From an uncultured Methanomassiliicoccales archaeon (GTDB lineage Archaea > Thermoplasmatota > Thermoplasmata > Methanomassiliicoccales > UBA472): a DNA stretch of 64,000 nucleotides. The translations under genes were made by a program, and so were the position numbers. A model generated the notes under the pieces. It was not told the DNA's origin. It worked only from the letters and a program-made list of their open reading frames with translations, and made no database searches. The stretch lies in NCBI GenBank assembly GCA_963695345.1, contig OY968769.1:2368001-2432000 (forward strand), written 5' to 3'. This document shows, one piece after another, positions 1 to 64,000 of the stretch. The first letter of the stretch is position 1; every line of letters starts with the position of its first letter.

Positions 1-318
1 CATGAGACCAGCCTGCCCGGTGTGGACTATGGCCGATCGATGGGTACGTCCGTCGGTATGTCATTCTTCTCGCACTCGATCTATGGTGGCGGCGGCCCCG
101 GCCTGTTCCACGGTAACCACGTCGTTACCAGGCACTCGAAGGGATTCGTCAACCCAGTGATCGCAGCCGGTTGCTGTCTTGATGCTGGAACCCAGATGTT
201 CTCTCCGGAACACACCTCTTCACTGGTGAAGGATGTATTCGGTGACATACCTGAGTTCAAGACACCGTTGAAAGTGGTCGGCAAGGAGGCCAAGAAAATC
301 AAGGACCTGGTGGCCTGA
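1..318 (+). CDS. mcrB: Methyl-coenzyme M reductase beta subunit, C-terminal part (5' truncated by window edge)
   Basis: [16 protein letters not shown]...[27 protein letters not shown] signature of McrB; frame open from position 1. Confidence 0.97.
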
Positions 319-320
319 AA

Positions 321-740
321 ATGAGTTCTGCTTCCGCTTCGGAGCAAGTTCCGTTACCGGAGATCCTGATCTTCCCGGCCAGGCTCTTAAAGGCCGAGAC
401 CACCGAGAAACTCCTCAACAGGGTCTACTCGATTCCGAACGTCAGACACATCACCGTAAGCGGAGAGAACCTTCCAGAAGTCTTGAACGCAGGTCCTGGC
501 AAGGGACAGCCGGTCAACCACCCCGAACGCCACATCATAACCATAAAGGGGGAAGAGGTCGAGCTCAGGCTGCTCGTAGGCAGGATATTTGTCGAGATCA
601 ATGATATCGACAATGTGCCCAAGGCAATGGAGGATATCGAAGAGGTTTGCAAGGAATTGCTGCCTTTCGGATTCAACCTCGAAGTGGGGCGGTACTCAAA
701 ATTCAGACCAACAGTCACCGACTACAAGAAGAACAGGTGA
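321..740 (+). CDS. mcrD: Methyl-coenzyme M reductase operon protein D
   Basis: [17 protein letters not shown]...[13 protein letters not shown]...VGRIFVE...KFRPTVTDY; lies between mcrB and mcrG. Confidence 0.93.
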
Positions 741-745
741 TTCAC

Positions 746-1522
746 ATGGCAAAGTACGAAAGACAATTCTATCCAGGTATGACTGTGCCGGCGAAGAACA
801 GGCGCAGGTTCATCGACCCGAGCAAGAAGCTCGAAAAGCTTCGCGATGTCGCGATGGATGACGTAGTCAAGATCATGGGCCACAGGGCACCGGGATCGGA
901 CTACAGGTCAATCCACCCGCCACTGGACGAGGGCACAGAGCCCGACTGCTCAATAAGACAGATCGTCACACCGATCGAGGGAGCGAAGAAGGGAGACAGG
1001 ATCAGATATATCCAGTTCACCGACTCCGTCTATTTCGCCCCGGCCATCCCGTACCTCAGGGCCCAGATGTACATGTCCAGGCTCCGTGGGATCGATACCG
1101 GTACCCTGTCCGGCAGACAGATCATCGAAATGAGAGAGAGGGACCTCGAGAAGGTAGCAAAGGAGTACATCGACAACGAGACCTTCGACCCGGCCAGGAC
1201 TGGTATCCGTGGCGCAACTGTGCACGGACACGCATGCAGGCTGGACGAGAACGGGCTCATGTTCGACGCGTGGCAGAGATACAGGTTCAACGCCAAGACC
1301 GGAATGGTCGAGTACGTCAAGGACCAGGTCGCTATCCCGTTGGACAAGCCGATCTCCGTCGGCAAGCCGATGGACGAGAAGTGGCTCAAGGCGCACACCA
1401 CGATGTTCCGCGCGGACGATGTGGACATGAGGGCTGACCCAGAGGTCATGGCCCAGAACCTGAGGCTACACACACTTAGGACCCTGTGCGGCTACAAGCC
1501 GTTCGATGTCAAGGGGGAGTAA
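746..1522 (+). CDS. mcrG: Methyl-coenzyme M reductase gamma subunit
   Basis: QFYPG...GHRAPG...[12 protein letters not shown]...[10 protein letters not shown]...[20 protein letters not shown]; ATG 746 after GGTGA SD. Confidence 0.97.
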
Positions 1523-1525
1523 ACA

Positions 1526-3190
1526 ATGGCAAAGGAAAAGGAGAAGCTGTTCATGGCCGCCATGAAGAAGAAGTTCAAGGAGGACCCGACCGACGTCAAC
1601 ACCACTTACTACTCCTTCGGCGGCTGGAAGCAGTCCAAGAGGAAGAGGGAATGGGTCGAGCAGGCGAACAAGATCGCCAAAGAGCGCGGCATCCCGATGA
1701 TGAACCAAGACATCGGTGTCCCGATGGGACAGCGTGTCTTGATGCCGTACCAGCTCTCCCACACCGACATGTACGCTGAGGCAGATGACCTGCACTTCGT
1801 CAACAACGCCGCTATGCAGCAGGCCTGGGACGATATCAGGAGGACCGTAATATCCGGTCTGGACACCGCCCACAACGTCATCGAGAAGAGACTGCAGAAG
1901 GAAGTTACCCCAGAGACCATCAACCACTACCTGGAGACCGTCAACCACGCAATGCCTGGTGGCGCAGTCGTTCAGGAGCACATGGCAGAGTGTTCCCCGG
2001 CACTGACCGCGGACTGCTACGTGAAGGTCTTCTCCGGTGACGACGAGCTCATCGACGAGATCGACAAGCCGTACAGGATCGACGTCAACAAGGAATTCCC
2101 GGCAGACCAGGCCAAACAGCTGAAGGAAGCCGTCGGAAAGTCCCTGTGGCAGGTCATCCGTTGCCCGACCATCGTCGGAAGGGTATGCGACGGCGGTACG
2201 ATGTCCAGATGGTCTGCCATGCAGATCTCGATGTCCTTCATCAGCAGCTACAAGCTGGCTGCCGGTGAGGCTGCGATCGCAGACTTCGCGTACGCCGCGA
2301 AGCACGCGTCGGTCGTAGAGATGGGTACCATGATGCCAGCAAGGAGGGCCCGTGGCCCGAACGAGCCGGGCGGAATTCCGTTCGGATTCCTGGCAGACAT
2401 GGTCCAGTCCCAGAGGAAATACCCGGACGACCCGTGCAGGCAGGCATTGGAGACGGTTGCACTCGGTGCAGTCATCTTCGATCAGATCTACCTCGGATCG
2501 TACATGTCCGGCGGTGTCGGTTTCACACAGTACGCAACCGCAGCCTACACCGACAACATCCTCGAGGACTACACCTACTGGGCAGCTGACCTGATCAAGA
2601 CCAAGTACGGTGGACTCTGCAAGAGCAAGCCGACCATGGACCTCGTCAACAAGCTCGGAACCGAGATCAACTCCTACGCACTGGAGCAGTACGAAAGGTA
2701 CCCGGCAGCAATGGAATCCCACTTCGGTGGCTCGCAGAGAGCGACCGTTGCAGCCGCAGCAACTGGTATCGGTGTCGCGATGGCAACCGCCAACGCCAAC
2801 GCCGGTGTCAACGCATGGTACCTGTCCATGCTCCAGCACAGGGAGAGGCTCGGAAGACTCGGATTCTACGGTTACGACCTGCAGGATATGTGCGGCGCGT
2901 CCAACTCGCTGTCGTACAGGTCCGATGAGGGTCTCCCGCACGAACTCCGTGGCCCGAACTACCCCAACTACGCCATGAACGTCGGTCACCTGCCAGGTTA
3001 CGCCGGAATCGCTTCCGCCCCGCACGCCGCGAGGGGAGACGCTTTCGCCTGCAACCCGCTGATCAAGATCGCGTTCGCTGACAAGAACCTCCCGTTCGAC
3101 TTCGCCAACATCACGAAGGAGATCGGCCGCGGCGCTCTGCGCGAGTTCATGCCAGCCGGCGAGAGGTCGACCATCATACCCCCGATGTGA
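1526..3190 (+). CDS. mcrA: Methyl-coenzyme M reductase alpha subunit
   Basis: [70 protein letters not shown] motifs. Confidence 0.99.
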
Positions 3191-3196
3191 TCCTGA

Positions 3197-3472
3197 ATGA
3201 ACGTCGGAGACTACGCCAGGTACAAGAACACCGGGACCGTCGGAAAGGTCTTGGAGGTCAAGCAAGAGGCAGGGGTCGAGTGGATTCTGCTCGACACCTA
3301 CAACCTCTACTACGACGCCACGACCCTCGAGCCGGGCTCGGCGCAGGAGTACAAGACGTTCTCCGTCAAAGAAAGGACAACCGGGCTGACGGTGGAAGAC
3401 ATCGAGGCCATGAAGGAAGAGATCGCCAAGGTTGAGCGGTATGGTTCGATCACCGCCTCCGGCGGCGGTTGA
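3197..3472 (+). CDS. DUF2098-family methanogen protein (MCR activation complex-associated)
   Basis: VGDYARYKNTGTVGKV...W..LD...LYY pattern; directly downstream of mcrA. Confidence 0.75.
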   Translation: MNVGDYARYKNTGTVGKVLEVKQEAGVEWILLDTYNLYYDATTLEPGSAQEYKTFSVKERTTGLTVEDIEAMKEEIAKVERYGSITASGGG

Positions 3473-3515
3473 ACTTCCTTCCAACAAACCCTTTAACTTC
3501 CATTTTTTTATTATG
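3473..3515 (+). terminator. Pyrimidine/oligo-T terminator of the mcr operon
   Basis: AAACCCTTTAACTTCCATTTTTTTA immediately after the last operon gene. Confidence 0.55.
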
Positions 3516-3591
3516 TTCTTGACCGTCACTTACTGATTATCCGACACCGGTCCATGCTTGTATGGAACCAATTTTCAAAACACAATTCTGT

Positions 3592-4011
3592 TCAATGGGT
3601 GCTTTGCATAAGCCCGATGACGCCACCGATGGCGACGAGGAAACCGCCCGCACTTCCGCCCGCCACCCCGACTATGCCAACGACTATCAGGACGATCGAC
3701 CAAGTTAGTATTTCGACCTTGTTCGACCAAACCATTGCCAGGGATCCGCAGAGCAGTGAAAGTAACATTTCAACGATGAAGCCATATCCCATATGGTATC
3801 CTCCGAGCGTCGCCATGATCAAGCCATACGCCCCAAAGGCGATCATGAGGATACTTCCTGCCAAAATGAGCAAGTAGGCAACTTTCGATATCGATAGCTC
3901 TGCCACGTCCAATCCCGCACCGTCCGCGTTCCCCTTCGCGGAATGGCTATTGAACGAGAGTATCACTTCTTGTTCTTTTCGAACCAATCCTGGGCTTTGG
4001 AAATGGTCCAC
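3592..4011 (-). CDS. Hypothetical membrane protein (about 3-4 TM segments; start uncertain)
   Basis: Hydrophobic Gly-rich stretches in a 139-aa ORF. Confidence 0.5.
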   Translation of the reverse strand: MDHFQSPGLVRKEQEVILSFNSHSAKGNADGAGLDVAELSISKVAYLLILAGSILMIAFGAYGLIMATLGGYHMGYGFIVEMLLSLLCGSLAMVWSNKVEILTWSIVLIVVGIVGVAGGSAGGFLVAIGGVIGLMQSTH

Positions 4012-4214
4012 CCTCTATCCTTGGCGAACAGATAGCTTACGACATGGGTGCCAACGTCGCACTTCTTCACATCATAATGGCCCTTCCGGCACGCCACTAT
4101 CGCCTTGATGCCTTTGCCCTCATCTATGCCGATGGTGCGGAAGGACTCCTTGTCGTAGTCGTCCGTGCTCTCATGTCCGCTCCTGATGTATTCCTTCGTC
4201 TCCTCCCAGGGCAT
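3963..4214 (-). CDS. Small hypothetical protein (MPWEETKEYIRSGH...)
   Basis: GGTGA SD before ATG 4214; globular composition ending SYLF..WT...A..WF. Confidence 0.7.
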   Translation of the reverse strand: MPWEETKEYIRSGHESTDDYDKESFRTIGIDEGKGIKAIVACRKGHYDVKKCDVGTHVVSYLFAKDRGWTISKAQDWFEKNKK

Positions 4215-4347
4215 ACTTATCACCGTTTTCGACTTCGAACACGGTGTACATCAAATCGCTCCTCCGAGTCGGCGGAGGTGGGGCCGATATGGTGAATAAA
4301 AATGGCCCGCCCGGGGCCTATCACCAAAAGAAGGACAATGGTTTCGT

Positions 4348-4902
4348 TCACTGGTGGGCGTCTTCGCTGTAAAAGCCGACCAGGATGGACGCCAGCTTCG
4401 GGTCGTCCTCAAGGCCATAGTTGGCCTTGATGATCATATCGCTTGGAGGCGATGGGCTGCAGGACACCACACCGGTTACACCCTTCATCGTGGTCAGTTC
4501 CGGGAAAGAGACCGGCGGCATCATCCAGTGCTCCCTCGACTTTTGGTTCTTGTCCGTGAACACGATGAAATCCTGGCAAAGGAACAGCACGTTCTGCATC
4601 TCTTTGTATTTCTTGTGCTCGCCCGGCAATACCTCGGTGCCCAGGATCTCCCCGTCGTCATCCAGCATATACACCGTCGGTTCAGGTGGCGGTCGGAAGG
4701 TGACGTCCTTGATTATGCATATGACGTGGTCCCTCTTCACTGTCTCCTCGAGACCCACATTGAAGACCTTTGTCCCCATCTGGGACTTCACGCCCCTTTC
4801 GGTGGTGAGCACTTCCTCGATATCCTTCTTGTTTAGAGGTATCACTATCCGGGTGCCCTTCATCCCCTTGATGATCTCAAGAGCCTCGTCGATCGCTGCC
4901 AT
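4348..4902 (-). CDS. Uncharacterised protein, paralogue of 9159-9731
   Basis: 184-aa ORF with typical codon usage; aligns by eye with the 9159-9731 product. Confidence 0.75.
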   Translation of the reverse strand: MAAIDEALEIIKGMKGTRIVIPLNKKDIEEVLTTERGVKSQMGTKVFNVGLEETVKRDHVICIIKDVTFRPPPEPTVYMLDDDGEILGTEVLPGEHKKYKEMQNVLFLCQDFIVFTDKNQKSREHWMMPPVSFPELTTMKGVTGVVSCSPSPPSDMIIKANYGLEDDPKLASILVGFYSEDAHQ

Positions 4903-4993
4903 TATCGCGCTAATGTCTTCTCGAATAGTTTACCCTTTCCATTCAATGGCTCGAAGATGGTTATATATGCCAGTGTGGACGTTACAGAAATCC

Positions 4994-5284
4994 ATGAGTC
5001 TGGACCTCATATCGAAACAGCAGCCAGAGGTCATCGCCGCGCTCTACCGGCTCAAGGGGGCCGTTTTCAAGGAAGGGGCGCTGAGCGTAAAGGAGAAGGA
5101 ACTGATAGCCGTGGCCGTTACGGCGCTGCTCAGATGCGATGAATGTCTGTTAGTGCACGCCAACAAGGCAAAAGAAGCGGGAGCCACCAAGGACGAGCTC
5201 AGGGAGTCGCTATTGGTGGCGATGTACCTCGCCGGCCCTACCACCGTCATTTGGACGGACAAGGTCGACGAGATCATCGGGTGA
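4994..5284 (+). CDS. Carboxymuconolactone decarboxylase/AhpD-like protein
   Basis: GALSVKEKELIAVAV..LRCDECLLVH..KA..AGAT..EL.E pattern with CxxC..H. Confidence 0.85.
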   Translation: MSLDLISKQQPEVIAALYRLKGAVFKEGALSVKEKELIAVAVTALLRCDECLLVHANKAKEAGATKDELRESLLVAMYLAGPTTVIWTDKVDEIIG

Positions 5285-5289
5285 ATGGT

Positions 5290-5634
5290 TTAGCCTTCGA
5301 AGGACACGGACACGCTTCTTTTCAGTCCCAACCCGGTCACGACCTCCCCCGCCTTGATCATGGCCATCGGTATCGGGCATGCTGCGTGTTTCAGGTGTAT
5401 TCCGGCATGCTGATAGATTGGGTTGTTGCAGAAAGGCATCGTAATGATATCGAACATTCCGAAGAGGGGCATTTCTTCCGTCATTTTCTTGCTATAGGGG
5501 CACTGGGTTTCGATCGTGTAGGTCAGCTGCCGGTCCTCGTCCATCGTGACGCTGATACGGCTCTTGAACTGACACACTCCGGGATCGAGGGCCACTACCG
5601 TGACCGGACCCTTGGTCTTGGGGACTTCGTCCAT
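5290..5634 (-). CDS. Cys-containing small protein, DUF6951-like
   Basis: PGVCQF...IETQCP...HAACPIP..MIKA.EV..GL pattern; GGAGG SD before ATG 5634. Confidence 0.6.
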   Translation of the reverse strand: MDEVPKTKGPVTVVALDPGVCQFKSRISVTMDEDRQLTYTIETQCPYSKKMTEEMPLFGMFDIITMPFCNNPIYQHAGIHLKHAACPIPMAMIKAGEVVTGLGLKRSVSVSFEG

Positions 5635-5713
5635 GCCTCCAGGAATGGATGAAGGGGATAGAAATGCCTTTGGCATCCATCCCTGGAAAGGCGGAAGGAT
5701 GCCATGGACCGGA

Positions 5714-6679
5714 TCAGGAGTTGTTCTTCCTCGTCTTGTTCAGCATCTCGAAGACCGAACCCTTGCCCACATCCAAGGTGCCAATGACGGCGATCGCTTC
5801 CTTCTTGCGCATGATGGGAACGACGACCACCGGAAGTCCGCGGAAGGGCCCGGTCGTGGCGGTCTTTCTAATGATGGTGTTCCGCTTCAACGATTCCTCC
5901 AGCAGTGGGCCGGTGAAATTGGTGTCCACCACCTCGCCCTCGTCGCACCTTACGCCATAGTGGTTCTTGCTCCTCATCGTGACCGGCAACCGGCCGAGGA
6001 GCTCATGAAGGGCAAGCGTCAGGCATTTCAGCTCATCCGCCTCGGTATCCTGGGACAGCAGGTTGGTTCCTTCGTTCCAGCACCGGCGTGATTGGTTTCC
6101 CAAGGCGAGCGCGGAGGTGACCGCGCCTTTCTCGGCCGCCTCGTAGGAGAACGCGGAACCGATGATGATCACGTCCCCGTCCTCGATCTTGAACTTGCTG
6201 CGGAGCGGGTCGACGGCCTCCTGGTCGGGAAAGTCCTCGTCCCCCGGGAATACGATCTTCCCTTCCTTGACGATCAGCGTGGTAGCTCCGACCGCTCCCG
6301 CCCTGACCGCCTCATCGCGCTGCTCACAACCGGTCTTGATCCTGTGGGACATCCCCTTCACAAGCACCGCACAGTTGTGTTTGCCGAGGGTGAGGTCGGA
6401 CATGTCCACCGACGCCACCTCCACCCCGGAGGTTTCCAGTTTCTTACGTCCCCGGTCGGTGATGACCGTTCCCATCCTGGTGTTCTCCACCGAACCCTCG
6501 CGGACCATCTTGTCCAATATGGTCCTGATGCTGCCTTCACCTATCTGGAGCGCATCGGCCAAGGCCTTTCGCCCTATCGGCCCCTGGCTGTCAATGACCT
6601 GATAGGCCTTCCAAATGTGGAAGAGACTGAATTTCGGTGTCGGGCCCCCGGCAAAATAAGAGTTGAACGCCAATGACAT
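5714..6679 (-). CDS. Winged-HTH protein (DUF4443-like N-terminus with DUF2111-like C-terminus), putative regulator
   Basis: GPIGRKALADALQIGEGSIRTIL HTH; EQRDEAVRAGAVGATT; C-terminal LHELLGRLPVTMRS...GVR...GP.RG.PVVVVP. Confidence 0.75.
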   Translation of the reverse strand: MSLAFNSYFAGGPTPKFSLFHIWKAYQVIDSQGPIGRKALADALQIGEGSIRTILDKMVREGSVENTRMGTVITDRGRKKLETSGVEVASVDMSDLTLGKHNCAVLVKGMSHRIKTGCEQRDEAVRAGAVGATTLIVKEGKIVFPGDEDFPDQEAVDPLRSKFKIEDGDVIIIGSAFSYEAAEKGAVTSALALGNQSRRCWNEGTNLLSQDTEADELKCLTLALHELLGRLPVTMRSKNHYGVRCDEGEVVDTNFTGPLLEESLKRNTIIRKTATTGPFRGLPVVVVPIMRKKEAIAVIGTLDVGKGSVFEMLNKTRKNNS

Positions 6680-6680
6680 T

Positions 6681-6705
6681 ATGGATGGATATATAATCCA
6701 TCCAT
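6681..6705. promoter_or_regulatory. Perfect inverted repeat, candidate operator
   Basis: ATGGATGGAT-atata-ATCCATCCAT between a TATA-like TTTAAA and the HTH gene start codon. Confidence 0.55.
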
Positions 6706-6921
6706 TTAAACTTTTTATTAAACGGGCACCAGATGGTCCTATCCGCCTGCTCGCAGGATGCAATCATCGTTCCTCTTTGTCGACATTACATCGCAAGATA
6801 GATGATACTGTTACTAGATACCCTCATGCGTCTAGTCTTGTTGCCGATAGTTAACGAACTTAACGATAATTGACCATCTGGAGCAAGTATATTAAGGCCG
6901 TTTAATCATCCGGGAGAGAAT

Positions 6922-8557
6922 ATGTCCGAGAACAACGAGGTTTTCGTCACCGTGGACAATATCAGCAAGAGTTTCGACGATAGCCAGGTGCTTAGGGACA
7001 TCAGCACCACCATTAGGGTCGGCGAGGTTCTAGGGCTGATAGGGAGAAGTGGATCCGGCAAGTCCGTCCTTATTCACGCGTTGAGAGGTTCGGAAGAGTA
7101 CAGACCTTCTTCCGGCAAGATAATCTATCGTGTCAATCACTGCGAGAAATGCAACCGTGTCGACCTTCCCGCTCCGGGAAAGCTCTGCACCAGATGCGGG
7201 GAGCCAACCCACATAGAGGAAGTTGACTTCTGGGGCCTGGACGAGAGAGACCCCTTGAGGATGGCGGTCAAGGAACGCATCGCGATCATGCTGCAGAGGT
7301 CGTTCGCGTTGTACGGCGACCTTTCTGTCATCGAGAATATTTTCGAGGCGTTCCCGGCCAATTTCGACGAGAAGCATAAGATCCAGAGGGCGATCGAACT
7401 GCTTCAGATGGTCCACATGACCCACCGTACCACTCACATCGCGCGGGATCTTTCCGGCGGTGAGAAACAGAGATGCGTCCTGGCCCGACAGCTCGCGCGC
7501 GAACCCATCCTCTTCCTGGCGGACGAACCCACCGGAACCCTCGACCCGCAGACGGCGGATATCGTACACAAAGCCCTCTCGGAGGCGGTCAAGTGCACCG
7601 GCATGACCATGGTGGTCACCTCGCATTGGCCGAAGGCCATCACCCGCCTCTCCGACAAGGCCATTTGGCTGGAGTCCGGGGAGATGGTTGAAGAGGGGGG
7701 CCCCCGAGGACGTGGTCAAGGAGTTCGAGGTCAGCTTTGATAAGCCGCCAGAGATGTCGGTCGCGGTCGGTCAACCGATAATCAGATGCACGGATGCCAA
7801 GAAATACTTCTACTCGATCGTCCGCGGTGTGGTCAAGGCGGTCGACGGGGTCACCTTCGACGTCAAGGAAAAGGAGATATTCGGACTGGTCGGGCTGAGC
7901 GGAGCGGGCAAGACCACGATGTCCAACATGATATCTGGCCTGTCGCCGGCCACCGGCGGGATGGTCGAGGTCCGGATCGGCGATGATTGGATCAACATGT
8001 CCGAGATGGGCGAGTTCGGCCGTGGTAGGGCCACCCCCTACATCGGCATGCTGCACCAGGAGTACAGCCTCTATCCTTTCAACACCATACTGCAGAACCT
8101 CACCGTCTGCATCGGCATAAAGATGCCCGCCGAGCTGGCCAAGATGAAGGCCATCCAAGTGCTCAGCGGCGTGGGATTCCTGCAGAAGGAGATCGACCGC
8201 ATCCTTTACGCCTTCCCGGAGACGCTGAGCGTCGGGGAGAAGCAGAGAGTGGCGATGGCCAGGGTGCTGATCGCCGAACCGCGGTTCGTGATCCTCGATG
8301 AACCGACCGGGACCATGGACCCGATAACCAAATTATCGGTCGCCAAATCCGTCCTGAACGCCAGGAAGGAACTGGGAGAGACCTTCATGATAGTCAGTCA
8401 CGATATGGACTTCGTGATCGACTGCTGTGACCGGGTCGCGCTCATGAAGGGAGGAAAGCTCATCGCCCTTGGAGACCCCAAGGAAGTGGTGGCGAATCTG
8501 ACCGAAGCCGACCTATTGGGAGAACCAGAAACGGAATCCTGCGAGGTTAACCATTGA
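6922..8557 (+). CDS. atwA: MCR activation component A2 (double ABC ATPase); one frameshift at about 7695-7705
   Basis: Two Walker A motifs ([16 protein letters not shown]), CxxC..CxxC Zn motif, [28 protein letters not shown]; split at the GGGGGG/CCCCC homopolymer. Confidence 0.92.
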
Positions 8558-9156
8558 AAGAGAGCATCGGTCGTAAGACCCGCTTCGTGGAATGCCGTGA
8601 GGCACGCGGCCTCGGGGTCGGCGGCAGTTTGGCCCAGAAGGCCACCATTTCGGAGAGCGGCAGGCAAGTGGTCGCGGTGGCCATGGGTCCAGGGAAGCGC
8701 CATATCACCAAGCCGGTGTGCGAGATAACCTATGAGCTCAGAGAGGAAGGTATCGATACCAGCGTGATCGTGATCAACGCCGGTTCGGGGGTTCCGCTCG
8801 ACGCACCAGATGCCTCCACCGGATCCATTTTCGGTCTGGACGAGATCGAGATCAAGAGGATGCAGCAGTTCAGGATCGCCTTGATCCACCTGGGGAACGT
8901 GAAGGCCCACATAATCTACAAGGCCAGGCTGATCCTTAGGAATGTGGACATGCCGGCAGTCGTGGTCTGTCAGGCGCCGGTGGATTTCGAGGACTTCGCC
9001 CGGATCGGAGTGAAGACCAGATACGTCCTGCCCAGGCCGGAGAACGTGGGCACCAAGGGGGAGATCGTGGAGATCGTCACCGGAGTGATCCGCGGGTCGA
9101 CCATCTCGCAGTCCAAGCTCGACGAGATCGTGTCCAAGGTCAAAAAGCACCTTTGA
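8554..9156 (+). CDS. mcrC: Methyl-coenzyme M reductase operon protein C
   Basis: [51 protein letters not shown]. Confidence 0.93.
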
Positions 9157-9158
9157 TA

Positions 9159-9731
9159 TCATTCTACCGATAGGTTGTAACCGACGATATGGGTCCAGTG
9201 CTTGGTCTCCACATATCCTAGCCTCTCCCTTATCCAGTCATCCGCCATGGTGGATATGCTGCCGGAGGTGACATCGGTTACCTCCTTGATGAAATCCAGG
9301 AAATGGAACTCCAGCGCCGGAAGCACGAAGTACGGCTCCCCGACCATCGATTTGTCGCCATAGATGATGAAGTCAGGGCCGATCCTGCATACGTCCGTGC
9401 GGTCCTTGAACTCCTCCTGCCTTGCCGGTGTCAGGTACTCGCCTATGACCTGTTTGTTCTGATCCTCTATGTAGACGATGTTGAACTGGTCGCCGATGAG
9501 CGGTATCGATGAGCCGATGACGATCACGACCACCACTTCCCGGCTCATGGTGGCCCACACGCCCCTATTGACAAAAGGCATCAGACCGCCGCAGGCCCCG
9601 TGGGATTCCGCCTCCCTCTCGATGGCCTCGAGCTTCGACCTCTCCTGCGGTTCCAGGAACCACACGTCCATGACACCGGGAATGGCACGGAGCGTTTCCT
9701 CCACCCTTTTTTGGACCGCCAGATTATCCAT
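9159..9731 (-). CDS. Uncharacterised protein, paralogue of 4348-4902
   Basis: About 190-aa ORF; N.G..., VY..D....IG, DFI, P..F..L motifs shared with the 4348-4902 product. Confidence 0.75.
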   Translation of the reverse strand: MDNLAVQKRVEETLRAIPGVMDVWFLEPQERSKLEAIEREAESHGACGGLMPFVNRGVWATMSREVVVVIVIGSSIPLIGDQFNIVYIEDQNKQVIGEYLTPARQEEFKDRTDVCRIGPDFIIYGDKSMVGEPYFVLPALEFHFLDFIKEVTDVTSGSISTMADDWIRERLGYVETKHWTHIVGYNLSVE

Positions 9732-9989
9732 GAAAAACATGAGCGGTTGTTAAGGTATTAAAAACTTCCAGATTCGCTATGAACCGCTATGCATATTCGT
9801 TCCGAACAGCTCGATTTATCCGGTCAGTAGCGGAGACGAACCAGCATGGGAAGATAAACATCGAAGGCGGTCGGGACCAAGGACCCATTCCGGTCTCCTC
9901 GGCGGTCCATATCTGGCCGGATGCCCTGGTGTCCTAGATACTCAAATAAAAAGCTTATTAACGGGCCAGAGCATCTCTCGGTGGACCAG

Positions 9990-11618
9990 ATGAGAATAAT
10001 TGTCAACGGAAGACCGGTGGAAGCCCCGGAAGGAGCGGTGGTCGGCGACGTCATCGCCGGAGAACCGTACAGGCACGGCACAATGCTGGCGGTCATCCGG
10101 CCGATGGACAAGGTAAGGAAGGGGACCGATGAATTCAAGTTCACCACAACCAGAGGGGCGTTCGTCCTCAAGTTGAACGGTTCGATCGAGGCCAACGCCT
10201 GGAAGGAGGTCTTTTCGGCGACCGCCGGCAAGTCGGTCCGCTGGGCCACCTCCAAGGTCATCGCGGTCGGGTCCTTCCCGACCAGTCTGACCTCGACCAA
10301 GGGGAGGGCCAAGTACTCCCGGCACGAGGCTTTCCTATCCTTGGGTGGGTTCGACTCCAACACCACATATGTGATGTTCGCCCGGAATGACCATGAAGGC
10401 GAATACGGCCTCGCCGGCGGGGTCATCGGTCATGTCACACGGGGACGCCATGTGATCACCGCACTGAAAGAGGCCGACAAGATACTCGACGTCACTCCCG
10501 TGGTCCTGGAGATGAGCTCCAAGGACGCTTTCGCCACCGCCGACCTGACCACCAAGCTGGAGGACGGCATGAGCGTGGAGACCTACGTCCGGGTCAAGCT
10601 CGATCATCGCTCGCCGATCAGCTGCGAGCATTTCCTGGTGACGATCACGGGCGGCACGCTGAAGCTCACCGAACGAACCGCCGCGTACACCGCCAGCTCG
10701 ACCAACATGGACGTCTCCCTGATCGCCGAGGCGAACGACATCCGACTGCCCGACATGGTCACCGTCAGGCACACGGGCGCCGGTACCGGCAGGGTATACA
10801 TCTACAAGCTCCGAAGACAGGTGAATCCCAGCCACAACACCGCGGGGATGCTCATCGCCGGAGAGCAACTGATCCATCTGGTCCCGGACCATTCCGAGGT
10901 CACCATCATCAGCGATCCGGTCCGGATCATGACCATCGGCATGACCCAGGCCCAAGCCGGTTCATTCCTTGATTCCCTTGGTCTGAAACAGAAACGGACC
11001 GGGGATGGGGCGGACGACGCCATGGTGGTGGAACAGGAGCCGGAGTTCACCATGGATGCCAGGGCGTCCGCCGAGGTGGAGACCTTCGGCATCGGGGCCG
11101 AAAAGATACGCGACGTCTCGTTCGCCGACGACGTGGCCCCTACCACATCCCGCTACATCCGCAAGATGGCCGGACTGGACCACAAGCCGGTCGGCACCCT
11201 GAAGGTCCATTTCACATTCGAGGGAATGCCGCTGGTGACCTTCGAGGGCAACGCCACGGTGGCCTCGAGCCTGGTTCCCGAGAACGGATTCACCATCGAG
11301 AAAGGGGTGGCCCGCGGCGAGATCGGGGTCACCAACATGGCGAGGCCCAACCGCGGACTCATCGGCATACGATTGGAACCCAGTAACGAGTTCGGCCCCA
11401 CCGGGGAGGAGGACCACGGCACGAACATGTCAGGTATCGTGGTCTCCGACCTCGGTGCCTTGATGTCCGGGCTCAAGGACGGCGACATCGTGTACATCCG
11501 GGAGGCACCGAGACCGGCCCCGGCGCCGAAGGTCAAGAGAGCCCGGGCAGCCCCGTCGGAAGTCAAGAAGAAGCCAGCAGCAAAGAAGAAGGTGAAGAAG
11601 GATGTCACAGACCAGTGA
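9990..11618 (+). CDS. mmp3: Methanogenesis marker protein 3 (cyclophilin-like fold)
   Basis: SLGGFD, G.GTGRVYIY, SHN..G, IGVTNMARPNRGLIGIRL..FGPTGEE..GTN; heads the marker cluster; Lys-rich tail. Confidence 0.88.
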   Translation: MRIIVNGRPVEAPEGAVVGDVIAGEPYRHGTMLAVIRPMDKVRKGTDEFKFTTTRGAFVLKLNGSIEANAWKEVFSATAGKSVRWATSKVIAVGSFPTSLTSTKGRAKYSRHEAFLSLGGFDSNTTYVMFARNDHEGEYGLAGGVIGHVTRGRHVITALKEADKILDVTPVVLEMSSKDAFATADLTTKLEDGMSVETYVRVKLDHRSPISCEHFLVTITGGTLKLTERTAAYTASSTNMDVSLIAEANDIRLPDMVTVRHTGAGTGRVYIYKLRRQVNPSHNTAGMLIAGEQLIHLVPDHSEVTIISDPVRIMTIGMTQAQAGSFLDSLGLKQKRTGDGADDAMVVEQEPEFTMDARASAEVETFGIGAEKIRDVSFADDVAPTTSRYIRKMAGLDHKPVGTLKVHFTFEGMPLVTFEGNATVASSLVPENGFTIEKGVARGEIGVTNMARPNRGLIGIRLEPSNEFGPTGEEDHGTNMSGIVVSDLGALMSGLKDGDIVYIREAPRPAPAPKVKRARAAPSEVKKKPAAKKKVKKDVTDQ

Positions 11619-12030
11619 GACCAGGTACATCGTCATCGCACCGAGCTCTTCCATCACTCCTGACCAGATCACCCGGTTCATCCACACGATGGCGGTGGAC
11701 ATCCAGATCAAGGAGACCTGTTTCGGGGTCATCATCCAGGGGCACCGGAGGTGGTGGCCAAGGTGCTGGCCGAGGTCAGGAAGCTGGACCCGAACCGTCT
11801 GTTCTCCAAGGTCCGCGGCTACCCCATCGGCGACGGAAGGAGATGCCGGGCCGAGCACGGCTCCAGGCCCGGGTTCACCCAGCTGGAGAAGGAGTGGAAG
11901 GACCTGCCGATGTTCGAGGCCGGTCTGGTATGCGCCGAGACGGATGGCAAGGTATGCGAGCGTTCCGAAACGGAAGAAGATCCCGGTCTCGGAACTCAAG
12001 AAGATTTGCGACGAGGTGTGTCAACAATGA
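11602..12030 (+). CDS. mmp6: Methanogenesis marker protein 6; two compensating frameshifts (about 11745 and 11950)
   Basis: IKETCFG in one frame; LDPNRLFSKVRGYPIGDGRRCRA..GSRPGFTQLEKE in the next; KIPVSELKKI back in the first. Confidence 0.85.
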   Translation: MSQTSETRYIVIAPSSSITPDQITRFIHTMAVDIQIKETCFGVIIQGHRRWWPRCWPRSGSWTRTVCSPRSAATPSATEGDAGPSTAPGPGSPSWRRSGRTCRCSRPVWYAPRRMARYASVPKRKKIPVSELKKICDEVCQQ

Positions 12031-12461
12031 AGGTTTTCATAGTCCCCCCGAACAGCCTGATACTGTTCGATCTCGTGGAACGTTTCGGGCACAAGCCGCT
12101 CAGCATAATGGGGGCGCTGTCGGAGAAGGTGACCTCGAAGGAGATCGAGTCCCCTCCGCTGAACGTCACCGTCGACGACGTCAAGAAGGGGCTCAAGTAC
12201 GCGGGAATCGAGGTCCCGTCTGGCATACGCGGGAGGCTGGCGGTATACGGACCGCTCATCGACGAGGCCGAGGCGGCCATATTCATGGAGGACGCGCCCT
12301 ACATGTTCGGCTGCGTCGGCTGCGCCCGGACCAACGAGATGGTCAAGCTGCTGGTCCGGAAGAGGAAGATCCCGCTCCTGGAGCTGGACTACCCGACCAG
12401 CGATGAAGAGGCCAAGGTCGTGGTCAAGAAGGTAAAGGCGTTCCTGGAGGGACTGAAATGA
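12027..12461 (+). CDS. mmp5: Methanogenesis marker protein 5
   Basis: [52 protein letters not shown]. Confidence 0.93.
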
Positions 12462-13690
12462 TCAAGATCGCACAACTGTCCTGCGGGACCGAGTACTCTG
12501 GAGTGCAGGACGAGATAGAGCGGGCCGCCGGAGCGGTCGGGGGCAAGATGGTCTATCCGGACGTGGACCTGGAGAACATCAACTCGGCCATCGAGAAGTT
12601 CGGTTTCAACCCGGTCTCCCCGCAGCTGAAATTGATGATCGCCCGGGCGGTGAACGTGGCCGAAGGTCACTACGATGCCGACGCGGTGTTCATCGCCTCC
12701 TGCTTCCGCTGCGCCGAGGCGGCGCTGGTGAGGACGGAGCTCAGGAAGTACATCCAGGAGCATACCCGGCTTCCGGTGGTCACCTACTCGTTCACCGAGA
12801 GGACCAAGTCCGCCCAGCTGCTCACCAGGATGGAAGCGCTGGTCACCATTGTGGAACGCAAGGAACTGCTGGCCAGGGAACGGCAGGTCGGACTCACCGC
12901 CGGCATAGACTCCGGTTCTTCCACCACCAAGGCCATGATCATGCGGGACAACGAGATCATCGGGAAGTTCTGGTTGCCGACGCAGGACGTATTCAGTTCG
13001 GCCGAGACGGCTCTGAACAATGCGCTCGCAGAGGCGGGGGTCAAGACGGGAGCAGCTGGAGGCCATCGGGACCACCGGATACGGACGTTTCACATTGGGC
13101 AAGAAGTTCAACGCCAAGCTGGTCCAGGAAGAGCTGACCGTCAACTCGAAGGGAGCGGTATGGCTGGCGGACCGTCAGAAGGGCGAGGCCACCATCATCG
13201 ACATCGGAGGAATGGACAACAAGGCCATCACCGTCCGGGACGGCATACCGGACAACTTCACCATGGGCGGCATCTGCGCCGGGGCGTCCGGAAGGTTCCT
13301 GGAGATGGTCTCGAAGCGTCTTCACGTGGAGATAACCGAACTGGGTCAGCTGGCCGACAAGGGCGACTATAGGAAGGTGCCCATGAACTCCTACTGCTCG
13401 GTGTTCGGCATCCAGGACCTGGTCACCTCGCTCGCCGCGGGCAACACCATGGAGGACGTGGCGTCCGCCGCCTGTCACTCGGTGGCGGAACAGATATTCG
13501 AGCAGCAGCTGCAGGAGATCGAGGTGCGCTATCCGGTCATCCAGGTCGGCGGCACCTCGCTGATCAGCGGCATGGTCCGGGCAATGGAGGACACCCTCGG
13601 GACAGAGGCCGATCGTTCCGCCCGCACTCCCAGTACATCGGAGCCGCCGGCGCGGCATTGCTGGCATCCGGATTCCTAGAGGGACACTGA
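12458..13690 (+). CDS. mmp15: Methanogenesis marker protein 15 (ASKHA ATPase activator family); frameshifts at about 13045 and 13610
   Basis: [61 protein letters not shown]. Confidence 0.9.
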
Positions 13691-13691
13691 G

Positions 13692-14256
13692 ATGGAGATC
13701 ATAGCGGAAGGGCCGGAAAGCTTCGCGAACGACAGCTACACGTTGCTGCTGGAGCGGACGCTGGTGGACATGGGCATCACCACCTCCATCGAGAAGGTGC
13801 AGGTTGATCATCCGATCCGGCCGAGCCGCTCTTCATCATATCCATCCGCACCCGGCAAGGCGGGGGGTTCGAGAATGGTCTCCGAGATATCGCACCATCG
13901 AGGAGAAGGAGGGAGGGACCTTCATCACCATCATCGATGAGAACTACGCCCCGCGCCTGCTCTCGCCTGCTGTGGAGGACGTTCGGCCGGGATAGGATCG
14001 AACAGGTCACCCGGCTGGAGATCTATGCCAAAGGGATAACCGCCAAGGACCTCGAATCCCTGCGAGCTGGACCCGGAAGAGGAGCTCAAGAAGAAGCTGC
14101 TCGACGCGGTCTGGAGGATCATGCCCGGAAGGGTTCAAGGTAAGGCAGGAGTGGGTTTCCGAGACGGCCATGACCATCACCGCCACCGAGCGGACCCTGA
14201 CCCCGGAGCAGATCGCCCTGGGTGCGGCCACCCAGAAGGATATGGAGGCGCCCTGA
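13692..14256 (+). CDS. mmp17: Methanogenesis marker protein 17; several frameshifts
   Basis: Position between mmp15 and mmp7; fragments ITIIDENYAPRLL, LWRTFGRDRIEQ..R, IMPEGFKV across frames. Confidence 0.72.
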
Positions 14257-15185
14257 TGTACAAGGTACTGTTGTTCGACGGTGGGGTCTACCGCATCAAC
14301 GAGCTGTACGAGCTTATCGAGGACATCGGCGGATTCATCATCCAGAAGACCACCATCCAGGTCATGATAACGGTGACCATGGCCATCCCCGAGGAGGACC
14401 AGCCGATCATCGAGGCGAAGATCGCGGGAACTGGGGGCGAAGCTGGTCGACGTTCCGCTGGCGGGCACGGAGATAGCGTCGTCGGTCCGACACTGGGACG
14501 TCATCACATGCCCCATCCTATCTGCGACATCGCCGAGCAGCTGCGCCGTTACGGCGCCATCACGGTGGTCATGGGTCTGGCCCGGGGAAAGGGAAGGGCC
14601 ACTGCGCAGATATCCGCGGACGAGAAGGCCATCATCGACGAATATGACGCGGCGATCTTCGTGCTGGGCAATTTCAAGGATTGCATCATCAACGACAAGG
14701 TCCGGCTATTCCAGGACATATCCGTCCCGGTCACCGTGGTATGCGGCCCGGACATCCCGGAGCTCCCCAACTGCGAGGCGCTCGTGTCCGGGGTGGGCCG
14801 CAAGGTGGAGAGGATGAGACGGGCCGAGGAGATCGAGAAGCTGGAAGAGGTATCCAATGCCGTCGACCGGACCATCGGCATACGCCGCCGGGAGATCGAT
14901 GAGGACCCTCTGTTCGTCCACCCTTCCGAGATCAAGGAACAGCTGGAGAAGATACAGGCGGTCAGCGAATCCCTGCGCCCGGCACCGATCGTATTGCACC
15001 TGGATGGTCTCAGGGTCAAAGTGCCGTTCGAGGAGTACGGCAGTCAGATCGCCGACCTCGAAGTGTACGGGCGGAAGCTTGGGGAGATAGCGCGCATTAC
15101 CGGTTCAAGGATGAAAGGCAGCACGCTGATCCGCATCATGACCGAATGCGAGGTCAAGGCAAGGGACTCGCTAAAGCAGAAATGA
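14256..15185 (+). CDS. mmp7: Methanogenesis marker protein 7; local compensating indels at about 14425-14480
   Basis: MYKVLLFDGGVY..ELYELIEDIGG, PTLGRHHMPHPICDIAE.LRRYGA, GLARGKGR, LDGLRVK. Confidence 0.9.
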   Translation: MYKVLLFDGGVYRINELYELIEDIGGFIIQKTTIQVMITVTMAIPEEDQPIIEAKIAGTGGEAGRRSAGGHGDSVVGPTLGRHHMPHPICDIAEQLRRYGAITVVMGLARGKGRATAQISADEKAIIDEYDAAIFVLGNFKDCIINDKVRLFQDISVPVTVVCGPDIPELPNCEALVSGVGRKVERMRRAEEIEKLEEVSNAVDRTIGIRRREIDEDPLFVHPSEIKEQLEKIQAVSESLRPAPIVLHLDGLRVKVPFEEYGSQIADLEVYGRKLGEIARITGSRMKGSTLIRIMTECEVKARDSLKQK

Positions 15186-15243
15186 CCCTCGCCAATGCGA
15201 TACCGTTTATAGTCCAATGAATGAATACTCCTCAGGGTTAGCA

Positions 15244-15810
15244 ATGAAGATCATCGGTATCTCGGGGAGTCCCAGGGTCGACGGCAACACGGAGGTCCTG
15301 GTCAAAGAGGCGTTGGAAGGGGCCAGACAGAAAGGCGCGGAGATCGAGTTCGTAGCGCTCTCCGGCCGGAAGATCCAAGGCTGCCTGGCATGCACGGAAT
15401 GCGGCCGAAACGGCAAATGCGTCATCGATGATGAGATGCAGGAGATCTACCCCGGGCTGATGGCGGCCGATGGCGTGATCATAGGAACCCCGATCTATTT
15501 TGGGCAGATGACATCGCAGACCAAGGCATTCATCGACCGGACCTACCTGCTCTCCAAGCTGGGGAAGAAATTGGAGGGGAAGGTCGGTGGGGTAATCGCG
15601 GTCGGCGGGCGGGCCGGGCACGAGTTCACCACCGCGGCTCTGATGGACTTCATGACCCTACAAGGGTTGATCCTCCCCCCGAAGGCGTTCGCCCATTCTT
15701 ACGCCCGGGAGCTGGGGGCGGCCCGGTCGGACGAGAAGGGATTGAAGGAGGCCAGGGCCCTGGGTGAACGGGTGGTATCGCTGGCGGTCCGGCTGGCCCC
15801 GACCAAGTGA
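15244..15810 (+). CDS. Iron-sulfur flavoprotein (Isf-type flavodoxin family)
   Basis: MKIIGISGSPR..GNT, CxxCxxC-x5-C, GTPIYFG, KAFIDR. Confidence 0.9.
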   Translation: MKIIGISGSPRVDGNTEVLVKEALEGARQKGAEIEFVALSGRKIQGCLACTECGRNGKCVIDDEMQEIYPGLMAADGVIIGTPIYFGQMTSQTKAFIDRTYLLSKLGKKLEGKVGGVIAVGGRAGHEFTTAALMDFMTLQGLILPPKAFAHSYARELGAARSDEKGLKEARALGERVVSLAVRLAPTK

Positions 15811-16312
15811 GGAGGGATCACCGATCCCTGGAGAGCCAGATAACGAACGGGGGACCTACATCCTGTTGGCCTACCTGCGCCGTGACCAGACGATCACGAT
15901 AGGCAGGCTGGGCCCGATTCATTTCCTGGCCGGGACCTATGCCTATTGCGGCTCGGCCATGGCTGGCTACCGGGGGAGGGTGGGCCGGCATTTCTCCAGG
16001 GACAAGAAGCTGCGATGGCATATCGACTTCCTGCTGGAAGAGGCCGAACCGATGGCCGCATACCTGGCGCCGGGAGGAAAGGGCGTGGAATGCGCGCTCG
16101 GAATGCTCCTGTCCGGTTTGGAGGGCTCCCAACCCATCAAGGGATTCGGCTGTTCCGATTGCGGATGCATTTCACATCTCTTCTGGATCGAAGGCTCGTC
16201 TATTCCGGACCTGTCTGGAAAAAATGAAGGCGGCCCGGTTCGGGATATGTACCGCTGCGCAAAATCATTAATAGACTGGATACCCCTATCAATGGCAATA
16301 CTGGTATGGTGA
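15764..16312 (+). CDS. GIY-YIG/Uri superfamily endonuclease, DUF123 family (true start probably near 15812-15825)
   Basis: GTYILL, GTYAYCGSA, RWHIDFLL, EC, GFGCSDCGC.SHL. Confidence 0.85.
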   Translation: MNGWYRWRSGWPRPSEEGSPIPGEPDNERGTYILLAYLRRDQTITIGRLGPIHFLAGTYAYCGSAMAGYRGRVGRHFSRDKKLRWHIDFLLEEAEPMAAYLAPGGKGVECALGMLLSGLEGSQPIKGFGCSDCGCISHLFWIEGSSIPDLSGKNEGGPVRDMYRCAKSLIDWIPLSMAILVW

Positions 16313-16318
16313 TCTGTC

Positions 16319-16549
16319 GTGGTGGACCCTAAGGTGGAAAAGATCGAGCATAAGATCAAAGAACTGAACGCCATCAGGGGAGAGTACCGGGCCGAGGTCG
16401 ATGAGGCGGAGGCCCATTTCAAGAAACGCAAGATATCCAAAGAGGAATTTGACCGTATCAAGTCCAAGTGCGAAGAGAAGATGGGCCACATCAATGACAA
16501 GGTGAAGGCATGCCATGAGGAGCTTCACGCACTGCGTGACAAGAAATGA
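16319..16549 (+). CDS. Small coiled-coil hypothetical protein
   Basis: GGTGA SD, K/E-rich helical ORF followed by a GC hairpin and T-tract. Confidence 0.7.
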   Translation: MVDPKVEKIEHKIKELNAIRGEYRAEVDEAEAHFKKRKISKEEFDRIKSKCEEKMGHINDKVKACHEELHALRDKK

Positions 16550-16712
16550 ACGGGATCGGCCCGTCCGATCCGTTCGTCGCGAGGCGATCCCGATCCCCGG
16601 GGTACGATACATCGATTTTTCTCGGTCCTCCGCTATAACGCTGGATGAGGTTAGGCATGGCCGTCAGGTATAATCCTAATTTACTTATACTCAATAAACC
16701 AAATGCATATAT

Positions 16713-16994
16713 TGCCCGGAGGCGGAATGCGGGTCCGGACAGGAAGAGTTCAGGATGACACCGATGTCCCTGCTCGATCCTGATCCCTTTCGTGGTTGCG
16801 ACCACGGGCGTCATAGAAATGGACTTGGGTATTACCCATATCCAGGCGCACCTGCTCTAGAAGGGTAGTCCTGTTCATTCTGAACGGACCATCCCGCGGC
16901 AGAAAGAGAATACGGCCGCCTCGAGGGGACGGTCATTTTGTGGAATGACCTCCGCAGGTCGTCGGAATCCGGTCCGTACCGAAAACTCCGGGCA
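16713..16994 (+). ncRNA. Candidate structured ncRNA A (~282 nt), unknown family
   Basis: 5' TGCCCGGAG pairs with 3' CTCCGGGCA; extended terminal helix; at least 5 internal hairpins; GC-rich between AT-rich flanks; TATA-like TTATAC about 28 nt upstream; paralogous to element B. Confidence 0.6.
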
Positions 16995-17131
16995 TCATTC
17001 TTAATCGATGATTGACCAGTATTCTTAATTTTGTCCATACATCTGGGCTTGACGTATCTCAAATCTGTATGAAATCAAAGGATCTCGTTCTAACGAAGAA
17101 TAGAAATAGTCTGTAATGTCTAGTAATATAT

Positions 17132-17420
17132 TGGCCCGGAGGCGGAATGCATCTGGGGAAAACAGTGAAGGTGCCCTGCATCGTTTGTGGACGATGTCTT
17201 AGGAAACTGTCCCTGTTCCGGCGAGAGCTGGGTCTATGCAATGTGGTCGTTGCCTGCAGGCAACGGTTGATGCATGGATTCGCGAACGGAAAGACTCTCC
17301 TAACAAGAGAGAACCTACCAAGCGATACAGAGCGTTCGGGGTTCGATCGGATTCATCTGCAGATTTGACCCGACCTAACCGGAGAACGAAGTACCCAGCG
17401 GCCCTGTAAACCCCGGGCCA
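17132..17420 (+). ncRNA. Candidate structured ncRNA B (~289 nt), unknown family
   Basis: 5' TGGCCCGG pairs with 3' CCGGGCCA; same GCCCGGAGGCGGAATGC 5' motif as element A; several internal hairpins. Confidence 0.6.
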
Positions 17421-17571
17421 TCTACTCATCCTGCTAGAATGGAAATTATGGGCCGAAAATACCCTTAACATACCTATACTTTTCACTAGCCATTGCATTA
17501 GATAGATTTTTAATATGTTGATATGCTTCGGGGTTGTAATCTCGTTTATATTATCTTCGAGGGTTTCGATC

Positions 17572-19155
17572 ATGGAAGCCGCTGAGCACATACCCAAGAA
17601 CCTCCAGGCAGCCGTAGCCAAATTGGAGGATGCCATAGGAAAGGCGAACGTTAAGACCAGCAAGATGGAGAGATTGATTTACAGCCACGATCTTGCCCCA
17701 CTGCCGAACATGGCCCAGCTCGGTTTCAAGAACGTTCCGGACATCGTGGTCCGTCCGTCATCGACCGAGGACCTTCAGAATATCGTGAAGATCGCCGCCG
17801 AGGAAGGTATCCCGATCACCCCGAGAGGCTCGTCCACATGGGGACTGGCCGGCTCTGTGCCGGTGTTCGCGGGTCTCCTGATCGATTTCACCGGCGCCAT
17901 GAACAAGATCCTGAAGATCGATGAGGTCAACCTCGAAGTGACGGCCCAGGCGGGCTGCACCTGGAAGCAGGTCTATGAGGCCTGTCTGGAGAAAGGAATG
18001 CTCCTCGGGTCCTATCCGAGCAGCTACCCGAGCGCCACCATCGGAGGATGGACCTCCACCGGAGGCATCGGCGTAGGCACCTACAAGTATGGTGGCGCGG
18101 CCGATAACATCCGCGACATGGAGGTCGTGATGCCGGATGGGACCATCGTCAACACCGGTTTCAAAGGCCTCTGCGACAACATGACCGGCTACAACCTGAC
18201 CCGCATCATCAGCGGCGCCGAGGGTACACTGGGTGTAATCTCCAATATAACTTTCAAGCTAACTCCGGCACCGGAGATCTTCAGGCCTCTCACCTACTTC
18301 TTCAAGGACCTGCCCTCCATCGGCGCCCCCTTGTTCGAGATCGCCCACAAGCGCGTCGTCCCCCTGCACATAAGTTTCTCCGACGGCAACCACTTCGAAC
18401 TGCTGAAGAAGGCAGGCAAGCACGTGACCGAGGTCGCCACGGCCATGAACGTCGTTCTCGAGGGCGACAAAGAGACGGTCGCGCACGAGGAAGCGGTCAT
18501 AGACGCAGTGGTCGCCAAGTTCGGTGGCAGGAAGGCGGATGACGCCACCGCAGCCCATGAATGGGCAGAGAACTGCTACGAGTTCAGGTGCCGCGAGGTC
18601 GGATTGGGATGCATACCCGGTGAGGTAGTCGTCCCGGTCAAGGACTATGCGGTATTCGCCAACCGCCTGTACGAGCTCATGGACAACATGAAGATGACCG
18701 GGGCCATCATCGGCATAATGGCCGATCGGAACACCGTCATGTTCATGCCCTACTTCCTGTTCAACCCGGACGACCTGGTCCAGTTGACCGCACTGTCGTT
18801 CAGCAAGAAGTGCGGGGACATGGCCATGGAATACGGCGGCCGGCCGCTCGGATTCGGCGCCTTCTTCGCCTCCAACCTGGACGCGATACGCGGAAACGGG
18901 GCCAAATACATCCGTGCGATCAAGAAGACCATTGACCCGCAGGACATCATGAACCCGGGCAAGCTCACCGGAACGACGCTGCGATACGGCATCAAGATCC
19001 CGCCGATCCTGTTCGACAAGGGCATGGACGCGATGGCTTTGGCAAAGATCATGCTCCCTCGCGACACCCAGTTCGATGACAAGGCGGCGGCGTACGCCAA
19101 CGAGCGTATGATCAAGGAGCGGGCCGAGAAAGAGCACCAGCACCCGAAGCACTAA
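17572..19155 (+). CDS. FAD-binding oxidoreductase, GlcD/D-lactate dehydrogenase family
   Basis: PDIVVRP, PITPRGSST..AG, ATIGGW, GAEGTLGVI, DPQDIMNPGK. Confidence 0.88.
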   Translation: MEAAEHIPKNLQAAVAKLEDAIGKANVKTSKMERLIYSHDLAPLPNMAQLGFKNVPDIVVRPSSTEDLQNIVKIAAEEGIPITPRGSSTWGLAGSVPVFAGLLIDFTGAMNKILKIDEVNLEVTAQAGCTWKQVYEACLEKGMLLGSYPSSYPSATIGGWTSTGGIGVGTYKYGGAADNIRDMEVVMPDGTIVNTGFKGLCDNMTGYNLTRIISGAEGTLGVISNITFKLTPAPEIFRPLTYFFKDLPSIGAPLFEIAHKRVVPLHISFSDGNHFELLKKAGKHVTEVATAMNVVLEGDKETVAHEEAVIDAVVAKFGGRKADDATAAHEWAENCYEFRCREVGLGCIPGEVVVPVKDYAVFANRLYELMDNMKMTGAIIGIMADRNTVMFMPYFLFNPDDLVQLTALSFSKKCGDMAMEYGGRPLGFGAFFASNLDAIRGNGAKYIRAIKKTIDPQDIMNPGKLTGTTLRYGIKIPPILFDKGMDAMALAKIMLPRDTQFDDKAAAYANERMIKERAEKEHQHPKH

Positions 19156-19283
19156 ACCTTTCAGATATACATCGGCGGGCAACGCCCGTCCCTTCACATT
19201 TTTCCATATTCTAGCACTTCTTTTGTTTTCACACTAAACATACATCCGCCGGGTTCGGTCGGATAGAAAGAAGAAAGCGTTTG

Positions 19284-19430
19284 TTACTTCGTGGCGTACT
19301 TATCCGGGCTTGCGTCGAACTTCTTCTTGCATCCCGGCGCGCAGAAGTAGTAGGTCTTTCCCTTGTACTCCGACTTCCACTTGGCGGTCTTCTCATCGAC
19401 CTGCATCTTGCATATCACGTCTTCAGCCAT
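19284..19430 (-). CDS. YHS/TRASH-domain copper chaperone-like protein (48 aa; not in the ORF track)
   Basis: MAEDVICKMQVDEKTAKWKSEYKGKTYYFCAPGCKKKFDASPDKYATK; directly downstream of copA. Confidence 0.88.
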   Translation of the reverse strand: MAEDVICKMQVDEKTAKWKSEYKGKTYYFCAPGCKKKFDASPDKYATK

Positions 19431-19446
19431 TTTTTCATTATCTCCC

Positions 19447-21945
19447 TTATTTCTTCCGTTTTATCTCTGGAGTATACCTCTTTAGCAGAGCGGCGTTGGA
19501 GACCACGGAAACGGACGACAACGCCATTGCCCCGGCGGCGATGATCGGGCTAAGCAGCCAACCGGTGACCGGGAACAATACGCCGGCGGCGATGGGGATG
19601 CCGGCGACGTTGTATCCGAACGCCCAGAACAGGTTCTGCCGGATCTTCCTCATCGTCTGCCGGCTCAACTGGATCGTGGCCACGACGTCCTTCAGGTCAT
19701 CCCTGATGAGGACCACGTCGCCTGTCTCCATGGCCACGTCGGTCCCGGAACCGATGGCCACGCCGATGTCCGCCTGGGCCAGTGCCGGCGCGTCATTGAC
19801 ACCGTCCCCGACCATCATTACCACCTTTCCCTGCTCCTGGAGCCTTGACACCTCCCTGACCTTGTCCTCGGGAAGCACCTCCGCCAGGATGTTGGTGATC
19901 CCCAACTGCTCGCCTATCGCCTTGGCGGTGCGGGCGTTGTCCCCGGTGATCATGAAGACCTCGATCCTCATTTCCTTGAGCGCCTCGACCGCTTCCTTCG
20001 CCGAGTCCTTAGCGACATCCGCGATGGCGATGACCCCGACCGGTACGCCCTCAATGGCCACGATTACGGCGGTCTTTCCCCGGGCCTCGAAATCGGTCAC
20101 CTTGGTGTCGACTTTCCCTACATCAATCTTATGCGAGGCCATGAGCTTGCGGCTGCCCACCAGCACTTCCTTTCCCTCCACCGAAGCGCGGATGCCCATG
20201 CCGGGAACATTCTCGAAGGCATCGGCGTCAGGCAGCTCCCCGTTCTTCTCCTTCGCCCTCCGGACGACCGCTTCCGCCAGTGGATGTTCCGATCCCTTCT
20301 CCGCGATCCCGGCGAGCCTTACCAGTTCCTCTTCCGGCATTCCGAACACCGCCACATCGGTGACCTGCGGCTCGCCCCTGGTCAGGGTGCCGGTCTTGTC
20401 GAAGACCACCGCGGTGATCCGGCCGGCGTTCTCCAGCGATTCGCTGCTCTTGATCAGTATCCCGTTCTCCGCGCCCTTTCCCGTGCCGACCATGATGGCG
20501 GTGGGTGTGGCCAGGCCCAACGCGCACGGGCAGGCTATGACCATCACGGAGATGAAAACGGTCAGGGAGAATATGAACTGGGGCTGGGTCACTCCGAACA
20601 GTCCGTATCCGATGAAGAACCAGAACAGGAAGGTGATCACCGCTATCGATATCACCGCCGGTACGAAGACGCCTGCCACCTTGTCCGCCAGCCTTTGTAT
20701 CGGGGCCTTGGAGGCCTGGGCGTTCTCCACCAGGCGCACTATCTGGGCCAACGCCGTGTCCTTGCCCACCTTGGTGGCCCTGACCTTGAGCAGACCGTTC
20801 TTGTTGATCGTCCCTCCGATCACGTTCGAGTTCTCGGACTTGGAGACCGGCATGCTCTCCCCGGTGAGAAGCGACTCGTCGACCGATGAGACGCCCTCGA
20901 TGACGACCCCGTCCGTGGGGACCTTCTCCCCCGGCCGGACCACCATCACATCGCTGACGTCCAGCTCGTCGGCCTGGACCTGCACCTCGACGCCGTCCCT
21001 GATGATCACCGCGGTCTTGGCCTGGAGGTCGATCAGCCTGCGGATAGCCTCGGAGGTCCTGCTCTTGGCCTTGGCCTCGAGGTATTTGCCGAACAGGATC
21101 AGCGCGATGATCATCGTCGACGTGTCGTAGTATACGCTCGGATCGATGAACGAGGAAGGGAAGAAGGTGACCGCCACGCTATAGAAGTACGCCGCCGAAG
21201 TGCCCACCGCGATCAAGGTGTCCATGTTCGCCCTTCTGTTACGGAGAGCCTTGTAGGTGCCGGAATAGAACTGATACCCGATGATGAACTGGACCGGAGT
21301 GGCCACCAGGAACAGGATCAGGTTCCCCCACTCCATGAGGAAATGGACCTCCCCCAACGGGGTGAACTGCATCAGGAGCATGAACACCATGATAGGTATC
21401 GCCGTCGAGAGAGCGGCGATGAGCAACACCTTCTGCCGTTTCAGCTCCTTGGCCCGGACCTCTTTCTCCTGGTCCGAGTCCGTGGATTCCAAGACCTCAT
21501 AGCCTGCGTCCATGATGGCCTTCTTCATCTGCGGGACCCGCACCCTCTGGGGGTCGTACCGGACAGTGAGCTTCTCGGTGGCCAGGTTGACCGATGCGCT
21601 CAGCACGCCATCGAGCGCCTGGACCGCCTCCTCGACGGTGGAGGAACAGGAGGCGCAGCTCATGCCCCCGATGGATATCGTGACCTCATTGATTATGACA
21701 TCGTAACCTGCGTCGATGACCGCCTTCTTCATCTCCTCGATGTTGACCTTGGTCGGATCGTACGTGACCGTCGCCTTTTCGGTGGCCAGATTCACGTTCG
21801 CATTCTCGATCCCGTCGAGGCCGGAAAGGCTGTCGGAGATGGTCTGCGCACAACTGGCGCAGGTCATGCCAGTCAGCCCGAATGAGGCGGTCCTCTTGCC
21901 TTTCTGCGGGACCGGTTCAGCGCCATCGGTGTCATTTTCGCTCAT
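19447..21945 (-). CDS. copA: Cu(I)-translocating P1B-type ATPase
   Basis: Two HMA domains (GMTCASC, GMSCASC), TGES, CPC, DKTGT, SEHP, GDGVNDAPAL, YN and MALSS motifs. Confidence 0.96.
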   Translation of the reverse strand: MSENDTDGAEPVPQKGKRTASFGLTGMTCASCAQTISDSLSGLDGIENANVNLATEKATVTYDPTKVNIEEMKKAVIDAGYDVIINEVTISIGGMSCASCSSTVEEAVQALDGVLSASVNLATEKLTVRYDPQRVRVPQMKKAIMDAGYEVLESTDSDQEKEVRAKELKRQKVLLIAALSTAIPIMVFMLLMQFTPLGEVHFLMEWGNLILFLVATPVQFIIGYQFYSGTYKALRNRRANMDTLIAVGTSAAYFYSVAVTFFPSSFIDPSVYYDTSTMIIALILFGKYLEAKAKSRTSEAIRRLIDLQAKTAVIIRDGVEVQVQADELDVSDVMVVRPGEKVPTDGVVIEGVSSVDESLLTGESMPVSKSENSNVIGGTINKNGLLKVRATKVGKDTALAQIVRLVENAQASKAPIQRLADKVAGVFVPAVISIAVITFLFWFFIGYGLFGVTQPQFIFSLTVFISVMVIACPCALGLATPTAIMVGTGKGAENGILIKSSESLENAGRITAVVFDKTGTLTRGEPQVTDVAVFGMPEEELVRLAGIAEKGSEHPLAEAVVRRAKEKNGELPDADAFENVPGMGIRASVEGKEVLVGSRKLMASHKIDVGKVDTKVTDFEARGKTAVIVAIEGVPVGVIAIADVAKDSAKEAVEALKEMRIEVFMITGDNARTAKAIGEQLGITNILAEVLPEDKVREVSRLQEQGKVVMMVGDGVNDAPALAQADIGVAIGSGTDVAMETGDVVLIRDDLKDVVATIQLSRQTMRKIRQNLFWAFGYNVAGIPIAAGVLFPVTGWLLSPIIAAGAMALSSVSVVSNAALLKRYTPEIKRKK

Positions 21946-22122
21946 CGTTTAATAACATATAGCCCATCGTTCAAGTATATAGCGATATACGATTGGCATG
22001 TCAATTATCCGGTAAAACCATCAATTGTTAAAACCGTTGACTCGCATTTTCGGACATTACATTTCGAACGGAAGATTGTCGGACAGGAAATCTTATAAAT
22101 TTAATGACGTAATTCGGGCGCT

Positions 22123-22722
22123 ATGAACTTGGATGCAACTGATATCAAGATCCTCAAGGTCCTTCAATCTAACGGTCGCCTCTCATTCAGGCAAATAGCG
22201 GAAAAGGTCAAGGTCAGCGTTCCGACCGTGAGCAGCAAGATCAACAGCATGGAGAGCATGGGGGTCATCAAGGGATATCAGGCCGAGCTCGATTCAGAGA
22301 AGCTCGGAGGCATCAGCGTTGTGCTGGACATCAAGACCCGGCCTGCCGACATCAGAAAGGTCTCCGACCGGTTCGCCGGCGACGAGCATGTCCGCAAGGC
22401 GTACATACTGAGCAACAGCCGCATTCTGATCGTCGTCACTTTCACCCAACAGCATCTCATCAACGAATTCGTGATGAACCTGTCGGACATCCCGGAGATC
22501 GTAGAATACGAGCTCACCAACATCATTACCGTTGTCAAAGAGGAACAGAGGGCGGTCATCAACCCCGAGGTCAATGTGGTGCTGACCTGCGCCTATTGCC
22601 GCAAGGAGATCCGTGACGATGCCTTCAAAGTGAAAGAAGGCGACAAGGAGTACTACGTCTGCTGCCCCGTGTGCCAGAAGAACCTGGAGCAGAAGATAGA
22701 CGCCTTGAAGTCCAAAGCCTGA
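22123..22722 (+). CDS. Lrp/AsnC-family regulator with C-terminal TRASH domain (CopR/CopT-like)
   Basis: N-terminal HTH LD.TD.KIL..LQ.NGR.S; C-terminal CAYC...YYVCCPVC; divergent from copA. Confidence 0.88.
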   Translation: MNLDATDIKILKVLQSNGRLSFRQIAEKVKVSVPTVSSKINSMESMGVIKGYQAELDSEKLGGISVVLDIKTRPADIRKVSDRFAGDEHVRKAYILSNSRILIVVTFTQQHLINEFVMNLSDIPEIVEYELTNIITVVKEEQRAVINPEVNVVLTCAYCRKEIRDDAFKVKEGDKEYYVCCPVCQKNLEQKIDALKSKA

Positions 22723-23097
22723 TCAGAGCGACGCCATTACGTCGATCTCGATGGTGGCCCCGAGAGGCAGGCGGGCCACCCCCACGGTGGTCCTGGCCGG
22801 GAACGGTTCCTGGAAGCTTTCCGCGAATATCGCGTTGACCTCCTTGAACCGGTCCAGATCGGTCATGAAGATCGTGACCTTCACCACATTTCTTATGGAG
22901 GAACCGGCCGCCTCAAGCACCGACCGGATGTTCTCGATGCTTTGTCTGGCCTCGTCCAGGGTGCCGGTGCTGACCAATCTGTTCGTCCTCGGGTCGATGC
23001 CAAGCTGCCCGGAACAGAATACGATCTGGTCAAGAATGATCGCCTGGGAATATGGACCTATAGGCAGGGGCGCCCTCTCCGTCCTGATATCTCTCAT
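22723..23097 (-). CDS. ridA: RidA (YjgF/YER057c/UK114) family deaminase
   Basis: APLPIGPYSQA, SGQLG, PARTTVGVARLP.GA.IEI. Confidence 0.9.
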   Translation of the reverse strand: MRDIRTERAPLPIGPYSQAIILDQIVFCSGQLGIDPRTNRLVSTGTLDEARQSIENIRSVLEAAGSSIRNVVKVTIFMTDLDRFKEVNAIFAESFQEPFPARTTVGVARLPLGATIEIDVMASL

Positions 23098-23142
23098 GAA
23101 ACCTTCAAGGACGGGGATGCAAATCAATCTAACGATGATCGC

Positions 23143-23841
23143 TCAGATCTTTGTCAGGAATTCTGGCAGGAACGACACGTCAGGAATGATCTTGACCACG
23201 CCGAGACTGCTCCATGTCGGGCGATCGGTGGCTCCGGAAAGCACCCCTATGAATCCTGAACCGGCTGATCGAGCGCATTCCATATCCATCATATGATCTC
23301 CCACAAGGAGGCATTCCTCGTTCGTCATCCCTAGCTTTCCCGCCGCCCTGGAAAGCGAGATAGGGTTGGGTTTGGCCTCATCGTCCGGGTAATCATCCCT
23401 GCAAACTCTCTTTTCAAAAAGTTCCGACAATCCTGCCGCCCTCAGTGCCGCCTCCGTGTATCGTCTCGAACCTCGGGTGAGGACCGCCATGGCGTAGCCG
23501 TCATCCCTCAATTGGCATATCGCCTCGCTGACCCTTGGAACGGCCACAGTCTTTCCGACATCGCGCATTTCGATCTCGTTCATTATGTTCCCAGCATCCG
23601 ATAGTAAAGATTCTGCCGCCTCCTCGGACCCGTTTATTGACAGATAATCGAGGCAAGCCTGCAGGTTGTTCGCCAGGCTCTTCTTCTGATCAAGAACATT
23701 CTCAGGGATACAGGACGCTCGCATACGCTCAAACGTTAATGTTCTCATGAGGAAGAAATCAATCGTGCTATGAACTAACGTACCGTCAAGGTCGAAGACA
23801 AGTCCTCGGATGTCACCGATATCGGAATCCATTGCAGTCAT
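23143..23841 (-). CDS. HAD-superfamily hydrolase (phosphoglycolate phosphatase-like)
   Basis: FDLDGTL motif I, KPNP, VGDH.MD. Confidence 0.9.
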   Translation of the reverse strand: MTAMDSDIGDIRGLVFDLDGTLVHSTIDFFLMRTLTFERMRASCIPENVLDQKKSLANNLQACLDYLSINGSEEAAESLLSDAGNIMNEIEMRDVGKTVAVPRVSEAICQLRDDGYAMAVLTRGSRRYTEAALRAAGLSELFEKRVCRDDYPDDEAKPNPISLSRAAGKLGMTNEECLLVGDHMMDMECARSAGSGFIGVLSGATDRPTWSSLGVVKIIPDVSFLPEFLTKI

Positions 23842-24053
23842 TCCTAACCTTCTCAGAAGTCAATCCTCAATAAATATGATTGTTACGGTTCAAACATCGC
23901 TGATGGATAATCTTACCGAAAATCAAATCTAGTAATTAGTATCTGGCCAGTATTCTTTCATTTTTTGATATATAACTTTAACTGTAGCATGCTCCAAGAC
24001 TCTTTTAATATCCTCAAAACGACACGTATACAACGAATCCTGGGGTATTATTA

Positions 24054-24491
24054 ATGAGAATCAAGTCCACTGAAAATTACGGCAATGCAAGGAACCTTGG
24101 AAAGACGAACCAAACACCGCTCCCAGGTGTAGGCCCATACAATGCACCGCTCCCAGGTGTAGGCCCATACAATGCACCGCTCCCAGGTGTAGGCCCATAC
24201 AATGCACCGCTCCCAGGTGTAGGCCCATACAATGCACCGCTCCCAGGTGTAGGCCCATACAATGCACCGCTCCCAGGTGTAGGCCCATACAATGCACCGC
24301 TCCCAGGTGTAGGCCCATACAATGCACCGCTCCCAGGTGTAGGCCCATACAATGCACCGCTCCCAGGTGTAGGCCCATACAATGCACCGCTCCCAGGTGT
24401 AGGCCCATACAATGCACCGCTCCCAGGTGTAGGCCCATACAATGCACCGCTCCCAGGTGTAGGCCCATACAATGCACCGCTATGTGGGTAA
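24054..24491 (+). CDS. Possible repeat protein: 21-aa leader, ([10 protein letters not shown])x12, then PLCG
   Basis: ATG preceded by GGGGT and AT-rich promoter-like DNA; open frame through the repeat (other frames are also open, so coding is uncertain). Confidence 0.4.
24115..24481. repeat. Perfect tandem repeat: 12 copies of 30-bp CACCGCTCCCAGGTGTAGGCCCATACAATG plus a partial copy
   Basis: Directly visible; no spacers and no mismatches. Confidence 0.97.
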
Positions 24492-24567
24492 GTGCTAAAC
24501 AAATACTATTCCTTACAACTCCTTCTTGCTCGACTGATGGGCAGGAAGGAAGAATCCAATCTTTTTA

Positions 24568-27279
24568 TTACTGGACAACGCACATTCTCTCAATGTTGTT
24601 CATCGTGTCCTTCATCAACTTCTCATGTCCGATGCTCTCAGCCACTCGGTAAGCTTCTTGGAGCAATACCAATGCCTGGTCCAACTCATCGTTTTCGGCA
24701 TAGGCTTGGGCGACCTCAAAAAGCCATTCACTCAATCTGACAGGCATGTCGATGGAGCGGATGATGTCGATGCTTTCCTTGAACTCCACCTTCGCCCAAT
24801 CCCATTCCTTCTTCTTGGCGTAGAGGTAACCACGGTACAAGTGGAGCGTGGAGAGCATGAGCAGGTCATTCAGTTTCTTGAATATCGAGGAAGCGTTGTC
24901 GATCATCTCCTCGCCCCGCAACCAGTTACCTTCCTCGATATATATGGCGGCTGAGTTGGCCAGGGCAAATCCGAGGGAGTTGAGGTCACCCGCCATGCGC
25001 GCCAGCTTCACTGCCGATTCCTGGTATTCGATCGCCTCTTCGAACTTCTTCATCTGCCTGAGGTCGTTGCCCAGGCTGGTGCTTACCTTCGAGATCATGG
25101 TGATATCGCCAGAACGTTCCAGGATGCGGAGGACCTCTTTCTTGGTGGCTATCGATTCATCGAACCTATGTTGCCCGTCTAGAGTTTGTGACAGGCCGTA
25201 CATGGATTTGCCCAGGCTGGTGTCATCACCTATGGATCGTGATATGTCGATGGACCGGTGGAAATTCGCAGACGCATCCTCAAACCTGCCATGCCTTTCG
25301 CAAACCCCTCCCAATCCATACAGGACGTCTGCCAGGGTCTGCTTCTCATCAGCTTTTTCCGCAAGCCCCAATGCCAGACCGAGGTACCTTCCCGCCTCTT
25401 CCAGTCTTGACCGCCCGAGGTTTATCATGCCTATGCGTCGATTCATCTCTGCCAGGAGACGGATGTCGGATACCGGAGAGGCTATGCGGATGATCTCGGA
25501 GAACCTGGATATCGCCGCATCCCAGTCCCCCTGGATCTCCATGATGTCTCCCTGAAGGCTCAATATCTCCATACGATCCCGGTGTTCGATCTTGGGGGCG
25601 GAGGTGAGCAGGGTCTTGAGCAGGGGGCTGAATTGAACCGCATAGCCTTTGTTGATTATGTCGCGGCCATTTCCCGCCGCGATGTCGATCGCGGTTTGAT
25701 ACTCCTTGCCCATGAGACAATGGTACAGGGCCTCCACCGATGAGGGGGCGGAGCTGTCCTGGAGATAGAACCTGGCCGCTGCCTTGTGGTATATGTTGCG
25801 CTGGCGAGGGGTCAGTCTGGAATACACGAACTCCCTCATCAGATCATGCATGCCAATCATCCTTCCGACCGATTCATGCAGGATCGATTTGGAGATCAGC
25901 GAATCGACGGTCTCATAGGAGATGCTGTAATCGGAAGGTTCTCTTTCCACCTCCTTGCCCAGGCTCTCGCTTTGGATCTCCTCTTCCATGGTGAAGAAAG
26001 CGTCAATCATCACTGGATATCTGAAGATGGCCGCGATGCCCATTATGCGTCTTTCCGAGATGTCCAATCTGGAGAAGACCTCCTGCTCGATGAACATGCG
26101 TATGTTCTTTCCCAATGCCAACTTGGGATCTTCGATGAGCTCCAGGAACAGAGGATGGCCATTGGTGATGCTGAAAAGGGAATCCAGGTCCACCTCGCGG
26201 AGGGAGCGGGTCCTCATCATTTGGAAGCTGCTTTCCCGGTCCAATCCCTCCAGCTGCATCTCCACGACAAAGCCGCGATGAACCGCCCCACGGTCGTAGA
26301 AGGATTGCATCTCCCTTGCCGAACCGATCATCCAAGCGCCCGGGAGGCCTTCTATCGAGTTCAGAATCGCCCCAAGAAGGTCTTTCACCCCTTTGTCCGC
26401 TTTGTGTATATCATCGAAGATCAGGAGGGAGTTCGATCCCCGCATGTCGGTTTCAATGATATGGCAGACCTCGCTCAGTTGAGGTTTATCCGTCTGTGTC
26501 AGATAATACTCTAAGTTCTTTTTGCCAATCTGGGAAAGGAATTCCGATAGGGGCTTCAGCACTCCCTTGTAGTCCACCCATTCATGGATTTTGAACCAGA
26601 ATACATTGATCCGGTCGCGGATGTCCTGGGTGAACTTCGCCAGAAGTGTGGTCTTACCTATCCCCGGCACACCATAGATCATTATCGCCTTTTCAGTCTG
26701 GGAGGTCAGAAGGTCTAGGAGGCTCCCCATTTCCTTATCCCTTCCAAAGAAGTTGCGGATCGCTGGTTTCTTGTCCGAATAATCGACAAATCTCCTTTCT
26801 TCCTTCACCTTGCCCTCATGGAACGATGCGCAGTCGAACGTCCCTCGGGAAACGCCCATGGCAAGTTCCAGGAGCGAATAGCGGTTGGGAAGGTAAACGC
26901 CGAGCCTGCCGACCTCATCGACCTGGTCCTTGCCGTTCAGGTCCATCACTTGTACCTTGGTGGACTCGATTGCGGTCTTCAGCTTCTTCCCCTCTTCAAA
27001 ACCCTTAGGGGAAAGGAAATAGACCAGCCGAACCGAGGGCAGGCCTTTGACATGCTTGCTTTGGGTATCGACCACTCCTTCCGTGGCCATGACCGTCATG
27101 ATCTTCGCCACGTTGTTCCGGCCAACTTCGATTATCGATGCGATCCCGTCCTGGGTGACCGCCTTTGGAGCATCAGTGTCCTGACAGTACTTATGCTGGG
27201 CAAGGAGGTGTAATATCACCCTCTCCCTGACGGTGAGCAAAGACTTTCGGGAGCTGCGATTCACAGTCAACAATCGCAA
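24568..27279 (-). CDS. wHTH + P-loop NTPase (STAND/NB-ARC-like) + TPR protein
   Basis: N-terminal HTH (TQDGIA..I.V.RNNV), FFGRDKE, Walker A GVPGIGKTT, Walker B LIFDD, GHPL motif, MHDL, C-terminal TPR repeats. Confidence 0.85.
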   Translation of the reverse strand: MRLLTVNRSSRKSLLTVRERVILHLLAQHKYCQDTDAPKAVTQDGIASIIEVGRNNVAKIMTVMATEGVVDTQSKHVKGLPSVRLVYFLSPKGFEEGKKLKTAIESTKVQVMDLNGKDQVDEVGRLGVYLPNRYSLLELAMGVSRGTFDCASFHEGKVKEERRFVDYSDKKPAIRNFFGRDKEMGSLLDLLTSQTEKAIMIYGVPGIGKTTLLAKFTQDIRDRINVFWFKIHEWVDYKGVLKPLSEFLSQIGKKNLEYYLTQTDKPQLSEVCHIIETDMRGSNSLLIFDDIHKADKGVKDLLGAILNSIEGLPGAWMIGSAREMQSFYDRGAVHRGFVVEMQLEGLDRESSFQMMRTRSLREVDLDSLFSITNGHPLFLELIEDPKLALGKNIRMFIEQEVFSRLDISERRIMGIAAIFRYPVMIDAFFTMEEEIQSESLGKEVEREPSDYSISYETVDSLISKSILHESVGRMIGMHDLMREFVYSRLTPRQRNIYHKAAARFYLQDSSAPSSVEALYHCLMGKEYQTAIDIAAGNGRDIINKGYAVQFSPLLKTLLTSAPKIEHRDRMEILSLQGDIMEIQGDWDAAISRFSEIIRIASPVSDIRLLAEMNRRIGMINLGRSRLEEAGRYLGLALGLAEKADEKQTLADVLYGLGGVCERHGRFEDASANFHRSIDISRSIGDDTSLGKSMYGLSQTLDGQHRFDESIATKKEVLRILERSGDITMISKVSTSLGNDLRQMKKFEEAIEYQESAVKLARMAGDLNSLGFALANSAAIYIEEGNWLRGEEMIDNASSIFKKLNDLLMLSTLHLYRGYLYAKKKEWDWAKVEFKESIDIIRSIDMPVRLSEWLFEVAQAYAENDELDQALVLLQEAYRVAESIGHEKLMKDTMNNIERMCVVQ

Positions 27280-27400
27280 CAGTACAATAATACTTTACTC
27301 CAAAAAAAACGCTATGTGAGACCGAAAGGAGCACTACATCGCAAAATGAGCATGCTCAAATCGGGTTTAAATACGCACTGTACCGAATTGCTCTTAGGAT

Positions 27401-27952
27401 TTGGAGAGTGTACAATTGGCAGTCAATCACGAAAATTCACGCATCTCACTGCTTGTTGAAGGATATCCGAGGTCAGGTTTCAAAGTGTTTTCTCACCTGT
27501 CCAAGATAAACGAGAACAGCATCTGTCTGACCCGGCTTCACCCCGACTATGTGGCGGAAAAGTTCAATGTCAGGGCACGGAAATGCTACTGGCTTAGCGG
27601 TTGCAAGGGTAAGGACATAATCTCTCCGAAGTCACTGTCGCAGATCGTGAAGGCGGTCAGGGCAGACTCGAAGGCTGGAAAGCCAGTCGTATTCCTGGAC
27701 GGCCTCGAGTATCTGTTGCTGTGGAACGAGATGAACAAGATCATCGCGGCACTGCAAGAGATCAACGATGTCATGGTGGCCAATGACGGCGTCATGGTCA
27801 TCTGCTTCGACCCTCTCACCCTGGAACAGAACGATCTCAAGAAGCTGTGGGCCTTGTACCCGATTATGGACCCGATCACGGAGTCAGAACAGGTCGAGGC
27901 CGGAAACACCATGAAGATCAAGGAGCCGACGAAAAGAGGAGCGATCGCTTGA
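27401..27952 (+). CDS. DUF835 domain protein (inactive RecA/KaiC-like)
   Basis: CLTRLHP, YWLS, VVFLDGLEYLLLWN, DP.TL. Confidence 0.8.
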   Translation: MESVQLAVNHENSRISLLVEGYPRSGFKVFSHLSKINENSICLTRLHPDYVAEKFNVRARKCYWLSGCKGKDIISPKSLSQIVKAVRADSKAGKPVVFLDGLEYLLLWNEMNKIIAALQEINDVMVANDGVMVICFDPLTLEQNDLKKLWALYPIMDPITESEQVEAGNTMKIKEPTKRGAIA

Positions 27953-27976
27953 TAGAAACCCTTAACCGGTTTCCGT

Positions 27977-28471
27977 TCAGATTATTTCCGCGTATCTCTT
28001 GAGTCGGGCGATTTCTGAAGGTTCGATGAGGCGCTCATCTATGGGAACGAAAAGCACCGCCCGGTTTTCCATAACGATATCGTTCAATTCTTCATAGAAC
28101 ATGTTCAGCCTGCGGAAGTCAGTGAAGAGGGCCAGGTACTCCAGGCCATCGATGACTATAATTCCGTTCTTGTGCTCTTTTGCGAATAGGGCGATCTTGT
28201 GCTTTAACTTGGCCAGATTGTCCGGGGGCGTCCAATCCCCTCCCGCCCTTTCACCCAGCCATATGAACTTCATGTTCCGCAAAGGCAACCTGCCGGCCAT
28301 GATGCTGGGATGGTAGCGGGAGATGCAAAGGACATCCTTTCCAGTTTCCGCGACCGACCTGGTGATGGAGCAGGTCTTCTCAAGACGTTCGTCCCTGAGC
28401 AGGTATATCCGGCCAAAATCGATGGTATGTTCCGTTTTGCCTGAGCGGATGCTGACTGAAGGAAATGCCAT
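27977..28471 (-). CDS. DUF835 domain protein
   Basis: LCISRYHP, FIWL, IVIDGLEYL, LNDIV. Confidence 0.8.
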   Translation of the reverse strand: MAFPSVSIRSGKTEHTIDFGRIYLLRDERLEKTCSITRSVAETGKDVLCISRYHPSIMAGRLPLRNMKFIWLGERAGGDWTPPDNLAKLKHKIALFAKEHKNGIIVIDGLEYLALFTDFRRLNMFYEELNDIVMENRAVLFVPIDERLIEPSEIARLKRYAEII

Positions 28472-28805
28472 AATAGCATATTCGGTGGGATGGGATTGCA
28501 CCAGACAGCACCTTCAACTGAAATAATGTTGGCTCTACAACTCGAAAGGGGCTAATAAAACTTCGCCATCGGCAGGTTAAATATCCAGAAGGTTTCATCG
28601 AAAGAACGAAGCGGGAGGTTGCAGAACTGCCCCTTGGTTTGCTTTACAGCTGCTGCTCCATCGTGGCACATCAGGGCCTTCCATGACATGATCCCATTCC
28701 TTCGACGATGGTTTTCTTCAGGAAAAGTATCAGCCTTGGCATTGTTCTTGAATGGAAAAATGAGAAAGGAGTTTGGTTGGTGTTTTTATCATGACCGCTG
28801 ACCGA

Positions 28806-30125
28806 TCATCCGTTCGTCATCTTGCCGCTGGTGTACTGGGCGTACCCGTTCATGTCCATGAGTCCGTGTCCGGACAGGTTGAACACGATGACCTTCTCCT
28901 CGTTCTTCTTCTTGGCCTCGAGGGCGAGGTCGATGGCACACTTGATGGCGTGGTTCGATTCCGGGGCAGGGATTATTCCCTCGGCCCTGGCGAAGGTCAC
29001 TCCAGCCTCGAACGTCTCCAGCTGGTCATAGGACCTGGCCTTGACGTAGCCTAGTTTGGTCATCAGGCTCACGGTCGGTGCCATTCCATGGTAGCGCAGT
29101 CCGCCGGCGTGGATCGGGGACGGCATGAAGTCGTGACCCAGCGTGTACATCTTGAACATCGGGGTCATCCCGGCGGTGTCTCCGAAGTCGTAGCGGTATT
29201 CGCCCTCCGTCAGGGACGGGACAGATGTCGGCTCGCAGGCGATGAACTCGGTGTCGCACTTCTTCTGGATCTTCTGTCCCAGCATGGGGAAGGCGAATCC
29301 AGCGAAGTTGCTGCCGCCGCCGACGCAGCCGATCATGTAGTCCGGGACCGTCTCGATCTTCTTCAGCTGGGCCATGACCTCCTCGCCGATCACTGTCTGA
29401 TGCAGCATGACGTGGTTGGCAACGCTCCCTAGCGAGTACTTGGTGTTCGGTGTGGTCACGGCCATCTCGATCGCCTCAGAGATGGCGATGCCCAGGGAAC
29501 CGGTGTTGTTAGGATTCGCCTTCAGGCATTCCCTGCCGTAGTTGGTCACCGGGCTGGGGGATGCGTGGACGGTCGAACCGTAGGTCTCCATGACGTAACG
29601 CCGGTAGGGCTTCTGGTCATGGCTGGCCCGGACCATGAAGACGGTGCACTTCAAGTCGAACAGGGCGCAGGAAAGGGCCAATGACGATCCCCATTGCCCC
29701 GCTCCGGTCTCGGTGGTCAGATTCTCTGTACCGGCCTTCATGTTGTAATATGCCTGAGGGATGGCCGAGTTCGGCTTGTGGCTCCCGGTCGGGCTGAGGT
29801 CCTCGCGCTTGAAATAGATCTTGGCCGGGGTCTTCAATACCTGCTCCAGTCTGATCGCCCTCTGCAAGGGGCTCGGCCTGCACAACCTGGCATATGCAGT
29901 TCTGACCTCTTCCGGAATGGTGATGTACCTTTCCGTGGAGACCTCCTGCTCGATGATGTTCTTGGGGAATATCGCTTCCAGGGCCGCCGCCGGTACTGGC
30001 ATGCCGGTCTTCGGGTCCGCCGGTGGCGGAATCGGTTCCGGAGAATCGGCGGCGATATTGTACCACTTCCTGGGAAGCTCTTCCATTCCCAGATTGATCC
30101 TGATATCTTCTGGTTTGAGAGTCAT
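28806..30125 (-). CDS. trpB2: TrpB-like PLP-dependent enzyme (TrpB2 family)
   Basis: PTGSHKPN (PLP Lys), [36 protein letters not shown]. Confidence 0.93.
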
Positions 30126-30417
30126 GCTCCGGATAATGAAAAGGGGAATATATAACAATTTTGAGTAATGATGTATTTTTATGTACATTAGAAGCAGGCG
30201 TGGTACGTTTCGTCGAAAATCAATCATTCAATTTGACTTCGACAATTGCCATACCCATTGACCGATTTAAATACCAAGTGTGAATTCAATGTTCTGGACA
30301 CTCCAAGAGCAATCAGCAAAATGATATATGGTATGCCACGGAGATGTATGGAAGTTAGTTGAGAGAAGTTATATAGCTCAGGCCAAATGCAAGCTCACCC
30401 CTAAATTGGTGTCATTC

Positions 30418-31137
30418 ATGCCGATCATCCATACCGAGGAAGTCAAGAAGACGTACGTCACCGGAAACGTCACCGTAGAGGCCCTTAAAGGGCTCAGCAT
30501 CGATATCGAAAAAGGCGAAATGGTAGCGATCATGGGTCCATCCGGGTGCGGGAAGACCACGCTGTTGAATTGCCTGTCAGGGATCGATGACGTGACCTCG
30601 GGCAAGATCCTGATCGATGGAAGCGACCTAACATCGATGAATGACGATGCCAAGACCAACTTCCGGGCCAAGAAGATGGGGTTCGTATTCCAATTCTACA
30701 ACCTACTGCCGGTACTGACCGCCAGCGAGAACGTGGAACTCCCGCTTCTGATCTGCGGCGAGGACCCCTCCGTGGCGAAGAGCAGGGCTATGGAGCTCCT
30801 CGAACTGGTAGGCCTCAAGGAAAGGGCGATCCTGAGGCCGGCGTCGCTATCGGGCGGTGAGAGGCAGAGGGTCACGATCGCCCGTGCCCTGGCGAACCGG
30901 CCAGCCCTGGTATGGGCGGACGAACCCACCGGAGACCTGGACAAGAAGACCGCCGACGACATCGTGGCATTGATGAGGCGGCTGAACAAGGACATCGGCG
31001 AAACGTTCGTCATCGTCACCCACGACCCTGAGGTGGGGGCGAAATGCGATCGCATCATCCACATGCGCGACGGACAGGTCGTTTCGACCAACGGCCACGT
31101 AGAGAACATCGCCCAAGAGATCAAAGAGATGGGGTGA
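30418..31137 (+). CDS. ABC exporter ATP-binding protein (LolD/MacB type)
   Basis: [30 protein letters not shown]. Confidence 0.95.
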
Positions 31138-31141
31138 GCCT

Positions 31142-34100
31142 TTGAAGGTCCGGTCGATTCTGTTCCTGGTGATATCGGCTATCGCGCTGATGTCGCCATT
31201 CCTCCTATTGCCGATGGCCTTTGCCATGGTGGCCGCTGTCGGCGTACTCATAGTGCTGATCCTGGTCGACGCCAGCAGTAACCGGATATTGTTCCGCATG
31301 TCCATAAGGAACATCATCCGCCGTCCCGGGACGACCGCCCTGGTGATCGGTGGCCTGATGGTCGGGACCGCCATCATCTCCGCCTCCTTCGTGGTCGGGG
31401 ACACGATGGACAACATGATAACCGACCAGGTCACAAAGGGAATGGGCTTCGTTGATTTCGAGCTGCAGACCAGCAACGTCGGTTCGCTGGTCTATTACAA
31501 TTCTACCGAGATCGCACCCCTGACAACGAACATCAGCTCGACACCGCACGTCCGGGCCGTGGACACTCTCATCCTCGCCTCGGTGCCGTTGGTGGATTCA
31601 AGGACACGTCTGTCCTCGCCATCGGTGGTATTGATAGGTCTGGACAGCAGCACCGTCTCCAATTTCGGAGGGTTTGTCGATCAGGATGGATCGCAGGTCG
31701 TATCGTCACCGACGATCGGTACCATCATCCTCAATCAGAAGGCGGCGGTGGACCTCAATGCCAAGGTCGGAGATGCGATCATCGTATACTCACCGAACAT
31801 TGTGGACAAGAACGACCTGGTCAACAACTCCATGATCGTGACCGTGGAACGCATCGTTACCGCCGATGGATTGGGCGGGTTCAATTCGAACTCCAATGTC
31901 TTCATGAGCCTTGAGCAGGCCCAGGCCCTGACCCATAACGCTGGCAAAGTGAATACCGTCTTCGTTTCCGTCGAGCCAAAGGGAAACGACCCCTTCGGTT
32001 ATTCGGTCCAGGTCAGGAACGAGATCACCGGCAGCATCGCGGATGCAATGCCGGGAACCGGAATGGAGATCAGCCTGGACAAGAAGGAGATGCTCGACAG
32101 CGGTCGCAGCGACCTCAGCCAGTTCACTTCGATGTTCTTTGTCCTGGGATCGTTCTCGGTCATCGCCGGCATGCTCCTGATCGTCAACATCTTCACAATG
32201 CTGGGCGAGGAACGCAAGAGCGAGATGGGGATGTCCCGCGCCATCGGCATGAAGAGGACCCACCTGAGAAAGCTTTTCGTCTACGAAGGTCTGGTTTACG
32301 CTTGCGTGGCAGCCGGGGTGGGGATGATAGTAGGCGTTCTCATGGCAGGCCTCATAATCCTCGGGATCTCCGGCATGCCGATGTTCGGCGACACCAACCT
32401 GAGCAATTACTTCACGTTCTCCTTCTTCTCCCTGGCCATCTCATTCGCCGCCGGGTTCATGATCACCATCGTGACCGTCTACTTCGTGACCCGGAGGATA
32501 TCGAACCTGAACATCGTCCGGGCCATAAGGAACATACCGGAACCGGCGATCAGGAAGGAAGACAAGAAAGCATTCCGCATGGGGTTGGGCATGCTTGCCG
32601 GGGGCCTCATCCTGATGGTCCTGGGCATGCAGACCAAGAGCCTAGCCCCGGCGGCGGGCGGGCTTTCAATCATGGGCATGTCCTTGGGCCTGTTGCTGCG
32701 CCGTTTCATCGGGGACCGGCCGGCCTGGGTCATCGCCGGTGCCTCCGTCCTTTTCGTCTGGTTGCCCAAGGGCGATTTCGAGATATTCGATTATCCCTCG
32801 GGAATTGAGATGCTGATCGTCTCGGGGTTGTTCATGATCGTGGCGTGCCTGCTGATCGTGATGTTCAACTCCAAGATGTTCGTGTCTTTCTTCACCGCCA
32901 TATTCCGCTTCAAGAACGGATACCGGGCGGTCATCAAGACCTCGATATCGTACCCTCTGAAGGCACATTTCAGGACTGGCATCAGCATTTTCATCTTCGC
33001 CATCGTAATATTCACCATCACCGCCCTTTCGATGATGACCGGAATGCTGGGCGTGGGCATAACCAAGATGGTCAATGAGACCTCCGGAGGGTTCGATGTC
33101 ATCGGCTTCAGCGCGTCCCCGGTAACCTACGATCCGTGGGAGCACATAAACAACACCGCCGGTCCATTGGCAAAGGAGAATGTCTCGGTCATGGAGGCGT
33201 TGCCCACCACGAACGTTTTGGTGCAATATCTGAAGGCCTATCCTAACGGGACGGTCGAGGCGAAATCCTTCACCTATACCGTCACCGGAGTGAAGGCCAG
33301 CTTCAATCATCTGGGCAATTATCCGCTGACCGCCTGGAACGCCACCACCTATCCCACCCAGGAGGATGTATGGACGGCGGTCCAGCAGGACAGCTCACTG
33401 GTGATCCTGGACGGTTCCAAATATCCCTCCAGCAGCAATTTCGGGTTCATGGGCGGTGCTCAGAACACGCTCAACCTGGGGCAGCAGTTCGCCATGGTCT
33501 CGGGGGATGGCACGATGAAGAACGTGACCGTGATCGGGTTCATGAAACAGAGCAACCTCAACGGCGTGTTCATGTCCGAGTCGTCATTCAATGAGACGTA
33601 TCATCCCATCGGATACAGCCTGTTCCTGGTGACGTTCGCCTCCGGATTGGATGTGGATCATCAGGCGGCCCTGTTCAAGCAGGAGTTCGTGGCCTTCGGT
33701 GTACAGACCATCGCCATCAAGACCTTGGCAAAGCAGATAACCGGGACCATCGACAGCTTCATGACGCTGTTCCAGGCCTTCCTGAGCATGGGCCTGGTCA
33801 TCGGGGTGTCCGGGCTCGGCATAATCACCATCCGGTCGATCCACGAGAGGAGGCTGGAGATCGGAATGATGCGCGCCATGGGCTATACCCGGCGCATGGT
33901 GGTCATGAACTTCGCCATCGAATCGGCCTTCATTTCAGCCCTGGGGATTGCCATCGGGTCGGCCCTGGGGATCGTGGTGGGATACGACATCTGGAACCTG
34001 TTCCTCAAGGACATGGGGATGGACTTCGTGATCGCCTGGGTGCCGATCGTGGCATTGGGCCTGGCGGCTTTCTTGGCCACCGTCCTTTGCGTCATCCCGG

Positions 34101-34153
34101 CGGCACGCGGGGCGTCCAAGGTGGCCCCGGCAGAGGTCCTGCGCTTCGAGTGA
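31142..34153 (+). CDS. ABC exporter permease with two FtsX-like domains
   Basis: EERKSEMGMSRAIG and ERRLEIGMMRAMG motifs; many TM segments; PAEVLRFE C-terminus. Confidence 0.9.
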   Translation: MKVRSILFLVISAIALMSPFLLLPMAFAMVAAVGVLIVLILVDASSNRILFRMSIRNIIRRPGTTALVIGGLMVGTAIISASFVVGDTMDNMITDQVTKGMGFVDFELQTSNVGSLVYYNSTEIAPLTTNISSTPHVRAVDTLILASVPLVDSRTRLSSPSVVLIGLDSSTVSNFGGFVDQDGSQVVSSPTIGTIILNQKAAVDLNAKVGDAIIVYSPNIVDKNDLVNNSMIVTVERIVTADGLGGFNSNSNVFMSLEQAQALTHNAGKVNTVFVSVEPKGNDPFGYSVQVRNEITGSIADAMPGTGMEISLDKKEMLDSGRSDLSQFTSMFFVLGSFSVIAGMLLIVNIFTMLGEERKSEMGMSRAIGMKRTHLRKLFVYEGLVYACVAAGVGMIVGVLMAGLIILGISGMPMFGDTNLSNYFTFSFFSLAISFAAGFMITIVTVYFVTRRISNLNIVRAIRNIPEPAIRKEDKKAFRMGLGMLAGGLILMVLGMQTKSLAPAAGGLSIMGMSLGLLLRRFIGDRPAWVIAGASVLFVWLPKGDFEIFDYPSGIEMLIVSGLFMIVACLLIVMFNSKMFVSFFTAIFRFKNGYRAVIKTSISYPLKAHFRTGISIFIFAIVIFTITALSMMTGMLGVGITKMVNETSGGFDVIGFSASPVTYDPWEHINNTAGPLAKENVSVMEALPTTNVLVQYLKAYPNGTVEAKSFTYTVTGVKASFNHLGNYPLTAWNATTYPTQEDVWTAVQQDSSLVILDGSKYPSSSNFGFMGGAQNTLNLGQQFAMVSGDGTMKNVTVIGFMKQSNLNGVFMSESSFNETYHPIGYSLFLVTFASGLDVDHQAALFKQEFVAFGVQTIAIKTLAKQITGTIDSFMTLFQAFLSMGLVIGVSGLGIITIRSIHERRLEIGMMRAMGYTRRMVVMNFAIESAFISALGIAIGSALGIVVGYDIWNLFLKDMGMDFVIAWVPIVALGLAAFLATVLCVIPAARGASKVAPAEVLRFE

Positions 34154-34441
34154 TAGGCCAGGACGAAACCCCTTAACCATTTTTCAAAATGATCCACAGC
34201 TTAATGCTTAAAAAATGAAAAGATTGATGCCGGCTCCGTACTTTCTTGGGGGAAAGTGTGAAATTGGGGGGAGGAGTCTAATCGACGGAGTCGGCGAGTC
34301 AAGAAATTTCTTGGCTTTGATTGGACTTCCTTACTAGAACATAATAATATTATTCGCCTTATAAACCTGGTCAGACGGCTATCACTTATAGTATTGAACA
34401 TGGTCAATAATAATATCTTTTCCTTCCACAAGTTACTCCGA

Positions 34442-36190
34442 TCACACAAGCTGGCCGCAGCTAGCGCATTCGACCCCTCTGCCGCCTGCCGTGTAGACCT
34501 GTCCCGGTTTCGTACCTTCCCGATACACGGTTATGCCCTTGCAGCGCAGCTCATGCGCCAGAAGGTAGATGGCACGGACATCCTCGACGGTGCTTGATTC
34601 CGGCAGGTTGATCGTCTTCGACACCGCGTTGTCGACATATCTCTGGAAGATGGATTGCATCCTTACCTGCTTCTGAGGTTCGATGTCATGGGCGGTCACA
34701 AAGACATGCCTCAGGTCCTCCGGTACGGAACCGAGCTCCTGGATCGAGAACCGTTTCGACATCTGACGCAGCAGTTCATCGACATCCAGCCCTCTCTGGC
34801 CGACCGAGTCGATGAAGTAATGGTTCATCTCGTGAAGCGTCTCACCGTCGAGTACGTGCTTGTCATAGACCAGGGCGAAGAAAGGCTCGATCCCCGAGGA
34901 GCAGTTCGCTATCATGGATATGGTACCGGTGGGGGCGATGCTCAGGACCGTGGCATTCCGTCGGGGCGAATCGAAGTCGCTGGCCTCGATGTTCGGGAAG
35001 TCCCCGCGTTCCTCCGCTATCATCCGGGTGGTCCTTTCAGCCTGTTCCCGTACGGTCCTGATGATAAGCTCCGCCAGTTCCTCCGAGCTCCCTGAGCCGT
35101 ATCTTATGCCGAGCTTCGCCAGTGCGTCAGCGAACCCCATCACCCCCAGCCCCACCTTTCTGTTCCCCTTTACAACGACGTCGATCTGCTTCAGTGGGTA
35201 CCGGCTCGCGTCGATCACATTGTCCAGGAACCTTATCCCGGCATCCACGGTATCCTTCAGTTTCTCGATATCGAGCTGATATCCCCCCCTTATCCTCACC
35301 AGCATCCTGTCCAGGTTCACCGATCCCAGGTTGCACGCCTCGAAGGGCAGCAGGGGCACCTCGCCGCACGGATTGGTCGCCTCGATCTCCCCCAGCCGCG
35401 GGGTCGGGTTCGCCCGGTTGATCTCGTCCACGAAAATAATTCCCGGATCTCCCGTCATCCAGGCCCGGGAACATATGTCCCCCAGCAGCGATCCGGCATG
35501 GACCTCTCCCATGACCTTGGCGTTCCGGGGATTGATCAGCTCCTGTCGGCGTCCGTCGGAGGCCCGATGCATGAAGTCGTCGGTGACGCCAACCGAGATG
35601 TTGAAATTGGACAGGGTCTTGAGGTCCGCCTTGGCCCTGATGAATTCCTCGATGTCGGGATGATCGACACGAAGCATCCCCATGTTCGCCCCCCGGCGGC
35701 GCCCGCCTTGCTTGACCGCGTCGGTGGCGACGTCGAAGACCTTCATGAAGGATATCGGTCCCGACGCGTTCCCCCCGGTCGAGGCAACGAAATCACCCGC
35801 TGGCCGCAGCCGGGAGAAGGAGAATCCCGTACCTCCTCCGGTCTGGTGGATCACCGCCGCGAATTTCACCGCGTCGAATATGTGCTCGATCGAATCCTCC
35901 ACCGGGATCACGAAGCAGGCCGCCAGTTGCTGCATGGGGGTGCCGGCGTTCATGATCGTGGGGGAGTTGGGGAGGAATTCCAAGGACCGCATGATACGGT
36001 AGAACTCGGCCGCCTCCTTCTCTGCGTCCCTGTCCCGATGGTTATTGTCAACGGAGGCGACATTCCGCGCGATGCGCCGGAACATGTCCTCGGGTGTCTC
36101 AATGACCTCTCCCGCCCTGTTCTTCAGCAGATACCTTTTACGCAGCACGGTCAAAGCGTTCTCGCTGAGCTTGGGGAACTTCTCGGACAT
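34442..36190 (-). CDS. nrdJ: Class II (adenosylcobalamin-dependent) ribonucleotide reductase
   Basis: [56 protein letters not shown]-terminal CxxC. Confidence 0.93.
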
Positions 36191-36300
36191 CAATGTCTCG
36201 GTTGTTGCTCAAAGGGCATAAACCTATGGAACGATGCCCCACTTGAAAACCGGGTAGGGATTAAGTACTCCCCGAGCCCCTCTGGTCTCCGGTGTCTGGT

Positions 36301-36537
36301 ATGCGCTACGGGGCAAGCAGCAAACTCCCGCCTGAGAAAGTGATCGCCAAGGCCAAGGACTACTTTGGCAAGTCAGGGCTAAAGGTGGTCAGCGAGGGCT
36401 CCGGCAATGTCTGCATGGAAGGAGGGGGAGGAAGGGTCACCGTCTCCGCGTGTGGCGAGAACCAAAGCGAGGTCGACATCGAGACCACGGAATGGGACCA
36501 TCAGGTCAAGATGTTCATCCAGATGATCGGGGTCTAA
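36301..36537 (+). CDS. Small hypothetical protein
   Basis: About 78-aa ORF with EGGGG.V.V...ETTEWD motif and an upstream TATA-like element. Confidence 0.65.
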   Translation: MRYGASSKLPPEKVIAKAKDYFGKSGLKVVSEGSGNVCMEGGGGRVTVSACGENQSEVDIETTEWDHQVKMFIQMIGV

Positions 36538-37349
36538 ATCCGGAACAACCGCCCTGGCCTGGTCGCCCCGATCTCGGTGACGACCTCGGCGATCAACTCC
36601 AGCGGTGTCGGCTCGAACAGCTGGGTCCGTTCCGATATGCCGCCTTCGTTCCTCTGCTCGATGATCCAATCGGGCTTCAGCTCCGCGGTCACCTTCAGTG
36701 TGCTCGAAGCTACATAGGCGGGAATACCCGCCTGCACCGAAGCCAGGGTGATGGCGTACGTCCCCACCTTGTTTATCAACGCCTGGGGCGTTATGGCGTC
36801 GGCGCCGACGAGACACAGGTCGGCGTTCCTGGCCTCGGCGAAGACCATGGAATCTGTGACCAAAGCGATCTCGATCCCGGCTTTCGTGAGGATTTCCGCG
36901 GTCCTCCTCCCCTCCCCCAACGGGAACGACTCGGCCACAATGACCTTGATGTCCTTCTGCTTGGCTACCGTTTTCAGCACGTTCACGACAGTCCCCGAGT
37001 AGGACAGGGTTAGGACGGTGCCCTCCACCTTTTCCAGAATGTTATCGGCGATCCTGTTCGTCGCCGTCTTCTCATTGCTCATTATCCTCTCTATCGAAGC
37101 CAGCGCCGCCTTGTCCGGTTCTGGACCTTGGGATGCCGCCTCCAGGGACCTGGCGATGTTGCTCAACGGGGCCATCGCTGGCTTGGCCTGCCTCAGTAGT
37201 TTCGAGAAACCGAGCAGCTGTTCACCGCTGGCCTCACTGTTGCTGAGAATATCATGAAGCGCCTTCAGGACATAGATGGCTGTCTCAGATGATCCGGAGA
37301 TCGAATCACCTTTCACCTTTTCAGCGAGCGCTTCAAGTTCTGTCGGCAT
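36534..37349 (-). CDS. eIF-2B alpha/beta/delta family protein
   Basis: D..SGS.E, PAMAPL, LTLSYS.TV, ES.P..EG, VGADA, NKVGT, FEPTP. Confidence 0.88.
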   Translation of the reverse strand: MPTELEALAEKVKGDSISGSSETAIYVLKALHDILSNSEASGEQLLGFSKLLRQAKPAMAPLSNIARSLEAASQGPEPDKAALASIERIMSNEKTATNRIADNILEKVEGTVLTLSYSGTVVNVLKTVAKQKDIKVIVAESFPLGEGRRTAEILTKAGIEIALVTDSMVFAEARNADLCLVGADAITPQALINKVGTYAITLASVQAGIPAYVASSTLKVTAELKPDWIIEQRNEGGISERTQLFEPTPLELIAEVVTEIGATRPGRLFRI

Positions 37350-37429
37350 GTGCGCACGAATGTGATTCGTAAATATGAATGATGTCGATTCTTTAGAAGA
37401 AAGGAAAACGGAAAGAGAGGGCGATCGCC

Positions 37430-37903
37430 CTAAACCGTCGGATATACGACCTCGTCGGATGCCTTCTCCAGGGCATTGAGGCTTGTCTGATAGTGGTTCT
37501 TGGGGTCAAGGCTGATGATGAAATTGGCTTCACTGGCCTGCATCTCCTTCTGTACTTTCTTGATCACTTCGAGCACAGGCCGCGTCCCGTTCCACATCTC
37601 CAGCACATCGACCCCATTGAGCACGACTATGCCGTCCTGGTTCTGTCTCAAGAAATCCTTGACGTTCTCCTCGAACTTCGCCAGGTTCATCGGGGGAATG
37701 CAGCTATTCTCCGGCCTTGGGGTAAGCCATTTGGTCTGCAGCGGGTCCGAACACAGGCTGAACTGGGTCCCCAATTGGCTTGGCGAATGCTTCGATATGT
37801 ATAAAGCTGCCCGTCCTCGCGCCAGTTCCTTTCTCAGCAGCTGATGCGTTCTCAATGGCACTCTCTCCTCGATCAAATATAACTTTCCTGATGAGATCCT
37901 CAC
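37430..37903 (-). CDS. DUF835 domain protein
   Basis: LYISKHSP, WLT, IPP.NL, VVLNGVDVL..WNG, ISLDP. Confidence 0.75.
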   Translation of the reverse strand: MRISSGKLYLIEERVPLRTHQLLRKELARGRAALYISKHSPSQLGTQFSLCSDPLQTKWLTPRPENSCIPPMNLAKFEENVKDFLRQNQDGIVVLNGVDVLEMWNGTRPVLEVIKKVQKEMQASEANFIISLDPKNHYQTSLNALEKASDEVVYPTV

Positions 37904-38185
37904 AAACTCCTCTCCTTCACGCTGCTATAGCTTACGTTAGTGTCTTGATACTAGTTGCCCGAGTTCTTATCGGAAAATCCGTAATATTCCGTAAAGATAA
38001 CGAAAAAATTATGGTTTGCGGCGGAATAAAGGCCAATAGTATTGAAAACATGTCGGAATCTTAAAATGAAGGAACCAGTGCCAGGTATGAAAGGTCAATC
38101 CCTTTCGGGCCGGGTTTGCCGGAAGGGTCTTGTCCGCTGATTCCGCGATTGCGGCGATATTTCGTTATTTATGAGAAATCGTTGT

Positions 38186-38484
38186 GCCAGGTGAGGGTAG
38201 TAGTCCCCTTTCTGTTTCAGGCAGCATTCAACTTAGCGCCCTACCTGCCAGTCCTGAGCTGTCATTCCGGCTGTTTGGGCTTGCTCCTGTGAGGTGTCGC
38301 CGTTTCACCAAATCCCCGGGAACGTCACCGTCTAGCGGATCATTCTATTGATCGGGGCTGTGTCGTTTCTGCGCCCTTGCCCGGGCTCTCGCCCGACCGC
38401 TTGTGCAGTCCACATTTCTCATGGAGTGGGGAACTTCCTCAGCTGGACCGAAGTCCTACCGTCAGCCGCCCTCCCTCTCCTGGC
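38186..38484 (-). ncRNA. rnpB: Archaeal RNase P RNA
   Basis: Minus strand: P1 GCCAGG-AGAGGG/CCCTCACCTGGC, CR-I GAGGAAGTTCCCC, CAGAAACG, GGAGCAAG, GAATGCTGCC, CR-V AACAGAAAGGGGACTA. Confidence 0.92.
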
Positions 38485-39182
38485 AATCGTTCTGAAGTAA
38501 AGCGAGTATTAATAATTCACCTTCATGGCCGCTGTGGCCAACTATCGTCAGCAGGAGGCAGCACTTGTTCCCTATCCGCTTCAAGGGTGGAAGAAACGTT
38601 CGTATGATCATGTGAAATGAACAATCATTCGTCGCAAAAACGAAGCATGAGAACGGACCGATGTATCGTAACATTTCCTTTTTCTTGGAATCTGACAACA
38701 AGATAACGAATGACAATAGCCAGTTAACCTAGCTCTTAATATCAATAGTGATAACAGCCTGCCGAGGTTTATAAGGAGAAAAGGTGGATTGGCATTTGGG
38801 AAGTCCAATCAAAAAGGTAAGACAAACCTTAACCGACTTCGTAGATTGCGATTCTCCTCCTCCTCCAATTTGTAGTCAAAGGAACGAAGTCGGTACTTTT
38901 TTCCCGGTCTTGGCAGGCTTGCAAGTCCCTCAAGGCAAATGGATCCGGCCTTCGCATTCAATAGCTACATCAAAGCGAACAAAGCCGCTGCTTCCAGGCA
39001 TCTACGGCTCCAGGAATTTAGTGATGTTTTCCAGCTTTGGGCCCATTTCGCGGGCTCTTTCTAATTATTCAACCAACATAAGGTTCTGGCACGATTCTCT
39101 CGCCTCGTTCGGGCGGAATTTCGAGTTTTTCTCCATCATGGGACTCCATTTCTTTATCAAGCCATTGTTGTGTCCAATAATT

Positions 39183-39347
39183 ATGAGCAATGATGAAGTG
39201 AAAGGAAAGGGAAAACAAATCGAAGGTAAGGTCCGAGAAGAAGTTGGAAAATTAACGGGCAATAAGACAGAACAGGTCAAAGGCAAGATACAACAGGTGG
39301 AAGGGAAGGTTCAAGAGGAAATCGGGAAGGCGAAGAGAAAGTTATAG
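39183..39347 (+). CDS. csbD: CsbD-family stress protein
   Basis: MSNDEVKGKGKQIEGKVREEVGKLTGN..EQVKGK.QQVEGKVQE.IG. Confidence 0.88.
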   Translation: MSNDEVKGKGKQIEGKVREEVGKLTGNKTEQVKGKIQQVEGKVQEEIGKAKRKL

Positions 39348-39483
39348 AATCGTCTCCACATGGATTGGTTGGTAATAGCAAAGATAGCAGGGGTGTTGGG
39401 GCTCTTTGCGTTGTGATCACGTTCCACACCCCTATGGCCAACTCAATGGATATCTCGTTGGTCGTTTACTAACATCATTACCG

Positions 39484-39633
39484 CTAGAAGATGAATGCCA
39501 GGACCGCTATGATGATGAAGATGATAATTAACCATTTCGCAGCGGACAATGAGAATCCTGCTACATTACGAGCTCCCAAAATGGCGGCTACGACTGCCAG
39601 TATGATGAACAGAACAGCTAATTCCAATATCAT
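39484..39633 (-). CDS. DUF1328 (UPF0391) small membrane protein (49 aa; not in the ORF track)
   Basis: [49 protein letters not shown]; GGGGA SD. Confidence 0.8.
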
Positions 39634-39814
39634 TTTTCTTTATCCCCTAATATTTTCCAGTCAATAGTTGGGGTGAGCTTTACTTAATTTCGACCTAATA
39701 ATTAAGCGGGAAAATGCGATGTAAATAAGAAATGAGCGTAATAATTCAATTTTCAGCGATATTTCAACGCCGGCCACATTCATTGATGGAAACGGATGTC
39801 GAGGGGTCTGAACA

Positions 39815-40042
39815 TCATTTACTTTTTTGAATTTTCTTAATGTCCTTCTCGGTGGCTTTCCCTTTAATTTTGGGGTTATCCGAGATATCCTTGATTTCAC
39901 TCTTTTCTCCCTTCTGAATATCCTCAATCTCTTTTTCGATGATCCTCTTCTTCACTGTAGCATCCTCCTCATCATTCCACTTTCCCTTACGAATATCCTC
40001 GATTTGTTTCTCCTTGAGTTTTCTCTTATCTTCTTCCTTCAT
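39815..40042 (-). CDS. Small K/E-rich hypothetical protein
   Basis: GGTGA SD before ATG 40042; internal repeat EKQIEDIRKG / EKEIEDIQKG. Confidence 0.55.
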   Translation of the reverse strand: MKEEDKRKLKEKQIEDIRKGKWNDEEDATVKKRIIEKEIEDIQKGEKSEIKDISDNPKIKGKATEKDIKKIQKSK

Positions 40043-40442
40043 CCTGTTCACCTTATTGAAAAGAGGCAACACTCCAATGCGTCAATTCCAGATATTAGTC
40101 GGAATTATTTCCTATTTAAGAATAATCAGTCCTAAACTACCACTTCTGAGCAAAAGTTCGTTGATGGAGCGCGTCATTTCCAGAGACATTGGCAAACGGC
40201 GAACGGATATCCCTATAACCATCTGATGATGGATAGATTCGGCTTTCACCCACAGAAGTCACCATGGTGGAATGTTAGAGTTCATTGACAGTTGACATCA
40301 AACGGATATAGGATTGAACCGGGAATATATCCTTACCCAGAAGCTGATGTCATAAGGTAAACTCAAAGAATGTTCAGCAGTCATGGTTCTTTTTTCCTTC
40401 CCACTTTCATTTATATAATCAACCATTTCCATCCGACTGTGC

Positions 40443-40847
40443 ATGGTAGAGCTAACGATGGAGATGATGGAGATCGTCAAAGCGACGAGGATTTTCCCTT
40501 TGGCGACCGCATCAAAGGATTGCGATCCAAACGTGGTTCCAGTAGGTTCGGTCTTCCTGATAGACCCAGAAACGATCTGGATTGGCAATCAGTTTATGAA
40601 ACAGACACTTGAGAACCTCCAGGAAAACCCAAAGGCATGTCTGTATGCGTGGGGCCCTGAGACGAAAGGCTGCCTGAAGATTAAGGGCACGGTGGTCGTG
40701 CACACAAGCGGTCCAGACTACGATAAGATGAAAGATATGGTCAGGGCAAGGAGGGCGGACCTTGTATGCAAGGCATTGCTAGAGTTCAAGGTTACCGAGG
40801 TCTACAACTGCAAGAGCGGGCCAGGAGCCGGAAGCAAATTGTTGTAG
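40443..40847 (+). CDS. Pyridoxamine 5'-phosphate oxidase-like FMN-binding protein
   Basis: LATASK..PNVVP, FMKQTLENL.ENP, IKG, GP.AG. Confidence 0.87.
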   Translation: MVELTMEMMEIVKATRIFPLATASKDCDPNVVPVGSVFLIDPETIWIGNQFMKQTLENLQENPKACLYAWGPETKGCLKIKGTVVVHTSGPDYDKMKDMVRARRADLVCKALLEFKVTEVYNCKSGPGAGSKLL

Positions 40848-41097
40848 GGTTCTCTATTCGATATTATTCGCTGAGTTTGTTCAGAATCGGCTTCGAGGCA
40901 ATCTTCTTGAAATCTTCTACAGTCTGTTCTGTCTTCCCCTCGTCGATCGGCATCTTGTTGATCCAATGAGCCAAATTCCTTGATTGATCCATATTTATCG
41001 GCTGATGATTGGTCAACGACCAGACGATGAACTCCACCAGCGTGACCCACTTCCTTGGGCAAACATTAATAACCGAAGCCAACATTCGGCAGTTTAA

Positions 41098-41181
41098 GCG
41101 GGGATAGCCAAGCATGGCCAACGGCGCTAGATCGAGGGTCTAGTCCCTAGCGGTCCAAGGGTTCAAATCCCTTTCCCCGCA
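41098..41181 (+). tRNA. tRNA-Leu(GAG)
   Basis: Acceptor GCGGGGA/TCCCCGC+A, anticodon stem CTAGA/TCTAG with loop TC-GAG-GG, long variable arm, T-loop GGTTCAAATCC. Confidence 0.92.
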
Positions 41182-41271
41182 CTCTAATTCTTAATTCATC
41201 CATATGTGATTTCACCTCAAATCAACAAGACCAAACAGATTTTAAATTCGGGTAGTTAAAATTGACATTTC

Positions 41272-41661
41272 ATGCGGATCGAATTGACCAGTGTGTTCGT
41301 TAATGATCAAGGGAAAGCACTGAAGTTCTATACCGAGATTCTGGGCTTCGTCAAGAAATCTGACATCAAGGCCGGAGAATACAGATGGCTGACGGTGGTT
41401 TCTCCGGAGAAACCGGATGGTTCCCAGTTACTTCTTGAACCAAACGAGAATCCCGCCGCAAAGACATATCAGGAGGCTATCTTCAGCCAAGGTCTCAGTG
41501 CAGCCATGTTCTTTGTAGACGACATTAGAAGGGAATACGATAGGTTGAAGAAACTCGGAGTCAGGTTCAGCTTGGAGCCGACAAATGTTACTGGCTCAAC
41601 GATCGCTGTGCTTGATGACACCTGCGGCAACCTTTTACAGATAACACAATTGCATTATTAG
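41272..41661 (+). CDS. VOC/glyoxalase family protein
   Basis: SVFVNDQ.KAL.FYTE.LGF, RWLTV, DDTCGNLLQI. Confidence 0.9.
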   Translation: MRIELTSVFVNDQGKALKFYTEILGFVKKSDIKAGEYRWLTVVSPEKPDGSQLLLEPNENPAAKTYQEAIFSQGLSAAMFFVDDIRREYDRLKKLGVRFSLEPTNVTGSTIAVLDDTCGNLLQITQLHY

Positions 41662-41777
41662 TTCGGCCGGTATGGCACTATGAACGCTGGCTTAATCGAT
41701 ATTATCCGAGGCGCATTATTTGATGTTTTGACATTGAGCTCATGCGGCTGCCAATTGTACGGCATCCAATCATCGCT

Positions 41778-44700
41778 TTACACCTTCTTTTTGAATCGCC
41801 AGACTACGAAGACTATACCGAATATCGCTGCCATCAAGAGCACGATGGCACCAATATTGTTGACAATATCTTCACCGGCATACCGGGTCGTGGGGGATGC
41901 GGTATCGGTTTCACTGGAGCTCGGTCCGACCGGTGCCGCGGTAATGGCCACCGATTGGTTCCCCAGCCCTGCCGGGCTATGGGCTGCGATCTCGATGGTG
42001 TAGTTGACCCCATTGGTCAGCCCGGTGATCGTGGTCTGGTTCCCTACGGAATGAGCTGCATCAACACCATTTTGATAGACAACGAAATAATCGATATCGA
42101 AGGTGCCTGACTTAGCCGGAAACGCCCATGAAATCGTCAACGTGCCGTTACCTGGCGTTATGGCCAGTTTGGTGGGGGTTCCCGGCGGTTCGGCCCGGGA
42201 AACGAGCATCGCGGTGACCGGAGATGTTTTCCCGCCCATTCCCACGGAATTATGGGCCGATACGGTGAACTCATATGATACCCCATTGGTCAATCCGGTG
42301 ATCGAGGTCACGTTCCCAACCGGATGGATTATGTCCACACCGTTCTGATAGACCACGTAGTAGTCGATCGGAGGACCGCTCTGACTGTCCGGTGCCGTCC
42401 ATGAGATCGTCACCAATCCATCCTCAACCGCGATCATAAGGTTCGCCGGGATACCTGGCGACTCTGATGTCGACGGCGGAATTGCGATGACCGATGAGGT
42501 GTTCCCGCCCATTCCCACGGAATTGTGGGCCGATACTGTGAAATTATACGATCGACCAGCTGTCAGGCCGCCGACGGTCTTTGAGTTGGCCGTCACGTGA
42601 TAGATATCATACCCGTCTTGGCATATCGCATAATAGTCGATCTCGGCACCGCCATTGCTGGCAGGTGTGACCCAGGAAAGGGAAACCCAGCCATCCTCCA
42701 GGGTAACGGTCAGATCGATCGGGGCTCCTGGTACCGTCAATGTGGTCGAGGGCACCACCGTAACCTTGGATGACTGGGGTCCGACCCCGACGGAATTGTG
42801 AGCGGCCACAGTGAAATTATACGGTTGACCGTTGGCCAATCCGGAGATGATCGCGTGGTTTTCGACGTAATGGTCTATTCTCTCGGTGCCTTCGACATAG
42901 ACCATGTAGTAATCGACGCTCGCACCCCCGTTGCTGCCGGGAGCTGTCCAAGAAAGAACAACCTGGCCATCGCCCGGTGTCGCTGTAAGGCTGATGGGAT
43001 GACCAGGGACAGCGATCGTGGCCGATGGCGTGGCGGGCACGATAGACGACCTTGCTCCCGAACCTACGGTGTTGTGGGCGGCCACCGAGAACGAATAAGA
43101 GATTCCGTTGGTCAGGTCGGACACCGTTATGGATAGGGAATCCGCGTGGGCGATTTCGGTCCCATTCTGATAGACCACATAGTAGTCGATCATTGCTCCC
43201 CCGTTGCCGTCGGGTGGAGCCCAGGATAAGAATACCTGACCGTCCTCGGGCACGGCAGTAAGGCCGGTTGGAATGTCTGGAACGGTAAGGGTCACGGACG
43301 GAGCGGAGGTTACCGCGTCTGAACGTAATCCATATCCCACGATGTTATGCGCTGATACAGTAAAGACATATGAGTGGCCATTGGCAAGACCGGTGACGGT
43401 AGCCGTGGTGGTTGAATAGTGGTCCGTAAGGGCGACCCCGTCGACATACACCAGGTAGTAATCGATCATCGCTCCCCCGTTACTCCCTGGAGCTGACCAG
43501 GACAGGGTTACCTGGCCATCGCCATGCATTGCCATGAGTCCGATCGGTGCTCCCGGAACGGTCGTTGTGGCAGAGGGTTTCGCTATCGCGGGGGACGATA
43601 ATGGTCCGATTCCCGCCGCGTTATGGGCGCCGGTCGTGAAACTGTAGGATCTATCATTGGCAAGGCCGGTGACGGTAGCCGTGGTGGTTGAATAGTGGTC
43701 CGTAAGGGCGACCCCGTCGACATACACCAGGTAGTAATCGATCATCGCTCCCCCGTTACTCCCCGGGGCTGACCAGGACAGGGTTACCAGGCCATCGCCG
43801 GGCATCGCTGTCATGTTCCTCGGCATGCCGGCGACGGTCACTGGTGCCAGAGGTGTAGCTGTCACCGCCCCCGATTGCATACTGGTGCCGATGATGTTGT
43901 GCGCTGACACGGTCAGGCTGTACTGACGGCCATTGGTAAGGCCGGTGATGGTCGCCGAGGTGGTGATGTAATGGTCCGTTCTGGCAATCCCGTCGACAAG
44001 GACCAGGTAGTAGTCGATGGCCGCTCCTCCATTATTGATTGGTGCGGTCCAGGAGAGCATTGCCTGACCGTTTCCCGGAACCGCCGTCACGCCGGTCGGG
44101 ACATCGGGGACGGTCTTCGATGTCACAGGGTTGGCGATCACGGCGGAGGTGCTGGGCCCACTACCGGCTGAATTGTGGGCGGCCACGGCATAGCTGTACG
44201 CCTGACCATTGTTCAACCCCGTGATGGTGGCCGAGGTGGCCGTTGGATGCCTGACATCGACTCCGTCCTGATAGACTATGTAATAGTCAATGGGATTTTC
44301 CCCGATACTGCTGGGAACGGTCCAGGAAAGGGTTGCCTGGCTATCGCCGGCCGTTACCTGGAGATCCCTCGGGGCGGAAAGGGATACCGCCGGCCTTGCA
44401 GATATCTCCGCACTTCTCGGCCCCTCGCCGTATGAATTGACCGCGGCGACCTGATAGTAATATGTGACCCCGTTGGTCAAGCCGGTGTCGGTGAAGGTCA
44501 AGACGCCGCCGCTTCCAGTATTTCCCAAATATGTCTTTCCGGCGGATGTCGTTCCCCGGTATATGCGGAAATCACCGATGGGGGCGCCGCCCGGCGAAGG
44601 CGAGGACCAGGTCAGAAGGACCCGGACATCGCCCACGGCGGCCGATAGGCTCGTGGGTGCCTCCGGGATTACCGGAGCGATGTTGGCATCCATCATCAGA

Positions 44701-45575
44701 GCATTGAAGGTGTTGCCTGGCGCAGGAAAGTTCGAGGCGGCATAGGCATGGCCTCTGACAATGTACGAGTTAAGGGGCAACCAGTACGAACCGACAGTGG
44801 GTGCGACCAGCCCTTGGAAGGTGATCGAGGTCAGATGATCGCAGCCATAGAACGCAGAGCTGCCTATGCTGGTCACGCCGCTTCCGATCGTTACCGTGGT
44901 CAGGGCATTACAGTCATAGAAGGCGAAACTGCCGATGGTATGGACCTTGTTGGATATGGTCACAGTGGAAAGCGACGAGCAGCCTTCGAACGCGCTCGTC
45001 CCTATGCTGACCACGTTATTGGGGATCGTCAGCGAGCCGAGCGCGGCGCAACCATCGAAGGCATAGTCGCCGATGGACGTTAGACCGCTACCAAGGGACA
45101 AGGTGGTGATGCCGGTACAGGTGTAGAACGCCCAACTGCCAATTGCGGTGACGCTGTTTGGTATGGTCACTGAGGACAGTTTCGTGCAGTGTTCGAACGC
45201 CCCATTCCCGATGGTCAGGAGGCCTTTTCCGAGGTTCACCGAGGTGAGGGAAGAACAGCCATCGAACGCGTAAACGTCTATCCTGGTCACACTGTCCGGG
45301 ATGACGGCGGAAGTAACTGAAAAGCCGGCGGCACTGCTGAAGGCATAGGCCCCGATCCCGGTCACTTGATACCCTCCGACAGTGCTCGGAATGGTGATCG
45401 CTCCCCCGGCACCGGTATAAGCTGAGATGATGGCGGAACCATCGATAACGGAATATGTATAGTCACCCGCCTGCGCTGCAGACACTGAGCCAGATTGAAG
45501 TACAAAGAACGCCCCAGTCAGGATCATCGTCACTATGACTATAGACCTTAGACGTGTTCCCTCACTACTCTTCAT
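41778..45575 (-). CDS. Secreted membrane-anchored surface protein: BspA-type LRRs plus about 10 fibronectin type III repeats
   Basis: Signal peptide, IP.SVT.IG..AF..C repeats, repeated P..P...GDGQV.LSW..P..GG..IDYY.V...GL.NG..Y...V.AHN..G, C-terminal TM with a Lys tail. Confidence 0.93.
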   Translation of the reverse strand: MKSSEGTRLRSIVIVTMILTGAFFVLQSGSVSAAQAGDYTYSVIDGSAIISAYTGAGGAITIPSTVGGYQVTGIGAYAFSSAAGFSVTSAVIPDSVTRIDVYAFDGCSSLTSVNLGKGLLTIGNGAFEHCTKLSSVTIPNSVTAIGSWAFYTCTGITTLSLGSGLTSIGDYAFDGCAALGSLTIPNNVVSIGTSAFEGCSSLSTVTISNKVHTIGSFAFYDCNALTTVTIGSGVTSIGSSAFYGCDHLTSITFQGLVAPTVGSYWLPLNSYIVRGHAYAASNFPAPGNTFNALMMDANIAPVIPEAPTSLSAAVGDVRVLLTWSSPSPGGAPIGDFRIYRGTTSAGKTYLGNTGSGGVLTFTDTGLTNGVTYYYQVAAVNSYGEGPRSAEISARPAVSLSAPRDLQVTAGDSQATLSWTVPSSIGENPIDYYIVYQDGVDVRHPTATSATITGLNNGQAYSYAVAAHNSAGSGPSTSAVIANPVTSKTVPDVPTGVTAVPGNGQAMLSWTAPINNGGAAIDYYLVLVDGIARTDHYITTSATITGLTNGRQYSLTVSAHNIIGTSMQSGAVTATPLAPVTVAGMPRNMTAMPGDGLVTLSWSAPGSNGGAMIDYYLVYVDGVALTDHYSTTTATVTGLANDRSYSFTTGAHNAAGIGPLSSPAIAKPSATTTVPGAPIGLMAMHGDGQVTLSWSAPGSNGGAMIDYYLVYVDGVALTDHYSTTTATVTGLANGHSYVFTVSAHNIVGYGLRSDAVTSAPSVTLTVPDIPTGLTAVPEDGQVFLSWAPPDGNGGAMIDYYVVYQNGTEIAHADSLSITVSDLTNGISYSFSVAAHNTVGSGARSSIVPATPSATIAVPGHPISLTATPGDGQVVLSWTAPGSNGGASVDYYMVYVEGTERIDHYVENHAIISGLANGQPYNFTVAAHNSVGVGPQSSKVTVVPSTTLTVPGAPIDLTVTLEDGWVSLSWVTPASNGGAEIDYYAICQDGYDIYHVTANSKTVGGLTAGRSYNFTVSAHNSVGMGGNTSSVIAIPPSTSESPGIPANLMIAVEDGLVTISWTAPDSQSGPPIDYYVVYQNGVDIIHPVGNVTSITGLTNGVSYEFTVSAHNSVGMGGKTSPVTAMLVSRAEPPGTPTKLAITPGNGTLTISWAFPAKSGTFDIDYFVVYQNGVDAAHSVGNQTTITGLTNGVNYTIEIAAHSPAGLGNQSVAITAAPVGPSSSETDTASPTTRYAGEDIVNNIGAIVLLMAAIFGIVFVVWRFKKKV

Positions 45576-45898
45576 ATGGACCCCTCACCAGAACTTCAAT
45601 TGTCGATTGGCCCCAAGGTGATGGTGAAAAAAGATTGAAAAATTACGACTTAATGATATGGCAGTAATTGTCAATTATTGATTTTAGGTGGAAACTTCGC
45701 CAGATGAGGGTCTGCCTTAGTAGATTCAGCATCATGATCAATCATATGCCAGAACTCCGGATGACTCGGTTTCACGTGAAAATCATGTAAAGAGGACTTC
45801 TCCAAGAAAATGGAAGACCCGATCCATTCCTCGGTCGGTTCCATATAACAGAGATCAGTGGAAAAAAGGATTTAGCCAAGTAGGTCAAGAACACAACA

Positions 45899-46237
45899 AT
45901 GCTCATGGAGATGTACAACCAGAACCGGGAAAAGGTCAGCTGGACCCCGTACATATTCGGCACCCTTGCCGGTCTCGTTCCGTGGATAGGCATAACCATC
46001 TATCTGATCGGGTCGAGTTCATCGAGCTCCGCCTCCGTGCCGACCTTTGTCTACTTCATATTCATCTCGTTGGCGGTGTTCTTCTTCTCGTTCGCCTTCA
46101 ACATGATACTGCAGTATCGCAAGGTGGGCAGATGGAAGGACTACCTCTACGGGGAGTACTTCTATATCGTCCTCAGTCTCGTGGCCAAGACCGCACTGGC
46201 ATGGCAGGTGTTCGCTGGAACGCTCAGGCCAGTATGA
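45899..46237 (+). pseudogene. Heliorhodopsin, C-terminal ~3 TM fragment (5' part missing)
   Basis: LMEMYN..., PTFVYFIF, FFFSFAFNM.LQY, W.DYLYGE..YIVLSLVAK..LAWQVF.GTL (SxxxK retinal lysine); no N-terminal half upstream. Confidence 0.85.
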
Positions 46238-46328
46238 GCCAACGGCCAGGCTCCCAGCGGGAGCCGAACGTTGGGTCCCATGGAAGGAGGCGGCAGGGTC
46301 AAAGATAAAGACCCGGTCCCCCCTTCCG

Positions 46329-46802
46329 GTGAAAAGAACGGTCGATCACATGGGGTTCATGATAACGAAGGCGGTCCCTGGCGATATCGAAGTGATAGTC
46401 GATAACATCCTGAGTATGGCGATGGAATCGGAAGGGAAGGCGCTTGACAGGGGAACGGTGAACAGCGCCATGAGCCGGTTCCTGAACGAACCGGGCAGAG
46501 GCTTCTACCTTCTGGTAAGGTTGGAAGGCCAGGTGGTCGGGCAGTGCATGATCACCACGGAGTTCAGCGACTGGCGTAATGGGGAGTACTGGTGGGTGCA
46601 GAGCGCCTATGTCGCCACCGATCACCGGCGGAAGGGGGTGCTGCGCTCCCTGCTGGAAGAGATCAGGGGCATGGCGAAACGGCAGGGCGATGTGTTCGGC
46701 CTCCGGCTGTACGTCGACCGGGACAATGTCAACGCCATCGAGGCCTATCGCCGCCTCGGTTTGCCGCTCTCCCACTATCTGATGATGGACGTCCCCATGT
46801 GA
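46329..46802 (+). CDS. GNAT family N-acetyltransferase
   Basis: EFSDWRNG..WW.QS.YV..HRRKGV, LRLYVDRDN..A..Y.RLG. Confidence 0.9.
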   Translation: MKRTVDHMGFMITKAVPGDIEVIVDNILSMAMESEGKALDRGTVNSAMSRFLNEPGRGFYLLVRLEGQVVGQCMITTEFSDWRNGEYWWVQSAYVATDHRRKGVLRSLLEEIRGMAKRQGDVFGLRLYVDRDNVNAIEAYRRLGLPLSHYLMMDVPM

Positions 46803-47191
46803 GCTCGAACCGCTACATGTTTGCCTGAAAAAGGTTATCCAATTAACCGGGAACCGGGACAGTATCGCCCATATCATCGTTGTCCGATCATCGGGGACCA
46901 GAACGGGACACCGACATATTCAAACGGTGACAATCTATGACGATGCAAACGATTTGAGCCTGATTTGGATTTCTCGAGCGTGAACTGGATGGAGAACACA
47001 CGATTCCTTACCATCGTCCTCTTCCCTTCCTCAATAGGCGCCGAGAAAGGTTTGATAAGGGAAGTGGCCCCACATCTCGCCTCCTGGTATACCGGTTTGC
47101 TCCAAGTGAGGGGTGAGCTAAAGATGGATTCACAGGCGAGCCTGAAGGTGAAGGGAAGAGCATCGTTATTTATGGCTAGGATGAACGATGG

Positions 47192-48502
47192 ATGGGCGAC
47201 ACCATGGTAGTCCCTGCTGAAGGTCCCCCTGACCGATTGGGGGAATTCTATTCCCTGAGCCCTCCGGATCTCGAATTCATCACCGACCTCAACAAGCGCC
47301 ATTTCCGGTTCCTCCTTCCCAACGGAAGGTTCTTCAAGATCAAGGATGTCATTCGCTCCTCATCGGACCTCCAGAGATGGCTCTTGAAAATGAAGCCTCT
47401 GGACGTCTATTACTCCACATCGACCTACCTCAATCCCACCGATGTGGCCCCGAGACCAAAGAACAGCACCGACTATTGGGGGCCAGGAAATGTGGTCCTG
47501 AGCCATGATGTCGCCTTCGACATCGACAGGCAACCGCTGTCCCTCTTCAATCTCGAGCGAGCGAGGAAGGACGCGGTCCATCTCTTGGATTTCCTGACCG
47601 CGCGCAACTATCCTCTGAAGTATGTCGCCTTCAGCGGAAGCAAAGGGTTTCACCTGATTTTCGATGACATCGATAAGAGCATCGAGCCCGATTTCCGGAT
47701 CAGGGAGAAGTCGATCATCCAGAGGAGGAAGGCATTGGTCGACGATGTCATCAAGGAAGGAATAGTGATCGACAAGGCGGTGACCGTGGACACGCGCAGG
47801 ATCATCCGCCTTCCCGGGACCATCAACTCCAAGACCGGCTATTGCTGCCATCCCATCTCCTTGGAGCAATTGCGTTCACCCCTGGCCGACTGGATAGAAA
47901 TGGTCCCCAGACTGGAGGGCCATAAAGCCATACCCTGGTTCAAGATGAGGCCGCTGTTCAACCATAAGCACTCGCCCAAGCCTGTTTTCGCCAATCTAGG
48001 GGCAGGGTATGGCTACACCACATTCATCACCAGTTCCGTTCTGGGGACCAAAGGCCGTCACGCGGTCCTGATTTCGCTTCCAAAAGGCAGTCAGGAAAGA
48101 GCGATCAGCATCCTCCGGCAGGCCCAGATCGATTATGACCTCACCGACCTCTACCTCTTCGAGCTACCACGGGCCTTCCAGGCCATCTGCCTGAAGACCG
48201 TCCAACGCAACCGTTATCAGAAGATCCTGGATTCCGTGCGTTCACCATCGGCGGAGCAGCTCAGGAGGTATGACCGCGTCTCACTCAGGATGGGTCCCCT
48301 GGTCAACAGGGACATGCAGGTCATGGAGCCTCCAGCGCGGTTCATAACATATCTGGAGTGCCATCCAGATATAAGGGAAAGCAACTTTGTGAGCTTGGGG
48401 CACATCAATTTTCTTATGAGGCATGGATTGACGCCCCTTCAATATCCCAAGATGCATGGCAGTGGAGATTTCCAGCTGGTCGATGCGGAGATCAGATTGT
48501 GA
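47192..48502 (+). CDS. Archaeo-eukaryotic primase (PriS-like) with C-terminal extension
   Basis: PLDVYYS, motif I AFDID, motif II FSGSKGFH, motif III ID..VTVD.RRIIRLPGT...KTG. Confidence 0.82.
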   Translation: MGDTMVVPAEGPPDRLGEFYSLSPPDLEFITDLNKRHFRFLLPNGRFFKIKDVIRSSSDLQRWLLKMKPLDVYYSTSTYLNPTDVAPRPKNSTDYWGPGNVVLSHDVAFDIDRQPLSLFNLERARKDAVHLLDFLTARNYPLKYVAFSGSKGFHLIFDDIDKSIEPDFRIREKSIIQRRKALVDDVIKEGIVIDKAVTVDTRRIIRLPGTINSKTGYCCHPISLEQLRSPLADWIEMVPRLEGHKAIPWFKMRPLFNHKHSPKPVFANLGAGYGYTTFITSSVLGTKGRHAVLISLPKGSQERAISILRQAQIDYDLTDLYLFELPRAFQAICLKTVQRNRYQKILDSVRSPSAEQLRRYDRVSLRMGPLVNRDMQVMEPPARFITYLECHPDIRESNFVSLGHINFLMRHGLTPLQYPKMHGSGDFQLVDAEIRL

Positions 48503-48665
48503 TTTTTTCAGTGAAAAACTATATAGCCATCACATCCACATACATGGGTTGCACTCCGTGTGATTCCTTCGGGAAGATGATGAGGACATTCGTCTAGAGG
48601 TACTACATCGGGCGGCTGAACGGGAGTGGTTCTCCGCCCTAATATTTACACCACAGGGGTTCACT

Positions 48666-49130
48666 ATGGGTCTGTTGAAGGGGTTATTGGGAGGCAACAG
48701 CCCTGAGACGTTCTTGGGAAACCACGAGAATGGTTCTAATGCAAATAATGCCTCAAAGTCACCGCTCAGCCCCCAGTACGAGCGGCTCAATGTGTGGATC
48801 GAGTCTCGGATCGGTAACATGGACCCGTCGGATCCAAATCTGAATGCCAGGATGGAAAGGTTTTTGACGGAGGAAGGGTCGAAGTATCCGTCCCCCCGGG
48901 GCAAGCTCGTTTTCACGCCAAGTGGAAATGATACCATAATCACCGGCGATACTAAGCCGTTCAAGGGCAGGCTTAGAAGGATGGGCGGGAAATGGGAAGG
49001 CAAGCTCAAGCGCTGGGTCATCAAGGGCAAGAGCATTTCGGAGGCAGACGTCGAGAACCCGAGCGAGCTGGCAGGATTGAGGGCATACATCAATAAGATG
49101 CCGTACAGGAAGAACCTGGGCGGGAAATAA
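48666..49130 (+). CDS. Hypothetical protein with a DUF5710-like C-terminal motif
   Basis: GDTKPFKGRLRRMGGKW....KRW pattern. Confidence 0.6.
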   Translation: MGLLKGLLGGNSPETFLGNHENGSNANNASKSPLSPQYERLNVWIESRIGNMDPSDPNLNARMERFLTEEGSKYPSPRGKLVFTPSGNDTIITGDTKPFKGRLRRMGGKWEGKLKRWVIKGKSISEADVENPSELAGLRAYINKMPYRKNLGGK

Positions 49131-49268
49131 GCCGCCAAAGCAACAAGCTTGTTATCATTTGTTTAGGTCCGGAGAAAGGTTGGTCTTGCATACGGCGCAA
49201 AGGAACAAACGATTCTTTGTCGAGAACGAGGAAAACAATTTAATCATGTCACAAGGTAGCTGAGGGTC

Positions 49269-49946
49269 ATGCGGATCGCCATCCTAGGATGCGACGCGAT
49301 CAGGGACGAGATCGAACAGGTCACCATGGACGATCCAGACATCGTTCACCGCGAGTATCTCGATTTCGGTCTCCATATCTACACCGACGAGCTCCTGAGG
49401 CAGATCCAGGAACGCCTCGCGGCCATGGAGGGCCAATATGACGCGGTCTTCCTCGGTTACGGTCATTGCCAGACGCTCAAGGGCTTGCCCGCCACGGTGA
49501 ATGTGCCCCTGGTGATGCTGGAATATGAGGACTGCATCTCGGCCATGCTGCCCGAGGGCGAGTACCACCGGGAGAAGAGATCCGGAGGCATTACCTGGTT
49601 CTATCCTTCCGGGTGGGCCCGGAACGGGACCGAAGGTCTGGTCAAGCTCTTCAAACTGGACAGTATGCGGGACCAGGGGTATGAACCGGTCTTCTTCCTG
49701 AAGATGATGTTCGAAGGCTTCACCCGGGTCCTTTTCATCGACACCGGTGCCGGGGATACGGCCTCCAGCGAGAACCAGTCCAAGGAGCTCGCCTGCATGC
49801 TCTGCATGAAGCATGAGCGGAGGGAGGGCACGCTCCAGGCGATCAGCGATGCGATGATAAGGACCAAGGAACTGGCCCGGAATCGTTCGGCCAGTCGAAC
49901 CCTGGAAGGAATCGGTCAGCGCGACAATGGCGGACCTTTTCACTGA
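49269..49946 (+). CDS. DUF1638 domain protein
   Basis: ILGC, LDFGLH, YDAVFLGYGHC, EDCISAML, RVLFIDTG. Confidence 0.8.
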   Translation: MRIAILGCDAIRDEIEQVTMDDPDIVHREYLDFGLHIYTDELLRQIQERLAAMEGQYDAVFLGYGHCQTLKGLPATVNVPLVMLEYEDCISAMLPEGEYHREKRSGGITWFYPSGWARNGTEGLVKLFKLDSMRDQGYEPVFFLKMMFEGFTRVLFIDTGAGDTASSENQSKELACMLCMKHERREGTLQAISDAMIRTKELARNRSASRTLEGIGQRDNGGPFH

Positions 49947-50017
49947 ACGGTTAATTACACCTTCCTTGATATCTTCGAACTGATCATGTTCAATGCGACA
50001 AGGTCAATGGTGCAGCA

Positions 50018-50921
50018 ATGAATTTCGAAGAAGGCCATAGGTTGATCTTTTCAGACGGGAAAGGGACACCGCTAGTGGACATCAGTATCCTCGATGACGA
50101 CGCCTCGGCGGACCGGGTCGACGCTCTGGTGGACAATTTCAGGGGAATATATGTCGGCGTGAACATCGGCATGAACCTTCCCCAGAGGATGAGGGCGACG
50201 TATTCCAGCGGTACCAAGTCTGCCTATGCCTGCCCTCAGGCGGACCTTTCGCCGATGGTGGACATGATCATCGCTGGCAGTCAACGAATCCCCGTACGCT
50301 GATTCGGTCAAGGGCTTCGTTCTCTCGAACGTCATCCCCCCGCTGTTCCGTTTCGAAGACCCGTCCGTCACCTCGGGCAACCTGATAGGCTATGGTTGTT
50401 CCTGCTCGAAATGCGACGAGGCATTGGGGATGAGCGACCTGGGGGACAGGTTGGCTCGCATGGAACTGAGGCCCCTCGAGAGGAACGATGGGGACGATAT
50501 CGCCTTCGCCCGCGAGGTCTGGGTATGGGCAGCCGCCAGCTCCGTTCTGGATGACTATCCCGATCTGCTGAACGACCGGGTCCGGTCCTATGCCCCGGTC
50601 ATGTCCCAGCTCTCCGGCCTGAAGGGGGAACGCTACCTGATGTTCTCGGAGACCGATTATCCCGACACCGAGTTCCAGGTCAACGGTTACAACGAGAACT
50701 CCCGTCTCGCCTTCGGGATCGGGGACGACCTGCTGGAAAATCTCACTGGTATGATCGTCTCGCCCTCATTCGGCGTCATAGCCGACCAGGAACATGTCCC
50801 GATCTTCGAGGTCGATGACATCAAAGCATTCATCAAGATGAAGTACTTGGAGCCTAAATCGAAGTTCATGATAGATTCGGTTCTTCCACCGGAGGTGATT
50901 CAGCATGTTCTCCAGGGCTAA
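50018..50921 (+). CDS. Hypothetical protein (~300 aa) with CxCxxC motif; frameshift at about 50276
   Basis: ORF 50018-50302 joins an open frame (AVNESPYADS...GYGCSCSKCDE) that continues into ORF 50424-50921. Confidence 0.6.
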
Positions 50922-50923
50922 GA

Positions 50924-51823
50924 ATGTCAAAGGTCAGGGTATTCCCGCTCTTCCGCGGCGATGCGATGAACAGACGCTCGCTCGAGCATTTCATTATAGA
51001 ATATTTCAAGGACGAGGACATCCAGGATTTCAAGATAGGCGAGATGATATATGTCAAGGTGGAGAAGATCGAGCCGGCGGAAGCCCTTCACACTGACCGG
51101 CACACCCGTCTGGACCTGACCGTCCAGGAGGACGGCATGGACGTGGAAAGGTTCGGATTCGTGAAACGTCCGGAAGAGAACATGGACGAGTCGCTGATCT
51201 CCTCTGACCTGGCCAAGGCCTACCTCAGCCTCTTCCGGAACGGAAAGGAGCCCTGGAGGAAGATCCTTCTCAGCGGAGAGCCGGGAACCGGCAAGACACT
51301 GTTCGCCCATGAACTGCTGGCAAACGCCCAGCAGCGCGGACTGAAGACCTATTCAATTCCCGCCTCGATGCTCCTCGGCGAGTACATAGGGGACACCATC
51401 CGGGTCGTCAACTCGGTAAAAAGGGCGGTGGGCAAGGACTGCGTGCTGTTCATCGACGACTGCGACCTGATCCTGCACAACCGTAACGACATGAAATCGT
51501 TCGGATCACTGCTCGAATCGGTGGTGGCCTTCCTGAACTTCATCGACGAGTTCGAGGGTTACATGATCGCCGCATCGAACGACCGGGAGATCGACCCGGC
51601 GATCGAGAACCGCATGTTCGGCATCCGGTTCGATCTGCCCAGCACCGATATGCTGTACCGTTTCATGAAGAAAGCGGACGCGACGGTCACGCCTCGGGAG
51701 GCCAATGCCATACACGACAAGCGCGGCAGTTACCGGGACGCCCAAAAATACCAGGTCATGAAACTTGCCGGCATGGGCAACGAACACAAGCTGGCCACGT
51801 CCCACGATCCGCTCTACCGTTAA
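50924..51823 (+). CDS. AAA+ family ATPase
   Basis: Walker A GEPGTGKT, Walker B-like LFIDDCD, IAASN...DPAI.NR second region of homology. Confidence 0.85.
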   Translation: MSKVRVFPLFRGDAMNRRSLEHFIIEYFKDEDIQDFKIGEMIYVKVEKIEPAEALHTDRHTRLDLTVQEDGMDVERFGFVKRPEENMDESLISSDLAKAYLSLFRNGKEPWRKILLSGEPGTGKTLFAHELLANAQQRGLKTYSIPASMLLGEYIGDTIRVVNSVKRAVGKDCVLFIDDCDLILHNRNDMKSFGSLLESVVAFLNFIDEFEGYMIAASNDREIDPAIENRMFGIRFDLPSTDMLYRFMKKADATVTPREANAIHDKRGSYRDAQKYQVMKLAGMGNEHKLATSHDPLYR

Positions 51824-52824
51824 GCCTGGTCCAACATCGGCCAGCACCGCCGCGGTGAACTCCTCGGTGGTGGCCTTGCCGCCGGCATCGGGCGTCCGCA
51901 CCCCGCTCCTCAAGGCGGAGACGACCGCGGCATCGACGCGCATCGCCTCATGCCTCAGGCCCAGGTCCTTCAGCATCATGCTGGCGGATAGCATCGCGGC
52001 GGTGGGATTGGCGATGCCCTTTCCGGCGATGTCCGGGGCAGAGCCGTGGGTGGGCTCATAGATATCGAAGGCATCGCCGTGATTCACGGAAGGCGCGAAA
52101 CCCAGACCGCCGACGATGGCCGCCGCCTCATCCGAAAGGATGTCTCCATACAGGTTCAGCGTGACCAGGCAGCCGAACTGCTGAGGCCTGGTGATCAGGG
52201 CAGCCGCCGCCGCATCGACCAGCAGGTCGTTCGCCTGCAGGTCCGATCCCGCCACCTCCTCGTAGAAGATGCGCTTGAACATACCATCCGACATCCTCAG
52301 GACGTTGGACTTGTGTACGCAGGTGATCCTGCCAACGCCCTCCCGATGGCAGTAGTTCCACGGCATAGCGCACCAATCGGCGGCACACCTTCTCCGACAC
52401 CCTGCGTTCCAGCGTGACCACTCCGTCCTTCATGTGTTCGATGCCGGTGTACATGCCCTCGGTGTTCTCGCGCACGATGACCGCGTTCAGGTCACCGACG
52501 CCAAGTTCCGGGAGCAGCCTTGCCACCGGTCTCACGTTGGCGTAGAGGTCGAAGTGCTTTCGGAGCCAGAGGATCGGCGAGCTATAGTTCTTTACGCTAG
52601 CGTCAGGCGACGTGATCGCCCCGAAAAGGCAGGCGTCCGCACCGTCCAGCGCGTTAACCGTTTCGTCTGGCAGATAGGACCCGGTCCTTCTGATGGCATT
52701 CCAGGCCCATCTCCGCGAAGGACAGGTCCAGCGGCGCCTTGACCGCGCCTAGCACCTCGATCGCCGACGCGACGACCTCCGGACCTATGCCGTCCCCGCC
52801 GATGACCACGACGTTCCAGCTCAT
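51820..52824 (-). CDS. Isocitrate/isopropylmalate dehydrogenase family protein (LeuB/AksF-like); several frameshifts
   Basis: GDGIGPE, RENTEG.Y, VHKSNVL..SDG, NLYGDILSD, EPTHGSAPDIAGKGIANP across frames. Confidence 0.88.
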
Positions 52825-53753
52825 TTCATTCGCTCAACGATACTGGCGACGATCAACGGAAGGGCTATCGTGGCATCGCCTTCGACGGTGATCTGGGCTG
52901 CCCCTTCCTTTACCTTTCCCCAGGAGACCGCTTCCCTGACCTGGGCACCGCTCAGCGAACCATCATACTCAAGGGCCGTGGTCAGATAGACGGCGTAGTC
53001 CAGCCCGCCCTTGAACTGGTTCCACCAGATCACATGGTGCTTGGATATGCCGCCGCCGACGATCAAGGCCCCGGTGTCGTCCGCATGGAATATGATGTCG
53101 GAGAGCTCCTGCTCATCGGCGAAGAGGTCGATCTTGAAATCACGGTGGGTCTGCCAATACATCCAGGCCTGGGACCCGAAGGAACCATCGGTGATGCCGG
53201 GTACGAAGATCGGGATATTGTTCTTGTGCGCCCAATAGAGCAACGATTCCTCGTTGTCCATGCGCTTGCCGACCTCATCGATCAGTTCCCGGGTGGAAAT
53301 CGAGTCCCGCCCTTCTAGAATCTCCTCGAACATGGGAATCAGCCTCTCCTCGAGGACCAGTCCGTAGCTCTCGTCCGGAACGAGGACGTTTCCGAGACGG
53401 TTCATACCTTCCCGCCTGAGCTCTGCGTCGTCCATCAGGAAATCGCCCTTGTAGTAATGCTTCCAGCTACGGGCCAGGTCGTGGTCGAGCGTACCGCAGG
53501 TGGTGATGATGACATCGACCAGCTTCCTTTTTACCAGCTCCACCAGGACGCCCCGGGTCCCCGTGGCCATGATGCAAGCCGGGAACGACAGGAAAGTGAC
53601 GCATTTCTCGTCCCTTACCATCTTCTCGATGATATCCGTGGCGTCGGCGAGCTTACGTCCGGTGAAACCGCCGGATTCGCCCATCTGGCGCATCAATTCG
53701 TCGACGGTCATTGGGCCTTCGATCTTGATGTCCTTGACCTTGATCTCTTCCAT
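52821..53753 (-). CDS. dys: Deoxyhypusine synthase
   Basis: GMNRLGNV, ITDGSFG, GGGISKHH, DGSLSGA..EAVSWGKV, GDATI. Confidence 0.95.
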   Translation of the reverse strand: MEEIKVKDIKIEGPMTVDELMRQMGESGGFTGRKLADATDIIEKMVRDEKCVTFLSFPACIMATGTRGVLVELVKRKLVDVIITTCGTLDHDLARSWKHYYKGDFLMDDAELRREGMNRLGNVLVPDESYGLVLEERLIPMFEEILEGRDSISTRELIDEVGKRMDNEESLLYWAHKNNIPIFVPGITDGSFGSQAWMYWQTHRDFKIDLFADEQELSDIIFHADDTGALIVGGGISKHHVIWWNQFKGGLDYAVYLTTALEYDGSLSGAQVREAVSWGKVKEGAAQITVEGDATIALPLIVASIVERMK

Positions 53754-53979
53754 TGTTCCACTACCAGGTCATCTGAAGGACTGCTCCTAGAAAAAAGTTC
53801 CTCACCCTCTTCGGGGAGATATCAATGGTCCGCCGATAACATCTCGCAACCGAAGCATCCGTGCCTAGGATCTGATGCCGACTCCGATGGATACAAATCA
53901 TGAATGACCACAGCGACATCAATGTGCAGTAAACGGACGGTCGGGGCATAACCCTATAAGCCAGTATCAAATTGGCCTA

Positions 53980-54912
53980 GTGTTGACAAACAGAAAGGTC
54001 CGCGTGGCGAGATATTCCATCTACAGCAATTCAGGCTTGGTCGGGCTGAAGCTGCTCACCGGGGTGTCGATCGGTTCGATCTCGGTCATCTCCGAAGGGA
54101 TACACTCGATGATCGACCTGGTGGCGGCGGTCATCGCCAACTACTCGGTCAAGAAATCCGGTCAACCAGCGGACAAGGAACATCCCTACGGCCATGGCAA
54201 GTATGAGAACTATGCCGGGGTCATCGAGGCCATCCTGATACTGTTCGCCGCCGGCATAATCGTATACGAGGCGATGGGGAAACTGTTCGACCACACCGCC
54301 CCCGAGTTCTTGCTTGCCGGTATCGTGATAATGGGCATATCCGTGGTCGTCAACATGTATGTCTCCCACATGCTGCTGAAGGTCGGCCGGGAAGAGGATT
54401 CCATGGCGTTGGTCGCCGACGGGCTCCACCTAAGGACCGACGTCCTTACCTCCCTCGGTGTGTTCGTCGGACTGATCCTGATCCAGATCACCCAGATAGC
54501 CATATTGGACCCCATCGTCGCAATTCTGGTGGCATGCCTCATCGTCAAGGCCGCCTGGGACCTGACGAAGGAAGCGAGCAAGGGCCTTGTCGACCAGCAA
54601 TTGCCGCCCGAGGAGGAGGCGGTCATAAAGACGATAATGGCCAAACACTGCAGGATGTTCGTAGGATATCACGCGCTTCGGACCCGAAAGGCCGGGTCGG
54701 AGAGGTTCATAGACATGCACCTGGTGGTGAAGAAGGATATCAGTGTCCAGGAGGCGCATGCGGTCTGTGACACCCTGGAGAAGGAGATCGAGGCACGTTT
54801 GAGGAACACGAACGTTTTGATCCATATCGAACCGTGCGAATCGGAGGCATGCCCTCTCCTGCATGAGGAGCACTTCGTCGAGATCCAGATCCCGCCGGAC
54901 AAACGGTGCTAG
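53980..54912 (+). CDS. Cation diffusion facilitator (FieF-like)
   Basis: HSMID, PADKEHPYGHGK.E, HLRTD, C-terminal dimerisation domain IHIEP. Confidence 0.93.
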   Translation: MLTNRKVRVARYSIYSNSGLVGLKLLTGVSIGSISVISEGIHSMIDLVAAVIANYSVKKSGQPADKEHPYGHGKYENYAGVIEAILILFAAGIIVYEAMGKLFDHTAPEFLLAGIVIMGISVVVNMYVSHMLLKVGREEDSMALVADGLHLRTDVLTSLGVFVGLILIQITQIAILDPIVAILVACLIVKAAWDLTKEASKGLVDQQLPPEEEAVIKTIMAKHCRMFVGYHALRTRKAGSERFIDMHLVVKKDISVQEAHAVCDTLEKEIEARLRNTNVLIHIEPCESEACPLLHEEHFVEIQIPPDKRC

Positions 54913-54914
54913 GA

Positions 54915-55520
54915 TCAATCAGGACCAAACTTCCGGTCCCAATCCTCCAGTATCTGAAGGAGCGATTCTTTGCCCTTCTCCATCGGGACGGAATTGTCGA
55001 TGACCTTCCAATCCCCCGTCGCCAATGACCGCAATTTTTCCCTGGCCTTCTTCAGATTGGCCGGGTCCTCGAACATCTCCTTCTTCTCGGCGCGCTTGGA
55101 GATCCTTTCATTGGCGATCGCCGGATCGATATCGATGAGCACCAGCCTCTCCGGCAGGGGAAGCAGTTTGGCGATGAACTCATAACCTATTGGGGCCAGC
55201 CGGTCTGGTAGATAAGCCGTCGCCAAAATATAGCGGACGAAGACGGCGGTGTCGTACCGGGTCATTTCTTTTTTCATCGCGCTCAGGGACATGAGCACGT
55301 CGCCGATGAAGAAAAACGTGGCCAGAGCGTGCATCGCCTTCCCGCTCGACTCCAATGCCCGGCGGGATATCCGGCCGAGCCGGCCCGATGAGGGATGGAC
55401 GTGGACGATGACCTTCTCCCCGCGCTCCCGATAGTGATCCGCGATGAGGCCCGCGTATGTCGATTTGCCTGACCCATCAATGCCCTCGACGATTATCCAT
55501 CTCAATTCAGACACCCGCAA
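54915..55520 (-). CDS. tmk: Thymidylate kinase-like protein
   Basis: IVEGIDGSGKST P-loop, VRY..TAY, RI..R...EMFE. Confidence 0.75.
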   Translation of the reverse strand: MRVSELRWIIVEGIDGSGKSTYAGLIADHYRERGEKVIVHVHPSSGRLGRISRRALESSGKAMHALATFFFIGDVLMSLSAMKKEMTRYDTAVFVRYILATAYLPDRLAPIGYEFIAKLLPLPERLVLIDIDPAIANERISKRAEKKEMFEDPANLKKAREKLRSLATGDWKVIDNSVPMEKGKESLLQILEDWDRKFGPD

Positions 55521-56226
55521 GCAATAGTATGGCTCCCACCGACAGTGGGATTATCAGGTTATCGAATTCACCGGGTGTAATCAATTCGACGATGGACACA
55601 TATCCTCCTATCAGCAGAGCGATCAGCAACGCCGTGGCCAGTGAGATTTCATGCACCGGGAACCATCCCAGGATGGAGATCGAGCCATAGAAAGCTATCA
55701 CCCCGAGTATGGCCACGGCGGTGAAAACGAAGACCGCTGACGATCCCTCGAGCGTTTTTTTCCCCAGAAGCTTCCTCTTCCCGTATCTCCTGCCGATGAG
55801 TCCCCCCATTCCATCCCCATAGGCCATGGCCACTATCGCGATGGAGGCGATCAGGCGATGATCGAACAATAGGAACGCGAGCATGGTCCATGAGATAGCA
55901 TAGTATACAAGCCCGAAGCGATGACCGTTCAAGGACGCTTCGGCCAGGGCGGAACGGATGGATCGTTTCCCGTTCATCCCCTCTTTGCGGCAGTCCCTCA
56001 GCGATGAGTACATCAGGATCGGTATGAAGGGAGCGGCCGCCAGGAAGGCCATCACGAACGGATCGTTGAAGATCCACCATATCAGCACGATATTGCCGAT
56101 CATGATGTGTATGAACTTCCGGTTCCAACCCCTATCGTTGAGGAATCTGGACCGGATGGCTATCGTGACGACTGTCCCTATGTACAGATAAACCAACAGT
56201 AGTCCAACTAGGTCCGACTGGTCCAA
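55507..56226 (-). CDS. Polyprenol/dolichol (phytol) kinase family membrane protein
   Basis: RKFIHI, G..YY, GDG..G.IG..YG, KTLEGS, DNLIIP. Confidence 0.85.
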   Translation of the reverse strand: MDQSDLVGLLLVYLYIGTVVTIAIRSRFLNDRGWNRKFIHIMIGNIVLIWWIFNDPFVMAFLAAAPFIPILMYSSLRDCRKEGMNGKRSIRSALAEASLNGHRFGLVYYAISWTMLAFLLFDHRLIASIAIVAMAYGDGMGGLIGRRYGKRKLLGKKTLEGSSAVFVFTAVAILGVIAFYGSISILGWFPVHEISLATALLIALLIGGYVSIVELITPGEFDNLIIPLSVGAILLLAGV

Positions 56227-56402
56227 ATTAACACTCCGCGCATAATGTCAGTAATAGTAGAATAGTATATTGGAAGACGATATATCGATAGCTCGCCATC
56301 CATGGCAGAACGGCCCATGACAAGGTGTGAGCTGGGAATCTTTCTAGATAAGCACCAAAAAGGGTTTAAATATAACATTTTACGATTTATCGAAAGACTG
56401 GC

Positions 56403-57083
56403 ATGAACGAGAAGGATATCAAACTGACAGCGCGTCTTAAGGAAAGCGTAGGGGATCCTTCGTTTACTGGCCCCATCCTTCTTGACGTCAAATCGACCCA
56501 GTTCGTCAGGGTCAACATGCTTCTCCTCAAAGCGCTTTCAAATGAGAACGGCAGATCCGGCATGTTCATTTCCGTAGACCGCCCGCACCAATACATGGTG
56601 CACCTGCTGACCATGCACCAGATCAATGTCCAGGGCCTAATATTCGTCGACGCCATCAGCCAGTTTTCCGCGGACTGCAAGGTCGCCCAGGCAAATGTAA
56701 GCTTCGTAGATGGACCATTCCATATCGACGACCTGCCCGGGGCGATAAAGGAGTGGACATTGCGGAGCAATGGCAATTCGATCGATCTCAAGGGATGCGC
56801 GTTCGCCATGATAGACAATCTGGCCGCGCTGCTCACCTACAATAGTTTCTCAGCTGTGGAATCGTTCCTTCACGATTTCGTGAACGTCCTCAGCATGAAT
56901 GGGAGGATCGCCATCCCCCTGGTAGTGGACAAAGAGAGGAACCAAGCCCTCTATGAAATGGCCAGATCCCTCTGCAAGAAAGAGGTAAACATCAACGAGA
57001 CGTCCACCGGGCTACCGGATGCCGAAATGGAGAGGCGCTCCAGGCGTATCAGCGACGTGAGTTTCACCGGGGTGAGCCAATAA
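56403..57083 (+). CDS. Inactive RecA/KaiC-like ATPase-fold protein
   Basis: FISVDRP, FVDAIS, IDNLAALLTYN; no Walker A; adjacent to the KaiC-like gene. Confidence 0.65.
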   Translation: MNEKDIKLTARLKESVGDPSFTGPILLDVKSTQFVRVNMLLLKALSNENGRSGMFISVDRPHQYMVHLLTMHQINVQGLIFVDAISQFSADCKVAQANVSFVDGPFHIDDLPGAIKEWTLRSNGNSIDLKGCAFAMIDNLAALLTYNSFSAVESFLHDFVNVLSMNGRIAIPLVVDKERNQALYEMARSLCKKEVNINETSTGLPDAEMERRSRRISDVSFTGVSQ

Positions 57084-57787
57084 TGGAAAAGGAATCAACT
57101 AAGAAGCGGCCTGACTTGATCCGGTTGACCAGCGGCATACCTGGTCTCGATGATATGATCGAGGGAGGATTTCCGTTCCCTTCAGTCATCCTTGTCGCCG
57201 GTCCAGCGGGGACTGGTAAGACCACATTCGCCCTGAAGTACCTGTGCGAGGGGGCCAAGAAAGGAGAGCAGGGTCTCTATTTCACCACCCTCAGCGAACC
57301 GACCCAATGGATGCTGCGTTATGCGTCCCAGTTCGATTTCATGGACCAGGGCTATTTCAACGATGAGATAGTCTACATGGACCTGGGAGCGATGATCAGG
57401 GACACGAAGCCGAGCGAGCTCATGTCGATCATCGAAGAGAAGATCGCCGAGGTCGTGCCCCAGCGTATCGTGATCGACCCGATCACCGTGATCGGCGGCA
57501 TGATGAAGGGAGACTACCGCCAGTTCCTTTTCGATCTGTCCAACCGCCTGAAGAACTGGAACGCCACCACCTTGGTCACCGGCGAGGTCAACCCGGGAGA
57601 GCTCTACCCGACCGAGATATCCTATGCAGTGGACGGGATCATCCTGCTTATGCTCTCGGAGGAGATGGGCGCCCGCCGCAAGTACCTTGAGGTCCTGAAG
57701 ATGAGGGGTACCAACCATCAGACCGGCAAGCAGTCGATCGACATCTCCCGCAGGGAAGGGATGGTCGTCCTCAAGGCAAGGTTCTGA
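57083..57787 (+). CDS. KaiC/RAD55-family single-domain ATPase
   Basis: SGIPGLDDMIEGG, GPAGTGKTT, IVID, VDGII, LEVLKMRGT.H. Confidence 0.92.
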   Translation: MEKESTKKRPDLIRLTSGIPGLDDMIEGGFPFPSVILVAGPAGTGKTTFALKYLCEGAKKGEQGLYFTTLSEPTQWMLRYASQFDFMDQGYFNDEIVYMDLGAMIRDTKPSELMSIIEEKIAEVVPQRIVIDPITVIGGMMKGDYRQFLFDLSNRLKNWNATTLVTGEVNPGELYPTEISYAVDGIILLMLSEEMGARRKYLEVLKMRGTNHQTGKQSIDISRREGMVVLKARF

Positions 57788-58088
57788 ACCGTTCGGCACC
57801 TAAAAACCATTTTTTCACATTTGCAGGGCCTTTGTCCTGCTTACGATTTCTCTTAAGAATCAGCTTTTTCGCACCACATTTTCGTTTTGAGTATTTTATG
57901 AATCAGAAAATGTCTCCATCGCATGCCATATCGGAAAAGTTGCTATTCTGATAGTAATATAGGACAGCCTAACAACGCACATTGCTTGGCACGTCATCCA
58001 GATTAAGCTTTTCGACCCTGATATCAGGATAAGCGATTTATATGCGAACCTTTATTATGCCGTAAACTCGCAAACGGGGGTTTAAACT

Positions 58089-60258
58089 ATGGATATGAAT
58101 TCATTGGTTTACGTTATACCAATTGCGGGCTTGGTTGGTCTGCTTACCGCGGGCATCCTATCTTGGCAGATATTCAAGAAGGACACCGGAACGCCTGAGA
58201 TGAAGGCGATCGGTGACGCTATACGCGAAGGAGCCATGGCTTATCTTGCTCGTCAATACAAGACGATAGCTATAATCAGCGTCATTCTTGGTGTCATCAT
58301 TGTCTTTGGCATCAACTGGCAGACTGGCATAGCTTTCCTGATGGGTGCCTTTTTCTCAGCCCTTTCGGGATACATCGGAATGTATGTGTCTGTGAACTCG
58401 AACATCAGGACCGCGAGCGCCGCGAGAAGGACGCTCGGAGAGGCCCTGCAAGTCTCCTTCCGTGGAGGAGCAGTCTCTGGATTGGCTGTCGTCTCGCTAT
58501 CCCTATTGGGTGTGGCCGGCATGTTCTTCCTGTTCCAGGGATACCTCGTGCCCGGTGACATTGTCACCGTCAACGGCATCACCTATGACAGGGGTATCGG
58601 AACTGCGCTCTTCATGGTCGTCGGATACGCGTTCGGTGCGTCCTTCGCCGCTCTCTTCGCCCAGCTGGGTGGAGGAATCTACACGAAGGCCGCCGATGTC
58701 GGTGCTGACCTGGTAGGAAAGGTCGAGGCCGGTATCCCGGAAGACTCGCCAAAGAACCCAGCCGTCATCGCTGACCTCGTCGGTGACAACGTCGGCGACT
58801 GCGCTGGTCGTGGCGCTGACCTGTTCGAATCGACCGCCGCCGAGAACATCGGTGCAATGATCCTCGGATTCTCAATATACGCTCTCACTGGCGACACTGG
58901 CTGGATACTGTTCCCGCTTATCGTCCGTGCGTTCGGTGTGTTCGCCGGTATTGTCGGTATCTTCACCGTCAAGTTGAGGAACGAGAACGAGGAGCCGATG
59001 AAGGCCCTCAACCGCGGATACTATATCGCATGCGTCATCGCAGCGGCATTGTTCGGGTACACGACATACGCCCTCTTGGGAACTGGATGGGGATACTTCT
59101 TCGCTTGCGGAGTCGTCGGTATCGTCCTGAGCATAGCCATCGTCTACATCACCCAGTACTACACTGCTGGTGAGTACCGCCCGGTCAGGGAGATCGCCAA
59201 GGCCTCCGAGACCGGCCCGGCAACGAACATCATCACCGGTATCTCGGTCGGTCTGGAGACCACCGCTGCGCCGGTCATCGCCATCGCAGTGTCATTGCTG
59301 ACCTCGTTCTACCTGGGCGGATTGGCCTGCACCCACTGCGGCAGAGACGTTCATCTACGGACTGTACGGAACGGCAGTGGCCACCATGGGTATGCTGGCA
59401 ACCTGCGCCTTCGTCCTGGCCGAGGACACGTTCGGCCCGATCACCGACAACGCCGGCGGCATCGTCGAGATGTCCGACCAGCCGAAGGAGATCAGGGACA
59501 GGACCGACAAGCTGGACGCTGTCGGCAACACCACCAAGGCCCTCACCAAGGGATACGCCATGGGATCCGCGGCACTGGCCGCCTATCTGCTGTTCGGCGC
59601 GTTCTTCGACAGGGTCCTGGAGATCCTGAACGCGAGCGGCAAATACGGTGTCCTGACCATCCAAGAAGTGTTCGTGGTCGACATCGCCAAACCACCAGTG
59701 TTCGTCGGTGCGCTCATCGGCGGCATGATGGTCTTCCTGTTCGCCTCGTTGGCCATCCGTGCGGTCGGTAAGGCCGCCGGTAACATGATCGACGAGGTCA
59801 GGAGGCAGTTCAAGGAGAACCCCAACATCCTGCTCGGCGACGACAAGCCAGACTACGCACGGTGCGTCGATATCTCGACCAAGGGCGCTTTGAAGGCCAT
59901 GATCCTTCCGAGTCTCCTGCCGGTCGTGGTCCCGGTCGCCTTCGGTCTGCTGATGCGGTTCGCCTACACTGGCGACTACACCATTCCGTACCAGGCGGTC
60001 GGCGCCATGCTGATGGTCGGTACCATCGTCGGTGTGCTGATGGCCCTCTTCCTGAACAACGGTGGAGGAGCTTGGGACAACGCCAAGAAATACGTCGAGT
60101 CGAAGGGTCTGAAGAAGACCCCGCAGCACGCTGCCGCCGTCGTCGGTGACACCGTCGGTGACCCGTTCAAGGACACCGCTGGACCGTCCCTGCACGTGCT
60201 GGTCAAGCTGCTCTCGACCATCACCTTGGTGTTCGCCTCGGTCATCGTCGTGGCGTAA
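58089..60258 (+). CDS. hppA: Membrane-integral ion-pumping pyrophosphatase (K+-independent signature); frameshift at about 59330-59350
   Basis: GGGIYTKAADVGADLVGKVE, DLVGDNVGD, FGPITDNAGG, GNTTKA, GGAWDNAKK, GDPFKDTAGP. Confidence 0.95.
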
Positions 60259-60385
60259 AAACCAGGAAAAACCCTTTTCCAATTCCTTTCCCTTTCTTTT
60301 TATCCAGCTTAGCCAAGTTCGACCTTCCAGGTTATCAATATTTATATAAGAGATACCTCATGCCTTGCTAGTTAAGGGTATACCA

Positions 60386-60952
60386 ATGTACATGTTGACG
60401 CAGAGAGAAAAGGTCGTTCGGATCCCTCCAGACAAGTTGGGCGACGATCTGAACAGTGTCGTCAATTCACTCGCGAGGGAGGCGTACGAAGGTCAGATAG
60501 AGGGTAATGACTCTCTCACCGTGCTCGTGAAGAACATCGAGCCGATAGGCCAAGGCCGTATCGTCCACGGTGACGGGGCTGTTTACCAGACCGTAAAGTA
60601 CGAGGCGATCATCTTCCGCCCCCAGCTCCAAGAGGTCATCGAAGGGACCGTGGTAGAGGTTCTGAAGTTCGGTGCCTTCGTGCGATTCGGACCTCTGGAC
60701 GGACTCCTGCACATCAGCCAGATCATGGACGACAGGATCGATGTGGATGACTCCGGTCAGAGACTGCTAGGCAAGGACACCAAGCGGGACCTGAAGGTCG
60801 GGGACATCGTCCGCGCCAGGATTGTCGCGCTATCGTTGAACGAGCGCAACCCGCGCGAGAGCAAGATCGGCCTCACCATGAGGCAGCCAGGACTGGGCAA
60901 GATCGAATGGATCGCCGAGGACCGGGCCAAGAAGGGAGGCGCCGCCCAATGA
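60386..60952 (+). CDS. rpoE1: DNA-directed RNA polymerase subunit E' (Rpo7)
   Basis: VRIPP, GDGAVY, FGAFVRFGPLDGLLHISQI, KIGLTMRQPGLGK.EW. Confidence 0.96.
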   Translation: MYMLTQREKVVRIPPDKLGDDLNSVVNSLAREAYEGQIEGNDSLTVLVKNIEPIGQGRIVHGDGAVYQTVKYEAIIFRPQLQEVIEGTVVEVLKFGAFVRFGPLDGLLHISQIMDDRIDVDDSGQRLLGKDTKRDLKVGDIVRARIVALSLNERNPRESKIGLTMRQPGLGKIEWIAEDRAKKGGAAQ

Positions 60953-61134
60953 AGATCCAGAAGGCGTGTAAACATTGCAGCTTCATAACTGAGGAGGACG
61001 TGTGCCCCCTCTGCGGAAACCCTACATCAAAGGACTGGCAGGGATATGTCATCATCATTGACCACAGCAAGTCCGAGATCGCAAAAAGGATGGGCATAAA
61101 TGTCAATGGTAAATTCGCCCTCAAGGTGCGATAA
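60949..61134 (+). CDS. spt4: Transcription elongation factor Spt4 (RpoE'')
   Basis: KACKHC..CPLCG..SKDWQG.VIII...SEIAK.MG. Confidence 0.95.
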   Translation: MKIQKACKHCSFITEEDVCPLCGNPTSKDWQGYVIIIDHSKSEIAKRMGINVNGKFALKVR

Positions 61135-61657
61135 ACTCAAGGTCCCCAGTAAAGGCTGGAAACTACCAGACAAGATGAGAAAGGACCTAGGAATGCCGCT
61201 CGGGGAGATGCTGTCGGAAAGCTCAGTCATAACGCAACTGCGCAATTGCGACAATGTCATATCCGTCGGCGATGTGGTTTCCCTTTCCTTGATCCAGAAT
61301 GGTTTGGTCCCTCACGTGACCATCTACGATTGCCAGACCGAGAGGTCGATGATGACGACCCTTGAAACAAAGATCGAAGATATCGCCGGGATCAAGGTGA
61401 CCGTGAGCAACCCTGCGGGAATGATCACCCTGCAGATGGTAAGGGAGATAGAAAAGGCCGTGAGCAACCCCTCACCCACCAAGATAAGGGTCGAGGGCGA
61501 GGAGGACCTTGCCGCACTGGTATGTGCTGCAGTGGCCCCATCCGGCTCCTGCCTGGTCTATGGCGTCCCAAAGAAGGGAATGGCGTTGGTGAGGATCACG
61601 CCAGAGATCAACAGCAAGGCTAAGGAAATCATCTACCAGATGGAGGAATCAATATGA
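61100..61657 (+). CDS. GTP-dependent dephospho-CoA kinase (DUF359 family); start uncertain
   Basis: VGDVVS, NPAG.I, VEGEEDL, YG.P..G; conserved position after spt4. Confidence 0.87.
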   Translation: MSMVNSPSRCDKLKVPSKGWKLPDKMRKDLGMPLGEMLSESSVITQLRNCDNVISVGDVVSLSLIQNGLVPHVTIYDCQTERSMMTTLETKIEDIAGIKVTVSNPAGMITLQMVREIEKAVSNPSPTKIRVEGEEDLAALVCAAVAPSGSCLVYGVPKKGMALVRITPEINSKAKEIIYQMEESI

Positions 61658-61992
61658 AGGTCGAGATTGACAGCAAGAAAGAGAACGTTCTCCACAAGAG
61701 GACAGAAGTAATATTCACCGCCGAGCATGGCGGCGAACCGACACCGAAGAGAAGCGACCTACGGGCCGGCATCGCCGACAAGTTGGGCGTAAACAAGGAC
61801 CGCGTCGTCATTGACCACACGAACAGCGAGTTCGGGATTGGCAGGTCGCACGGATACGCCAAGGTCTACGAGACCGGGGAACTGGCCAAGTCAAGCGAGA
61901 AGAACCACATCTTGGCGCGCCAGGGATTGGCCGAGAAGAAGCCGAAGAAAGTCAAGATGGTAAAGGCCAAGGCAGCGCCGAAGATCAAGTAA
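61654..61992 (+). CDS. rps24e: 30S ribosomal protein S24e
   Basis: KENVLHKRTE, PTPKR, FG.G.S.GYAKVY. Confidence 0.95.
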   Translation: MKVEIDSKKENVLHKRTEVIFTAEHGGEPTPKRSDLRAGIADKLGVNKDRVVIDHTNSEFGIGRSHGYAKVYETGELAKSSEKNHILARQGLAEKKPKKVKMVKAKAAPKIK

Positions 61993-62004
61993 GGAGGTCA
62001 TGAC

Positions 62005-62214
62005 ATGGCAGAGAAAGCAGCTGGAAAGGCACCAAAGGCCAAGCCCAAGGAAAAGAACAAGAAGGACCTCTACTCGGTCTCCAAGGACGGAAAGATCGAG
62101 CGCAAGAGGAAACACTGCCCGAAGTGCGGCCCAGGCGTGTTCCTCGGCGAGCACAAGGACCGTGTATCCTGCGGAAAATGCGGATACACCGAGTTCGCCA
62201 AGAAGTCTAAGTAA
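62005..62214 (+). CDS. rps27ae: 30S ribosomal protein S27ae
   Basis: [22 protein letters not shown]. Confidence 0.96.
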
Positions 62215-62217
62215 ACC

Positions 62218-62658
62218 TCAATCAACCTTTTCCGACCGCGCCTTAAGGGCGCGGTCCATCTCTTCATATCCTTTTTTCGTCTTTCTGTCGAGCGTTCTCC
62301 TCAAGAACGGCACCAGGATCCCGCTGAATTCTTCCCGTTGGATAAAAGTCACTCCGGTGGACGTTGGAATTATTTCAAACGAATGGTCACCGGCGAACAT
62401 GTGCGGGATCGCAGCCCGTCCGAACCATCTTATCCCCTTCTCCTTTGAATATTCCAGGAGCCTGGCCTTGAATCTCTTGCTTATGAAGTAGTCAGGATTA
62501 ATGGAAACGGTGAGCCTAGAGCCTGTAGATATCCCTCCAGTAACTGATATGAGACAAGGATTCCAATCCGGATAACGATCGAAATCCTTCAGGATATCCC
62601 ATACTATCTGTTGATCGGCGGATATATCGATCGATGTACGAAGGACATGGGTTGGCAT
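62218..62658 (-). CDS. SRPBCC (polyketide cyclase/START) domain protein
   Basis: VW.IL.DF..YPDWNP, F.GDHSF, Q.E.FSG, ALKAR.E. Confidence 0.85.
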   Translation of the reverse strand: MPTHVLRTSIDISADQQIVWDILKDFDRYPDWNPCLISVTGGISTGSRLTVSINPDYFISKRFKARLLEYSKEKGIRWFGRAAIPHMFAGDHSFEIIPTSTGVTFIQREEFSGILVPFLRRTLDRKTKKGYEEMDRALKARSEKVD

Positions 62659-62786
62659 GATATCTCACGAATAGACTCACATCATCTTTTCTCTGATATT
62701 TACGTCCACTATACCACGAGGTTCGTGACATGTCTGTTACCAGTGGAGTAAACTATATTGACCCCATCTGCCATCGGTCGCCTAAC

Positions 62787-62883
62787 GGGCTCGTAGTGTA
62801 GCTTGGATATCACTGAGGCCTCCGACGTCCTTTCCAAAGGACAGGGAAAGCCTCGAACTCGGGTTCGAATCCCGACGGGCCCG
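62787..62883 (+). tRNA. tRNA-Arg(CCG) with a 23-nt intron at position 37/38 (about 62826-62848)
   Basis: Acceptor GGGCTCG/CGGGCCC+G, anticodon stem GAGGC/GCCTC, CT-CCG-A, intron hairpin GTCCTT/AAGGAC in a relaxed BHB, T-loop GGTTCGAATCC. Confidence 0.88.
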
Positions 62884-62899
62884 CTTCAATTATAGCCAG

Positions 62900-63872
62900 T
62901 CATCTCAATTTCGAGCGAATAACGGGTGTTTTTACCCTTATCGTCTGGCTCGTTGGTCCGGTAGTGGGGATTTTCGGTGCGTTTTCGTTCTGATATATGT
63001 CCCCCTTTACCGGGTTCAAAGCCTTACGGAACTCAATTCCTACGTTCCTTGCCTCGATACGTGCGTAGTATCTCTGTGTGGTTGCAGAGTCTTTGTGCCC
63101 CAATTGAGTCGATACAACGGGTAGCTGCTTCGAATCCACGTGCAGAGCGTTGCTTGCGCTTGAACTTCTGAAGTCCTTTATTAAGAACTTCACTCCTGAC
63201 TCCTTCTCGATCTCCCGCTTGATCTTATTGAAGTTGGACAACGAATAGACATTTCCTGCTGGTGTTGGAAACAATGCTTCTGACTTGAGTCCACTCTTCT
63301 TCAAAAAGCATTCCCGGTCGGTTTGATATTGCCTGAGATATGGAAACATGTCATCCCTTACTATCATGACGTTGGTCGGTCCAAACCAGCTACTGCTCCC
63401 CTAGGATATTCGATATGCAGCGATAGGTTGGTTAGGTCCAGGTCCTGTATCCGGGATGTCCGGATCTCCGAAGGTCGGCGCATGGTCCCCCAATAAAGAG
63501 CCATTGCCCCTCGCATCATCTGGCCATCCCATTCATTTTCCCATCCTTTGGTCGATTCGAGAATAACGTCCAGATCGGCTTTTGAAAACGTGCGTATGGG
63601 TTTCTCTGTCTCTCTCGGCATCTTGAAACCCTTCTGCTTCATCCGGTCAAAAACAAAGTTGTCGAAATGATCGAGCATTCCCTTCAACTCGTTGAGCAAT
63701 TTCTTCTGAGTCCCCGGATCATAGTTCTTACTCTCTTCTTATATTCATATGGCTTGTCGTATAGAATCTCAGTATCGGCAGTTTGAGCGATGCTATTGTC
63801 TATCTCCTTCTGGCACTGCCCCTTGAAGTCCCACCATTGGCGATGCAGGTGCCACCTTGCCGAAATCTTCAT
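62900..63872 (-). mobile_element. Tyrosine recombinase/integrase (frameshifted) at the edge of a probable tRNA-integrated element
   Basis: Three abutting ORF pieces with MRRPSEI (R), KDFR (HxxR variant), QLGH...TT..YY catalytic motifs; points toward the tRNA-Arg 3' end, 17 bp away. Confidence 0.82.
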
Positions 63873-64000
63873 TGGAATTCATTGCCGATCTGAAGGGTGG
63901 TATCTAACGAAAGCATAATCTCTCATACTTTGATGTAAGAATATACAACGACAAATACAAATCATCAGGAAGGCGTTACTCTGTTCATGAGGGGTCATTT

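Follow-up and report, generated by a model that had tools for sequence, protein, structure and literature searches.

Two short blocks of GC-rich DNA, A and B, lie one behind the other in the window, by which we mean the whole 64,000-nt stretch of archaeal DNA that was analyzed. They are paralogous structured noncoding RNA genes without an Rfam family. It is highly likely that they are stand-alone, separately promoted members of one RNA family whose transcripts are spliced at a motif of the bulge-helix-bulge (BHB) kind into closed, structured rings. Contigs assembled from environmental RNA are confined to the rings and carry head-to-tail joints in the bulges, and order-wide homologues retain the motif within a covarying fold.

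Layout of the locus

The initial annotation had drawn attention to two GC-rich blocks with an identical 17-mer and a common 3' motif, all of which were located where it had placed them. The 17-mer GCCCGGAGGCGGAATGC is present at 16714-16730 and 17134-17150, a spacing of 420 nt in the window, and the 3' terminus AAAC(T/C)CCGGGC is common to A (to 16993) and B (to 17418). GC content is 0.55-0.57 within the blocks versus 0.36-0.38 in the spacer. Exact copies of the 17-mer in the host genome number two, those of A and B; one extra site has two mismatches, and a reversed control pattern likewise gives one site. Features of the locus are as follows (window coordinates, strand, feature, basis).

16319..16549, +, gene for a 76-aa coiled-coil protein, linked to the RNA genes
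16680..16690, +, gene A's TATA-like box, TTTACTTATAC (sequence; TATA survey of homologues)
16714..16993, +, RNA A precursor, with the outer BHB helix strands at its two ends (sequence, fold; end-to-end match of model R1)
16714..16728, +, 5' BHB half of A: outer helix 16714-16721, strand of the 4-bp helix 16722-16725, bulge AAU 16726-16728 (ring joint within the bulge)
16728..16984, +, mature circular RNA A, 257 nt (RNA contig joints)
16931..16950, +, hairpin GGUCAUUUUGUGGAAUGACC with hexaloop UUGUGG, the best-conserved piece of A-type RNAs (alignment)
16979..16993, +, 3' BHB half of A: helix strand 16979-16982, bulge 16983-16985, outer helix 16986-16993
17099..17109, +, gene B's TATA-like box, AATAGAAATAG (sequence; TATA survey of homologues)
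17134..17418, +, precursor of RNA B (model R1, 220.5 bits; fold)
17134..17148, +, 5' BHB half of B: outer helix 17134-17141, helix strand GCGG 17142-17145, bulge AAU 17146-17148
17148..17409, +, mature circular RNA B, 262 nt (RNA contig joints)
17177..17197, +, B's 5' hairpin; loop UUUGUGGA, a UUGNGG hexaloop with a U-A closing pair (helix 6 of the covariation test)
17249..17264, +, hairpin GUUGCCUGCAGGCAAC of B (sequence, alignment)
17345..17354, +, 3' hairpin tip of B, AUCUGCAGAU (alignment)
17404..17418, +, 3' BHB half of B: helix strand CUGU 17404-17407, bulge AAA 17408-17410, outer helix 17411-17418
17545..17553, +, TATA-like box TTTATATTA, about 26 nt 5' of the next gene's ATG
17572..19155, +, gene for a GlcD-like FAD-linked oxidase (Pfam PF01565 and PF02913; synteny)

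The bulge-helix-bulge handle and the conserved fold

Pairing between the 5' and 3' ends of each element is present as had been claimed, and the resulting handle is in both cases a canonical BHB, in which an 8-bp outer helix and an inner helix enclose a 4-bp helix, with a 3-nt bulge on either side of the latter. A central 4-bp helix defines the BHB (hBHBh') substrates of the archaeal splicing endonuclease, according to a published study (PMC4731332). Here this helix is GCGG/CUGU in B and GCGG/CCGA in A, with one G.A mismatch in A at a pair that is G.U in relatives; the outer helix of B contains one A.C mismatch. The two bulges lie on opposite strands, flanking this helix. The 5' bulge reads AAU in A, B, and most homologues. 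In the 3' bulge, A and B have AAA, and most homologues AAA, AAG, or AAU.

This geometry is preserved throughout 49 homologues. In their alignment the 8-bp outer helix is paired in 98.7% of cells, with double changes at five of its eight pairs; it covaries as GCCCGGAG/CUCCGGGC, GCCCGGGG/CCCCGGGC, GUCCGGGG/CCCCGGAC, and GCCCAAAG/CUUUGGGC, and the 4-bp helix as GCGG/CCGU, GCCG/CGGU, GCUG/CAGU, and GCAG/CUGU, while the inner helices are paired in 95-99% of cells. The compensatory differences first noticed between the handles of A and B are real and are shown far better across the homologues.

Conservation extends well into the interiors. The predicted fold of A (-120.2 kcal/mol, z -3.4) is matched by none of 200 shuffles and that of B (-111.3 kcal/mol, z -2.85) by one of 200. 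Over the whole fold 94.3% of alignment cells are paired, versus 34-42% when partners are slid as a control, and double changes occur in 37 of 45 pairs, a level reached by none of 500 shuffles. Hairpins proposed earlier are present where checked (16931-16950, 17177-17197, and 17249-17264). In the second of these, helix 6, seven of eight pairs show compensatory change, with 98% of cells paired. The further view that the interiors are a variable core that cannot be aligned has to be given up: model R1, which was built from genes of the B type, aligns with A over its full length (16714-16993; 32.4 bits, E 5e-8), members from another family bridge both types, and a conserved covarying fold is common to A and B.

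Several loops are close to invariant. The A-type hairpin CAUU.UG.GGAAUG is found in 16 of 16 sequences from four families, with U as the fifth base in 15 of the 16, and its motif has one exact site in the host genome. At the 3' tip of B, 20 of 21 B-type RNAs (all from the window's family) have CUGCAG and the remaining one CUGCUG; in a second family the tip is UUGCGG. A kissing interaction between the two CUGCAG-type loops of B was considered and rejected, as the loops do not covary (CCGCGA and CCAUGG versus CUGCAG and UUGCGG). As a separate observation, the loops of B are often palindromic, and intermolecular pairing through them is an idea only.

Probable rings in environmental RNA

RNA libraries from 14 studies contain part of the ring, and four runs were analyzed in detail. 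Evidence for the rings comes from assembled metatranscriptome contigs, as distinct from raw reads, of four RNA libraries from four studies. In the sediment and wetland metatranscriptomes of these four, the rings are sufficiently abundant to have been assembled; sequencing-run shares (0.15-0.41) were not taken as habitat evidence, and the four analyzed runs alone were used.

Contig pieces are confined to 16726-16984 and 17146-17409, where ring cover reaches a depth of hundreds to thousands, and contig cover is zero at 16500-16694, 17007-17123, and 17436-17650. For A, contigs join 16982 back to 16726 (back 257, both=2) in all four runs; with AA on either side, this joint can be placed only to within 2 nt. 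For B, 17398 (+8 nt) is joined back to 17146 in three of the four; runs X6 and X9 have loose ends at 17409 that start TGCATCTG, and that of X9 continues TGCATCTGGGGAAAAC. Both joints are located in the two 3-nt bulges. Because cover is limited to the ring and the head-to-tail joints fall at the bulges, the mature RNAs are taken to be rings, 257 nt long for A and 262 nt for B. The contig joints indicate that bulge cleavage and ring ligation take place in vivo, for A in four studies and for B in three. None of the genome assemblies examined shows a head-to-tail tandem duplication, which argues, if only indirectly, against such a duplication in the DNA of environmental strains as the source of the joints.

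Promoters, T-runs, and processing enzymes

The TATA-like TTATAC noted upstream of A lies at 16685-16690, about 26 nt 5' of its first G. In a survey of homologues, a TATA-like octamer (at least 7 of 8 A/T, at -42 to -17) precedes 34 of 34 elements versus 14% of 2000 random positions, in agreement with the original suggestion of two separately promoted paralogous RNA genes. T-runs follow within 30 nt downstream of 21 of the 34 elements, versus 9% of random positions; they are absent 3' of the other 13, both window genes included. The box about 26 nt before the ATG of the GlcD-like gene suggests that this gene is transcribed from a promoter of its own, as a leaderless mRNA.

Both enzymes needed for the proposed route are encoded in the genome: the tRNA-splicing endonuclease EndA (PF01974; a single 388-aa frame with two domains) and RtcB (601.5 bits). 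The primary transcript would start a few bases 5' of GCCCGG and end soon 3' of CCGGGC, and its ends would fold together as the canonical BHB. Presumably EndA would then cut behind the second base of each 3-nt bulge, and RtcB would ligate the ends of the excised piece. The outer helix would be thrown away, and what remains would be a covalently closed RNA with a high degree of structure, 257 nt long for A and 262 nt for B. The handle had been proposed to serve protein binding or processing. Its part in processing stands; a binding stem of the Y RNA or 6S type it is not, since it is a BHB splice site that is removed, leaving a circular product.

Known families

At gathering level, Rfam finds only RNase P RNA in the window (38189-38481, minus strand, 208.6 bits), which the initial annotation had correctly recognized there at 38186-38484. 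A permissive Rfam scan of 16550-17520 yields two matches, with E values of 4.2 and 5.5, both mainly in the spacer between A and B. The expectation that the elements belong to no known family is therefore upheld at the level of significant Rfam matches at the locus. They are not SRP RNA: RF01857 has no match there even at E up to 10, and the canonical gene lies elsewhere (G000:C1:62670-62979, 158.6 bits). Two 5S genes are also found elsewhere in the genome. A tRNA or rRNA intron was rejected, as ARAGORN finds no tRNA in 16000-18000 and the window has no rRNA match. Matches to C/D box sRNAs are sub-threshold only (14.5-22.9 bits against cutoffs of 38-45); there are five, in two of five homologous loci, three of one locus falling inside the element. 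A and B are not mutual circular permutations either, since profile searches with doubled rings give collinear matches only, bridged by the second family. Our literature search found no published description of these ring RNAs.

Alternative explanations

The alternative that deserves most attention, unlikely as it appears to us, treats A and B as introns of the BHB type, or as leader modules acting in cis, within the GlcD-like transcript. The elements would belong to the 5' UTR of read-through transcripts spliced by EndA and RtcB, the rings would be stable by-products, and what matters would be the spliced mRNA or its control. The arrangement of the genes speaks for it: in 29 of 31 loci the RNA genes immediately precede the GlcD-like gene on the same strand (the remaining two loci are interrupted by contig ends), three further families show the same position, and a GlcD orthologue is present in 149 of 151 genomes of the order. 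There is also a precedent in the 5' UTR BHB intron of HVO_1309 in Haloferax (PMC7714728). Against this stand the TATA-like box that each element has at a fixed distance, the T-runs after most of them, and the separate box just before the GlcD ATG. Conservation and covariation of the interior far exceed what an intron needs, and the would-be exons and the GlcD start have no contig cover at all while the rings are covered so deeply.

Other readings are far less probable. One, very improbable in our view, is that the rings are a circularly permuted known RNA, like the SRP RNA of Thermoproteus, that linear covariance models have missed; GGUCCGGACAGGAAG in A, which we take to resemble the SRP helix-8 motif loosely, was counted in its favor. 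Rfam models are unable to align over a permutation point, and the permuted SRP RNA is a precedent (PMC4731332). Yet canonical SRP RNA, RNase P RNA, and both 5S genes are present elsewhere, each genome has two to three paralogues, and permissive Rfam scans show no partial match to either window element and, at five homologous loci, nothing above sub-threshold C/D box noise. The prospects are equally slim for linear transcripts, about 285 nt long, that pair their ends into a protein-binding handle in the style of Y RNA or 6S RNA, which is how the initial annotation had read the long interrupted terminal helix and variable core. Rfam gives no match to Y RNA or 6S; the terminal stem is missing from the RNA contigs, with the outer helix uncovered in four RNA data sets and the ends joined head to tail at the bulges. 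Judged by these contig joints, the stable products are circles of some 257 and 262 nt. Hardly credible, finally, is the notion that the elements are mobile (MITE-like) or encode small proteins. Their ends are inverted repeats, and B contains a 73-aa ORF beginning at the handle AUG, but the genome has two copies only, and their position is fixed and syntenic across the order. In homologues the frame opened by the handle AUG is not conserved: it may be lacking, and where present its length varies between 7 and 94 aa.

Relation to known systems and putative function

Closest is the circular, permuted SRP RNA of Thermoproteus tenax (Plagens et al. 2015, PMC4731332), likewise a structured RNA of about 300 nt from a stand-alone gene with its own TATA box, whose leader and trailer form a BHB cut by the splicing endonuclease and which is circular when mature and functional. 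There a universal RNA of known function has been rearranged, whereas here canonical SRP RNA is encoded elsewhere, the rings match no family, and two to three paralogues are conserved over an entire order. The BHB intron in the 5' UTR of Haloferax volcanii HVO_1309 (Schwarz et al. 2020, PMC7714728) is similarly a BHB substrate outside tRNA and rRNA, upstream of a protein gene, with a circular excised piece. It differs in sitting within an mRNA leader; here there is an own promoter, a large covarying fold, and cover far above that of the flanks. Known RNAs processed via a BHB stem share the same biogenesis, EndA cutting followed by ligation, but there the rings are intermediates or by-products, and here the locus has no tRNA and no rRNA match. 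The circular C/D box sRNAs of thermophilic archaea are small, stable, circular, and noncoding too (PMC12558985); they are about 60 nt long, have C and D boxes, and depend on an Rnl-type ligase with no BHB, in contrast to the sub-threshold C/D matches seen here.

Apart from the permuted SRP RNA, the published BHB substrates outside tRNA and rRNA compared here are intermediates or by-products. The family described here differs: it is a dedicated gene family whose sole visible product is a large, conserved, covarying ring. Our best guess as to function, about as likely as its opposite if the ring interpretation holds, is a long-lived scaffold or regulator that acts in trans together with proteins. 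Contacts could be made through the invariant hairpins with a hexaloop (UUGNGG; CUGCAG in B) and through the internal loop beside the joint. Ring function may be linked to the adjacent downstream GlcD-like flavoenzyme gene, and strict placement upstream of one gene could point to a role in cis rather than in trans.

A broader proposal is more tentative, and we would sooner expect it to fail than to hold in full. It envisions an undescribed class of housekeeping-level, obligately circular structured RNAs with dedicated genes and two to three paralogues per genome, forming the core of an RNP in one methanogen order. Hexaloops would be docking sites for protein or RNA, a nearby coiled-coil protein might be a partner, and function would be tied to the GlcD-like flavoenzyme adjoining across five families. 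If true, circularization by the tRNA-splicing machinery would be a regular archaeal route to long-lived functional RNAs, beyond mere processing.

The host order comprises methanogens relevant to gut and wetland methane and should provide a culturable test case for the role of stable structured circular RNA in a prokaryote. The RNAs also offer a natural scaffold of about 260 nt circularized efficiently by archaeal enzymes. The family is absent from Rfam and will be misannotated as intergenic DNA in every genome of the group.

Distribution across the order

The homologue search that had been recommended found relatives across the order. Profile searches of 151 genomes of the order with R1 place B-type RNAs in 51 genomes of two families. 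A-type RNAs were searched with a 106-position 3' module, which is present in 48 of the 151 genomes, in four families; for family f6 a DNA search was used. In a phylum-wide sample, also of 151 genomes, three match, two of them being the host genome and one of the same family; beyond the order there is a single weak match (E 0.002).

The 76-aa protein has a taxonomic range that mirrors that of the B-type RNAs; this range and its linkage to the RNA genes make it a candidate partner only. It has no Pfam family above threshold, and Atlas gives only unnamed Thermoplasmatota clusters.

Two pattern searches were of more limited use. A rigid BHB scan was noisy, with several chance hits scoring 26-28 per 2.6 kb. 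Its first version listed neither window gene and its second listed A and missed B, the gene with the A.C mismatch in its outer helix; hits were used only if they lay just upstream of a GlcD gene and were family-like. The 17-mer pattern proved too loose for a scan of the whole collection, the matches listed being mostly bacterial chance matches. Of five archaeal loci checked from that scan, the family is present in three of three from Methanomassiliicoccales and in neither of the two from Methanococcoides and Methanimicrococcus.

Genus g13 of family f6 (two loci) and family f4 (one locus) show no element, and in the host-associated family f7 none of 64 matches either model. In one f7 genome, G054, a BHB candidate lies upstream of GlcD, and its first ~135 nt are about 70% conserved in 12 of 41 f7 genomes.

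Two paralogous elements without a recognised family

The 1-kb gap between a gene for a 76-aa coiled-coil protein and a GlcD-like FAD-oxidase gene is occupied by two tandem elements, A and B.

16319-16549, 76-aa coiled-coil gene
16714-16993, element A
17134-17418, element B
17572-19155, plus strand, GlcD-like FAD-oxidase gene
38189-38481, minus strand, archaeal RNase P RNA, matched over its full length (model 1-288) at 208.6 bits

An identical 17-mer opens both elements (16714-16730 and 17134-17150), AAAC(T/C)CCGGGC closes both (at 16993 and 17418), and in each the two ends zip into a long interrupted helix. The blocks have a GC content of 0.55-0.57, against 0.36-0.38 in the AT-rich spacer; coordinates and contrast agree with the initial annotation. 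Predicted folding energies are -120.2 kcal/mol for A (z -3.4; equalled by none of 200 shuffles) and -111.3 kcal/mol for B (z -2.85; equalled by one of 200).

Rfam at gathering level gave RNase P RNA as the sole match in the whole window, present as initially described with slightly different limits (38186-38484 in the earlier reading). A permissive Rfam scan of the A/B region gave no credible match, so the view that the pair belongs to no recognised family holds, and ARAGORN found no tRNA at the locus. SRP RNA was considered as an identity and rejected: the genuine SRP RNA lies elsewhere in the genome (158.6 bits). The 17-mer has two exact copies in the genome, those of A and B, which are therefore not dispersed repeats of the MITE kind. 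Two 5S rRNA genes stand in tandem elsewhere in the genome, about 175 nt from each other and beyond the window (G000:C1:1896740-1897155, minus strand; 83.6 and 82.2 bits).

A conserved fold across the order

The A-B pair is kept in all seven other genomes of the genus at 71-82% identity, and in other genera the same end motifs are seen again, in many cases as two or three tandem copies. With a model built from B-type genes (R1), members were detected in 51 of the order's 151 genomes: 39/46 in the window's family (f1), 10/10 in f5, 1/24 (weak) in f6, 0/64 in f7 and 0/4 in f3. Sampling the whole phylum yielded matches in 3 of 151 genomes, namely the window's own, another of its family and one weak match (E 0.002). 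The family also appears in three public Methanomassiliicoccales archaeon records.

Among 49 aligned members, 94.3% of cells pair, a share that drops to 34-42% if partners are displaced by one to three columns; two-sided changes occur at 37 of 45 pairs, and none of 500 shuffles attains any of the measures. These figures are biased in favour of the fold by an alignment made to fit the model. An independent MAFFT/RNAalifold treatment of 21 sequences gave compensatory change at 24 of 45 pairs. The compensatory changes first read between the handles of A and B are real and better shown across the 49 homologues. The core, earlier regarded as variable, proves alignable: R1 spans A from one end to the other at 32.4 bits. 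When the ring sequences were doubled and searched with profiles, A and B aligned in collinear order, with f5 members linking both. These searches dispose of the idea that the two are permuted versions of each other.

A-type genes share a 3' module, whose 106-position model (R2) matched 48 of 151 genomes (f1 33/46, f2 1/1, f3 4/4, f5 9/10, f6 0/24, f7 0/64). Its hairpin CAUU.UG.GGAAUG (16931-16950 in the window) is invariant in 16 of 16 sequences from four families, with U as fifth base in 15. The 5' hairpin of B (17177-17197) carries a U-A-closed hexaloop UUGNGG of the same kind as A's; its 3' hairpin has CUGCAG, replaced by UUGCGG in f5. In genes A and B of one locus (L012, G001:C19), the loops of B-type hairpins tend to be palindromes (CUGCAG, CCAUGG, GGCC/CGCG), which would allow intermolecular loop-loop pairing.

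The handle as a predicted splice site

The outer helix of the paired ends, or handle, is 8 bp long (GCCCGGAG/CYCCGGGC). It is followed by a 3-nt bulge (AAA) in the 3' strand, a central helix of 4 bp (for B, GCGG/CUGU; for A, GCGG/CCGA, whose G.A is replaced by G.U in relatives) and a 3-nt bulge (AAU) in the 5' strand, with an inner helix beyond. This arrangement fits the bulge-helix-bulge (BHB) motif as quoted in PMC4731332. The geometry is retained across 49 homologues through covariation of the outer helix (GCCCGGGG/CCCCGGGC, GUCCGGGG/CCCCGGAC, GCCCAAAG/CUUUGGGC, GCCUGGGG/CCCCAGGC) and of the 4-bp helix (GCCG/CGGU, GCUG/CAGU, GCAG/CUGU). Judged by its geometry, the handle common to A and B is a predicted splice site, and the genome encodes both a two-domain EndA and RtcB. 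Of the two roles first proposed for the handle, protein binding or processing, processing is the one borne out; a scaffold stem of the Y RNA or 6S type is not, as the outer helices are missing from RNA contigs. GGAAUG is found both on the 5' side of the handle (16722-16730, GCGGAAUGC) and in the 3' part of the hairpin that is invariant in A (16942-16949, GUGGAAUGAC), which may reflect chance or a common recognition element.

Circular products

The stretch is partly represented in 23 rows of public runs (14 studies), 19 of them recorded as RNA libraries. Assembled RNA contigs of four of these runs, each from a different study, were placed on 16500-17650. Cover is zero over the end of the upstream gene, the spacer and the beginning of the FAD-oxidase gene in all four; the pieces are confined to 16726-16984 and 17146-17409, and summed depth over A and B reaches hundreds to thousands. 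A back-joint from 16982 to 16726 in A (a step back of 257, two letters ambiguous) occurs in four of four runs. One from 17398 to 17146 in B occurs in three of four, with eight additional letters that are the next bases in a strain without one C. In X6 and X9, the loose ends found at 17409 start with TGCATCTG, and X9 continues with TGCATCTGGGGAAAAC.

Both joints sit in the two bulges of the handle, as would be expected if each bulge were cut past its second base; this points to rings of 257 nt (16728-16984) and 262 nt (17148-17409) as the mature forms of A and B. Discrete linear transcripts of about 285 nt had been anticipated; the contigs instead show these rings, with ends joined. Duplication in DNA is an unlikely source of the head-to-tail joints, since it is absent from the genome assemblies examined and the joints match splice-site geometry in both paralogues.

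Literature on Methanomassiliicoccales ncRNA, archaeal circular RNA, BHB and RtcB yielded no account of the family. In the text available, the order's genome paper (PMC4153887) gives Rfam-derived ncRNAs only, and work on Thermoplasmatota circular RNA (PMC12918454) gives rRNA only. None of the archaeal ring classes described in PMC12558985 (rRNA intermediates, tRNA introns, C/D sRNAs, 5S-, SRP- and RNase P-associated rings, omega RNAs) fits A and B. Closest to them is the SRP RNA of Thermoproteus, which is permuted and circular; the machinery is known, and a dedicated family of structured rings is new.

Transcription and function

Among 34 elements drawn from 20 loci, an octamer with at least seven A/T starts 30-41 nt before the first G in every one, compared with 14% of 2000 random positions, in keeping with the earlier proposal of separately transcribed paralogous RNAs. 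A T-run within 30 nt past the last C accompanies 21 of 34 (against 9%), the window's A and B lying outside those 21. The homologous elements hold no conserved ORF, the frame from the handle AUG ranging from 7 to 94 aa or being missing.

Ring biogenesis is well supported; the role of the rings is not. The favoured reading makes them putative trans-acting, long-lived RNAs working with proteins, and draws on promoters of their own, the presence of two or three paralogues, an extensive fold with covariation, loops that do not vary and a high steady-state level. A's hairpin loop (AUUUUGUGG) may resemble a eukaryotic Sm site, and the genome has two LSM genes. An internal loop by the joint, GAA opposite AGUA, may resemble the sarcin-ricin/loop-E motif; its G is not constant among homologues. 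The main rival to a trans-acting role is that A and B act in cis on the GlcD transcript, either as its introns or as modules of its leader, for which strict synteny with the GlcD-like gene speaks, as does a Haloferax precedent, HVO_1309 (PMC7714728).

The GlcD-like gene and its neighbourhood

At 29 of 31 loci the GlcD-like gene (PF01565, PF02913) comes directly after the final RNA gene in the same orientation, the remaining two loci ending at contig edges. Its orthologue is present in 149 of the order's 151 genomes. In the window, a TATA-like box some 26 nt ahead of the GlcD ATG suggests that the gene has a promoter to itself. In the 2.5 kb upstream of this gene in 19 genomes of other families, BHB-closed elements of 265-283 nt were found in f2 (1/1) and f6 (4/6), and one f6 genus has such an element in 6/6 genomes; none was found in f4 (one genome) or the other sampled f6 genus (two). 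The BHB scan gave two elements in f3, where R2 matched the 3' module in 4/4, and f7 gave a candidate in 1/7, with partial conservation in 12/41 genomes. In much of f7, the host-associated family (e.g. G060:C1:378774-380297; genera such as g14, g20, g22 and g25), the GlcD-like domain lies in a 900-1190-aa frame, compared with about 530-550 aa in the window's family, implying an enzyme fused to another part there.

The 76-aa protein, of no named family, has the range of the B-type RNAs (f1 44/46, f5 9/10, one weak match elsewhere), and in f5 its gene lies at most about 2 kb from the RNA genes. Since f1 and f5 may form one clade, this shared range is a lead rather than a correlation.

Genes for an FMN_red flavoprotein (15217-15810, plus strand) and a DUF123 protein (15764-16312, plus strand), the first overlapping the start of the second by 47 nt, keep their place ahead of the RNA genes in many genera of the window's family. 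In some genera a small Cys-rich DUF3795 gene (MKIGVCGIACEKCPRM...; L014:2510-2743, plus strand; equivalents in L017 and L024) lies between coiled-coil and RNA genes, on the opposite strand at least in L014; it is missing from the window. Converging on the GlcD-like gene are an 832-aa ORF for a copper-type P-type ATPase (19284-21945, minus strand) and, just past its stop on the same strand, a 48-aa Cys-rich ORF, both named from translations.
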